Shown: positions 1-56,875 of the stretch, piece after piece
How the letters are laid out: each line of letters begins with the position of its first letter
Position numbering within the stretch: the stretch's first letter is position 1
From: a virus
Taxonomy: Duplodnaviria > Caudoviricetes
Length of the DNA: 56,875 bases
IMG/VR virus record: IMGVR_UViG_3300023076_000003
Coordinates: 1 to 56,875 of that record
Direction: 5' to 3' (one strand)
Notes under the pieces: generated by a model
What the model was told of the DNA's origin: nothing
Databases searched by the model: none
What the model saw: the letters and a program-made list of their open reading frames with translations, nothing else
Position numbers and translations under genes: made by a program

Positions 1-126
1 TGCGCTTCAAGGTGGCCCCACGCTATACCTGGAACCTCAATAGAGGCAACCGATGAGATTTTGTCACTGGTTGAAAATCTCAAAGAGCTGAAGAAACAAG
101 AAGCAGAAATAAAAGAAAAAAAAAAA
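1..126. repeat. Terminal direct repeat (left copy), assembly overlap of a circular genome
   Basis: 1-126 identical to 56742-56867; the copies diverge only in/after the poly-A run. Confidence 0.95.
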
Positions 127-330
127 GAGGTCGATATAAAGATCAAAGCTTTTTTCGGTGACAACGAAGCCCTTACGAACAATGAAAAAGTGATAGCTAC
201 GCTTACTAATACCATTCGCTTAGATATCGATGACAAGAAACTTAAGAGCGACCAACCCGAACTATACAAAGAGCTTCAAGCAACTTATGCGAAAGAAGTA
301 TCTTTTAGAACACTTTATTTAAGAAAGTAA
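1..330 (+). CDS. C-terminal part of YqaJ-like exonuclease (continues from 56130 across the junction)
   Basis: Frame 1 is open from base 1 and in frame with the ORF starting at 56130; joined protein about 313 aa. Confidence 0.85.
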   Translation, partial: CASRWPHAIPGTSIEATDEILSLVENLKELKKQEAEIKEKKKEVDIKIKAFFGDNEALTNNEKVIATLTNTIRLDIDDKKLKSDQPELYKELQATYAKEVSFRTLYLRK

Positions 331-433
331 AAATGATGGAAGAAAATGTATTAGAAACGACCTTGAACCTTTTTGAGGTAGAGAAAAATGATTACACATT
401 TAGTTTTGAATTAAATTTAAAGGGGGAATAAAC

Positions 434-1189
434 ATGCAAGATCAACACATTAATTACCCAGAGGTACTCGACTCGGATTCCGAAGGTTTGATAAACAACA
501 GTTCCGTTGCCAAACTCCCTTCCAGAGATCGTATGAGTGTTAACGGATGGGCCATGATGCCTAAAACTTTTTCAGAGCTCCAAGACTTTTGCAACATCTT
601 AGCCAAATCATCCTTTGTGCCTAAAGCCTTTCAAGGGAAACCAGGTGACATTGTGGTTGTGATTCAAATGGGTGCAAGCTTGGGACTGAACCCGTTTCAA
701 GCCTTACAAGGCATTGCTTGTGTTAATGGAAACCCTAAAGTATGGGGCAAGACCCTTCGCGCCCTTGTGTTTAGAACTCCAGGCTTTGAATCTATTGAGG
801 AAAGACTTATAACCGATGGGCCGGAGGATCAACAAGGGGCTATCTGTACGATGACTCATAAAACACGAGGAAGTCTTACAGTTAAGTTTACAATGGCAGA
901 CGCTAGAAAAGCAGGTTTATTGGGTAATCCCACCTGGACTAAATACCCCCTTGTTATGTGCGGACATAGAGCGTTTTCAAGGTGCGCAGATGGTCTTATT
1001 CCAGATGCTACGATGGGCTTTGGCATGGCCGAAAATTCTGAGGCGGATGAAGTTGATATGATTGAGGTTGGAACGGAAGTAACACCAAATCGTTCATTTC
1101 CTGCTAAAGACGGGGTAGATAGAATCTTGGATATGCTGCCTTATAACTCATATGACACAAATATAACTTTAACCGAACAGGAGATTTAA
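434..1189 (+). CDS. recT: RecT/Bet-like single-strand annealing recombinase
   Basis: S.FVPKAFQGKPGDI...G.SLGLNPFQALQGI..VNG.P motif and W.KYP..M...RA motif; lies directly after YqaJ. Confidence 0.8.
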   Translation: MQDQHINYPEVLDSDSEGLINNSSVAKLPSRDRMSVNGWAMMPKTFSELQDFCNILAKSSFVPKAFQGKPGDIVVVIQMGASLGLNPFQALQGIACVNGNPKVWGKTLRALVFRTPGFESIEERLITDGPEDQQGAICTMTHKTRGSLTVKFTMADARKAGLLGNPTWTKYPLVMCGHRAFSRCADGLIPDATMGFGMAENSEADEVDMIEVGTEVTPNRSFPAKDGVDRILDMLPYNSYDTNITLTEQEI

Positions 1190-1336
1190 ATGGAACCAAT
1201 GACACCCCTATTACAACCTGACTTTATAAAGATATCTTGGGCTCAATTCTTTGGATTATCAGCAGCCATTTTGTCGGTCGCTGCCATCATAAGTTTGGGC
1301 ATAACCTACATTGTTATGCGTTGGATTATAAAATAA
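1190..1336 (+). CDS. Small membrane protein (48 aa)
   Basis: AGGAG RBS; MEPMTP...FFGLSAAILSVAAIISLGITYIVMRWIIK, one TM segment; not in the ORF track. Confidence 0.6.
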   Translation: MEPMTPLLQPDFIKISWAQFFGLSAAILSVAAIISLGITYIVMRWIIK

Positions 1337-1358
1337 ACATTTAACAAAGGAGCATACC

Positions 1359-1472
1359 ATGGACTTCTTCAACGTGTGTTTAGGAACGGGAATCCTATTA
1401 ATTGTAGTTCAAACTTATAGAGGGATTGAAGCATATAAGGAGCACAAAACAAACCCTAGAACCTATGATTGA
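1359..1472 (+). CDS. Small hydrophobic protein (37 aa)
   Basis: AAGGAG RBS; MDFFNVCLGTGILLIVVQTY... Confidence 0.5.
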   Translation: MDFFNVCLGTGILLIVVQTYRGIEAYKEHKTNPRTYD

Positions 1473-1478
1473 AGACCA

Positions 1479-1501
1479 AGACCGCACATCAAATGCGGTC
1501 T
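1479..1501 (+). terminator. Intergenic hairpin, possible terminator
   Basis: AGACCGCA/TGCGGTCT inverted repeat, weak U tail. Confidence 0.35.
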
Positions 1502-1545
1502 AATTCACATGTTATTCTGTTACCTACAACAAGGAGTAAACACCC

Positions 1546-1728
1546 ATGACACCCGAACAACTTATAAGATTTGAAGCTACCCGCATCGCATGCGATTACC
1601 TATCAAAAGCAGAGCGTTTTATTTCACATGATGATGCTCACAATATGGTTGTGTTCGCTCACACCATAGAAGAATACATAACCAAAGGCTCAACTATTGA
1701 AATCGTCGATTCTGAGGATGTATCATGA
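1546..1728 (+). CDS. Hypothetical protein
   Basis: AAGGAG RBS; ATGA overlap with the next gene. Confidence 0.65.
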   Translation: MTPEQLIRFEATRIACDYLSKAERFISHDDAHNMVVFAHTIEEYITKGSTIEIVDSEDVS

Positions 1729-2024
1729 CCATTCTCAAAATGAACAAAAAAAAGAAAGCACCAACCGCTTTGGATATGGCTAAAGCTATCCAAGAATTGA
1801 CGGGCCTGGATATCAAAGCTGAAGCGGCCAAATGCAAAGGGCGTAATGCCCTGTTGGCTCAATACAAACTTTCTAAGATAGTTTTAGATGCCCTACTTCT
1901 AAAAGTAGATTTTTTTCCTGTTCAACTCATTCATGAATTAACAGGTTGCATTATTGCTTATAAAAACATCATCCAGGAAATAGAAAAATCTAAAGAAGCA
2001 CCCACTCCTACATTTGAAAGGTAA
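1725..2024 (+). CDS. Hypothetical protein
   Basis: Operon-coupled ORF. Confidence 0.65.
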   Translation: MTILKMNKKKKAPTALDMAKAIQELTGLDIKAEAAKCKGRNALLAQYKLSKIVLDALLLKVDFFPVQLIHELTGCIIAYKNIIQEIEKSKEAPTPTFER

Positions 2025-2030
2025 AAAACC

Positions 2031-2309
2031 ATGCAAGTTAATCAGATAAAAGAGAACTTAAATCTTCTTAGGATCGCTATGGAATCCTTCCCCAAAGACA
2101 GTGAAGAAGCCGCCCAATATGTTGGTGCACTTCCCATTGAACATGTACGGGCTACCGTGGACTCACTCTATGTCATGTCTACGGTAAGCAATAATCTGCA
2201 AAAAAAGCTTTTGTGCTTCTTTTCCCATAACTCACAGGAATTGCTTGATACAGCTGAAGAGCATTTAAACAATCTGGAAAAAGAATCTTCTTCAGGCGCG
2301 CGTTCGTAA
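2031..2309 (+). CDS. Hypothetical protein
   Basis: Operon-coupled ORF ending at a terminator. Confidence 0.65.
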   Translation: MQVNQIKENLNLLRIAMESFPKDSEEAAQYVGALPIEHVRATVDSLYVMSTVSNNLQKKLLCFFSHNSQELLDTAEEHLNNLEKESSSGARS

Positions 2310-2313
2310 GCTT

Positions 2314-2355
2314 AAAAAAAAAGGAAATGGGGGTTGATACCTGCCCATTTCCTTT
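2314..2355. terminator. Bidirectional intrinsic terminator between convergent operons
   Basis: AAGGAAATGGG (2321-31)/CCCATTTCCTT (2344-54); the A-run 2314-2322 gives a U tail on the minus strand. Confidence 0.75.
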
Positions 2356-2490
2356 AAAAGGGTGCTCGCTCTGGCCAGCGACATGCACCCATTTATCTAT
2401 TTTCATTATACATCTTCCGCCACGCGTGTGGGGAAGGCTGTAGAGGCCTAGAAGCCTCATATAAAATATAGACTTTTATCTAAGACGGCG

Positions 2491-4227
<1,737 letters not shown>

Positions 4228-4297
4228 CTATAGACACAAATCTATCTTTTAATCACAATACATGCAACTAAACATAACTCTTTTAACAGGCTTAATC

Positions 4298-4846
4298 ATG
4301 GAACAGAAACCAGACGTTCAAGGGTGCCCCTGCTGCAAAAAAAAGGTTAAAAAGTCCCTTCATCCCATTGTTTTTAACGGTACAAAAAGCTATTTCTTAT
4401 GTGCAGATTGTAAGAAGGAATACATATTATGTGTGTATCAAGAAGAAACATCTGTTGATACCAAACTGGAAAAAATGGGCATTACTCGTCGTCAATTCTA
4501 TTGGCAGCTCAAATCAATTCCTTTTTACAAAGTAAAAGAAGACCCATTAAAAATAAAGGCTCAACAAGAAATAATACAACTATACAAAGAGGGTTATAAT
4601 AAAGCATCTATCCGTGAAAAAACAGGATACTCAAAACATCTGGTTCGAAAGTCTCTTAACAAGCTTTTTAGAGATACGAACAAAAATAAAAAGCTTGAGA
4701 TTATCTTACCTTGGAACCTTTGGGAAACCCTCCATGAGAAGGTCCCCAAAGTTTTGTTGAGTGAGTATGTTTCTAAAAGTATTCAATTATGTCTTCGCCA
4801 TCATCCGTATGTGAATCTTCTTTCTTCCATATGCGATCATCCGTGA
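4298..4846 (+). CDS. Putative transcription regulator (Zn ribbon plus HTH-like)
   Basis: CPCC...CADC pair and IIQLYKEGYNKASIREKTGYSKHLVRKSL HTH-like segment; start at 4262 or 4298. Confidence 0.5.
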   Translation: MEQKPDVQGCPCCKKKVKKSLHPIVFNGTKSYFLCADCKKEYILCVYQEETSVDTKLEKMGITRRQFYWQLKSIPFYKVKEDPLKIKAQQEIIQLYKEGYNKASIREKTGYSKHLVRKSLNKLFRDTNKNKKLEIILPWNLWETLHEKVPKVLLSEYVSKSIQLCLRHHPYVNLLSSICDHP

Positions 4847-5081
4847 TTTGAATCTGCGCACGCTTTAAGGCTTCTAATAAGTTTGTACCAAAGCCATAGA
4901 GTGAGTTGGTATTGGCGTCCCGAACTAAGAACTTTTCGCTTTCCATGTCATAGCGTACTTTGAGTACGATATCTTCCTTTATCATATCGTTTTCTAAATC
5001 GTTCATGCTCAACCACAATTTGGTATAAGCAACACTGGTAGCTGTCGGTGATTGGGATTCTGTTTGTGTCAATAGGTGCAT
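4773..5081 (-). CDS. HicB-like antitoxin-domain protein (orphan)
   Basis: VRYDMESEKFLVRD...LYGFGTNLLEALKRAQIQI resembles the HicB G.T.EEA..NA pattern; GGAG RBS. Confidence 0.45.
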   Translation of the reverse strand: MHLLTQTESQSPTATSVAYTKLWLSMNDLENDMIKEDIVLKVRYDMESEKFLVRDANTNSLYGFGTNLLEALKRAQIQITDDRIWKKEDSHTDDGEDIIEYF

Positions 5082-5295
5082 AAAATTCTCCGTCAGTAAG
5101 TCGTTGTATCCATCAACAACTTAGCGCGGAATCGTCGAGAGCGACAAGTAGAAAATTCTATAAGTTTTAAAATAACGGTTGCCAACGGAAAATCAAGAAT
5201 GAAGGAAAAATGACATAAGACCTTCATTCACATTGCGGATACAACATGGTGACTTATTTTAGCAACCGTTTTTCTTTTCAGGCTTTAACGCCCAC
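5082..5295 (-). ncRNA. Structured 5' leader/riboregulator of the HicB-like gene
   Basis: Nested stems AACGGTTGC/GCAACCGTT and GAATGAAGG/CCTTCATTC; loop segments complementary to the RBS region. Confidence 0.55.
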
Positions 5296-5299
5296 ATAT

Positions 5300-5327
5300 A
5301 GGGTAGCATAAAGGCTTGAAATATCAA
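5300..5327 (-). promoter_or_regulatory. Sigma70-type promoter
   Basis: TTGATA-16-TACCCT with TG extended -10. Confidence 0.45.
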
Positions 5328-5334
5328 GGGTGAA

Positions 5335-5598
5335 CTAAGAAAAAACAGGCTCGGTAGCACGCCTTAAATAGCGCCTAACTTCACTCAATGGGCATTCCCA
5401 TCGATGGCTCATCGTCTTTGAAAAAAAGATTTTATCTGAACAAGGCGCAGTGCTCGTACGGCACCAATATTTAATCCTTTTCAAAGGGATGCCCGTCATG
5501 TATGAAACTTCTTTGGGCGTCACCAAAATATAATCCAACACCTTTGGGTCCGATGTTTTATCTACCAAAAGTTTCATGAGGTTTTCACACCTTTGCAA
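5335..5598 (-). CDS. Excisionase/MerR-like HTH DNA-binding protein
   Basis: LVTPKEVSYMTGIPLKRIKYWCR...W..PLSEVRRYL pattern. Confidence 0.6.
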   Translation of the reverse strand: MQRCENLMKLLVDKTSDPKVLDYILVTPKEVSYMTGIPLKRIKYWCRTSTAPCSDKIFFSKTMSHRWECPLSEVRRYLRRATEPVFS

Positions 5599-5684
5599 TC
5601 GCTCATCCTCTCCAAAGTTGCTAATTCATTTTAAACTTTTTATAGTAACTATATCAATTCCCCCTCGTCTACTAGGAGTATTCT

Positions 5685-6008
5685 ATGCCCGAAAATCTTT
5701 CTACAATTGTAAATGAAAAGATCCAATACGTATCTGAGGCTGTTAAGACGCGCCACATGTCTGAAGGCACAGGTGTTGTCGCCATGCTTGCAGAAATTGT
5801 TACCCAGCTTGTTGATCTCAATCAAAACATTTCTCATTTTATAGGAGCGCAGGTTGAGGTTCCCAAAACATCAAAGGCGGTTGCCAAAACTAACGCGGTC
5901 AAACAAACATCCGTTATCGCAGAGATTGTTGACGATGTATCGGATGCTATCTCCGATGTTGCTGAAGCCGTATCTGATGTCGTTGAAATGATTACCCTTG
6001 GAAAATAG
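5685..6008 (+). CDS. Hypothetical protein with acidic amphipathic C-terminal repeat
   Basis: AGGAG RBS; VDDVSDAISDVAEAVSDVVE. Confidence 0.7.
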   Translation: MPENLSTIVNEKIQYVSEAVKTRHMSEGTGVVAMLAEIVTQLVDLNQNISHFIGAQVEVPKTSKAVAKTNAVKQTSVIAEIVDDVSDAISDVAEAVSDVVEMITLGK

Positions 6009-6016
6009 GAGCTATC

Positions 6017-6286
6017 ATGAGTGAAAATAATAACTTTGCTGAGCAAACCACTATGAACATGCTTGCAAAAATAACTATGCTAGCACAACAAAATTACAGG
6101 ACCATTCCTTGCACCACTGGTCACTTTTGGTCACAAGTGAAAACACATCTTGAAAATTATTTTGGACTTAATAACGCTAAAGACCTTATGAAGAAACATA
6201 AAGATGATGTCACACGTTATATCCAGTTGCTACAAAGCGATCTACAAGATATTGAAGAGATGCAAAAATGGATTGAAAAATTTTAA
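6017..6286 (+). CDS. Hypothetical protein, possibly phage antirepressor C-terminal (ORF6C-like) domain
   Basis: AGGAG RBS; LENYFGLNNAKDL...DDVTRYI weakly resembles that family. Confidence 0.45.
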   Translation: MSENNNFAEQTTMNMLAKITMLAQQNYRTIPCTTGHFWSQVKTHLENYFGLNNAKDLMKKHKDDVTRYIQLLQSDLQDIEEMQKWIEKF

Positions 6287-6732
6287 CGCATGACGCCTTT
6301 GAATTCTTTCATGGCATCTGTAAGTTCGTCAAAAGATTGTATTATCTCAGGCGCCCCGCCTGGGATATGATCTTCTTCATCACAGCTCACCCAATCACGA
6401 AACAAACTAGCTCTTTGCTCATCGGAGGGGGGGCCCTCAAACTTGATAGCATATAAGCCGCCTTTGGACTTCAGGGCCCTCGATAAAGTTTTTCCATAGC
6501 TTTGGGATACATAATCGGCTTTGAACCAAGAGTCAAAAGTAATAACGTAGCCTTCTTCGTCAGGTTGAATGGTGCAATCATTAAGCCATGCCAGATAGAT
6601 CTTTTCTTGAAAGTGAAGAGCTCGCGCAAAGCACCTACGTATCTTTTTGATCGATTCAACTTCATTTTTATTGTTGATAGATTTATCAACGTCCTCATCC
6701 AGAATAACGCCTATTTCACTACGCTCTATCAT
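6283..6732 (-). CDS. Standalone DnaA N-terminal (domain I)-like protein
   Basis: KIYLAWLND...VITFDSWFKADYVSQSYG..L is paralogous to the initiator C-terminus and resembles DnaA domain I. Confidence 0.65.
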   Translation of the reverse strand: MIERSEIGVILDEDVDKSINNKNEVESIKKIRRCFARALHFQEKIYLAWLNDCTIQPDEEGYVITFDSWFKADYVSQSYGKTLSRALKSKGGLYAIKFEGPPSDEQRASLFRDWVSCDEEDHIPGGAPEIIQSFDELTDAMKEFKGVMR

Positions 6733-6928
6733 GAAGCGTTTCCTATCTATACTAACCCTTATACTTCATAGTATACTCTACTTAGAGACTGATGGGATAC
6801 AGCGGATACGTCGCTTTCACCCAACCCCCAAAAACATGCCCAAATTCCGATTCAAAGTTGCCCCCCTTGTGTGGGTAGCCAAAACCCCATCTAGGGGCAT
6901 ACAGACCCCCTTAACGGGGCCGCAATCG

Positions 6929-8170
6929 CTATGCTGGGTCGTCACCCACACCCCTCAGTGTTTTCAAATGTGCCTGCATTCCCAAAACCAGCTTTGATGC
7001 GTATTGTTCGTTTGGAAGAACCGTCGCGTCTGGAACAATCCACACCCTGGGCCGTCTGGAACGCGTCACATCGCCTAACGGTCCTTGGAAGTTCACCCCC
7101 TTAAAACCGCAGTCACCAACGCTGTTTGCAATGATTTGGCCAAACTTTTGCGCCACATGGTCGGCCATAAACCAGCTACTCAAACGGAAAATCAAACGAC
7201 CCGAGTCCTCCAAAATATCCGCCTTCTTCAGCCACGCCGCGTATTCCCCAAAGCCAAGGCTACCTTCGAGTTTCTGCCTTACCTCCTGCCACTCCTCCCC
7301 CTGGACGGGAACACTTGCCACGGCTGAATGCTGGAGAGGACCCACGCCCACCACAGGCTGGGGGGGACTCTCCAAAGCAGGCGCCGATGGCGTTCCCTGC
7401 TCCAGGAGAAGCAATGAAGTAGGATTAGATCTTTTTTCTCCCCCTTCAGGGGAAAAAAGATCAATCCTTATATATGACAAGGGCGGACAATTTGTCCGGG
7501 GTTTTGTCCGGGGTTTGTCCTGGGTTTTGTCCGGGGTGTCGGAGGGGATATCCTCGGTTTCAATATCCTCATTTTTGTCCGCTGTATCCTCTCGGGGAGT
7601 TGGATTTTTTGGCTCTAAACCACAGTCTTGGCGTACTTTTTCAAGCATTTCTTTTACGTATTCTGCGGGTATACTCCGCCCGCTAGCAGCCCATCTTTCA
7701 AGCTCTGGGAGCAAAAAGGCGGACAAAACAGCGGCCATTTTTTCAGATAAAGTGCTCGTCATGAAAGGGTTATTTTTGTGAGGATTATCAACGTGTTCCT
7801 GAATATTTATGTCCTGGGTTTTGTCCTGGGTTTTGTCCGGGGTATGAGCCCCTATTTCATCCGCTTCTTTGACCCTGTACATAGAGCACGAACCCGATGA
7901 TAGACGGATATCAATAAAATCATGATCCTGCAGCTTTTTTAAGATGCGTCTTAGATTTCTTTCAGTCATACCCGTTCTACGAGCCAACCAAGCTTGCGTT
8001 ACCTGCAGCCAACGTTTGCCATCATCATCAACTATAATATCGTCTTTCAAATTGGGGCATGCATATAAATAAAATCTAAAACTCTTAAGAAGAGTAACAC
8101 CGCTTGAACCACACGTTTTCCTAGGGGATCGTTGATAATTTAAAGATTTTTTATATGATTTTATTGGCAT
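6929..8170 (-). CDS. Replication initiator (N-terminal wHTH, internal iterons, C-terminal DnaA domain I-like)
   Basis: TQAWLARRTGMTERNLRRILKKLQDHDFI HTH; WQEVRQKLEGSLG..EYAAWL...SWFMADHVAQKF; iterons inside the gene. Confidence 0.8.
   Translation of the reverse strand: MPIKSYKKSLNYQRSPRKTCGSSGVTLLKSFRFYLYACPNLKDDIIVDDDGKRWLQVTQAWLARRTGMTERNLRRILKKLQDHDFIDIRLSSGSCSMYRVKEADEIGAHTPDKTQDKTQDINIQEHVDNPHKNNPFMTSTLSEKMAAVLSAFLLPELERWAASGRSIPAEYVKEMLEKVRQDCGLEPKNPTPREDTADKNEDIETEDIPSDTPDKTQDKPRTKPRTNCPPLSYIRIDLFSPEGGEKRSNPTSLLLLEQGTPSAPALESPPQPVVGVGPLQHSAVASVPVQGEEWQEVRQKLEGSLGFGEYAAWLKKADILEDSGRLIFRLSSWFMADHVAQKFGQIIANSVGDCGFKGVNFQGPLGDVTRSRRPRVWIVPDATVLPNEQYASKLVLGMQAHLKTLRGVGDDPA
7428..7540. repeat. 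Replication origin: palindrome plus iteron cluster 1
   Basis: GATCTTTTTTCTCCCC-TTCA-GGGGAAAAAAGATC hairpin, AT-rich spacer, then about four TTTGTCC(G/T)GGG repeats. Confidence 0.7.
7809..7843. repeat. Iteron cluster 2
   Basis: Three tandem 12-bp (TTT)TGTCC(T/G)GGG units encoding PDKTQDKTQD. Confidence 0.7.
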
Positions 8171-8218
8171 ATTTTATAAAATCTTTCTTGGGTTAACAGA
8201 CAAACTCTTAAAAGGGTG

Positions 8219-8247
8219 TTGACACGTTTGAAACGTTTCATTAGTCT
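8219..8247 (+). promoter_or_regulatory. Sigma70 promoter facing away from rep
   Basis: TTGACA-17-TAGTCT. Confidence 0.65.
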
Positions 8248-8253
8248 CAAAGT

Positions 8254-8436
8254 TGTTAAAGGCTGATAAAAAAAACCGCCCATCCAGCCCAAAATATTGA
8301 TCTGAAGATAGGGCTTTAAGGCGGTCAAATCACTTTTTCTCCTTATGGGGATAGGGGTTATCGGTTGGAAACTTAGAGAGGCCCGGTATTGATAATGTCG
8401 AAAATGTCACCTGGGCCTCTCACTAAGAAACTTTTT
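8254..8436 (+). ncRNA. Putative counter-transcribed structured RNA antisense to the rep leader
   Basis: Follows the promoter; stems ACCGCC/GGCGGT, AGCCC/GGGCT, CTGATAA/TTATCGG, GAGAGGCCC/GGGCCTCTC, then a T-run. Confidence 0.5.
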
Positions 8437-8470
8437 GTACGTTCTATAAAAAAGGAGGAAGTTAAAAAAC

Positions 8471-8498
8471 ACGATATCATGATTAGAGCAAAGACCAA
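8471..8498 (-). promoter_or_regulatory. Putative rep promoter
   Basis: TTGGTC-16-TATCGT with TG extended -10, pointing toward the rep ATG at 8170. Confidence 0.35.
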
Positions 8499-8577
8499 AG
8501 CCCTATGCTCACAGCATCATATTAAATGTATATTTAACTTTTAAGAAAAATATAAACAAAAAAAGGATTTTTATAGG

Positions 8578-8952
8578 ATGATAGTTATCAAAAAGGCAAG
8601 AAAAGCAGAGTTTAACAAAAGTAAAACGCTAAAAAATATTATCGATCATGTGCACCAAAACATGCCTGAATGGAAGATGTTTTTAGATATGCCCTACGCC
8701 GATGTATTCCTTATTCGATCAATTGAAAAAGAAACTTTAAAAACGATGGGCTCGCCGTGGTCCACCTCTACACATAAAGAGAGGAAAAAATATCAACTGG
8801 CCTGTGTCGTACACGTCTTGCCTGAACAAGAAGAGGTTGACCCTACCGCACAATCTTTCTGGGATACGCTACACATCCCAATTTATAAAGTTGCCGAACT
8901 TAAATTATTTAAATATGACATTCAAGATATGGGGAAAGAATATGAATTTTAA
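8578..8952 (+). CDS. Hypothetical protein
   Basis: 124-aa ORF with RBS, overlaps the next start. Confidence 0.65.
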   Translation: MIVIKKARKAEFNKSKTLKNIIDHVHQNMPEWKMFLDMPYADVFLIRSIEKETLKTMGSPWSTSTHKERKKYQLACVVHVLPEQEEVDPTAQSFWDTLHIPIYKVAELKLFKYDIQDMGKEYEF

Positions 8953-9625
8953 AAAAACATTAACGGCGCTTCTGTTCGCTACAACAGCAGCGTGTGCCAC
9001 GACATGCACCCAAGAGGAAGCGGACAACTTTGAAGGCCCCAAATGGAGGTGTTTCTTTGTTCTTACACCAAAAACAGACAGCCGTGCTGCTTCTTATATG
9101 TTTTCAAGAACCTGTGACGGGTTGCGGGTGGCAAACTATCTAGATGAGAATAAAAAGACTTATTTGGATATACAAAAAGATGATCTTTTTATAAACGGCA
9201 CTGTATTGTCAATGGAAGATAATATTTGTCAGATGTTTGAAAAGTTAAAATCCATATGCAATGTATTTTTTCGCACTGAGTCTGCGTATAATTACTTAGT
9301 AAAGAAAGGATATGATGTAAAGAGATTTGAATACAACTCACCCCTCTTTGCTACACTAACAACTCCTATATTAAAGAAACAAGATTTATATTTCCTACCT
9401 GAGTTAGGTCCATTTTATGGGGTGTTCCAATGGGGAAATAAAATCTTGGACAAAAACATGGATCTGATAGAGAAACCCACACCTGTATTTACAAAACCTT
9501 CTGTTAACCCTGTAGAGGGGAGAGACACAATGTCACCAACCTACGATCCTATAGGTGAAAATAGGAAAAAATCACCTACTTATGACCCTATAGCTAAAAG
9601 AAGTGGATCAAATTATGCAGATTAA
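8942..9625 (+). CDS. Secreted protein with C-terminal SPTYDPI repeat
   Basis: Likely start MNFKKTLTALLFATTAACA (Sec signal). Confidence 0.65.
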   Translation: MNFKKTLTALLFATTAACATTCTQEEADNFEGPKWRCFFVLTPKTDSRAASYMFSRTCDGLRVANYLDENKKTYLDIQKDDLFINGTVLSMEDNICQMFEKLKSICNVFFRTESAYNYLVKKGYDVKRFEYNSPLFATLTTPILKKQDLYFLPELGPFYGVFQWGNKILDKNMDLIEKPTPVFTKPSVNPVEGRDTMSPTYDPIGENRKKSPTYDPIAKRSGSNYAD

Positions 9626-10010
9626 AAAAACATTGCTCTTTGTATCCGCTATAACGTTTGGGGATGCAGCGTATGATGATTTTTTCGGTAATAAGTGGAG
9701 TGCTACCTTTGTGGCACCCACTCATACTGTTACACGCACACCTGACATGATTACGTGGGAAGAAACGGGGATAGTTTACCGTGGTAAAACACAGATTTCG
9801 GTAAAAAACATACACCTCAATCAGAAGATGGATCTTTTCCAATTCGCTTCTATCTTAGGTGAAGATGAAGAGTTCATGGATGTGATGCCTCCTGAGGCTC
9901 ATGAGCTTCTGCGTATTTATCAAGATCACTTAGAAGATGAAAGAGAATTGAACTCACGCCCTATTGTTTGCTCACCTATTCCTTCAGAAGATGAAGAGGA
10001 GGCGGTATGA
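9615..10010 (+). CDS. Secreted protein with acidic tail
   Basis: MQIKKTLLFVSAITFGDAA signal-like N-terminus. Confidence 0.6.
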   Translation: MQIKKTLLFVSAITFGDAAYDDFFGNKWSATFVAPTHTVTRTPDMITWEETGIVYRGKTQISVKNIHLNQKMDLFQFASILGEDEEFMDVMPPEAHELLRIYQDHLEDERELNSRPIVCSPIPSEDEEEAV

Positions 10011-10147
10011 ACGCGGACCTACTATGGATTTGGGAAACGCTAAGGCGTCCCGATGGACCCGAAATGCTTAAAGATATGGCTTGGACAACCTTTGAGGATT
10101 TCGTAATAAAAATAGATGCGTGCATGAAAGAAGGACCTCTCCAATAA
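10007..10147 (+). CDS. Small hypothetical protein (46 aa)
   Basis: GAGGAGG RBS, ATGA overlap; MNADLLWIWETLRR... Confidence 0.5.
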   Translation: MNADLLWIWETLRRPDGPEMLKDMAWTTFEDFVIKIDACMKEGPLQ

Positions 10148-10184
10148 GGAACACATATGTTAAGATGGGTCTATTGTATATTTT

Positions 10185-10721
10185 ATGGGCCCTTTTTTAA
10201 TGTCAACTATGTTGAGAAGTCTAGACAAAGAATTGCAAGAAAAAGTAGTTAAGCTAATAGAAGCGTGCAAAGAAGAAAAAATATCTATACGTCTCACAAG
10301 CGGACTACGCACCCTAGATGAACAAAATAAGCTTTGGCGGCAAGCTTTCGCTACAAAGTATATAATGAATGTGGCGAAGAATCTTAGGAAAGATCATTGC
10401 GACTATCTAGCCGACGCTATCGAAAGAATCGGTATTCAACCCTCAGGTAGGCTCGTGACTAAGCTTCACGGAGGATTGAGCTGGCATAACTGGGGAAAAG
10501 CTGCCGACTTTGCAGTACAAGATAAAGATGGACATGTTATTAAAATTGCCTCTCACCCGCTTTTACAAGATTTTGGAAAAATTGTTAAATCTATCGGTTT
10601 AAGATGGGGAGGGGATTTTAGCTTTTCAGACCCCCTCCATGTTCAACTCAATCCAAAGGAAGTAACGCATGTATATAGCATGCATCAAATAAATGAACAT
10701 TTTAAAAATATTAAAGGATAA
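10185..10721 (+). CDS. Endolysin, M15-family L-Ala-D-Glu peptidase
   Basis: SGLRTLDEQ..L, SWHNWGKAADF, GLRWGGDF..DPLHVQ Zn-peptidase motifs; start may be 10200. Confidence 0.9.
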   Translation: MGPFLMSTMLRSLDKELQEKVVKLIEACKEEKISIRLTSGLRTLDEQNKLWRQAFATKYIMNVAKNLRKDHCDYLADAIERIGIQPSGRLVTKLHGGLSWHNWGKAADFAVQDKDGHVIKIASHPLLQDFGKIVKSIGLRWGGDFSFSDPLHVQLNPKEVTHVYSMHQINEHFKNIKG

Positions 10722-10724
10722 AAT

Positions 10725-11210
10725 ATGGCTTTATCTCTCAACAAAGTGACGCTGATGGGGCGCATTGGAAAAGACCCAGAGTTTTTAGAGATCCAAGGAA
10801 AACAAGCGGCTAAGTTTTCCCTAGCGACCTCTAAGCATTTCCAAGATAAGCAAACCCAGGAGTGGAAATCTAATACGGAATGGCATTCTATTTTTGTTAT
10901 GAATGATCACTTAGTGGATTACATCAATCGTTATATTAAAAAGGGTATGCACGTTTATGTTGAGGGGGAGATAAAGTATAAAGAATACACCAACAAAGAA
11001 GGTGTTAAACTTTATTCAACCTCTATCAATGTGGGAGCTTTTAACGGCGTAGTTAAGCTCGTTGTTCATGAAAAAGATGACGGCGAATCAAAGGGACAAA
11101 CGGCTCCCGCTCAACAATATCGCCCAGCGCAACAGACTCAACAAGGTGCCCGCTCTACCTCCAACATAGATTATAATTCACCTATCGTTGATGATGAGAT
11201 ACCCTTTTAA
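10725..11210 (+). CDS. ssb: Single-stranded DNA-binding protein
   Basis: LNKVTLMGRIGKDPE, TEWH, KG..VYVEG, C-terminal DDEIPF. Confidence 0.97.
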   Translation: MALSLNKVTLMGRIGKDPEFLEIQGKQAAKFSLATSKHFQDKQTQEWKSNTEWHSIFVMNDHLVDYINRYIKKGMHVYVEGEIKYKEYTNKEGVKLYSTSINVGAFNGVVKLVVHEKDDGESKGQTAPAQQYRPAQQTQQGARSTSNIDYNSPIVDDEIPF

Positions 11211-11656
11211 TGCTTCAGCCACTTAGTGAAGTTGAGCTGTATCAATTTTATGCCCCCCTTATTTCTTCTACAAAGGGGGGGGCTAAAACAGCGACTTTCA
11301 AGGGGTATGGGCCAGAAGACAAAATACATATGGATTTTGTCCAATTCCTACTTGCGCCAAGTATTAAATCCAAACTGAAGGCCCTATGGTTTCACCCAGC
11401 AAATGAGGTGCAAAACGGCAAGCACCCCCTTTATGGGCAGTATTTAAGGAAGCTTGGAAAGATCAAAGGCGTTGCTGATTTGGTGTTTATGTGGGGTAAC
11501 GGTAGTCGTTTTATTGAGATCAAATCACCGACAGGACGCTTAACGCCCGCTCAAGAGGTTTTCCAAAGGCTATGCCTTAACTTTAGCATCCCCTATACAG
11601 TTATTCGTTCCGTAGATGAAGGCAAGGAAGCCCTTCAAGGGTGGGGCTTACTCTAG
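11210..11656 (+). CDS. VRR-NUC domain nuclease (Holliday junction resolvase-like)
   Basis: FHPANE, G..KGVADL, FIEIKS..GRLTPAQ. Confidence 0.88.
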   Translation: MLQPLSEVELYQFYAPLISSTKGGAKTATFKGYGPEDKIHMDFVQFLLAPSIKSKLKALWFHPANEVQNGKHPLYGQYLRKLGKIKGVADLVFMWGNGSRFIEIKSPTGRLTPAQEVFQRLCLNFSIPYTVIRSVDEGKEALQGWGLL

Positions 11657-14409
11657 TCTTTAAGAGAGCTTCCCGCATTTAAGAAGGAAAGAAGGGATGA
11701 TCTCCCCGCTTCTTTCAAAGGCAACACATTCTTAGACCCTGTATACTTTTTAACTGAGGTACGGCCCATGGCTTCCTTAAAGGCTTCGGGACTGCTTAAC
11801 AGCTTCAGCACTTCAGTTTTTTTCTTTCCCTTGTAGAAGTTAGAAACAACTTTACCTGCGTTCCTTCCAAGCTGAGATGGAATAAGATTAATCAAGGCAG
11901 ACTCCAAAGAGTCTGATAAAAGCCCTACCATTTGCTGGTAGGATTCGGTCGGGCTCCCAATAGCCGCGCCAGCTGACATGATACGATTGCGTGATTTAAG
12001 AACGTTAAAAACTTCATTTATTTTCTTCCAACCCTCCGGACCATATAAGTCTTTCAAAGGGGCGGCTGATCTATCAATGGTCGATCTTAAAGTATTGAAA
12101 GAAAGATTATAATCACCTTTAGTCGTTTGGGCTGCCAAGGAAATCTGATCACTCAAAAATTCTGCAACACCCTTTTTAAGGCCGTTTAGACTTTTCCCAG
12201 TTTTGTCCTCTTCGGCTAATTTAATAACATTTTTCATGAGCTTTGTACTGTTAGGAGAGCCCATAATACCTTTAACAACAATAGGCGCATCCCGTCCTAG
12301 CAAAGCATCAAAAACAGACTTGGATTGTTGAGTGGAGACCTTATGTCCCTTTTCTAGCTCATGCAGGGCTATTTGAGAAGATTCTAAGTTTTTAGCATAT
12401 TGGGATAACTCCGGGTCCACCTTAAAAGCACCTTGATTGCTTTTCCTCCATTGAGCTATTTTTTTTATATCGATCTCACCCGTCGTGGGGTTCACAACAT
12501 CGCTTACAAACTCATGGCGCACGTAGTCTCTCATTTGTTGCGCAGATTTCTTATCTTTTGAAAAAGCTTTCATCAGGGCACTCGCGTTTTCTTCGGAGCT
12601 CTTTCCATAGATAAACTTATCCAAATGAGATGCCCCGCGTGTTTTGTGGGCCGTGTTATAAACATCTGTTTTCAAAATGGGTGCTAACCCAGGGTCCCTT
12701 AATATCTCATTGATAGGCTTAGACATCTCACGGTATGTTTTCTGCGCGGCCGCGAATTCTGGCACAACGTCTAAGGCATCATGCAAGGATTCTTTGACGT
12801 ATTGGAGATTCCTATATCGTCCCCAGTCTTGCATCTTGGCTGCCTTCGTCATAGCAGGGTCAACAATGGATTTCATGACATGATGAATTTGTTGGGCCGA
12901 TGCTTTAGAAGGATGAATGCCCGCTTGCTCCATAATAGTTGCCACCATCTCAGGGTTCGCATTTTCCTTCTTAAGGGACTCCATCAAGCTTTTAATCTCG
13001 GGGTTAATTCCTTTCTCGGTTTGAGACTTAAGAGCCGTATTAATAGCGTGCATGTCTGATTTGCTAGCACCTTGTAAACCTTCTTCGGAAAACTGCTTAA
13101 TGGCATCATAGGTGGGTTGAACATCCACCATGGTGTTGCTCTTGGCTACCAAATCATACAAAGGCTTGGATGCTTTAGACCTGGCTTTCTCATGTTGAGA
13201 AACTGTTTTACCAAGATTCTGTTGCAGACCCTCACCATACGCTTGGTGAGAAACATGCTCGGGTGCTTTTATATCGGCCACATGTTGTGCACGTTGAAGT
13301 TCGCCCTTTGAAAGTGCGTTCTCAAACATAGATTGCTGGGCGTCTTTGGCATTCGACGCGTGATCTAAAGTATGAGCAAAGGATGCCTTTTTGGGAGCTA
13401 AGGAGTTAACAGAATCATGAAGCAACGCCATGTTATCTGCACTTTGATTAATAGCGCCAGGGTTGGTTGCGTAGTGCGCACGCTCCAAAGCAATCAATGT
13501 TGGGTCCTGGCTATACTCAGCCGCGGAGGGCTTATACCCTTTTGGAAAGGCGTGGCTCTTAGGTGTGTCTAATTCCTTTAAAATGTTCTTAGTGGACTCA
13601 TCACCTAGTGCTGATTTAAGCGATTTAGCAGCCGCTGTACTTGGGCTTTGGAAGAACGGGGCTATCTTTGAACCAGCAGCTTTTGATAGAAGAACAGAAG
13701 GCATCGCTAAGTTAGCAGCCAGAGGGTCCCAGTCTGCAAGATGCTGAAGGCCCGCTGAAGAAGCTGCACCAGCGGTTGAATACTTAGCTAATCTAGCTGC
13801 TTGTGAGCCTGTTGCTGGAATCGTTCCAAGACCATAATCAGCAATTTTTTTAGCTACATCCACACCCCGTTGCCCCAAAGCTCCCGTATATTTCGCACCA
13901 CGAGCCGCCGTATTTAAAATACCTGAACCTGTGGCCGCCATCCCACCCACTTCACCTAATAATTCCATACCCGTATCAGCTATTTTACCCGTTTTAGTAA
14001 CGGGTTTATGAACGGATTCACGAATCTCTGAAGCAGAAGGGACATTATAACCTAACGATGAAGCTATCTTGCGTGGAATATATGAAAGGGTGTCCATAAG
14101 CCCCGCATTAAATGCACTCGGTGACTGCATAGCCTCTTTTACATGAGCCTGCCATGGGTGATTTTCTTCTTCCTGGGCCGCTTCAGGACTTGGGGCGTGC
14201 TTGATCTCTTCTTCTTGGGCGTTTAACTCACCCATGCGGTTTTGTATCTCTTGATACCTTTTGAGGGCTTCCTCTCTAGAAACTGGCGCAGATGCTTTTA
14301 CATCTTGAGGCTCTGATCGCTTCATCGTTCTTTCTTGAGCGTCTAAATCATATATCCTTTTTTGGATCTCATTGTATTTCTTTTGAGCTTCTTCTCGTGT
14401 CATCTTCAT
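11653..14409 (-). CDS. Large internal virion/DNA ejection protein
   Basis: 918 aa, Ala/Lys-rich helical, last gene of the virion operon; duplicated N-terminal helix (REEA.K.Y.EIQ). Confidence 0.6.
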   Translation of the reverse strand: MKMTREEAQKKYNEIQKRIYDLDAQERTMKRSEPQDVKASAPVSREEALKRYQEIQNRMGELNAQEEEIKHAPSPEAAQEEENHPWQAHVKEAMQSPSAFNAGLMDTLSYIPRKIASSLGYNVPSASEIRESVHKPVTKTGKIADTGMELLGEVGGMAATGSGILNTAARGAKYTGALGQRGVDVAKKIADYGLGTIPATGSQAARLAKYSTAGAASSAGLQHLADWDPLAANLAMPSVLLSKAAGSKIAPFFQSPSTAAAKSLKSALGDESTKNILKELDTPKSHAFPKGYKPSAAEYSQDPTLIALERAHYATNPGAINQSADNMALLHDSVNSLAPKKASFAHTLDHASNAKDAQQSMFENALSKGELQRAQHVADIKAPEHVSHQAYGEGLQQNLGKTVSQHEKARSKASKPLYDLVAKSNTMVDVQPTYDAIKQFSEEGLQGASKSDMHAINTALKSQTEKGINPEIKSLMESLKKENANPEMVATIMEQAGIHPSKASAQQIHHVMKSIVDPAMTKAAKMQDWGRYRNLQYVKESLHDALDVVPEFAAAQKTYREMSKPINEILRDPGLAPILKTDVYNTAHKTRGASHLDKFIYGKSSEENASALMKAFSKDKKSAQQMRDYVRHEFVSDVVNPTTGEIDIKKIAQWRKSNQGAFKVDPELSQYAKNLESSQIALHELEKGHKVSTQQSKSVFDALLGRDAPIVVKGIMGSPNSTKLMKNVIKLAEEDKTGKSLNGLKKGVAEFLSDQISLAAQTTKGDYNLSFNTLRSTIDRSAAPLKDLYGPEGWKKINEVFNVLKSRNRIMSAGAAIGSPTESYQQMVGLLSDSLESALINLIPSQLGRNAGKVVSNFYKGKKKTEVLKLLSSPEAFKEAMGRTSVKKYTGSKNVLPLKEAGRSSLLSFLNAGSSLKD

Positions 14410-14435
14410 GCGGAAAACCTTTAATCAGAGATACT

Positions 14436-16826
14436 TTAAAATCCGTATTGTTCTTTAAGTGCAGCGGCCTCACTAGCTAGCTTGTCTTTTTCGCTCATGA
14501 TCGAATCTAATGAAAGAGCCATAGAGGGCGCCTCATTTGTTCTAGAAATGCTTATATCATCACCCAAAGTGCCAGCTGATACTTTTTGTTTTTTTCCTAT
14601 AAAATGTTTGGCAAGCCTTATCTTTAGTTTAAGATCTTCACGAGTTAAGCCAGTATTAGAAATATTCATAAGTTTTTTAGCATTTTCTCGGGTTTCTTTA
14701 TCTAAACTTTTGTCGGTATCAAGCAACATCTGAATATCGTTGTTAATCTTATCATCCAATTGCTTGAGCTTTTTTAAGTCACCCTTTTCTGCATATCCTG
14801 TCCCACTTAAAATTGTAGGAGAGGAAGTCAAAGTGGACAGGATACCACCACCTATTTTTTCATTTTTATTTATCATATCTTCGTATGTATCTAAATTACT
14901 TAATATGTCATTATACTCTTCATGGTTTGCAGCCGCTTTGCTGAGTTTTTCACGATCTCCAACCTTGATGTTAGATTTAGACAACAAAGTTCCTCGCGCC
15001 TTTTCTGTTTCTAACGCAAGCTCTTTAGCCTTATGCGATCTTTCCCAAAGGTCCCTATCTGTATGGCGGTGATACTCCATAAGGGCTTTTTTCTGATCTT
15101 GGCGTGACTGATGAATACGCCCCATGATAGTGGCTGAGGCTAGCTTACCAGCATAAGGCTTATCTTCTTCCGTGCTCATGGCATTGTGAGCATCCGTTAC
15201 TGCATTGGCGTATGCTTCATCCCCGGGTTTTGCAAAAGCTTTGGCCATATTGGCCCAATACGCCCTTTGTGGGTTACCTTGGCGAGCCGCTAATTCTTCG
15301 CCTAATTGCCGCTCGCGTATGAGCTCCGCATCTTCCATCCCCATTTCCCCCTCAGAGAAATTGGGCGGTAAGTGCACTTGGCCCCCTTTGGCATAGCCAC
15401 GAATCAACCCACCAACAGAAGCGGCCTGCTGAGGAGGTTGTTGTTGTAAATGAGCCAACATATTAGCACCTGTTACACCCATAGTGGCATAAGGGTTGGG
15501 TCGGATAGGCACGGCAATATTAGGATTTTGGGGTGGTTCAGCTTTAAGCCCCGTATTAACGGCAACCATGGTGTTAATGTTATTAGCGTCTTGGTTGACG
15601 GCCTCTTTCCATTTAGCATGCTGATGATCCAAATCTGTTTGATTATGAGCCGTGCGTACGCCAGCTAATTTTAATTCATTCCCCATAGTTTCAGACTGTA
15701 GGCCTAAATGGTGCCTTTGGTTCTCTTGAAGAGCGCGTGCGGCCTCTAATTGTCGAGTAGCCTGCGTATTGAGAGCACCTTGTTTGTTGGCACTTGCAGC
15801 CATAGCTTGCTCTCTTCCACCTGTAAGCTGCTTGTAAGCTTCGGAAAGCTCCGAACGCTTAAGCTCCCTATCTTCTTGTCGGGCTTTCATGCGCGCGTTT
15901 TCTAAGTATTTTTGACGGTTGTGTTCAATCGCGGCTAAGCGCGACGAGCTATCAAAAGCACGCCCATGACCCACAAAGCGACTGCTGATACCAGGTGCGA
16001 TTTCACTATCAAAAATACGTCTGGCTTCATTTACTGCTTCGTCCACATACCCTTTAGATAAACCTCGTTCGTCTACTATCTTTAGAAGATCTGGAGTAGA
16101 AACACCTTTCATACCCTCAGAAAAAGGTTTTAAATCAGTATCACCCATTTTAGATGATAAATGTTCTTGAAAAATTGCAGAGGAAGGATCATTTTGTTGG
16201 TTATCAAAAGCTTGCCTTGCAAGGCGCGCCGCCTTACTTTCTGAATCTTTAAAGACGTCGCTTAAAGGAGCCTGCAAATCCCCCCTATAAACCTGCGGGG
16301 TACGTGTTAGAGACTTGGCAGAATAATCTCTAATCGCATCTTCATAGGTAGATTTGCCAGTAATAGGTGAATTAAATACAGGAGCAGGCGCTTCAATGCG
16401 CGTATTTTGTCCTTGTGTTCCCCTCCCAGGCATAACACCACGATAAGGAGGCGTAGGATTTTTGTTTAGGAAAGGAAGAATCTGCTTAAAATATTTGCGT
16501 GCGTGGTTAATATCAAAGTTCGGCATAGGTTGACCTGCCTCCCACGGCTCAAAAACGCCATTATGAGGATTGTTCACCTCAAAGCGGCCGCTATGATAGT
16601 CAGCCCGGACCGCCTCTTCCCCTCCACTGCTTTTTAATATCGCCATAAGATCAGGTGCATCCTGTGAAGATGCAGATCTTCTATGAAGCTCGTTAATTTG
16701 AGCTTGTGCTAAGTCAAACTCTCCTTCCTCAAGGTTTCTTTTTATTTCTGCTTCAAAAGCTGTTCCTTTTATATGTTGACTTTTATTAATCTCATCTATT
16801 ATTTTTCTAACTACTTCAGGATTCAT
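14436..16826 (-). CDS. Internal virion/ejection protein
   Basis: 796 aa, Gln/Ala-rich coiled coil, GYAKGG motif, position after the nozzle. Confidence 0.6.
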   Translation of the reverse strand: MNPEVVRKIIDEINKSQHIKGTAFEAEIKRNLEEGEFDLAQAQINELHRRSASSQDAPDLMAILKSSGGEEAVRADYHSGRFEVNNPHNGVFEPWEAGQPMPNFDINHARKYFKQILPFLNKNPTPPYRGVMPGRGTQGQNTRIEAPAPVFNSPITGKSTYEDAIRDYSAKSLTRTPQVYRGDLQAPLSDVFKDSESKAARLARQAFDNQQNDPSSAIFQEHLSSKMGDTDLKPFSEGMKGVSTPDLLKIVDERGLSKGYVDEAVNEARRIFDSEIAPGISSRFVGHGRAFDSSSRLAAIEHNRQKYLENARMKARQEDRELKRSELSEAYKQLTGGREQAMAASANKQGALNTQATRQLEAARALQENQRHHLGLQSETMGNELKLAGVRTAHNQTDLDHQHAKWKEAVNQDANNINTMVAVNTGLKAEPPQNPNIAVPIRPNPYATMGVTGANMLAHLQQQPPQQAASVGGLIRGYAKGGQVHLPPNFSEGEMGMEDAELIRERQLGEELAARQGNPQRAYWANMAKAFAKPGDEAYANAVTDAHNAMSTEEDKPYAGKLASATIMGRIHQSRQDQKKALMEYHRHTDRDLWERSHKAKELALETEKARGTLLSKSNIKVGDREKLSKAAANHEEYNDILSNLDTYEDMINKNEKIGGGILSTLTSSPTILSGTGYAEKGDLKKLKQLDDKINNDIQMLLDTDKSLDKETRENAKKLMNISNTGLTREDLKLKIRLAKHFIGKKQKVSAGTLGDDISISRTNEAPSMALSLDSIMSEKDKLASEAAALKEQYGF

Positions 16827-18409
16827 AGCGCACCTCTTGGCATATAGGAAGATAACGGCTTGATCTTAGGAGGCATTCCACCTCTGTTTCGCGTCTTTTC
16901 CTCCCTTATGTTGCGAACCATAGTTTTTATAATCCGCGCTCCTTTAGAAACGTCCCCTTTGCCAACACTAGCCACCACCTCAGGGGGAAGCCTTCCTTCT
17001 CCATCCGAAGTGGCCACAGAAACTTCAGGTTCCCCAATATTTCGCACGCGGTCATACGCTCTTTTCTTAGGGGGGTTCTTAGTAACAAGGGCGTGCTTGT
17101 TCATCATTTCTTGACCCCATTTAGCCCAGTTTTCTGCTCCCGCTTTGGTAGAACCATCCCCTGCATAAGCCGTTGTTTGTGCATCTATTACATACGTATT
17201 AGCTGGAACAGAGGTTAAAATCTTGTCATCTTGCCCTTTCCCAGGGCCTTGGAAATGAGTATCAAAAGCTGCTCTTACAGCTCCTCCGTGAGCAAAACCC
17301 TTTGGACGGACTTTAAATGCTGGTTCCCTAAATCTACTTCTACTACGATCATCCTCGGAGCGATTATAAAATTCTTCGTTTTCATCAAGGGGACTGTAAT
17401 TCAGCTGTGAAGGGTTATAAGAACTTAAGGCGCCTGATCTTTGCTGGTCCTCGAAATACTCTTTACGTAGGCGCTCTCTATCTGCCAAGGAATCTTTGTA
17501 AGCCTGATCGTTAGCTTTTGTCTTCAATAAATGAAGGCCCGCCATTCCAGCCAAAGGAGCCATAGAAGAGCCACCCCCCCCCGTTAAAGAAGAAAGAATG
17601 CCACTACCTGTTGGTGTCAGAGAGTTCCCCGCATTCAGTTTGCTCATTAACGAAGATGATAGTTTGCCCGTCCCGTCTATGACAGGCGCACCCGCTCCTG
17701 CAGCGCCCGCAGCGCCCGAACCGATACCCATCATGCCGGGGACGCTCGCAAGGCCAAAGTTTTTAAGACCCGATATACCTGAGTCTAGAAACCCTTTTCC
17801 TGTCGCAAGAGATGCGGCCATATTACCAAGCCCAGCCCCCATGGGGCCACCCAACGCAAAACCTGCAAGGGTTCCACCCACACGCAAAACCTCTGGGAAA
17901 ACTTTCTTGGCTTCTCGCGCGATGCTTCCAACAGCTCTAAAAGGTGCCGAAACAACACGTCCTACCGACTTCCAAAAACCAAATTCTATCAATCCTGTTT
18001 CTGGATTTTCAGATAAGCCATGCTTTAGTTTTCCAAAGTATGCAACGACCGTTTGAGGAAGCCATACAACAACATCGTCACCGCCTCGGCCTTTCGCGGC
18101 TAGTTCTGCAAAAGTTGGGTTGCTATCACCAGGAGCAGGCTCCCAAGGCGGAAGCGTGCGGGCTACTTGATTATATTCAGTGCTAAAGGGAGGGTCGACG
18201 TCTCCGTCTTCCATCGTATCGGCCATGAGTCCATTGAATAACTCTTGAACATTAGGATGTTTAATCAATTCTTCCCACCCACGGTATGAACGAAGCTGTG
18301 TTTCTTCGTCTAGCTCCATGCCACCTTGACCCGCATCAAGGCCATGCGCTTCTGCTTTTTGCATGTGCACTAAAATCATATTTTCTTGATCGGTCTGGTG
18401 ATCTTGCAT
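16823..18409 (-). CDS. Internal virion (pilot/ejection) protein with NPETG and GPG.G..D modules
   Basis: GRGGD...NPETGLIEF, glycine-zipper TM-like stretch, FAHGG, GPGKGQDDKI...YVI and SDGE...P motifs. Confidence 0.65.
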   Translation of the reverse strand: MQDHQTDQENMILVHMQKAEAHGLDAGQGGMELDEETQLRSYRGWEELIKHPNVQELFNGLMADTMEDGDVDPPFSTEYNQVARTLPPWEPAPGDSNPTFAELAAKGRGGDDVVVWLPQTVVAYFGKLKHGLSENPETGLIEFGFWKSVGRVVSAPFRAVGSIAREAKKVFPEVLRVGGTLAGFALGGPMGAGLGNMAASLATGKGFLDSGISGLKNFGLASVPGMMGIGSGAAGAAGAGAPVIDGTGKLSSSLMSKLNAGNSLTPTGSGILSSLTGGGGSSMAPLAGMAGLHLLKTKANDQAYKDSLADRERLRKEYFEDQQRSGALSSYNPSQLNYSPLDENEEFYNRSEDDRSRSRFREPAFKVRPKGFAHGGAVRAAFDTHFQGPGKGQDDKILTSVPANTYVIDAQTTAYAGDGSTKAGAENWAKWGQEMMNKHALVTKNPPKKRAYDRVRNIGEPEVSVATSDGEGRLPPEVVASVGKGDVSKGARIIKTMVRNIREEKTRNRGGMPPKIKPLSSYMPRGAL

Positions 18410-18429
18410 GACGCCTCCTTTTAGGTGTA

Positions 18430-18471
18430 GTAATTTCAGTATGAATAATAAATATACATACTGAATTTTAC
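18430..18471. terminator. Intergenic hairpin within the virion operon
   Basis: TTCAGTATG/CATACTGAA inverted repeat with extensions. Confidence 0.4.
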
Positions 18472-18477
18472 ATTATT

Positions 18478-19716
18478 TTAATCTAGGTCGTCATACATTT
18501 GTGGCATACGTTGACCCATCGGCTGTTGTTGGTAGGGCTGCGGATAAGCTTGTGGCATTTGAGGCTGCATCTGCGGCATTTGTTGTTGATAGCCTTGTGG
18601 CATTGGTTGTGGTCCATATTGAGGTGCCGTATAAGAACTTGCGCCATACCTTAAAGCAGCACCTGGGCTTTGACCGCCATTACGATAAGCGTTAAAAGCA
18701 TCCATGCCAGCCCTTTGGAGTCCTTGCATACCGCCAGCACCTTGGAAAGCACTATTAGCAGCACCTCTAAAACCTTGTCCGTTAGCGAGCGCATTGAAAC
18801 CAGCACTTGCACCTTGCCCAAGCGCAGACGTGTTTTGAGCAAAGTGATTGCCCAAGCCACTCATAGCAGCACTTCTTAATTGACTGCCAATACCCATAGA
18901 AGGGTTATACGAAGGGGCTGCCTGTTGAGGTTGAGCTCCTTGAGCCCCTCCTTGACCACCAAACATGGAGTTCGACAGCATACTAGCACCTTGACTGCCA
19001 AGCATTCCTCCCATCGGACCGCCCATCATGGTACCCAAAGCCGTTCCAGCCATCGGAAGAACATTTTGCGCAACAGAGGATAAAGCCCCACCAATAAGCG
19101 GTATACCACCAATAGCCTTACCAAGACCGCCCAAAAGGCCGCTAAGAGAAAAATACTGAGGGTGACCGTCATACGGATTGCGTGTTTTTTGGCCTGCATA
19201 GACGTCTAACAAATGGTGCAAATGCGGTCCGATGTAAGCCAGTTCGGTATCTCCGTTGATACCGTCCGAAGCTTCAGCGCGGCCCATAGGCTGGGCTGGA
19301 CCACCAGCTGCTAAATGCTCACGCGTATGCATGTGCACGTTAGACATAACGTGAGGGTTAACAACGACCTTGTCTAAATCAGCATATGATCTAAGACGGG
19401 GGTGCCCCTCTTTCACAGTCGCACCTTGTATGTGATCCAAATATTTAAGCTCTTCTGGATTGAAGTGAGCTTTTATCAAATGGTCCGTATCGGAGTGATG
19501 TGAGGGTTGTTCGTCCTCTCCGCCGCTGTAATAATCAGAGGCCATCCCGCCATGAGCTAAAAGCTGGGGTGCCGCTTGCTGAGGGCGAGCCTTAACCTGA
19601 GCCAAAGAATTCATCGGCATCGTTGGAGCTGAAGACTGAGGGAGGTTAAGCGGGGTATAAGTAGCAGGGTTCGCTCCTAAAAGAGTTTGATTTTCTTCAA
19701 GAGGGTTGATGTACAT
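18478..19716 (-). CDS. Internal virion (pilot/ejection) protein, Gly/Gln-rich
   Basis: Likely start MYINPL (19716); LAHGG, LAAGG, GINGDTELAYI...NPYDGHPQYF, glycine zipper. Confidence 0.65.
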   Translation of the reverse strand: MYINPLEENQTLLGANPATYTPLNLPQSSAPTMPMNSLAQVKARPQQAAPQLLAHGGMASDYYSGGEDEQPSHHSDTDHLIKAHFNPEELKYLDHIQGATVKEGHPRLRSYADLDKVVVNPHVMSNVHMHTREHLAAGGPAQPMGRAEASDGINGDTELAYIGPHLHHLLDVYAGQKTRNPYDGHPQYFSLSGLLGGLGKAIGGIPLIGGALSSVAQNVLPMAGTALGTMMGGPMGGMLGSQGASMLSNSMFGGQGGAQGAQPQQAAPSYNPSMGIGSQLRSAAMSGLGNHFAQNTSALGQGASAGFNALANGQGFRGAANSAFQGAGGMQGLQRAGMDAFNAYRNGGQSPGAALRYGASSYTAPQYGPQPMPQGYQQQMPQMQPQMPQAYPQPYQQQPMGQRMPQMYDDLD

Positions 19717-19727
19717 AGTAAAACCTT

Positions 19728-19985
19728 TCAATTTTTGGGATTGTAAACAACTTGTATGAATTTTGCGGCCCATTCCCGCCAATCTTCATCTTTTGGATAA
19801 ACTCGAATATCAGGGGTTGGAACGTTCCCTACTAAAGAAGTATTGATACATAAAACGGCAGTAGCCCAATACCTCCAATTCTTTGTAGCGGTAGGCAATG
19901 GAACCATAACCTTTGAAAGGTTAACACCCACATGCGCTGCCCAGCTTGGGAAATCAATATTAATGGGCAGAATAGGAGAAGCCAT
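19728..19985 (-). CDS. Small virion-module protein
   Basis: Trp-rich (W..WA, DWREWA..F) 85-aa protein following the nozzle gene. Confidence 0.6.
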   Translation of the reverse strand: MASPILPINIDFPSWAAHVGVNLSKVMVPLPTATKNWRYWATAVLCINTSLVGNVPTPDIRVYPKDEDWREWAAKFIQVVYNPKN

Positions 19986-21604
19986 TATGGAACCACCGAT
20001 CCAAGCTTGTAATCCATGGTGAGTTTTCCAAACTGATAAAACCCTCCTGGAGTATTACTTGTGAATTTAAAATTTATAAGCCTACCTTGTGAGTATATAT
20101 CATCAACATATTCCGTGTCCGAAGTGAACGTATAAGGTCCTCTTACGATAGGTTGGCCACGCGCCCATTTGCGGCATGCGATCTCAACAGTCATATCCCC
20201 TTGTTGCACCAAGTCCAACTCTAACCGCTGGGGCTTTAAAAAACGGTTGTTATCGGGGGCGGTTTCAAAGGCCGTCATAATAGGAAATGTCACCGACTTC
20301 TCAATAGGAGATGTATAAGAAGTGCCGTTAACATCTAAAATGCGATCTTCTCCGTACTCGTGCTGCCAAAGTGGGTAACCATAATCCAGGCCTGCTAGCG
20401 TTGGAATCGGTGTTAGATCGGATTCAGCCCAAATAGGGTATTCAAAAGAACTGGGCTCAATCCCTGATGAACGTGTCACCGGAGTGTCATAAAAAGTGTT
20501 GAGCTCCACGTTATATATAATGGCGTGATTACATTCTGCGTCTGCGTCGTCCGCGTCGTTCCTGTTGGTTTTCTTTGGAAAGAAAAACCATATTTCTTGG
20601 AAACGGGGATTAGCAATCCCCCATACTTTGCCCCGTGCGTTTTTGTGTATGTAATCAAAGAAAAACTGGGAGTTCATATTGTTCGGTAACGGCTGTACAA
20701 CACCGTTATATCTGTAGAACTGGCTTGTTCCGACCCAATAGAACTCTTGGTTGTAAGGAACAACCGCATTGCTACTCATAAGGCTACTATGCGGCTGTAT
20801 AACTTGGGGTATCCAGCTTCCAGCCGTTTCAGGGTCATCTCTTATCCATGTGGCGCGTACCACCTGATCTAAGGACCAAAACAATACCGTGGGATCGGAA
20901 GCACCAGGAGTCGGAAAGGCTTTTATAATTTTAGTGTCCGCAATAGTTGCAGTGTTGTATTGTGTGAACTCAGTTTGACCCGAGGTCCAGTTATTAATCT
21001 GCCCTGGAAAACACCATTGAATAGACCCCCCCCGACCATACACAAGCATAATAGGAGCCACTGACACCACACCCCCTGTTGCCACAACTGGAAGCGCGTC
21101 AGGCAACGGTGAGCGACGAATGGGAATTAACGGGGAGCCAGTTTCTGGATTAGAGGCATAGAGTATTCCTAAGTCATCATTTTGAACGTTAAAGGCACTC
21201 TTAGTATCAAGGGCTACAAGGTATGTTTCGCCTTCTTCAAATTCTCCCGATGCCACCGTGTTAGAAAACGATGTAAAGGACCACGAGATATTGGGAACAG
21301 GCGTAAATGATGAAGGGGTAATATCTTGTTTAGATACAACCACTCCGTCCGTGTTTATATCCAAGCATTCCACAGAATTATACCGGCCTGTATAAACCTT
21401 GTTCCCTGAGCTAACAGGCAGGTTAAACATAGAGCGCACAATAACATTGTTCCCAAGATCGATCGATTTGTAACCCAGCATGCTCATGGCTACACCTTCA
21501 TAGAACCGATTCCACACGCCGTCTGTACAAAAGGGGCTGCTATAGGCTGTCTTATCCTTTTGTATACCAGGTGGTGGAATAATGATTTCATTGAAGGATG
21601 ACAT
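19985..21604 (-). CDS. Tail nozzle / head-stabilisation protein (P22 gp10- or T7 gp12-like)
   Basis: PPPGI.KD.T N-terminus, beta-rich, FYWVG..QFY.YNG.V..LP, N.RF.EIWFFFP, GR...FKF.S C-terminus. Confidence 0.7.
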   Translation of the reverse strand: MSSFNEIIIPPPGIQKDKTAYSSPFCTDGVWNRFYEGVAMSMLGYKSIDLGNNVIVRSMFNLPVSSGNKVYTGRYNSVECLDINTDGVVVSKQDITPSSFTPVPNISWSFTSFSNTVASGEFEEGETYLVALDTKSAFNVQNDDLGILYASNPETGSPLIPIRRSPLPDALPVVATGGVVSVAPIMLVYGRGGSIQWCFPGQINNWTSGQTEFTQYNTATIADTKIIKAFPTPGASDPTVLFWSLDQVVRATWIRDDPETAGSWIPQVIQPHSSLMSSNAVVPYNQEFYWVGTSQFYRYNGVVQPLPNNMNSQFFFDYIHKNARGKVWGIANPRFQEIWFFFPKKTNRNDADDADAECNHAIIYNVELNTFYDTPVTRSSGIEPSSFEYPIWAESDLTPIPTLAGLDYGYPLWQHEYGEDRILDVNGTSYTSPIEKSVTFPIMTAFETAPDNNRFLKPQRLELDLVQQGDMTVEIACRKWARGQPIVRGPYTFTSDTEYVDDIYSQGRLINFKFTSNTPGGFYQFGKLTMDYKLGSVVP

Positions 21605-23039
21605 TTGGCCCTCCTAACTCAATGAGAGTCATAGAAGAGGCACCTGTATAATACCCCTCCGGCGAGCCATTAAGTAGCACTGCTTGACCTGTTGTAAGGG
21701 AAACTATTTGGAAATCTACACCATAAGTTATTTCTGTATTTGATGTTGTAGATGGAGAGTCCAAATATTGCCCACTAATTCTTGTATAATACTCACCATT
21801 TAATATAGGATATGTTGAAACATTTCCTGTTGCAGCAATACCTGAGGTTGGTGGCTGACCTATATAAATAGGCGTCTTAATACTATCTTGTTCTCTAAAA
21901 AGAGTATAAGAAACATTTGGGATCTCTACATTTTCTAATATAGATACCAATATGACATACACATCAAACATAACAAACACTTTATTTTGAACGTTTGATC
22001 TTTCTATTTCTTTGCTAATGAATGTTAAAGGGGAACTACTCGTAATAGATGCAAGGGCATTGGATGATCCATATACCACTTGGCTAATGGCCACTCCTCC
22101 CCACCCAATATTGGAGGTCCTGCTCAGTAATGTGGTTCCTTGTTCTCCACGAGGTATAACATCGGGTAATCCTGACAACCCCCCTATTGCCAAATCTCCT
22201 GGTTGAGTCATACCCGACAGATTTTTAAATGCCGTATCGGAATCTGTGGCATTTGTTCCACCTAATGAAATAGGCAACGGAACAGGAGGGGATGATTGAA
22301 TCCCTTGGCCGATCCAGTCGGAACCATTGGAGATTAAAGTAATGGCTTGGCCAGGCGTAAGCACGCGGTTAGAGGAACTTCCGTTAATGTCATTGCCATT
22401 AGGGTTAACAGTTACAAGAGTGTTGGAGGTGCTTACGTTAACAATATCTACGTAAAACCCGTTATCGGGAGCAGTCGCTGGCAACGTAATCGTGATGGCC
22501 GCATCACATTCATACACTTTGGCTCTATCCGCGTCCGTAATTGTATAAGGTGTGGATAGCGGAAAAGTAAGCTTAGTCGTTTCTAGCTTGTCGTTTTCAG
22601 CTTGTAGACCAGGACCTGCAAGATCACCAGCTATAACGCTACTTGTTCCCGTTCCATAGTTTATGTAGTGCCAAACGCCACCTACCGTGGTGTTGTCGAC
22701 TAAATAAATGTATTTAGTGTTGCCTACGTTTTGATCTGGGTCACTTGGCTGCGGCTCTACGATCACGATAAGCTCGTTGAGAGCATTTCGCACAACAAAG
22801 CTATGAGATCCTACATTGCGTATGATCATCATTTGCCCTACCGAACACTGATTAGCATAAGGTAAAACAACATTTATAGAGCCATTTGTTGTGCTGATTT
22901 CAATCATAGAGGCCGTAACATTGGCCGACGTTTTGAAAGAAAAAGGCCAATCAAGAATCAAATTTACGGCTTGATTCAGATAGGAAACGTACGAAACGTT
23001 GGCTGGCTGAATTGAGTTTTCACCGACATTTGGAAACAT
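21588..23039 (-). CDS. Tail fibre/appendage protein
   Basis: ITLPATAP.NGF...N...VTVNPNG repeats and LPISLGGTNAT fibre motif. Confidence 0.65.
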   Translation of the reverse strand: MFPNVGENSIQPANVSYVSYLNQAVNLILDWPFSFKTSANVTASMIEISTTNGSINVVLPYANQCSVGQMMIIRNVGSHSFVVRNALNELIVIVEPQPSDPDQNVGNTKYIYLVDNTTVGGVWHYINYGTGTSSVIAGDLAGPGLQAENDKLETTKLTFPLSTPYTITDADRAKVYECDAAITITLPATAPDNGFYVDIVNVSTSNTLVTVNPNGNDINGSSSNRVLTPGQAITLISNGSDWIGQGIQSSPPVPLPISLGGTNATDSDTAFKNLSGMTQPGDLAIGGLSGLPDVIPRGEQGTTLLSRTSNIGWGGVAISQVVYGSSNALASITSSSPLTFISKEIERSNVQNKVFVMFDVYVILVSILENVEIPNVSYTLFREQDSIKTPIYIGQPPTSGIAATGNVSTYPILNGEYYTRISGQYLDSPSTTSNTEITYGVDFQIVSLTTGQAVLLNGSPEGYYTGASSMTLIELGGPNVILQ

Positions 23040-23040
23040 A

Positions 23041-23697
23041 CTATGAACCCCTTACACTTATGGCGTCATTAATACGCCCTATATCTTCGGCAGAAATAGA
23101 AGCCACCGCCTCATCGGCCAGGTTTTTCCATACGGGCACGCGCACATCTTCTACGTGCACACCAGCGCGAACTAAAACGTCGTAATAAAAGGCGTCTGGA
23201 ATATACATCGTAAAAAAGTTGGTTTGATTGTTTTCATCAATACCATCTGGAAAAGCATAATAGCCCCACGTGTACGGGTAGTTCTTATCAGGCGTCGGGC
23301 ATACCGTATACACGTTGTAGTCATAATCGCTTGCATAATATTTAGGCTCGCCTAATTCTTCTGGATTAGGCGAATATTTCCAGCAATACTCGATGCTGCG
23401 TTGGCGTAGCTGCTTTGTGGTGTTAAAGGTTGTGCCACCTGCAGTCAAAGGGTTTTGAGTTTGAATAGCAAAGTTAGTGTTAGAGAGCCATAAGTTAGGC
23501 TTTGGATAGGAAGGCTGGCCGGCAATGAGCGTGCCAGACACAAACTTTTTGGTTCCCAAAATATGAAGCTTTCGGGACAGAGAAACGATAGAAAGAGTGA
23601 TAAAAACGGGAATGCTGGCGAGAAACTGTTCATCGCGCCTGTCTACTTCCTTTACCACCTGCTCAACAAGGGAGTTAAAAGTAAAAACAAATGACAT
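23041..23697 (-). CDS. Head-tail adaptor / tail tubular protein A-like
   Basis: GEPKYYA...VCPTPDKNYP...YY motif typical of adaptors. Confidence 0.7.
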   Translation of the reverse strand: MSFVFTFNSLVEQVVKEVDRRDEQFLASIPVFITLSIVSLSRKLHILGTKKFVSGTLIAGQPSYPKPNLWLSNTNFAIQTQNPLTAGGTTFNTTKQLRQRSIEYCWKYSPNPEELGEPKYYASDYDYNVYTVCPTPDKNYPYTWGYYAFPDGIDENNQTNFFTMYIPDAFYYDVLVRAGVHVEDVRVPVWKNLADEAVASISAEDIGRINDAISVRGS

Positions 23698-23710
23698 TCC
23701 CGTTTTCTCC

Positions 23711-26110
23711 TTACATTGCGTAGAAGTTGGTGTAGCCCGAAATCGTTGGATATCCAGCTGTCATAACTTGCATACGCAAGCCTGCGTTGGGAACTCCAGG
23801 ACATGGGTTAAACATAGGAACAATGTTTGTGAGCGATTGGAAGTTGGGAGAGGCAGTTTTCGTAGCGCTTCCAAGTAAAGCTCCAGTCGCTGCGTCGTGC
23901 TGCCAAAAGCTTATAGTTGCAGTGGATGTGTCGTAGCCGATCGATATGATTTTAGCGTTAAAGTTCATAGCGTTGGCCCAGGCCCAGGAATAGTTAGAGT
24001 TACCCACACTGTCTCTGTAGTTAAGGGTAGTTCCGTTAACGGGTACGCCTCCTATAAAGAAAGCGCAGCCACCAGGGGCGGACAAGTTTGTAGGAGATTG
24101 AGTACGTAAAACCTCTGGGTCGCACATACCATAATAGGCTTGTTCGGTATTGGCTGTGTTGCTGCTCCACCCTGAAATATAATACAAGGAGTAAAAAATC
24201 TTCTGACCTGTTACGGTTGCGTTAAACCCTGGTATGCCCATCTCAGTAACATAATAGCTATCTCCACCCCCAATTATTCTATAGTTGTAAGGGCAAAATA
24301 CCTGATCAGTAATCATCGTCGGACGACACAGGTTAGCTGTCGAAGGTTCGGGAAAGAGGCTTACGTTGTTAGATGTCGATGTTCGGATTAAGTATGGTGT
24401 CCTTCCAGCCCACGCAGCGGCACCGTTCCAGGTGGTTAACTTAACGCAGGCGGTAGCGGTTGTGATGGTTGGAAGACCAGACGGAGCTTGCCATGTTGGG
24501 GCTGTACCTGTTCCCGTAGATGTGAGAACCGTACCCGTAGATCCAGGGTTAACCTTAGACACTGTATTTGTGCCCGAACCAACCCACAGTGATCCTGTCT
24601 GCGAACCTGCCGAAACAATCGAGGTCAGAGCTGTTGCGGGAGCTACGTAATCGGTTCCTGCTACAGCGGTATCTAACTCACCCGTTCCGGTAGTTACCTT
24701 TACAAGACCTGTAGTCATGGTGCTTAGGACTTCAGCGTTAGGCATGCTTGCGTCAGCTGTTTTGAGAACAAAAGTGGCTGAACGGTTTGCTACAGGAGCC
24801 CAAGTTGGAAGACCTCCAGATACCGTCAAAGCCTCACCCGTATTCCCAATAGTTAGCTTGTTGAATCGGAAACCAGAGGCGGTAACGCCATAAGGAATGT
24901 CACCGTTGGCAAGGGCTCCGTTCAGTGTCGGTATGAGACCTGAGCTGTTGGAAAGAGAGGATGTAAGACTTGGCTGACCACTTCCGTTCGTGTGGAAGAC
25001 GCTGCCGCCTGTAGGGGCTGCAGGTACAGAAGCCGAGCCCTCAATAGCGAGAGAGGCACCTAAGGTTGATCCGTTAAACAAATGCATGGTGTGCGTGGGG
25101 ACAGTTCCAGAAACGCTGACTTTCATGTCTTGAGCAGGGGCACCTATTGAACAGGAGTTATCTACGCTTAAGCGTGAACCCTTTCCGATAGCTATAGCGT
25201 TTGTGATAGTACGAGGGGAGCCGCTAGGTATTATATCTGCCCCTACGGTGACAACGTCTACATATGTATAAGCTCCTCCGATGTAAGAAACCAAATCTGG
25301 AGATAAAACAACTGAGTCTGTCATGCCTCCTTGTATGCCTGAACCAGAATAGTTTCCAGCAACAAGCGAACCAGATACGCCACCCGTTGTGCCTGCACCC
25401 AAAAGAGCAAAGATTCCCATACATGTTGAGTTGTCAATGTTGGAAACGCCACCTGTATAGCTACCAACAAGGACAACGTTCCCAGATGATGTTGCTCCGT
25501 AACCAGCTCTATGACCGATAATAACGTTACTGGCGCCTGTAAGAGTTCCTGTTGCAAAAATCTCGTTTCCAAGCAATACGCTGTTATCAGATGTCCCAAT
25601 ATTCATGGAAGACCCTATACAAACCAGGTCAGTTATTCCCGTAAAATCGGATGCGCTAAAATCCTTACCCATAGCAATGACGTTGTCGGAGCCTGAGGTG
25701 TCAAAAAGGCGTGTTGGATAGTCGGGCGCGTAGTAGTCGGTACCAGCAACAGCTGTGCTAGGGTCCGCAGAGGCACCTGAAACCGTGGCCTTCATCAGCC
25801 CGGTTGTGAGCTCCGTTCCTAGGTCGATTGCAGCCGAAAGTCCCGAAGAGCCTACAGTGGAGCTTAGCCAGTACTTAGCACCCGTTGGAGCACCTCCTCC
25901 AGCTGGAGCCTGCCAAGTTGGGTCGGTTGTATTACCCGTAGAAGTCAGAACGTAGCCCGTTGTCGCGCTCGGCGTAAGAGCTGAAACCACGCCTGAGGAA
26001 TCCACTTTTAAAGGACCGACACCAACAAGGTTTAAACCCTGTGAGTTCGGAAGCGCATCATTCTTCTCCTGAGTAATGAATTTGGTTAGTGCGATGTTAG
26101 TATATGCCAT
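23711..26110 (-). CDS. Tail fibre with beta-roll (YadA head-like) segment
   Basis: G.VLTS.G....PTWQAP repeats, NV.IG/SV.LG repeats, TAVAGTDY repeats. Confidence 0.75.
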   Translation of the reverse strand: MAYTNIALTKFITQEKNDALPNSQGLNLVGVGPLKVDSSGVVSALTPSATTGYVLTSTGNTTDPTWQAPAGGGAPTGAKYWLSSTVGSSGLSAAIDLGTELTTGLMKATVSGASADPSTAVAGTDYYAPDYPTRLFDTSGSDNVIAMGKDFSASDFTGITDLVCIGSSMNIGTSDNSVLLGNEIFATGTLTGASNVIIGHRAGYGATSSGNVVLVGSYTGGVSNIDNSTCMGIFALLGAGTTGGVSGSLVAGNYSGSGIQGGMTDSVVLSPDLVSYIGGAYTYVDVVTVGADIIPSGSPRTITNAIAIGKGSRLSVDNSCSIGAPAQDMKVSVSGTVPTHTMHLFNGSTLGASLAIEGSASVPAAPTGGSVFHTNGSGQPSLTSSLSNSSGLIPTLNGALANGDIPYGVTASGFRFNKLTIGNTGEALTVSGGLPTWAPVANRSATFVLKTADASMPNAEVLSTMTTGLVKVTTGTGELDTAVAGTDYVAPATALTSIVSAGSQTGSLWVGSGTNTVSKVNPGSTGTVLTSTGTGTAPTWQAPSGLPTITTATACVKLTTWNGAAAWAGRTPYLIRTSTSNNVSLFPEPSTANLCRPTMITDQVFCPYNYRIIGGGDSYYVTEMGIPGFNATVTGQKIFYSLYYISGWSSNTANTEQAYYGMCDPEVLRTQSPTNLSAPGGCAFFIGGVPVNGTTLNYRDSVGNSNYSWAWANAMNFNAKIISIGYDTSTATISFWQHDAATGALLGSATKTASPNFQSLTNIVPMFNPCPGVPNAGLRMQVMTAGYPTISGYTNFYAM

Positions 26111-26113
26111 GAT

Positions 26114-26578
26114 TTATCCCTTTTTTAAAACTGCCCAGCTGATGTACGCGCTAGCTCCAGGCGTGCCGTTAACAAAAATCTTAATGCTTGTGTCGTCTAC
26201 CAACTGCCATGCGCAAGACAAAATCCCCGCAGCGGAAGGGGGAGGGCTTGAAAGATAGGTCATCGTTGCTTGGACGTTCGCAAACGTCGTCATATCCGTT
26301 AGGCCCGTAATGGTGATTGAAGCGTTGAGCGTCGCCGCAATCGCCGTATTTCCGCTGTAAATGGGAAAGGGACGCCAAACAGGGTCTTCACCTGTTCCTG
26401 AAGTGCTGCCCGACATAAGAACTTGGTTTGTGTTGGTTGGATTAATAGCTGAAACCACGCCTGAAGAGTTCGCCTTCAAAGGCCCAAAACCCACAAGGTT
26501 TAAACCCTGTGAGTTAGGCAAAGCATCGTTCTTCTCCTGGCAAAGAAGCTTGGTTAAAGCAATGTTTGTGTATGCCAT
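26114..26578 (-). CDS. Short tail-fibre-related protein
   Basis: N-terminal about 45 aa nearly identical to 23711..26110. Confidence 0.7.
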   Translation of the reverse strand: MAYTNIALTKLLCQEKNDALPNSQGLNLVGFGPLKANSSGVVSAINPTNTNQVLMSGSTSGTGEDPVWRPFPIYSGNTAIAATLNASITITGLTDMTTFANVQATMTYLSSPPPSAAGILSCAWQLVDDTSIKIFVNGTPGASAYISWAVLKKG

Positions 26579-28026
26579 TAGTTCACCACCATCCAGCTAA
26601 CCTTGAGGTCGCTTGCAATGGTTCCATAAATTCCCAAAGTGAAACCTACGCCTGGGTCATAGTTAGATGCGTAAGCTTGAAGAACGTTTCCTGGAACAGG
26701 AGCCCCAACAAAAATAGGCGTGACAATTATGGTAGATTCAGGAGACGTTAAAACACTTGTGGCAGATACTGGTATTGAAGGATTGGCACCAGCTGAAAGG
26801 GTGGCGACACCCTTTTGAATCGTTGGCATAGCTGTCCAAACAACAGCTGTTCCATTTGAACGAGGAACCGTTCCGCTTGCGCCTAAAGAGGCTGTAACTG
26901 TGGCTGTTGTTCCGCCAGCAACTGAGTTGAACATAAGGCCACTTCCCACACCAGCTAGGTTGGTTGAGTTAGGCAACGTGCTAGTCATGTTGGTAGACGT
27001 TAAATAGGTGCCAGTTGAAGCTGCACCAGGGTTGGCCCATGCAAGCGTTGTTCCGTTAGAAGAAAGGACTTGACCAGGGGTGGCGCTAATAGCAAAGTTC
27101 CCAAATGTTCCAGAGCCTGTGCCAACCAAAAGAGAACCTGCCGTTGTTCCTGTAACGGAGCTGAGAGCTGGAAGAATGCCAGGCAATGCACCCCATTCAA
27201 TGACGCCCGAGCCACTTACGCGCATGTATTGCCCGTTGCCGCCTTTGGCAAGATTGGTCATGGCGTTGGTGCCGCTTCCAACAAGCATGTCACCAGCCGC
27301 AATCGTAAGAGCCGCAACCGTTGTGAGCGTTGGACCTAACGTAGGACTGCCAGCAGCTTTAAAAGAAGGTGCAGAACCTGCGCCGTTTGAAGTCAGAACA
27401 AAGTTAGCGGTGCCGTTATCAATGATAGAAACCGTACTGGCTCCGCTTGCAACCGTGCTGTAGGGGATACCTGTTGTTTTGCTACCAAGGTTAACTTCAT
27501 TCGAAAGGTTCCCGTTGGCCTGCGTTGTGAGGTAATAGGCATCTGTTGGAGCTCCGCCCCCACCACCACCTGAGGCTGACAAGTGAATGTCGGCGCAATC
27601 ATCGGTAGCGTTATCTACAATCGCAATTTCAATGTTATCGCCTGGAATAAAGCTCAAAGCCTTACGTGTGGAATAAAGTGTGTTATTAAGACGAGCCTGA
27701 ACCTTTTGATTCGTGGTATTAGGCGTCACACTGAAAACTGGGTTGCCACCAAGACCTGTTGGGTTGGTAATCCCCAAGGTTCCGTTGCTAGTAAGCGTTA
27801 TTGGCGCAAACGTTCCGGTTGAATTGTTGAAGGAGACAAAGCCGTTAGCTGACAAGTCCTTAAGGTTGCCAACCTTGCCGATGACGCTCATTTGATACTG
27901 ACCGCCTCCGATGCTGGCTAAGCCGATAGTGGATGACCCAATCAACATTAACGAGTTCGGCAGATCGGAGGCCGTCCTTTCATCAACGCGGGTCAAGAAT
28001 GTTGCGGTGTTTGGTGCGTCTGCCAT
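26578..28026 (-). CDS. Tail fibre protein
   Basis: Gly/Thr/Ser-rich, GQVLSSNGT..W and AGD.LVG.G repeats. Confidence 0.75.
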   Translation of the reverse strand: MADAPNTATFLTRVDERTASDLPNSLMLIGSSTIGLASIGGGQYQMSVIGKVGNLKDLSANGFVSFNNSTGTFAPITLTSNGTLGITNPTGLGGNPVFSVTPNTTNQKVQARLNNTLYSTRKALSFIPGDNIEIAIVDNATDDCADIHLSASGGGGGGAPTDAYYLTTQANGNLSNEVNLGSKTTGIPYSTVASGASTVSIIDNGTANFVLTSNGAGSAPSFKAAGSPTLGPTLTTVAALTIAAGDMLVGSGTNAMTNLAKGGNGQYMRVSGSGVIEWGALPGILPALSSVTGTTAGSLLVGTGSGTFGNFAISATPGQVLSSNGTTLAWANPGAASTGTYLTSTNMTSTLPNSTNLAGVGSGLMFNSVAGGTTATVTASLGASGTVPRSNGTAVVWTAMPTIQKGVATLSAGANPSIPVSATSVLTSPESTIIVTPIFVGAPVPGNVLQAYASNYDPGVGFTLGIYGTIASDLKVSWMVVN

Positions 28027-28056
28027 AGTATTCTCCTAATAATGTTAGTTTCAGCC

Positions 28057-28611
28057 TTATGTAAGTGGATCGTTATAGTAAAAAGTGTTAAATAAAGACG
28101 TAAAGGTACGCGTTTGATCAGGAGGAATCTCATAAACCTCATAACCGCGTATCTGCTTAACATAGATAGGTTGGTCACCTGAGATGCGATTAGTCATAAT
28201 CCACGTTGCGTAAGTAGCTGGCATTTCAAAGGTCAAAGGGGCAGTACGTGCCCCGTAAAACACTTGGGTAAGCCATGAGTATTGATCACGCGTTTGCGTT
28301 ACGACATCGGGATAGTTCGTAACATCAAATTCTCTTAAAGAAGGATTTGGAGGGCGTGCAAAGTCGGGTCGTGGGTCGGGCACCGGCTTCATGTCTGGGC
28401 CAATATAAGGCGTCATGTTTTGAGGGTTAGGACGCGTTGCAAAGCGCTTTTCAACCATCAAACCCGTGTCATAAAGGCCCTCTCCGTTGTATTCCATTTG
28501 ATGAACCAAGTTGTGATGCATGACACGAAAACCCGATATATCGCATACAGCAGAAGCCCGCGGATTTCTTTTATTTATGTGAACATAAGTACCTCCCGAT
28601 GTGCGGCTCAT
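28057..28611 (-). CDS. Virion-module protein
   Basis: A.AVCDISGFR...L..Q.E..G.....GL.V...P.PQ...P.PDPRPD motif of podovirus-like modules. Confidence 0.6.
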   Translation of the reverse strand: MSRTSGGTYVHINKRNPRASAVCDISGFRVMHHNLVHQMEYNGEGLYDTGLMVEKRFATRPNPQNMTPYIGPDMKPVPDPRPDFARPPNPSLREFDVTNYPDVVTQTRDQYSWLTQVFYGARTAPLTFEMPATYATWIMTNRISGDQPIYVKQIRGYEVYEIPPDQTRTFTSLFNTFYYNDPLT

Positions 28612-29696
28612 CCGTATGACTCCATGCCAAGCGAAATCTTAATGCGCGCGTTTTCGTAGTTTGTTTGACCAGCCAAACGGTAGGCCTCCGCAGACTGCAT
28701 CATCAGAAGCTGCATTTTTTCAGGAGGGAAGTTTGGCGTAATAGTTGCTAAACGTACAGAGAGAGCACCGCAAGCCGCATCATAAAACATGGGGGGTATA
28801 TCGATACTTTGGTTAAGAGCCGTAATGTCCATGGCATATCGTTCGGAAGAATACAAAACGGTATTCAGCTCAAACAGTTTGGGGTTAGGAACGGGCCACA
28901 AAGTCATCGTGCATTTCAACTTTTGATTGAAGTAATAAGAGCTTGGCCGTTCGCTCATCGTTTGTTTGTTGGGGATGTTCATATAGTCTTGGCGGGAGAA
29001 TTCACCTAATACCCGATCTCCCATACGGATAGAAGAAGGCTGACAGAAATACAGTTGCATTATGTTTAAAACACCACCGCCACGCTCTCTAATGCGCCAG
29101 CACTGAGCATTTAAAGCATCTTCAACAACAAGCCACTTGATCTGTGTCAAAGGGTAGTCGTCTACAGGGGCTTCATAAATCGTTTCCCAGTTGTCTCCGT
29201 CGAAAGAGTATTCAACGTTAAGCGCATAAACTTGGTTCGCCGCGTGAGCCAAAACGCCCACATAATAAATAGAAGGGGCAAAACCTGAGTACTTATATCC
29301 TATATATCCGTTAGGCTGTGTTTGCACGCAACCAAGAAGGTTATCTGGTAAAAAGACGTTAGCCGCAACCCCTCCAGAAGCAATGGGAACACCCCCCATA
29401 TTTAAACGCTGAGGACGTATAGCAGACACATCTAGCACACGAACGGTGGAGGGTGGAAGCTGATAAGTGGCTTGACCAGGGTACATTTGAAACATTTGCC
29501 TCTGGACCTGCCAAAGGCTAAGGCGTTTTCCAAGCCACGTGGATATTTCCAAGTTGAGAGAAAAGAGAGCGTCTTCTATTTGCTCTACGGTGAAATCTTC
29601 AGGGTTGCGTTCAATACGTAGGTAGGCGTTCCTTAGCAAATCATCCACGGTCGTTATTTTACCGAAAGAATAAGAGTTGCTAAGAGCCATGTTCAC
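28608..29696 (-). CDS. Head-completion/adaptor-like virion protein with inserted domain
   Basis: A.FSLNL....W....L.LW, SRQDYMNIPNK...RPS.YY...LWPVP, DIP..FYDA...L..RLA. Confidence 0.65.
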   Translation of the reverse strand: MNMALSNSYSFGKITTVDDLLRNAYLRIERNPEDFTVEQIEDALFSLNLEISTWLGKRLSLWQVQRQMFQMYPGQATYQLPPSTVRVLDVSAIRPQRLNMGGVPIASGGVAANVFLPDNLLGCVQTQPNGYIGYKYSGFAPSIYYVGVLAHAANQVYALNVEYSFDGDNWETIYEAPVDDYPLTQIKWLVVEDALNAQCWRIRERGGGVLNIMQLYFCQPSSIRMGDRVLGEFSRQDYMNIPNKQTMSERPSSYYFNQKLKCTMTLWPVPNPKLFELNTVLYSSERYAMDITALNQSIDIPPMFYDAACGALSVRLATITPNFPPEKMQLLMMQSAEAYRLAGQTNYENARIKISLGMESYG

Positions 29697-29726
29697 CGTT
29701 ACTTCTGTTCGTGTTTATCTATGCCG

Positions 29727-30470
29727 TTAAATTCCTTGTTGTAGAACGCTAAGACCCATCTGAAAATTCTCATCCGCCCCTGCTGCTCCGTAGTCAATAT
29801 AGGCCGCAACAGTAGACACGGGGTAAGGTAATTGTGCAATAACACTTGATTGAGATTGAGTCATTGTTGGTATTGCACCAAAAATTATATTATCTGTGTA
29901 AAACCATTCCTGTCTATTCGGCCAACTTTCTGGAATATGTGGAAGGATATTTTGAGGCTTAAAAACGCTTCCAAATACTGTGTAGCGTGATGTGTTAGCT
30001 GCCATATTTAGAAAAATATTCGTTTGAATGGTTGCATTCCAATAAGGACGGTTGTAATCCATATTGAGCCAGCCCAACAAGCCTATTGGTCCAAGACCTA
30101 CTTTTACAGTTCCAGGAGTATCACCAAACCAATAAATACTATCTACAATGTGGTACCATTCCGTGGAAAGCCCCTCAGTGTCAGTTGAAAGTATCTCAAC
30201 CATTTCGCTTAAGATGTTCCCAAGAAGATCGCGCCCTTTAAGATAAAACTTAATACCAAGTGTTACACCAACAGTTATTTTTAACTGACGTCCCATGCCT
30301 TCTAAAGTAAAGGGGCGCCCTTTCTCAACTTCATTAAGAACGAGGGGTTGATCTACTAACCCCTCCTGTTCCAGGGCAACATAATCGCTTGTGGAAATCT
30401 CACTGGGCCAAAAAAATGTAACTGGGTTAGACATCGCCGCGCGCCTCGGTGTAGAACTGAGGAACACCAA
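29727..30470 (-). CDS. Putative structural protein
   Basis: In the capsid operon; F.L.G.D..G..L.E motif shared with the next gene. Confidence 0.55.
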   Translation of the reverse strand: MVFLSSTPRRAAMSNPVTFFWPSEISTSDYVALEQEGLVDQPLVLNEVEKGRPFTLEGMGRQLKITVGVTLGIKFYLKGRDLLGNILSEMVEILSTDTEGLSTEWYHIVDSIYWFGDTPGTVKVGLGPIGLLGWLNMDYNRPYWNATIQTNIFLNMAANTSRYTVFGSVFKPQNILPHIPESWPNRQEWFYTDNIIFGAIPTMTQSQSSVIAQLPYPVSTVAAYIDYGAAGADENFQMGLSVLQQGI

Positions 30471-31599
30471 ACGCAGTTGTTAGGTTAATAGGCAGCTTTT
30501 CAGGAACGTTCGCCTTGCCAGCTCCTGCAGGATATTGGCCCGCTGGATAGTTGAAGTAAGCGTTTGGCAAAATAGGCAGTGCGTTCGGGAAAATCACATC
30601 ATGGTCAGGCGTACCTTGCGCATTGTAGTTATATCGGTCCTTAGCCTCATAAATCCTACTGAGTTCGTTTGTAAAGCCCAAAACAACATAGGTAAAGCAA
30701 ATGCTAAAAGGAGCTACACTTGTCCACGCTGGGTTTGTAAAAGGCGCGCCTACATCTAAATCTATTGTTCCGCGAACATCTAACGCCTTAGAAGTATGAG
30801 TCGGACCTCCAGTGTCATAACCTGCGGCAGTCATAGGGTTAACAGATTGCAACAACTCTACGTTATAGAAAAAACCCTGCTTGGTAGCGGCAACAATTTG
30901 AGCGTTTGTAAAAGGAAATGCTTGGGCATCTATACCGGGGGCAGCTCCTGATGGCCTTAGGTTCATACATTGAGCTCCGCCCCCCAGAGCTATAATGTTA
31001 GCTCCCGAGTACAAACGATAAGGAAGACCAAACTTGTTGGTTGTGCGCAAAGCTACCGCTGTTGTAGCTGTTCCAGAGTTCCCAGAACACCAAACATCAT
31101 AAAGGCGATAAAAAGCCTTTCGCCCAACAATAGTTGAGTTGAGCGTAGCGTTAGCTGCGATAACAATTTTCTCTAACATTGGGATACCGTAAAGGTCCTC
31201 CCCAATGAGGTTAAATGTAATAGAAGCAGTTGGAGATGTTGTGTAATTAATAGCTACGCATCGCGGAACGTCAAACTGAATACCAACACGCCCTGTTTTC
31301 TGATTCACAAACTGAGTGCTCAAAGGATAGTTGCCATTTGAGAGAGTCAGATAAAGGGGAGTGGCTGGGTTTGGGCTACTTGCTGTCAGAGTTACTTGAG
31401 CTGCAATATCCCAAGGAATGGCTCCCGAACCGTTTGCGGAAGGGAAAGGCGTAAAGAAGTAGCTGTATTGAGTGCTATACGGCATCCCAGGGCCAAAGCC
31501 CATGTAGGGAGCCGCTGCACGATCTACTTGATCTTGAAAGGTGGGACCAGTACGGACCCCATCAGAAAAACATGTGCCTGCTGATTGAATTTGAGCCAT
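30427..31599 (-). CDS. Putative capsid-associated/decoration protein
   Basis: Directly after MCP; T.FSDGVRTG N-terminus, DVPRCV, GED.YG.PM.E. Confidence 0.6.
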   Translation of the reverse strand: MAQIQSAGTCFSDGVRTGPTFQDQVDRAAAPYMGFGPGMPYSTQYSYFFTPFPSANGSGAIPWDIAAQVTLTASSPNPATPLYLTLSNGNYPLSTQFVNQKTGRVGIQFDVPRCVAINYTTSPTASITFNLIGEDLYGIPMLEKIVIAANATLNSTIVGRKAFYRLYDVWCSGNSGTATTAVALRTTNKFGLPYRLYSGANIIALGGGAQCMNLRPSGAAPGIDAQAFPFTNAQIVAATKQGFFYNVELLQSVNPMTAAGYDTGGPTHTSKALDVRGTIDLDVGAPFTNPAWTSVAPFSICFTYVVLGFTNELSRIYEAKDRYNYNAQGTPDHDVIFPNALPILPNAYFNYPAGQYPAGAGKANVPEKLPINLTTAFGVPQFYTEARGDV

Positions 31600-31617
31600 A
31601 CTACTGGTCCCCCTCTT

Positions 31618-32538
31618 TTATAAAGTTGTAATGCCGGTACCAGAGCCAACAACGGCGCGGTACGTCCAGCAAATAAATGAATAACGCTCAAAGGCGCGAC
31701 CATTCATGGTGTTGCTCACAATATCCGTGTCATAGCCAATCTTGAGCTTTTGCTTACGGAAGTGAATAAAGCCTTGTGGCTGGTCGGTGGTCATGAAGTA
31801 ACGGTTATCGTAGGCCAAGAAGTTGTTTGTACGATATCCACCAGGCAAGAAGTTGTTGTACTGAATGGCGTTAATAGCGTTGTTGCCAGTTTCAGCCTGG
31901 AACTTGGAATTAAGAAGACGCGAAGCCTGGAACTCAAGCTTAATTGGGACCAACAAGAACTTAGGGTTAATGTCGATCTTCAAGTTGCTTGGGCTTTCCC
32001 AACTACGAATCATCGTAATCATGTCTTCCAGAGCCGCTTCATTCATCTGGAACCCGGTGTTAAACGTGTTAGCGTTTGTACCTTGATCAAGAGGGTGATT
32101 CAGCGAGCACATCGGCTGGCCGTCGGCTAAAGTCGATCGAGCGTTGAAAGCGTTGTTAAACAAGAACATAGCGTTTTTGTTTTTGCTCTGATCGAGAGAG
32201 GCACGCAACATCGCACTATCACGGGGCCATTCGGACGTATACAAGTTGTCGTCGATAAGTTCAAGCGACATTGTAAAATAAATGGCGTACGTAAGGTTGA
32301 CGGCACGTGTTTCAAAACGCTGACCACCCGCACTTTGGAAGGCTGGAGCCGCTTCCGGCTTTTCCTCTGCTTCCCGCAAGCCTGCAAATTCCGATAGGAA
32401 CTCTGTAGCCTGGTTCGATTCTCTGGTTTCAAAGATATCGTTAAATTGATGGTCAAATACGTTGTAGTTTACTAAGACACCGCTGAGGTAATCTAATAGC
32501 AAAGATTCCGCGTCTGCGCGGACCATAACTCCTGACAT
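31618..32538 (-). CDS. Major capsid protein (Mu gpT-like HK97 fold)
   Basis: IFE..ES..A.E, TYA..F..S.E.IDDNLY, N.AF.....ADG...CS..HP, P..LLVP..L.F.A..LL.S, ERYSF...W. Confidence 0.85.
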   Translation of the reverse strand: MSGVMVRADAESLLLDYLSGVLVNYNVFDHQFNDIFETRESNQATEFLSEFAGLREAEEKPEAAPAFQSAGGQRFETRAVNLTYAIYFTMSLELIDDNLYTSEWPRDSAMLRASLDQSKNKNAMFLFNNAFNARSTLADGQPMCSLNHPLDQGTNANTFNTGFQMNEAALEDMITMIRSWESPSNLKIDINPKFLLVPIKLEFQASRLLNSKFQAETGNNAINAIQYNNFLPGGYRTNNFLAYDNRYFMTTDQPQGFIHFRKQKLKIGYDTDIVSNTMNGRAFERYSFICWTYRAVVGSGTGITTL

Positions 32539-33351
32539 TTAAGCTGCATTTCCTTTCGTAACAAAGGGCGAATTGGTATTTGCAACCAAAACACTTGTAT
32601 ATGGGACTGCTGGGGCAGCGTTTCCACCCACAGTAAATTCTTGAGGCTCATTATTAGGAGCAATATCGTAAATCAAAAATCCAGACCCAGTTCGCGATAG
32701 ACCCCCGCCTGATGGATTTGAGGTGTCAAGATAAGCCATGCTCCTACCCGTGGCATTATTTCCTTGTATAAAAGGAGCCTGTATAAGAGCAGGGTTAGCG
32801 GGATTAAGAAACCAATTAAAGTTAGCTGCATATGCTAGACCAAGGTTTGCGGCGTTTGCCCCTGTTGTACTTGTTTGAATCTGCCAAGTAGCCGCTGGGT
32901 CGTTATAGATCATAACGCGAGCATCCGCCGCACCTGCTGTTACCATGCCTCCTGGCCACATATTTGTACCCGTTGCCGACAAGTTAATAGCTCGAACTGA
33001 AGCGGGTGCTGAGTAACAAACACCTTTAAATATTCCGTAAACAGGTATGTTTTGCGCTACATTTATTGCATCTGCGGACGTAGGCAATGTATTAACCGGA
33101 CCCGCACGCCTATAAGCCGCCAAGGCTATAAACTCTGCCAATGAGTGTATATAACCATCAGGTTGATAGAGCCAGTTATTCCCGTCATAATTATAGCTTC
33201 CTAAAATAACGGGGTCGCCTTGATAAATTGGGTATTGGTAGCCAGATTTAATGCGTGGATAAGGTCCTGCTAGCTGGCCTGAGGGCTGTGCTTGCGAGTA
33301 GTTGCCTACGGGATAAAATCCATAGGCCGTTTGTAATGACGGTGACGCCAT
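32539..33351 (-). CDS. Capsid-associated (decoration/cement-like) protein
   Basis: YGF.PV...I.SGY...IY.GDPV...G.F.GV.Y...DP...QIQ pattern, immediately upstream of MCP. Confidence 0.6.
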   Translation of the reverse strand: MASPSLQTAYGFYPVGNYSQAQPSGQLAGPYPRIKSGYQYPIYQGDPVILGSYNYDGNNWLYQPDGYIHSLAEFIALAAYRRAGPVNTLPTSADAINVAQNIPVYGIFKGVCYSAPASVRAINLSATGTNMWPGGMVTAGAADARVMIYNDPAATWQIQTSTTGANAANLGLAYAANFNWFLNPANPALIQAPFIQGNNATGRSMAYLDTSNPSGGGLSRTGSGFLIYDIAPNNEPQEFTVGGNAAPAVPYTSVLVANTNSPFVTKGNAA

Positions 33352-33577
33352 AAATAAAGTCCTCCTAAGGTTTAAAACAAACTCAAAACAATAAATTGTG
33401 ATGGGTACGCTTAAAAGCGATCCGCAGCGGTATCACGGCTAGCTGCGAATGAGAAGGGAGGACATAGCGGAGCTACGAAGATATGAGGGGGTTCTCAAGT
33501 GCCTCAGTCTTTTTGAGAATGGGTACACAGATGAAATCTGCGAAGCGTGCCAAATATTCTCGGATTTGGCGGCCTTT
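33352..33577 (-). ncRNA. Six-hairpin structured leader of the capsid operon
   Basis: Six consecutive stems between the promoter and the AGGAGG RBS. Confidence 0.6.
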
Positions 33578-33582
33578 TTATT

Positions 33583-33611
33583 ATGTTAGGACGGGGTTAT
33601 TTAGTTGTCAA
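33583..33611 (-). promoter_or_regulatory. Sigma70 promoter for capsid genes
   Basis: TTGACA-17-TAACAT. Confidence 0.7.
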
Positions 33612-33617
33612 CAAATA

Positions 33618-34082
33618 CTAAATACCTTTAAAACGCCTGTGATACTCTGCATAAGCCTCGTCTGACATACCCTTTGTCTGGATCGTTTTCTTCAAGAACT
33701 TCATAGAGGCGACGTTCTTTGTTTCGTACCCTTGCTGCTCCATTTCGTGGATATCACGACGACGCTTCATAAGGATCTGACCACCTCGGGTCACTAAGCC
33801 CTCTGTATCGTCTTTGCGGCTAAAAGGAGAGCGGAAGTTAGACATGTATTGCTCTTCATACTCTTCTTGGGTAACTGCGCCCCAATACTTTTGGCATTCC
33901 TCAACGTAGGTATCCCTACATTCAAAACCATTGGACCTAAAAGCCATAAAGGCATAGACCCAGTCGCGGTTTTTCATTAAAAACGCCATCGGCAAGTTAA
34001 AGCGCGATTGGTTAAAGACTGCTGGATTGACGCGATCTGACTCGATGAGTTGATCAGAGTCGGCGGGTCGTACTCGTGACAT
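33618..34082 (-). CDS. Phage head-module protein
   Basis: G.V.RGG.ILMK motif; between scaffold and capsid genes. Confidence 0.65.
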   Translation of the reverse strand: MSRVRPADSDQLIESDRVNPAVFNQSRFNLPMAFLMKNRDWVYAFMAFRSNGFECRDTYVEECQKYWGAVTQEEYEEQYMSNFRSPFSRKDDTEGLVTRGGQILMKRRRDIHEMEQQGYETKNVASMKFLKKTIQTKGMSDEAYAEYHRRFKGI

Positions 34083-34083
34083 A

Positions 34084-35223
34084 TTATCTCCTGTTGTTTT
34101 TCATTTGACGTAACTTCTCCGCTGTAATAAATTCCAAGCTCTCGTTGCCTTGAATTTGCTTATTGGGAGAAACGGGGATGGTTGTATTGCGCCACGCCTT
34201 TAAAAGACGCGGGTCAACAGTGGTGCCGTACTTGCGAGCGTTGTCGCCCCCTGAGGCCATGTACTGCTCAGCCATGTTTCCACCCGCTCGCGCTACGGGA
34301 GCAACGCTCGCAGGTCGGCCTTGTTTCTGCTGGCTCTGTGGTGCGTCGTCAACGTCACCGCGTCCCCACATGTTGTTAATCGCTTTTTGAGCTACGTTAA
34401 AATACTCATCGCCATACTTATCGGCTCCCATGCCGTGCAAATCATATTCACGATCTAATGCATCAAACACGTCGGCCGCTTGTAAGGCCATATCTCTATT
34501 GTAAGAAGGGGTCGCTTCGTTCGCCCAGTCCGTCCTTTCTTTCCAGCGTTGCAAGCCTTCTGCGGCCTTCATTTGCTGATAAGTAGGCGGTGCGTAGCTC
34601 TGGTTCAAAGGAGGGGGAGGAGAAACATAACGCTCGGTCTGCCTCGGCTCCATTTCCATTTGAACTTTAGCAGCATTGATACGGGCTAGCTTTTCTTGAA
34701 GCTCTGCTTGCAAACGATAATCACCCGCCTCGTTGACCGCTTCCAAAGCTTGTATGGTTCGGTCGCGCTCTATTTCCAGCGTGTGGTTGCGTAGCGTTTG
34801 GTTCTCTTTGCGCACCTCTTCAAGCTTTTTAGAACGTTCTTGCTGCAGCAAAGAGTTCTGGCGGTTAGCTTCTTCAAGTTGAGCCGCCATCATACGGTTG
34901 GCGTATGTTAGCTCATCAAACCTTTTTTGGAGCCGCCCGCTTGCCTCTTTCTTTGCTTTCCTGGTCCCGTCTGATCGGCCCCCTTGGTTATCGGATGAGG
35001 ATGAATCTGATTGTTCACGATCGGGGTCTTCTTCACCTTCTTGCCCGCTAGTGCTGCCGTCATCAGGGACGGCGCGTTGCTTCTTGTCATTGTCATTGTG
35101 ATCATCTCCTACTTCAATAAGACCTGAACCGTCTTTCATAGTATGAGAGATTTCAGCGCCGTTTTCTGGGTTAGCTTCCAGGCTTTGTTTAAAGCCTGGA
35201 AAAAGGTCAAGATCAATCGCCAT
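34084..35223 (-). CDS. Scaffolding protein
   Basis: Acidic disordered N-terminus, LQKRFDELT coiled coil, W..R..W, VAPV.R; syntenic position. Confidence 0.7.
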   Translation of the reverse strand: MAIDLDLFPGFKQSLEANPENGAEISHTMKDGSGLIEVGDDHNDNDKKQRAVPDDGSTSGQEGEEDPDREQSDSSSSDNQGGRSDGTRKAKKEASGRLQKRFDELTYANRMMAAQLEEANRQNSLLQQERSKKLEEVRKENQTLRNHTLEIERDRTIQALEAVNEAGDYRLQAELQEKLARINAAKVQMEMEPRQTERYVSPPPPLNQSYAPPTYQQMKAAEGLQRWKERTDWANEATPSYNRDMALQAADVFDALDREYDLHGMGADKYGDEYFNVAQKAINNMWGRGDVDDAPQSQQKQGRPASVAPVARAGGNMAEQYMASGGDNARKYGTTVDPRLLKAWRNTTIPVSPNKQIQGNESLEFITAEKLRQMKNNRR

Positions 35224-35224
35224 G

Positions 35225-35641
35225 TTAAATCCCTTTCAAAAAATACGGATAGTTCTCAGGGGGGATCACTGCAAAGGCGCGGTTGTCGTTAAGGTAGTAG
35301 CACATGTGGCCCATGATGTCTTTTCGGCTTGCATCGTAGGCGTTAAAGTCTATCCAATCACCTTCCTGCACCCAGTCAACGGAGCCGTTATAATGAGGAC
35401 CTTTGTAAGAATCGGGGCCTACTTTAATAACTTTTCCAACGTCTGCATGACGGGCTGTTGCTTCGCGTGTCTGCTCTGAAAGCTCAAAACCGTTTTCAGT
35501 TTTAGTTGCGGTTACGGGGGCCCTTATGAGCAACCTGTAACCTCCTCGCATAATCTGACGCCGCATGACGGTTTCAAGTTCGTCCACAAACGCTTGAATG
35601 TCTTTATGTGCGGTTGCAACTCCAAAATCTTTTTGTTTCAT
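35225..35641 (-). CDS. groES: GroES-like co-chaperonin
   Basis: GYRLLIR...KT..G..L....G.VIKVGPD.Y...W..EGDW..F...LND Cpn10 pattern. Confidence 0.8.
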   Translation of the reverse strand: MKQKDFGVATAHKDIQAFVDELETVMRRQIMRGGYRLLIRAPVTATKTENGFELSEQTREATARHADVGKVIKVGPDSYKGPHYNGSVDWVQEGDWIDFNAYDASRKDIMGHMCYYLNDNRAFAVIPPENYPYFLKGI

Positions 35642-35880
35642 GCTGCTGGGCTTTCGGGCTCAACATGATCTGCTGGGTCAATGCCTTGATCTAACAAGCT
35701 ACTTTCATAGTTAGCTAACAAAATAGGTGCGTCTTTAGCTAAAGCTTCATATGCTTGAGCCATGCCAGCGCATACACATGAGCGTGGCGTTTCTAGGCCT
35801 GTTTTGAGAAGGCCGATTTGTTCATTATGCCTATGTACAGCATACTCTTGAATTACTTTTGCAAATCCTTTTAAAGACAT
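35638..35880 (-). CDS. Hypothetical head-module protein
   Basis: Coupled to groES. Confidence 0.65.
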   Translation of the reverse strand: MSLKGFAKVIQEYAVHRHNEQIGLLKTGLETPRSCVCAGMAQAYEALAKDAPILLANYESSLLDQGIDPADHVEPESPAA

Positions 35881-35997
35881 ATCATCCTCTTATAAAACGC
35901 TAAATTAGCCTTGATATAAGGAGGATGACATGGATCTTTAAATTAACTGAGTAACTTTTGGCCATTTACCCAAAAGTTCAAAAAGTTACATCTCTAG

Positions 35998-36189
35998 CTA
36001 CTTGTATTGGTCTCTTCGGATCTTCGCAACGCCTCCAGCAGCTAGCTTTTGCTTGGCTTGGGCATAGCTCATTTCAGGCGGCATCTTTGTATGTTCGCCT
36101 GGGTGCTTTTTGCACATACCGCCCTTTTTGAAACCTTCAGCAGGCGGTACGGGCCCACCGGCCATTTTCTTTACGGGTGTTTTTTTCAT
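35998..36189 (-). CDS. Small basic protein with three xxGG motifs
   Basis: KMAGG, FKKGG, LAAGG; ATGA overlap with portal. Confidence 0.65.
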   Translation of the reverse strand: MKKTPVKKMAGGPVPPAEGFKKGGMCKKHPGEHTKMPPEMSYAQAKQKLAAGGVAKIRRDQYK

Positions 36190-38693
36190 TTGGTTTTCTC
36201 TCCCTTGGGTTGTTTTAACGTGGTTTCCTGAGGCTGGCTAGCCCTATCTAGCTTGTCGAGCTCTCTCGATATATGGTCTCTTTCTTTGGCCATCGTATCC
36301 ATTTCGAGCTTTTGAGCGGCTATCTGAAGCTTCAGCATATCTATATCGTGTCTCATTTCAAGATCTTTTTCTTTATATATATATTCTTGCTCCCACTTCT
36401 CACGCTCCCCATGTATTTTCAAAAGCTCCGTTTCATTTTTCATGGCAGCGATTTCGCCTTGCATCTTGACCTCTTCCATAGCAACTAAGGCAGGATCAAT
36501 AGGAGCAGGTGGGTTGTTAGAAGGAGCCTGTTGTTCTTGCATAACCTTTTGAGCTAATAGCATAGCAATCTGGTTTTGCATCTCAGGCGTAATCTGGGAC
36601 GGGTCTTCAGGGACGGGCATGCCTACATAGGTAAACATCTCAATCATCACCTGCAAAGCTTTTCGAGCCTGAATTTGTGCTAGCACATTCGGCCATATTT
36701 GTTGCTGCGTTTGGTCATCTAAAAGTGTTTGTAAAACGGTTACGTAAGCAGGTTGGTCTTGCCAAACATAAGCTTTAACAGGCTCCCCTTGCATGAGGGC
36801 TGCCATTTCACTTGCAGGGTCTCTAGCTGGAGGTGGAGGAGGTGGAGGTGCTTCTTGTGGCTGAGGAACAAAGGCTTGTATCTGCTCATCGGGAATGTTG
36901 GCGCACTTGTAGTAATACGTTAGAACGGCAGGCATATTGTGATATTCGGGCATGGACTGAGCTGTTGTAAGCAGCATTTGAGCCCGTAACAAGCGATACG
37001 CTGAGTTATGTGTGGATGGATCGCCTGCAGGAACTAAACGTATGTGGCCTGCAAAGTCTTCACGTGACACCCAATAATTACCGTTGGCCACTTTGAATTC
37101 GTACATTTGACCAGGTCGCAGCCAGTCGTGCCACCTTTGACGGAATAACTCCAGCTCATGTGAAAAGGAATCATAAGCCTTTTGTAGAATGGCGTTCGGA
37201 AGCTTTTGTCTTCCCTCAATCAAAGCAAGACTGGTCGCCACAGGAGCGTTAGGGCTCATATCAATAAAGCTAGGGTTCAGCGCGCCTGCAGGCCTTTGTA
37301 TAGAGTCTTCTAAGTCTTTTTTGAGGTTGTACATGGATTGATCGGGGCCCTTAAACGGGACCTCCATAATACTATCCCGTATGCTGTTACCGACGGCTGG
37401 AATGGGTATACCAGTACCAGGGGCCATACGTATGTTGTTAGCGTCTAAGCTAATGCCTTGCTGATAAAAAAAGGCTGGAAAGTTAGCGTATAGTGCGGCA
37501 TCCATAATCTGACGTGTCACAAGGGTGGCCGCCCTAGCTTGGTTACCTGCCCAGTGAGCTAAGCCGTAGCCAGCTCCTTTAAACGCCGGCATACAGCCAT
37601 ACCAAGCAAACCATTCTGTTTCTTTATGCTTGGGGTCATCCTCAGCCCAATTGCGATAGATGCCATTAATAACCCCGCTGTTTCGATTGATGGTTACGCG
37701 GTAAGGGGAAACGATACCGTCGGGCTTACTTAACGGGTCTTCTTCGAAATAGCGGAAAAGGTGGCTTTCTGCCATACAAATCAGGTCGCGTTCGTCTTCA
37801 TCGTCCTCACGTTCAACACCTCGCAAGTAGTCCAAAGTGTTTTCGAGGTCATCCCCTTCATAGGTAGATGAGTTGGTGGTAAGAGGAATACGGTCATGTG
37901 ATATGTAGTAGCCATCACGTGTGCGTAGCTTGAACTCATACGCGGTGATGTATTCTAAGTGGGTTTTCCGCATGCTTCCGTAAGGGCTGGAAAAGTCCCT
38001 ATGGATAGCAAAGTTTTGAATGGGGATCTTAAGTTTTACAACAAGATCCCTAATAGGGTCCTCATAAATCTTGGCGTACGCATCACCGCACGTCATGGCC
38101 CACATAATAGTTGTTTCGGATTCGGCCCTATACTCTGGCAACTCATAGGTGAAGTACTGGTTGGCAAACTGTTTTACGTGCTCGGATCGGTCCATGTATT
38201 CCGTCTGAGGCTCGCCCCACAAAGCGGTATCAACAAGGTTTCCACGGCCAAACAAAAAGGAGCTTATATTAAGCGTAAGCTCTAAAACAGTTTCCAAAAG
38301 GGCTACGGATGTAACGCCTGAGGCATGTTTAAAAGCCGCCCCTTCCGTTGGGCCCTGGTTGGTTAGCTCTAATCCAATTTGATTGATCGTTTCCGTAACG
38401 GCGCTTATGTAAGGCTCTTGGCTCTTAAAGTCTTCATCTATATCATCTTTAAGCTTCAATCCCAGCTCTCGAAGCGCGTGCGGGGAGAACAAAGGGGCGA
38501 TGTTGTCATAAAACCCCCCGTTTTGATACTTAAGGGGAACCGCTGCGGGAAAGGCCGCCTCATCCATAAGAACGGCTGAATCGTCTGGAAAAACCTTCAG
38601 CATGCCGCCTTGTAGGTTATGGTTTTCAAGTTCTGGCGGTGTAAGCACCCCCCCTCCTGGGGGGGCATCGGGAAAGAGATTGAAGTTTTGCAT
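36186..38693 (-). CDS. Portal protein
   Basis: 835 aa after TerL; PY.VTI...SG...GIYRNW.EDDP, F..Y...P...G.GYGL.H, APV.T.LAL.E, DP..E..A...G.P.KA...QD..A. Confidence 0.85.
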   Translation of the reverse strand: MQNFNLFPDAPPGGGVLTPPELENHNLQGGMLKVFPDDSAVLMDEAAFPAAVPLKYQNGGFYDNIAPLFSPHALRELGLKLKDDIDEDFKSQEPYISAVTETINQIGLELTNQGPTEGAAFKHASGVTSVALLETVLELTLNISSFLFGRGNLVDTALWGEPQTEYMDRSEHVKQFANQYFTYELPEYRAESETTIMWAMTCGDAYAKIYEDPIRDLVVKLKIPIQNFAIHRDFSSPYGSMRKTHLEYITAYEFKLRTRDGYYISHDRIPLTTNSSTYEGDDLENTLDYLRGVEREDDEDERDLICMAESHLFRYFEEDPLSKPDGIVSPYRVTINRNSGVINGIYRNWAEDDPKHKETEWFAWYGCMPAFKGAGYGLAHWAGNQARAATLVTRQIMDAALYANFPAFFYQQGISLDANNIRMAPGTGIPIPAVGNSIRDSIMEVPFKGPDQSMYNLKKDLEDSIQRPAGALNPSFIDMSPNAPVATSLALIEGRQKLPNAILQKAYDSFSHELELFRQRWHDWLRPGQMYEFKVANGNYWVSREDFAGHIRLVPAGDPSTHNSAYRLLRAQMLLTTAQSMPEYHNMPAVLTYYYKCANIPDEQIQAFVPQPQEAPPPPPPPARDPASEMAALMQGEPVKAYVWQDQPAYVTVLQTLLDDQTQQQIWPNVLAQIQARKALQVMIEMFTYVGMPVPEDPSQITPEMQNQIAMLLAQKVMQEQQAPSNNPPAPIDPALVAMEEVKMQGEIAAMKNETELLKIHGEREKWEQEYIYKEKDLEMRHDIDMLKLQIAAQKLEMDTMAKERDHISRELDKLDRASQPQETTLKQPKGEKTK

Positions 38694-38715
38694 CCTGAAT
38701 CATCCTTAGAAGGGG

Positions 38716-40359
38716 TTAATAGTATGGCTCAATGCTATGCTCCTTATAAGAATCACGACGCTCGGGTGTTTCCTCTTTCATAGTTAACCAACCTGCATCA
38801 CGCAGCCTTATAAAGGCCTGGCTCATGCTGTCCATAGTATCACTTGATGTAGAACGGGGCGACGGATTGGGAAATAAAGAAGCGCATTCTAAAAAGAACT
38901 CAGAAAAATCCGTTAAATACTTGTGATGTGGACCCTTTGTAGGAAGCCATACACGGCCGTTTTCGATAAAGTGGGACACCTGAAGACAGCGTCCTATCTT
39001 ATCCCCGTAACGACTGGGGTTAAACTTCATAATGGGAATACCTGTTAACCCAAAGTCACGCAGCAAAAGGTGTCCTGTTGATTTTTCCTCGATCAACAAA
39101 AGGTCCACAGGACGCCTCATACGTTCGGGCATGGGATCGTTAAACTTAACGTCTTGGTAGTTAACGGCCATTCGTTTAACCATTTTGCGCAAATCAGGGT
39201 AATCAAGCTGATCGTAAAACACACTCAAAAGCATGAGGTTCGGTATGCCGTATTCATCATGAAAGACACCCCAAGTGGTTGCTGATGAATAAGAAGAGTC
39301 GGGCGTGCCAATCATAGCCGTGTCCCAACTGAGAAGGATATGTTTAAAGCGCGGCATCTGCTCCTGGGTCCAATGCTTAAACCAGTGCTCCTTTATGCGA
39401 CCTCCGCCATCCGGTGAAGGTCTCTGTTGAAGCTGTCCCGCTATCAAAGAAGCTTGGCCGTTAAAGTCGTCACGCTTAAGCTTTTCTAGTGCATGGCGTG
39501 GGAACTGTTCGGGCCATAATAGCTCACCTTCTTTTGATCTCGGGTCAATCCATTCCTTCCCGTTACAGGACGGAAGCACAACCGTTTTGGCTCGTCGCGC
39601 CATCTCAAACTCCATGGGCATACATAGATGCGTCCAATCCGAACCCAGAGAGAGGATGTACCCCGACAAGTCCCCTGTGTGTCCACGCTGTTGAACGACA
39701 AGACGGCGCCTATCCAACAAAGAACCAAAGCGGGTGGACATAATACCTTTCCACCAGTTAATAACATTTAATCGTGAAGCCGCACTATAAATGTCCTTCA
39801 TGTTGTTTGGGTCATCGCATAATAAGAACTCACCACCCGAACCAGTGTTGGCCGAATCAACGGACGTTGCGGCCCGAAAGCCCCACTTATCGTTTTCAAA
39901 CTTCTTTAGGTTCTTAACGTCCCGTCGCAACTTAAACTTAGTGCCCCACAGCCTTTGATACCATTCAGACTCAATAAGTCGGCGGCACTTCATGCTGTCA
40001 CGTTGGGCCAAGTCCAAGGCATAAGACGGACACAAAAAGCGATACTCTGGGTGTTGCGTCCATACCCAGGCTGGGTAGGCTACCGATATAAGGCTACTTT
40101 TACCCGTGCGGGGGGGAACGTTAATCAACAGATCACAGATATCACGGCGGTATAAAGCCTCTAGATGCTCACATAAAGCTTCTAAGTGCCAACCGCCAAC
40201 AAAGGACACGCCCTCTATCTGTTCCCAAGCATAGGTAAAAAACGTGTAGAGTGATTGCTCGCATTCTTCTTTAACCTGAAGCTCTTCCTCTGTAAGAGGA
40301 ACAAGCTGTATGGAAGACATTTTAATAATCTTCGACATACGGTTTAGATGAATGTTCAA
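38716..40359 (-). CDS. terL: Terminase large subunit
   Basis: LLINVPPRTGKS Walker A, LLCDDP Walker B, QQR, LQQRP, SWDTA, IEEK nuclease motifs; start may be 40320-40338. Confidence 0.95.
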   Translation of the reverse strand: MNIHLNRMSKIIKMSSIQLVPLTEEELQVKEECEQSLYTFFTYAWEQIEGVSFVGGWHLEALCEHLEALYRRDICDLLINVPPRTGKSSLISVAYPAWVWTQHPEYRFLCPSYALDLAQRDSMKCRRLIESEWYQRLWGTKFKLRRDVKNLKKFENDKWGFRAATSVDSANTGSGGEFLLCDDPNNMKDIYSAASRLNVINWWKGIMSTRFGSLLDRRRLVVQQRGHTGDLSGYILSLGSDWTHLCMPMEFEMARRAKTVVLPSCNGKEWIDPRSKEGELLWPEQFPRHALEKLKRDDFNGQASLIAGQLQQRPSPDGGGRIKEHWFKHWTQEQMPRFKHILLSWDTAMIGTPDSSYSSATTWGVFHDEYGIPNLMLLSVFYDQLDYPDLRKMVKRMAVNYQDVKFNDPMPERMRRPVDLLLIEEKSTGHLLLRDFGLTGIPIMKFNPSRYGDKIGRCLQVSHFIENGRVWLPTKGPHHKYLTDFSEFFLECASLFPNPSPRSTSSDTMDSMSQAFIRLRDAGWLTMKEETPERRDSYKEHSIEPYY

Positions 40360-40410
40360 TCTTCCATCCTGTTACCTAACTAATAAAGCATGTTGGACAT
40401 ACAATGGGGG

Positions 40411-49659: not shown

Positions 49660-50290
49660 CCTCCTTTTGTGAAGAGTCGGTCATAAAATCTCTGATGTGT
49701 TTCGCAATGGGAAGGGGGGTTGTGTAAGATGAAAAAATGGTTTCACCTTCTTTGCAGCTTATATAGATATCACGGGGGTCTTCATCATCAAAATCATCAA
49801 GAGTGTAACCTTTATCCTTATAATCCTTTAAACAAATTTTAACAGTTTTAGACTCATCTAAAATCCATTCTCCATCATCATTAATATCATATGTGTATTT
49901 TGAAAGTTTAGATAAATAAAGATCATATCTAAATGAATGGGCCTCCATATCACAACTATCAAAATCCTTCCAATAAAATGTTCTAAACTCTTCTTGTTTA
50001 TTCATTTTCATTTCAACTTGTTTATCTTTAAGAAGCAAAAAAACTTCCTGTGGAACATATTTATATTGCCGTCCTTGATATATAAACCAGTATTCATCAA
50101 ATTCGTCGCCCTTTGCGTATTCAAAATAAATAGAATCAACATTATGATCCCGATTAAAATCAATAGCGAAGTTATCTATTTCGTAGAGGATATTTGAGTT
50201 CATATCAAAGCAGAATCTATCGAGTCTTCCGCTAGGATGTGCACGCGTCCATGTGATTGTGTGTCCCAGAATCGGTTGGTTAAATGTCAT
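49646..50290 (-). CDS. Hypothetical acidic protein with internal duplication
   Basis: Two W...F.YD/F.FD blocks. Confidence 0.65.
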   Translation of the reverse strand: MTFNQPILGHTITWTRAHPSGRLDRFCFDMNSNILYEIDNFAIDFNRDHNVDSIYFEYAKGDEFDEYWFIYQGRQYKYVPQEVFLLLKDKQVEMKMNKQEEFRTFYWKDFDSCDMEAHSFRYDLYLSKLSKYTYDINDDGEWILDESKTVKICLKDYKDKGYTLDDFDDEDPRDIYISCKEGETIFSSYTTPLPIAKHIRDFMTDSSQKEDGDE

Positions 50291-50582
50291 TTTTTTTCTC
50301 CAATGCTTTTTGCTTCAGGGCAGATACAGCTTTGATACAGTTACGGATATAGGAGGTACGCTTAGGTATCCATCCGTAGCTTTCAGGAACCTCAGGGGCG
50401 TCTTCTTCAAACTTGGCTAGCCAGAAGTCTTTATCTGGAGCCATTCCCACTTCTTCAAGAAAGAGTTGATAACCACCCCCATCAGCTCTCCATTTATCAA
50501 AAGCGGGTGAAAGATTACGCCTTATAAAGTTTTCCCAAGCCATATATTCTTTAGATCGGTTACGCTTCTTAGGTGTCTCCAT
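50280..50582 (-). CDS. Protein with one degenerate HNH-like domain
   Basis: KEYMAW...W..DGGGYQLFLEEVGMAP...LAKFE...PESYGW. Confidence 0.55.
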   Translation of the reverse strand: METPKKRNRSKEYMAWENFIRRNLSPAFDKWRADGGGYQLFLEEVGMAPDKDFWLAKFEEDAPEVPESYGWIPKRTSYIRNCIKAVSALKQKALEKKNDI

Positions 50583-50614
50583 ATAGACGGCCTTGTTTGA
50601 TTAACTTCTATCGC

Positions 50615-50644
50615 ATGGTAGGGGAAGCATTGACGGCACGTCAA
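50615..50644 (-). promoter_or_regulatory. Sigma70 promoter
   Basis: TTGACG-18-TACCAT with internal palindrome TTGACG..CGTCAA. Confidence 0.45.
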
Positions 50645-50661
50645 GAGGCCTTGATGTAAAT

Positions 50662-50844
50662 CTAACTGCCTATGATTTTAGAAGTCTGATTTTGTAAGAA
50701 GATCATCTTTTCTAGGTGCTCAACGCGGGCTTGAAGATATCTATTTTTTCTGACTTCGCTGTCACATCCCGCTAGTCCTGCCCCTGCTATAAAGGCTAAG
50801 GAAGTGCAAATAAAACACCATACTTTTTGGGTATCATCTCTCAT
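50662..50844 (-). CDS. Small lipoprotein/coiled-coil protein
   Basis: Hydrophobic stretch ending in GLAG-C lipobox, then LQARVEHLE. Confidence 0.5.
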   Translation of the reverse strand: MRDDTQKVWCFICTSLAFIAGAGLAGCDSEVRKNRYLQARVEHLEKMIFLQNQTSKIIGS

Positions 50845-51065
50845 TTAACACTCAACTGAGGGGTATATTCGGCTCGTGAACCTGGGTGACAGCGTAACAC
50901 AGATGTTATGCAATCAAAATACAATTCTTCTGTTGGAAGCTTAAGACGTTCGTTTATAGAGTCTACCTCTGCTTGTCTGCGTAGCCATTTGATATGCAAC
51001 TTACCGGCAGCATCCATATGAAACACGCCTTCAGACTTAAAAGGCCTAGCACTCACGCTGAACAT
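50841..51065 (-). CDS. Hypothetical protein
   Basis: Coupled ORF. Confidence 0.5.
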   Translation of the reverse strand: MFSVSARPFKSEGVFHMDAAGKLHIKWLRRQAEVDSINERLKLPTEELYFDCITSVLRCHPGSRAEYTPQLSVK

Positions 51066-51315
51066 CCACTAAGAAGGTTGCCTGATAAGGTGCTGCGTTC
51101 TGAATGGTCATGTATCCGTGATGGAACACCACATCTTTCTTAAGCTGCGACACATCTTCCTTAAGCTGGTGTATATCCATATTAATCTCCAAGATGGCCT
51201 CGTTGTGCCATTTTTCCCATTCTAACCGCTTCTTTAGACGATCCTCTATACCCATAACGTAACGCCACAAAAGAATGATAGACACAGCAAGAGAGAGGAC
51301 AATCATGAGGCCCAT
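51046..51315 (-). CDS. N-terminal TM plus coiled-coil protein
   Basis: MGLMIVLSLAVSIILLW followed by heptads. Confidence 0.6.
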   Translation of the reverse strand: MGLMIVLSLAVSIILLWRYVMGIEDRLKKRLEWEKWHNEAILEINMDIHQLKEDVSQLKKDVVFHHGYMTIQNAAPYQATFLVDVQREC

Positions 51316-51319
51316 ACTT

Positions 51320-51604
51320 TTAATGACGCCTCTTAGCCTTCTTTGGCTTTGTGGGAGTCACGGGCTTTGGGGGAGTTTGTTTCTCCTCAGGCTTGGCACC
51401 TTTGTCTTTATCCAAAACTGATAAAACATACTCCACCCTCTCTTCCAGTTTCCCTATAAGGGTGTTGGTATAGTGGTGCTCATGCTCAAGGGATTCCATC
51501 CTATCCTCAAGTAATTGCGCTCTATCCTCCGCAGAACTTATCAAGTAAAACTGCACCACCTGGGCCACAGCTAACACAATTACGCTTGTATCAAAAAAAG
51601 TCAT
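51320..51604 (-). CDS. N-terminal TM plus coiled-coil protein
   Basis: VIVLAVAQVVQFYLI followed by LEDRMESLE; basic tail. Confidence 0.6.
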   Translation of the reverse strand: MTFFDTSVIVLAVAQVVQFYLISSAEDRAQLLEDRMESLEHEHHYTNTLIGKLEERVEYVLSVLDKDKGAKPEEKQTPPKPVTPTKPKKAKRRH

Positions 51605-51764
51605 TGCTTATTTCTTTCTTGGCTAAAGGACACCGGTTCCTGTTTAGGGTATGTCTTCAAAGAGGGAACATAAGACGGTGAAAACGATTCTATCACCAAA
51701 CGTGATAAGGGGTTAGGCTTCGGTTCGGGTATATATTTGTATTTAAACTTCTTTGGCACAGATG

Positions 51765-52181
51765 TTATCTCCTGCGAAAATGGGAGCTCCTTCTGCCATC
51801 AACATCTATTTGACCGAGGTTGATAAGGTATTCCCATTTGCTCTTCATGCTCTTCTGTCTGTCATTATAACTAAGTTTAGACTGCATGCAGCTAGCCAAG
51901 CGATGTTTTTCTCCCTTTGTCCACATATGGCCTAGCAAATCTACCACAGGTAGGAGAACGTCAAAGAACTCTTCATAGATACGTTCGACCAAATCATGAA
52001 GGAGAACCGCTTGTTCATCGTCAGAATCGGTACCATAGACCCCATCAAGGCTGCGATAGTCATGCCGTGTGATGCGTATGGTTTTGATCTCATCGGCTAT
52101 AAACTCGACTCTATCGAGGAAATCATAGACGTTCCCAAGGGGGTGATGAGAGGAGGTAAGGTAAGATTTTGAGAGGTTCAT
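51765..52181 (-). CDS. Hypothetical protein
   Basis: ATGA-coupled to the upstream gene. Confidence 0.6.
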   Translation of the reverse strand: MNLSKSYLTSSHHPLGNVYDFLDRVEFIADEIKTIRITRHDYRSLDGVYGTDSDDEQAVLLHDLVERIYEEFFDVLLPVVDLLGHMWTKGEKHRLASCMQSKLSYNDRQKSMKSKWEYLINLGQIDVDGRRSSHFRRR

Positions 52182-52639
52182 ACTTTATACCCTAGATGTT
52201 CACATAATTGATCAAGCTTGCCCTTAACGTCTCTCAGTTCATAACTCTTACGACACTGCTCTAGAGCGGCACACAGAGAGCTCATTTGGGATTCACTAAT
52301 CTCACCCATAAGCAAAGCATTGGTAGCCTCGAGCATCAATTCTGGGGCTGTCTCGATGTTTTTAAAAGATCCTATATTATAAGGCGCCCTACGTTCCTTT
52401 TTAGGGGCTATTAAACGCTCAGCACATATTTTAATGGCGCCTGCGTCTCCTTCAAGAGCCATTTCAATAACTTTCTCAAAGATGCGCTCAGCTTGACCAT
52501 CTAGCATGTTTTCCAAAACGATTGTTGCGTTGTTTTTGGACCCTTCTCTACGTCCGCCTGTTTTATTACCTGCTCCAAATTGACCGTTTGGAAGGCGCGA
52601 ACAAACTTTTTTTTCATCTGGCTCAGTCTTTAAATCCAT
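52178..52639 (-). CDS. DUF5681-type protein, terminase small subunit candidate
   Basis: GQFGAGN..GGRREGSKN motif and ALEGD..AIK...ERL. Confidence 0.6.
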   Translation of the reverse strand: MDLKTEPDEKKVCSRLPNGQFGAGNKTGGRREGSKNNATIVLENMLDGQAERIFEKVIEMALEGDAGAIKICAERLIAPKKERRAPYNIGSFKNIETAPELMLEATNALLMGEISESQMSSLCAALEQCRKSYELRDVKGKLDQLCEHLGYKV

Positions 52640-52791
52640 ACAATTTCCTAATGCTAAGCATTTTTTATATTACTATACAACGCATTACAAAGTGCACACC
52701 CCTTGCGTGGTGAATTTGAGCGTATTTGACAAGATATGAATAGGTTTGATAGTATTTGACTAGGTTACAAACACACAGGAGGCTTCAAAAC

Positions 52792-53010
52792 GTGCGAAAC
52801 TTAGACCTAGTTAGCGGTCCTTGTGCTGCCAAACACATAGGCATTAGTGCCTCTACTTGGTATCGCTGGCAGACTGCGGACGACTTTCCCTTTTCCCATG
52901 TTCGCGTGGGAGATAGAAAGTTATTTTATAAAAAAGAAATCGTCGACTACATCAATGGTGAGAAGGAAATGACCCATAAAGCATTTCCACACTTAAAGAC
53001 AAAGGAGTGA
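52792..53010 (+). CDS. AlpA/excisionase-like HTH regulator
   Basis: AGGAGG RBS and GTG start; AAKHIGISASTWYRW....FP...VG.R..F...EI.DYI. Confidence 0.75.
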   Translation: MRNLDLVSGPCAAKHIGISASTWYRWQTADDFPFSHVRVGDRKLFYKKEIVDYINGEKEMTHKAFPHLKTKE

Positions 53011-53011
53011 A

Positions 53012-53350
53012 ATGACGATGAGTATAATCGAACCATCCATATTGAAAGATCTGTTCTTAGATTCACAAGGCCGGAACCATGAGGATGAAAATTACTTTCT
53101 ATACGCAGGAGACGAAGACCAAGTAGTATGTTTAAAAAAACAAATTAAAATGTACCAATATATATATGGTCTATGTATGCTAAATGATGATGATATGTTG
53201 TTATATATTGATAATAATATTAATGAAATAGCTTTTAGATTAATCTCAGTAATAAGTTGTGATTATATTGAGATTATGAAGAATTTATCTGAAGACAACC
53301 CATGGAACAAAAGAAGAGAAATGTTAACAAATGAAGAAGGAGTGAAATGA
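53012..53350 (+). CDS. Hypothetical protein, paralog A1
   Basis: Shares L.D.FLD..GR..ED.NYF and LSEDNPW.KR with the next gene. Confidence 0.75.
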   Translation: MTMSIIEPSILKDLFLDSQGRNHEDENYFLYAGDEDQVVCLKKQIKMYQYIYGLCMLNDDDMLLYIDNNINEIAFRLISVISCDYIEIMKNLSEDNPWNKRREMLTNEEGVK

Positions 53351-53676
53351 CGATGAGAGTTATGGGCCCATGGCTATTGAGGGATGCTTTCTTAGATTTA
53401 GAAGGTAGAACCTATGAGGATAAAAATTACTTTGCAAATGCAGGAAACGAACAAGAATACAACTTAGAAATATTGAAAAATAATTTTGAATTGTATGAAC
53501 TATTACATAAAATGTATTCAATTGATGATAACAGAATTACCGATCACCTAAATAAAATTTACGATGAACTAATAACTGGAATTGTTCTTCACTATAGATG
53601 TGTCATGGAAGATTTATCTGAAGACAATCCATGGAAAAAAAGACAAGCAATACGCCTTAAGAAAGAGGAAGAGTAA
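53347..53676 (+). CDS. Hypothetical protein, paralog A2
   Basis: Shares the A1 motifs; identical 21-nt RBS/start block. Confidence 0.75.
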   Translation: MTMRVMGPWLLRDAFLDLEGRTYEDKNYFANAGNEQEYNLEILKNNFELYELLHKMYSIDDNRITDHLNKIYDELITGIVLHYRCVMEDLSEDNPWKKRQAIRLKKEEE

Positions 53677-53678
53677 GC

Positions 53679-54152
53679 ATGATGGAGATCGATGAAAATG
53701 AAGTTCCTTCTTTGAAGAAAATTCAAGACATACTAGATGAAATAAAATATCTAAAAGAAAACACTTTAGATGGTATGGGGAAACGATATGACAACAACCT
53801 TTATTGCGTTGAAGCAAAAATTGAGACAAATGAAGAAATGTATGCGTTTCATGTGGCAGAAGAAGAAAAAGATGAGGATTTTTATCCCCTATCTTGGGAA
53901 ATAAAGGGCTTATTTGAGGTTTTAGAACAGTACGAGATGATCTATAAGCACTGGGAGGAGTACGAGTCTATCACCCTCTCCTTAAGAGATGAAAAACTAC
54001 AAGAACGCATAAAAGAGGCCCTATTGGATGGTCCAGCGTGCCCCTGGTTTACAGATGGCGTCAAAATGGCCATAGAACACCTCAAAAAGGTTTACGAAGA
54101 AGCCCCGTTTACGTGGGAGAAAACAAAAGAAACAAAAGAAGGAGTGAAGTAA
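53679..54152 (+). CDS. Hypothetical acidic protein
   Basis: Operon-coupled ORF. Confidence 0.7.
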   Translation: MMEIDENEVPSLKKIQDILDEIKYLKENTLDGMGKRYDNNLYCVEAKIETNEEMYAFHVAEEEKDEDFYPLSWEIKGLFEVLEQYEMIYKHWEEYESITLSLRDEKLQERIKEALLDGPACPWFTDGVKMAIEHLKKVYEEAPFTWEKTKETKEGVK

Positions 54153-54154
54153 TT

Positions 54155-54655
54155 ATGGATTTTTCAGATTTAACGAGCGAAGCCATGAAAGAACTAATTT
54201 CAAGCTTTAACACAAATCAGTACTCAGGATTACTAAAGTTTTTGGAAAATAAATTTAGAGAAGACCTTATAACTTTATCAAAAGAACAGGGCCACACGTT
54301 AACTAAATGCCAAATAGAGATGGGAGTATCGGACTTTATGAAAGACGCTCACGAAGCACTATGTGACCTTTTGAAGAGCGATGAATGCGAGGAAAAAAAG
54401 GTAGAGCAAGAGGAAGAAGAGAAGGAAAGCATAGATTACTGCGAATATTTCTTTTCTGGACCTCTTGAGCATGGTGCTTCTTTCGTTAGCAAAAGTAACA
54501 AGCCCATTTACAAAAAAATTAACACCATTCAAGAATGCCAAAAGCGTTGTGCTGGTGACAAAAAGGGCGAATGGACCATGGAAGAAACAAAATTCCTAAA
54601 ATTTGGAAACGACAGAATAAAATTACGTACTTACACTTTTGTGGAGGCGAAATAA
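54155..54655 (+). CDS. Hypothetical protein, paralog B1
   Basis: Start MDFSD after AAGGAG; YFFSGP...KKG.W..EE...K.G.D.IK...F.FVE shared with the next gene. Confidence 0.7.
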   Translation: MDFSDLTSEAMKELISSFNTNQYSGLLKFLENKFREDLITLSKEQGHTLTKCQIEMGVSDFMKDAHEALCDLLKSDECEEKKVEQEEEEKESIDYCEYFFSGPLEHGASFVSKSNKPIYKKINTIQECQKRCAGDKKGEWTMEETKFLKFGNDRIKLRTYTFVEAK

Positions 54656-55003
54656 ATGAGTATAGATTTTGAGAAAATAGATGGTCTTATAGAAGGACTA
54701 TTAAACAAATTAAAAAATAAAGATGAAGAGGTGGTTAAGATCATGAAGTATAAAAAAGAGGAAGAGAAACAAAAAGAAGGAGATTTAGTAACTTTTTATT
54801 TTTTCTCAGGTCCTGATAATGAATCATACCTATGTCATTGTAATGTTCCTGTCTCAAAGCTTGAAGAAGAAATAAAAAGAAACAAAGAGATAGTATCAGA
54901 AAATAAAAAGGGCAAATGGGTGGTCGAAGAAGAAAACCTCACAGTCAAATGGGGGAAGGATCCCATTAAAGTCGTTTCTTTCCATTTCGTAGAGAAGGAA
55001 TAA
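54656..55003 (+). CDS. Hypothetical protein, paralog B2
   Basis: Shares the B1 motifs. Confidence 0.7.
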   Translation: MSIDFEKIDGLIEGLLNKLKNKDEEVVKIMKYKKEEEKQKEGDLVTFYFFSGPDNESYLCHCNVPVSKLEEEIKRNKEIVSENKKGKWVVEEENLTVKWGKDPIKVVSFHFVEKE

Positions 55004-55006
55004 GCT

Positions 55007-55501
55007 ATGCAAAGTCAATTTGATATAATAATAGAGCAATCATATTCCATAAAGGAATTAACTAAAAGAATAAAGAATCTTGAAGAAAAGATTGATGATT
55101 TTATCAAAGACGCTCCTAAAGAGCCTAAAGAGATGCCTGGCTTTGGTGCTCCCTATGGATCAGATGTGGATAATTTCATAAGAATTATAGAGGACCAAGC
55201 AGAAACCATAATGAAATTAAATAATATCATACACGAACTTAAAGCAAAGCTTGATTTTCCATCGAAAAGCGGTGGTCTAGCTCATATGAGAGATGAGATG
55301 ATGTCTATTTTAGATGATCTAGAATACGCACCTAATAAACGTCCAGGGAGAGCAGAAGGGGCAGCAGGTCCACGAATGGTAGGTTCATGGATGCTACGTC
55401 CAGGACAGGCTCTTGATCCAGGACAGATGCTACGTCCATGTAGACAGGGTTATGTATGCTGCCCAAAAACTGGAGCTTGGGTAAAAAAGGATGAAGCTTG
55501 A
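55007..55501 (+). CDS. Hypothetical coiled-coil protein
   Basis: Internal repeats (IIE.Q...I..L; MLRP twice). Confidence 0.65.
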   Translation: MQSQFDIIIEQSYSIKELTKRIKNLEEKIDDFIKDAPKEPKEMPGFGAPYGSDVDNFIRIIEDQAETIMKLNNIIHELKAKLDFPSKSGGLAHMRDEMMSILDDLEYAPNKRPGRAEGAAGPRMVGSWMLRPGQALDPGQMLRPCRQGYVCCPKTGAWVKKDEA

Positions 55502-55556
55502 GAAGAATATGGACAGAAAATGATAGCCACTTTTAAAAAATAAAAGGATACAAAAA

Positions 55557-55883
55557 ATGAATAAAATGACTTTAACTTTTCACATAGAAGATAAAGAAAT
55601 AGCCTTTGAAAAGGATTTTGAGTTTTACCAAGAAGGTGAATCTCTTGAAGACTATCTGAAAACCATCCTTCCAAATCTTCGTACTTTCCTCAAAGACTGT
55701 ATGACGGAAGTTGGGATTAGTGCTGTTAAAGAAACCAACAAGGATGGTTGGTGGGATGCTTCTAATGCAGACCTCCGTAAGTTTAACCGCGACAATATAG
55801 CGTTTGCGGGGAGAGATCCTGTCCACTTTGATTTCTATTGGATGGGTATGGGAGAAACAAAAAGAAGGTGGGTGGAAGCATGA
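55557..55883 (+). CDS. Hypothetical protein
   Basis: RBS and ATGA coupling. Confidence 0.65.
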   Translation: MNKMTLTFHIEDKEIAFEKDFEFYQEGESLEDYLKTILPNLRTFLKDCMTEVGISAVKETNKDGWWDASNADLRKFNRDNIAFAGRDPVHFDFYWMGMGETKRRWVEA

Positions 55884-56128
55884 AAGATGGACACAACAAA
55901 CAGGTGCTCACACTCATCTTCAAAGGTTTTGGAGAGGAGAAACATTTTAGCCAAGTGTTTAGAAAGGGAATCATGAAGGAAGACGTGTTGGACGCTATCA
56001 AACTAAACGGCCAACAAGTCATGAAGATCACCCGAACTCGACTAGAAGACTGGCGCACTCAAGAAGGGTATGAACGCGGCGACGAGGCTATATATGAAAT
56101 CCTTTATAAGCCGAGTGGGGAGGCATAA
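55880..56128 (+). CDS. Hypothetical protein
   Basis: Likely start MKDG at 55880. Confidence 0.6.
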   Translation: MKDGHNKQVLTLIFKGFGEEKHFSQVFRKGIMKEDVLDAIKLNGQQVMKITRTRLEDWRTQEGYERGDEAIYEILYKPSGEA

Positions 56129-56129
56129 C

Positions 56130-56875
56130 ATGCTGACACCAGAACAATTAGAAGAAAGACGCCTAGGCATTGGCGGTAGCGATGTTGGGGCCTTGTTCGG
56201 ACTGTCTCCCTTTTTAACAGCTATGGATGTGTACTTATCCAAGGTAAAGGAGATGCCAGACAAAAAGAGTGCGGCAAAAGATAGGGGCAATAATGAAGAA
56301 GACGGCATCTTAGATTGGTATCAAAAGCACTCTGGCATTCTTATTAAGAAGCCTATGTACTCCTTTGTGCATCCAGAACATTCTTTTTTGCGGGCAAACC
56401 TCGATGGCTTATCTATAGATACCCAAATAGTGATTGAGGCTAAAAGCATTATCGCATCCAAGCGCAGTGAGTGGGGTCAGGAAGGCACCAACCAGATACC
56501 CCCTCACTATCTTCTACAAGTTGCACACTACTGCTTAGTATGCGATGCGCCCGAGGCTCGCCTCATAGTTAAGTGGGCACCTTTGAAAGAAGAGGGCAAA
56601 GAATGGAAGGGGTCCCCCTATTCCGTCTATGTCTACAAAAGAGATGAACGGCTTGAGAAAGCTATCATTCAAAAGGCTAAAGCTTTTTGGACCAACCATG
56701 TATTAGCAAACGTCCCACCTCCTGTGCAGAGTCTAAAAGATTGCGCTTCAAGGTGGCCCCACGCTATACCTGGAACCTCAATAGAGGCAACCGATGAGAT
56801 TTTGTCACTGGTTGAAAATCTCAAAGAGCTGAAGAAACAAGAAGCAGAAATAAAAGAAAAAAAAAAAAAGGACAA
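56130..56875 (+). CDS. YqaJ/lambda-exonuclease family recombination nuclease (N-terminal part; missed by the ORF track)
   Basis: MLTPEQLEERRLGIGGSDVGALFGLSPFLTAMDVYL.K, HPEH.FLRANLDG, IEAK, Y.LQVAHY; runs into the terminal repeat. Confidence 0.92.
   Translation, partial: MLTPEQLEERRLGIGGSDVGALFGLSPFLTAMDVYLSKVKEMPDKKSAAKDRGNNEEDGILDWYQKHSGILIKKPMYSFVHPEHSFLRANLDGLSIDTQIVIEAKSIIASKRSEWGQEGTNQIPPHYLLQVAHYCLVCDAPEARLIVKWAPLKEEGKEWKGSPYSVYVYKRDERLEKAIIQKAKAFWTNHVLANVPPPVQSLKDCASRWPHAIPGTSIEATDEILSLVENLKELKKQEAEIKEKKKKD
56742..56867. repeat. Terminal direct repeat (right copy)
   Basis: Identical to 1-126. Confidence 0.95.

Follow-up and report, generated by a model that had tools for sequence, protein, structure and literature searches.

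We found that the 266-nt non-coding gap at positions 33352-33617 of a 56,875-nt stretch of phage DNA (the whole stretch analysed, hereafter the window) can be read, with a probability of about one half, as a cis-acting expression unit in which a promoter and a Shine-Dalgarno-masking leader serve a decoration-like gene and the major capsid protein (MCP) gene. According to this reading, an internal sigma-70-type promoter (33611-33583) would be followed by an untranslated, hairpin-rich and C-rich leader of approximately 225 nt, which would serve the mRNA of a 270-aa gene and the abutting MCP gene, putatively encoding the 'two most abundant head proteins'. For this phage the evidence is architectural and predictive, and the comparative evidence comes from the leaders of its relatives. 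These comparative data suggest one function, masking of the Shine-Dalgarno sequence and, in one subgroup, of the start codon as well. We infer that transcription does start at this promoter, that function resides in the minus strand and that masking takes place in this phage; the leader probably regulates the amount of capsid protein produced.

The gap separates a 154-aa gene of unassigned function (33618..34082) from the 270-aa gene (32539..33351), and all of the neighbouring genes in the ORF list, these two included, lie on the minus strand. This gap exceeds every other non-coding stretch in the structural module (11653-40359, approximately 29 kb) in length, which bears out a preliminary description, made from the sequence, of a leader-sized non-coding gap before the capsid genes. 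Upstream, the stop codon of the 154-aa gene is followed by 6 nt and then by the -35 hexamer, and a gene of 137-173 aa is found at the syntenic position in 8/8 annotated relatives. Downstream, the 270-aa gene sits just ahead of the MCP gene (31618..32538, minus strand), whose start directly abuts its stop codon. The MCP was assigned through matches to the Pfam Mu-like gpT family and the PHROG major head protein, and it shares 25-33% identity with annotated major capsid proteins (tblastn). The 270-aa product is probably a capsid decoration or cement protein. It has no match in Pfam or PHROG; its family consists of 33 cluster representatives, its profile matches HTVC023P gp39 at 99.7%, and its start coincides with the conserved MA... 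N-terminus of the family. An AlphaFold model reached a pLDDT of 88.5 (an earlier model built from three sequences was unusable, with a pLDDT of 30.7), and the best eight structural matches to it are all chains from phage capsid reconstructions (Z 4.4-6.6); Foldseek against the PDB returned nothing at E <= 0.001. As for small genes within the gap itself, we rejected minus-strand ORFs of 26 and 29 aa, which have no Shine-Dalgarno sequence, and a plus-strand ORF of 46 aa, which a plus-strand terminator-like site would cut before its stop codon. ARAGORN found no tRNA or tmRNA remnant in the gap.

Among the sequencing runs listed as containing this phage, four are leaf-litter DNA runs and none is RNA. 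The contigs of these four are near-identical to the window and carry 0 differences in the leader, so there is no variation within it to test. Protein and alignment scans with the 270-aa, 154-aa and MCP queries found no DNA of close relatives in viral, metagenome or genome contigs. The nearest protein relatives are 61-65% identical (P0002 and P0003, pre-MCP gene products, at 61-62%; P0037, an MCP, at 65%), and the DNA that encodes them is absent from the collections scanned. Among cultured phages there was no match to the region by blastn or to the 270-aa protein by tblastn.

The promoter-like site, already noted in the preliminary description and present in the sequence, lies on the minus strand at 33583..33611 and consists of TTGACA (33611-33606), a 17-nt spacer and TAACAT (33588-33583), a 10/12 match that places the predicted transcription start at about 33577-33575 as judged from the -10 hexamer. 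Genome-wide, 15 distinct sites match at 10/12 or better, and six of these, including this one, are located in non-coding sequence, which makes up 8.5% of the genome. Across an 11-kb stretch, neither promoter-like sites (13, versus 15.0 +/- 3.8 in shuffled sequence) nor terminator-like sites (14, versus 12.0 +/- 2.9) were enriched. Relatives have comparable sequences at this junction: TTGACA or TTGACT stands 200-250 nt ahead of the AUG in 5/5 of the subgroup-A leaders shown (see below), and in the annotated phage MW202675 (L006) TTGACA-17-CATTAT comes after a terminator. A scan that recognises only sigma-70-like sites found none on the minus strand between 33457 and 33365 at either >=9/12 or >=10/12.

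The leader that would follow is predicted to fold into a series of hairpins, all of them given here for the minus strand. Six stems had been proposed for it; each folds at the proposed coordinates, with energies of -2.5 to -8.0 kcal/mol, but the stems are weak and one of them is missing from the predicted ensemble, the other five reaching pair probabilities of 0.5-1.0. The first, H1 (33549..33570; GCCAAAU / AUUUGGC, 8-nt loop; -6.2 kcal/mol), is followed by the small hairpin S1 (33526..33542; CGCAGAU / AUCUGUG, loop UUC, then UACCCAUUCUCA), with pair probabilities of 0.76-1.0. The missing stem is H2 (33492..33519; UUCUCAA / UUGAGAA, 14-nt loop), the weakest of the six, which alone gives -4.0 kcal/mol but whose pairs have probabilities near 0 in the whole-leader ensemble. 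Next come the small hairpin S2 (33463..33477; CGUAGC / GCUAUG, loop UCC), with probabilities of 0.87-0.99 in 5/6 pairs, and H3, also called P3 (33420..33450; AUUCGCAGC / GCUGCGGAU, 13-nt loop), in which the 6-bp stem first proposed (probabilities 0.98-1.0) lengthens to 9 bp, the 3-bp extension on each side coming from the minimum-free-energy structure and a hairpin test. The last, S3 (33408..33419; CGCU / AGCG, loop UUUA, then UACCCAUCACAAUUUAUUG), is formed with probabilities of 0.52-0.61 at -2.5 kcal/mol, and, together with its 3' flank, it may resemble boxA-like sequences. G-U pairing in S1 and S2 speaks for the minus strand as the folded strand. S1 is more stable on that strand (-5.7 versus -2.9 kcal/mol) because its stem contains a G-U pair, and S2 gives -4.2 versus -1.5 kcal/mol.

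The candidate mask lies downstream of S2. Read from the sequence, the Shine-Dalgarno AGGAGG, followed by AC, occupies 33359..33366 on the minus strand, 9 nt before the AUG and with a U-rich linker ahead of it. The word GUCCUCC at 33457..33463 on the same strand is a perfect complement of the GGAGGAC at this ribosome-binding site, and in the predicted ensemble the two pair with a probability of 0.94-1.0, leaving the GGAGG core fully paired. The pairing stays at >=0.93 in 7/9 transcript contexts and drops to 0.11-0.24 in two longer contexts that stand in for read-through RNA. Neither the anti-Shine-Dalgarno word nor the masking is by itself statistically distinctive in this leader: the longest-complement test gives p = 0.094, and the 270-aa gene ranks 8th of 48 for occlusion of its Shine-Dalgarno sequence. 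The same test applied to 13 of 22 leaders ranges from 0.022 to 1.0, with p <= 0.05 only in L033 (0.022).

We then turn to the leaders of relatives. Of the IMG/VR relatives, 31 have a called ORF on the upstream side, and in 24 of these at least 186 nt of non-coding sequence precede the same gene; the 24 come to 19 distinct leaders once identical ones are merged. The notion of a structured leader before the capsid genes is thus upheld by these long leaders and by covarying stems in relatives, whereas none of the roles first proposed for it is supported. Subgroup A (five sequences) has a consensus of 43 pairs, six of which show compensatory changes, and its helices CAUUCUC:GAGAAUG and CAUGY:RCAUG cover the Shine-Dalgarno sequence and the start codon. 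In subgroup S, a CUCCU:AGGAG helix is predicted in 5/5 sequences. By position, the leader of the window falls with subgroup S, directly before the pre-MCP gene within roughly 190-290 nt of non-coding DNA, and its 266 nt compare with 230-274 nt at the same junction in L032, L033, L037 and L039. For covariation in subgroup S, none of 500 shuffles reached the observed value in 4/5 measures when the alignment contained our misaligned row and three weak hits; with relatives only, the five measures were reached by 1, 22, 8, 233 and 3 of 500 shuffles. The latter statistics are depressed because the P3 register in that alignment is one column off for L034, L036 and L039, and a control slid by +1 scores about as high. 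Subgroup B (six sequences) has one conserved hairpin only and no helix masking the ribosome-binding site.

The leader of the window shares with subgroups S and A (L029-L054) its junction, its length class, a pyrimidine-rich anti-Shine-Dalgarno word, a 9-11-bp hairpin, a CGC/GCG mini-hairpin, an AU-rich linker and AGGAG, and differs from them in having a longer linker and, on the 5' side, one extra unit of a large plus a small hairpin. The order of elements is common to our leader and those of relatives: UCCUCC, the 9-bp hairpin, the CGC/GCG hairpin, the AU-rich linker and AGGAGG. UCCUCC starts 111 nt before the AUG here and 96-110 nt before it in five relatives. An uninterrupted 9-bp hairpin comes right after it here (p = 0.007 versus shuffles), and 4/5 relatives have a 9-11-bp hairpin with other arm sequences at the same place (p = 0.004-0.028); Fisher's method combines these values to p = 2.7e-6 when this leader is included and to 3.2e-5 when it is left out. 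In our leader the anti-Shine-Dalgarno word and the hairpin are about 6 nt apart, whereas the two overlap in the relatives. Directly after its 9-bp hairpin our leader has CGCUUUUAAGCG-UA, and at the place of S3 the relatives have a CGC...GCG mini-hairpin and then UAC or AAC.

This common order is not matched by similarity that a model search detects. A covariance model built from relatives alone, with our sequence left out (R2), gave no match at E <= 10 under default filters, and with filters off its 11 matches did not include the leader; on the leader region alone it scored 5.4 bits. A previous model (R1) gave our leader 58.8 bits, a score that follows by construction because our misaligned row was in its training set. 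With nhmmer, the profile of the relatives found nothing at our leader and our leader found no leader of a relative. When our leader is aligned with subgroup S by MAFFT, its H3 and S3 are misplaced, and RNAalifold on one such alignment (A8) returned no pairs. A search of the whole window with Rfam 15 (4227 models) detected tRNA-Trp only, and for the leader no family was at or above its gathering threshold: in the region 33250-33720, at E <= 10, the only match was SSRC38, at 15 bits versus a threshold of 80. The loci of 19 relatives (149,733 nt) had no Rfam match.

An alternative function for these hairpins is protein binding, in which units of the form UCG-hairpin-YG-UAC would be operators for the decoration protein, the MCP, a scaffold protein or the 154-aa protein and would act in autoregulation or antitermination; we consider this unlikely. 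The preliminary description was right that three small hairpins with different stems share the flanks TCG-stem-(Y)G-T[AC]C, and this trio is modestly unusual, being reached by 14/2000 shuffles and 35/852 genome windows. The pattern occurs three times within 135 nt of the leader versus four other distinct sites in 113.7 kb (both strands). In several relatives, by eye only, small hairpins are followed by YG-UAC (UG-UAC or UG-CAC), loop sequences resemble each other (GGAAUUG, CGAAAUUG), and a GAAGCG...GCGUAC element is nearly invariant. The broader claim of internal repetition does not extend to the sequence level, at which the best repeat scores 16 versus 16.2 +/- 2.3 and is matched by 117/200 shuffles. 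Against protein binding, moreover, the motif is absent from the equivalent junction of the eight annotated relatives (one hit in 68,690 nt, elsewhere), and a search of IMG/VR with the pattern of units 1 and 2 gave 19 single hits, none with a matching hairpin or repeat, which is chance-like; one hit that we inspected was antisense within an ORF. No candidate RNA-binding protein was identified, and the absence of an Rfam family likewise speaks against this possibility. Nothing in our data points to the roles originally suggested for the leader, namely protein binding, capsid autoregulation, antitermination and a virion-associated RNA. Structured RNA elements that closely follow a promoter or lie within a long operon are known, as in HK022 put, Bacillus EAR and lambda nut. 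The placement here is alike; the differences are that there is no Rfam match at or below threshold and that the downstream terminator-like sites are not enriched.

It is also possible, though improbable in our estimation, that the leader stabilises or processes the mRNA, with its hairpins, mainly H1, blocking 5'-end-dependent decay or marking RNase sites, and that the anti-Shine-Dalgarno match is coincidental. Hairpins at the 5' terminus are known to stabilise mRNAs, for example in the E. coli ompA 5' untranslated region, and also in the phage T7 gene 10 leader. Our leader resembles these in that an mRNA expected to be highly expressed has a hairpin near its predicted 5' end, together with a strong Shine-Dalgarno sequence and a tract rich in A and U. 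It differs in that H1 starts 6-8 nt from the predicted 5' end and in that it is much longer and contains an anti-Shine-Dalgarno word. H1 forms with pair probabilities of 0.91-0.97, although its 5'-terminal place rests on the predicted start. Composition by itself would often occlude the Shine-Dalgarno sequence, which is <=0.05 unpaired in 36% and <=0.01 unpaired in 17% of dinucleotide-shuffled leaders, and the lack of a masking helix in subgroup B also fits a stabiliser. The conservation of the masking helix with covariation in subgroup A, and its prediction throughout subgroup S, argue against coincidence.

A third possibility, which we regard as rather unlikely, is that the gap is a largely non-functional spacer, a fast-evolving, promoter-bearing junction with incidental hairpins. 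It may be an insertion scar, given that a tRNA and small ORFs occupy the site in another phage; in MW202675, the eighth annotated relative, approximately 1.1 kb of material including tRNA-Met is inserted at the junction. The other seven annotated relatives, of marine or freshwater origin, manage with 6-82 nt there, and the gene pair therefore does not strictly require the leader. The failure of covariance and HMM searches to align our leader with those of relatives also fits a spacer, as do two measures at background level, the absolute stability of the leader (GC-regressed z of +0.2 to +1.3 on the minus strand) and its number of small hairpins (10 versus 9.9 +/- 2.8 in shuffles). After correction for composition, however, the stability stands at the extreme of what this genome shows: for the putative transcript 33577-33322 we obtained a folding energy of -70.3 kcal/mol (z = -3.7 versus dinucleotide shuffles), and of 36 windows sampled across the structural module only two reached z <= -3.5, the leader gap and a gap near 35.9 kb. 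The latter, the second large gap of the operon (35881-35997), contains a hairpin in which both the AUG of the following gene and its Shine-Dalgarno sequence are buried (z = -5.8). The persistence of long leaders in most relatives, their conservation and covariation within subgroups and the common order of elements are further points against a spacer.

Finally, a plus-strand antisense small RNA that would be initiated within the 5' end of the 270-aa gene, stop at the hairpin 33548-33571 with its T-run and pair with the capsid mRNA leader and start codon is very improbable: the plus strand of the leader region does fold about equally well (z = -3.3), has promoter-like sites at 33163-33191 (10/12) and 33292-33319 (9/12) and has a terminator-like site where H1 precedes a T-run (an 8-pair stem, then GCCTTTTTAT), but such sites are no commoner than in shuffles of the 11-kb stretch, the stem of the terminator-like site is a weak one at -6.7 kcal/mol, plus-strand RNA would have A-C mismatches in place of the G-U pairs of S1, S2 and H3, the conserved helices of relatives include sense-strand G-U pairs, and in relatives sense-strand terminator-like hairpins with T-runs precede the promoter (the terminator scan caught that of L037 only).

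The masking leader that we favour can be compared with known phage systems. In Mu, a late promoter stands ahead of the head genes, gene I and the MCP gene T, and Mu late promoters depend on the activator C and do not have a sigma-70 consensus. In both phages an internal promoter, a putative one in our case, lies within the morphogenesis region directly before capsid genes, and the MCP here matches the Mu gpT family, whereas the site here is sigma-70-like. We know of no long structured leader at the Mu head-gene promoter. In T4, soc encodes a capsid decoration protein. For the T4 genes e, soc, 49 and I-TevI, an inhibitory RNA helix that involves leader sequence from further upstream is reported to bury the Shine-Dalgarno sequence and/or the AUG of a late gene and to cut 30S binding, and a late promoter inside the DNA of the 5' arm yields late transcripts that lack the arm and are translated (PMC3014915). 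Like soc, the gene studied here probably encodes a decoration protein, and its Shine-Dalgarno sequence is predicted to be masked. The systems differ in the promoter, which T4 has inside the 5' arm, whereas the sole promoter-like site here lies upstream of both arms, so that every transcript would carry the mask. They also differ in geometry: the T4 element, as described there, is a local hairpin, and the arms here are approximately 90 nt apart in a leader with about five further hairpins.

On the masking interpretation, host RNA polymerase would initiate near 33576, and the nascent leader would form the local hairpins H1, S1, S2, H3 and S3. Pairing of GUCCUCC (33463-33457) with GGAGGAC would then close a domain of approximately 90 nt and lower ribosome access, and capsid output would be set post-transcriptionally by whatever opens the masking helix. 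The hairpins, the 5'-proximal one especially, may also shield the mRNA from decay. A bolder version, which we think has little chance of being correct, is that the leader represents a rapidly evolving and so far undescribed class of multi-hairpin riboregulators that gates translation of the decoration and MCP genes throughout a clade of uncultivated soil and freshwater phages, its mask being opened by a specific trans-acting signal. One candidate signal would be a protein of head assembly with affinity for the conserved loops and for the GAAGCG...GCGUAC element, and if such a protein opens the mask, synthesis of capsid protein would be coupled to the assembly state of the procapsid.

To our knowledge, little is known about how tailed phages other than T4 and a few model phages control the amounts or timing of capsid proteins post-transcriptionally. 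Leaders without an Rfam match recur at this junction in many uncultivated relatives, and in two subgroups they covary and are predicted to bury the ribosome-binding site. If confirmed, the leader would represent a new class of cis-regulatory RNA for phage late genes, and the promoter together with the leader would serve as an annotation marker of the capsid transcription unit in this clade.

The structural module runs on the minus strand from 40359 down to 11653, with its genes tightly packed: large terminase (38716-40359), portal (36186-38693), GroES-like (35225-35641), a 379-aa gene, a 154-aa gene (33618-34082), a 270-aa gene (32539-33351) and the major capsid protein (MCP) gene (31618-32538), the named genes being assigned from Pfam and PHROG matches and from tblastn against annotated capsid proteins at 25-33% identity. 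The gap at 33352-33617, between the 154-aa gene and the 270-aa gene that directly follows it, holds a leader that is about 225-231 nt long up to the AUG at 33351, in agreement with the preliminary description, and the promoter described there, TTGACA-17-TAACAT, is present at 33611-33583. The window is a complete IMG/VR virus record of 56,875 nt, and four leaf-litter metagenome runs contain contigs nearly identical to it. Eight annotated phages, among them Pelagibacter phage HTVC023P, Planktothrix phage Pag-Yong1 and Roseobacter phage CRP-902, share the order GroES, ~300 aa, ~155 aa, ~200 aa and MCP.

Matches to the promoter consensus at 10 or more of 12 positions were found at 15 distinct sites genome-wide, six of them in the non-coding 8.5% of the genome. 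These six, which include the leader site and a terminase site, each lie upstream of a same-strand gene. The pattern supports the use of host sigma-70 polymerase and makes the predicted leader promoter credible. The best match in the genome (TTGAAA-17-TATAAT, 11/12, 40582-40554) precedes the terminase gene by about 190 nt, within the stretch 40360-40594, so that a long leader would also open the head operon; that stretch lacks the capsid leader's hairpin motif.

Neither Pfam nor PHROG has a match for the 270-aa protein. Its family, with 33 cluster representatives (E <= 0.001), is always encoded directly ahead of the MCP gene. HTVC023P gp39, encoded by the gene preceding the MCP gene of that phage, is a member (99.7%). 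A structure model (pLDDT 88.5, from a 34-sequence alignment) gave eight best structural matches that were all chains from phage capsid reconstructions, at modest Z scores of 4.4-6.6; the matches include a TW1 capsid-stabilising protein entry and the Pam3, Sf11 and XM1 capsids. Foldseek against the PDB returned no match at E <= 0.001. The model is similar to small decoration or cement proteins of capsids and carries an inserted helical segment. We therefore infer that the protein is decoration- or cement-like.

Each of the six stems proposed for the leader folds individually on the minus strand (33549-33570, 33526-33542, 33492-33519, 33463-33477, 33423-33447 and 33408-33419; -2.5 to -8.0 kcal/mol), but in the whole-leader ensemble only five of the hairpins have pair probabilities of 0.5-1.0, whereas that of 33492-33519 is close to 0. 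The three small hairpins with UCG...(Y)G-U(A/C)C flanks exist as reported; the internal repetition also claimed is, at the sequence level, what chance produces (16 versus 16.2 +/- 2.3 in shuffles). Small hairpins are not in excess (10 versus 9.9 +/- 2.8), and three flank-sharing hairpins, with any flank pattern allowed, arose in 14 of the 2000 shuffled sequences and in 35 of 852 windows of the genome.

Whether the structure of the leader exceeds chance depends on the yardstick chosen. Relative to dinucleotide shuffles, the 266-nt gap folds at z = -2.3, with 5 of 200 shuffles folding as well, and a putative transcript, 33577-33322, at z = -3.7. Across 36 windows, one per 800 nt of the module, the mean folding z was -0.5 +/- 1.4, and only the leader gap (-3.9) and a gap near 35.9 kb (-4.0) fell below -3.5. 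With a GC-only correction against other genome windows, the stability of the leader is average at best (z +0.2 to +1.3). The sense strand of 33400-33577 contains 56 C and 34 G, and the C-rich, G-poor leader thus reaches average stability from an unfavourable composition. The strongest GC-corrected outliers of the genome, on both strands, are 7301-7500 (z -4.7/-4.9), with a 14-nt, 93% complementary inverted repeat (7428-7441/7449-7462) inside a 413-aa ORF, and 2301-2500 (z -3.1/-3.7), with a perfect 12-nt inverted repeat (2320-2331/2344-2355). The sole tRNA and sole Rfam match of the genome is a minus-strand tRNA-Trp (CCA anticodon) at 44257-44333.

For the 270-aa protein the closest matches are P0002 and P0003 (61-62% identical), and for the MCP it is P0037 (65%); all three derive from contigs absent from every contig collection scanned. 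For more distant relatives, a search with an MCP alignment yielded 80 IMG/VR loci; the pre-MCP gene was located by HMM search in 42 loci, eight annotated phages included, and an upstream ORF of at least 50 aa, from which the distance to the pre-MCP start was measured, could be called in 39 of the 42. This distance is 6, 14, 17, 19, 22, 53 and 82 nt in seven of the eight annotated marine or freshwater phages, whereas 24 of 31 IMG/VR loci have 186 nt or more. Among the seven other IMG/VR loci, L034 and L036 are artefacts of a 51-aa ORF call placed within their leader, which is almost the same as the L039 leader; the gene call in L035 is truncated; and L041, L063, L064 and L065 have short junctions of 26-63 nt. 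Once identical sequences were merged, 19 distinct long leaders remained, the five longest of which (491-973 nt) may contain opposite-strand genes. Rfam had no match in 19 relatives' loci. The eighth annotated phage, MW202675, carries at the same junction an insert of about 1.1 kb (1740-2882) with small annotated ORFs, a tRNA-Met (2629-2705), a terminator-like hairpin and TTGACA-17-CATTAT followed by a leader of about 100 nt; this junction looks like an insertion hotspot. Immediately ahead of the ribosome-binding site, the equivalent 82-nt gap of phage 023Pt_psg01 (2684-2765) contains a perfect 10-bp hairpin, GUAUUUGGCU/AGCCAAAUAC, with arms similar to those of the 33549-33570 hairpin but in reverse order; the similarity may be coincidence.

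The relatives' leaders fell into subgroups. Subgroup A (L038, L040, L042, L043 and L054), about 210 nt upstream of the pre-MCP gene, is well aligned and has a 43-pair consensus of three hairpins within a closing stem, with compensatory changes at six pairs. A CAUUCUC:GAGAAUG helix covers the Shine-Dalgarno region and a CAUGY:RCAUG helix the start codon, and a -35-like TGTTGAC(A/T) is conserved; none of these leaders matches Rfam. Subgroup S (L029, L032, L033, L037 and the L039/L034/L036 group) has CUCCUCC or UUCCUCC roughly 100 nt ahead of the AUG; a hairpin comes next, then GAAGCG...GCG(U/A)AC and, beyond an AU-rich linker, UAGGAG. RNAalifold predicted a CUCCU:AGGAG helix in all five sequences. 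Subgroup B (six sequences) has one conserved hairpin only and no helix masking the ribosome-binding site. Covariation counts on two model-fitted alignments of subgroup S exceeded those of their shuffles. In the alignment that includes the present leader, the observed value was reached by 0 of 500 shuffles on four of five measures; with relatives only, the five measures were reached by 1, 22, 8, 233 and 3 of 500. Both alignments contain register errors, and the first also a misaligned row for the present leader, so we gave more weight to an alignment-free test of the longest uninterrupted hairpin in the 55 nt beginning inside UCCUCC. This hairpin is 9-11 bp in four of five relatives and 9 bp in the present leader (each p = 0.004-0.028); in L032 it reaches only 5 bp (p = 0.8). 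All these hairpins differ in arm sequence, and combining the tests by Fisher's method gives p = 2.7e-6, or 3.2e-5 when the present leader is left out.

In the present leader UCCUCC starts 111 nt ahead of the AUG, compared with 96-110 nt in the relatives, and is followed, in the relatives' order, by a 9-bp hairpin, AUUCGCAGC/GCUGCGGAU, then CGCUUUUAAGCG-UAC, a U-rich linker and AGGAGG. By eye, it differs from subgroup S in that its 5' end has one more unit of a large and a small hairpin. A subgroup-S covariance model that excluded the present leader found no match to it at E <= 10 and scored 5.4 bits on the leader region alone; nhmmer in both directions between this leader and the relatives' leaders also found none, which is unsurprising given that the MCPs are only about 40% identical. 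The leader is therefore not a detectable member of the subgroup-S family, and its link to the relatives is positional and architectural rather than one of demonstrated homology.

GUCCUCC (33463-33457) is a perfect complement of GGAGGAC, and the two pair with a probability of 0.94-1.0 in seven of nine transcript contexts; in two contexts extending far upstream the value is 0.11-0.24, with the Shine-Dalgarno core still paired. By itself, this predicted masking is not distinctive: the Shine-Dalgarno is at most 0.05 unpaired in 36% of shuffled leaders and at most 0.01 in 17%, the 270-aa gene ranks 8th of 48 genes for occlusion, and a longest-complement test gave p = 0.094 (0.022-1.0 across 12 relatives). 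The case for masking consequently rests on four points. Masking is conserved in subgroups A and S. The complementary words vary by group, tracking each group's Shine-Dalgarno flank (GUCCUCC:GGAGGAC here, UACUCCU:AGGAGUA in L033 and AUUCUC:GAGAAU in subgroup A). In the short leader of MW202675, CUCCU pairs with GGGAG of the ribosome-binding site in a local hairpin. Finally, the second-largest gap of the module (35881-35997, minus strand; -40.1 kcal/mol, z = -5.8, 0 of 200 shuffles folding as well) has a 9-bp hairpin and then a long one, pairing CAUGUCAUCCUC with GAGGAUGAUAUG, that is predicted to bury the Shine-Dalgarno and start codon of the 80-aa gene at 35638-35880, just upstream of the GroES-like gene; this gene has the most occluded Shine-Dalgarno of the 48.

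The closest documented mechanism is that of T4 genes e, soc, 49 and I-TevI, described as having the Shine-Dalgarno and/or AUG held in a helix at the initiation region, which transcripts from a late promoter inside the 5' arm escape (PMC3014915). Unlike in T4, there is no promoter-like site between the two arms here, so every transcript would be masked; the mask could be opened by temperature, by a trans-acting factor, by processing or by folding kinetics. For protein-binding units, antitermination or a virion RNA, as first proposed, we found no positive evidence. A plus-strand antisense RNA over the leader is unlikely, since the terminator-like site on that strand is weak, such sites are not enriched and the G-U pairs favour the sense strand. 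We conclude, with moderate confidence, that the capsid-gene promoter and leader form a real and probably functional unit, whose likeliest role is translational control through a predicted mask over the ribosome-binding site, possibly alongside stabilisation of the mRNA. The leader of this virus is one instance of a leader, not described in Rfam, that extends across the clade.
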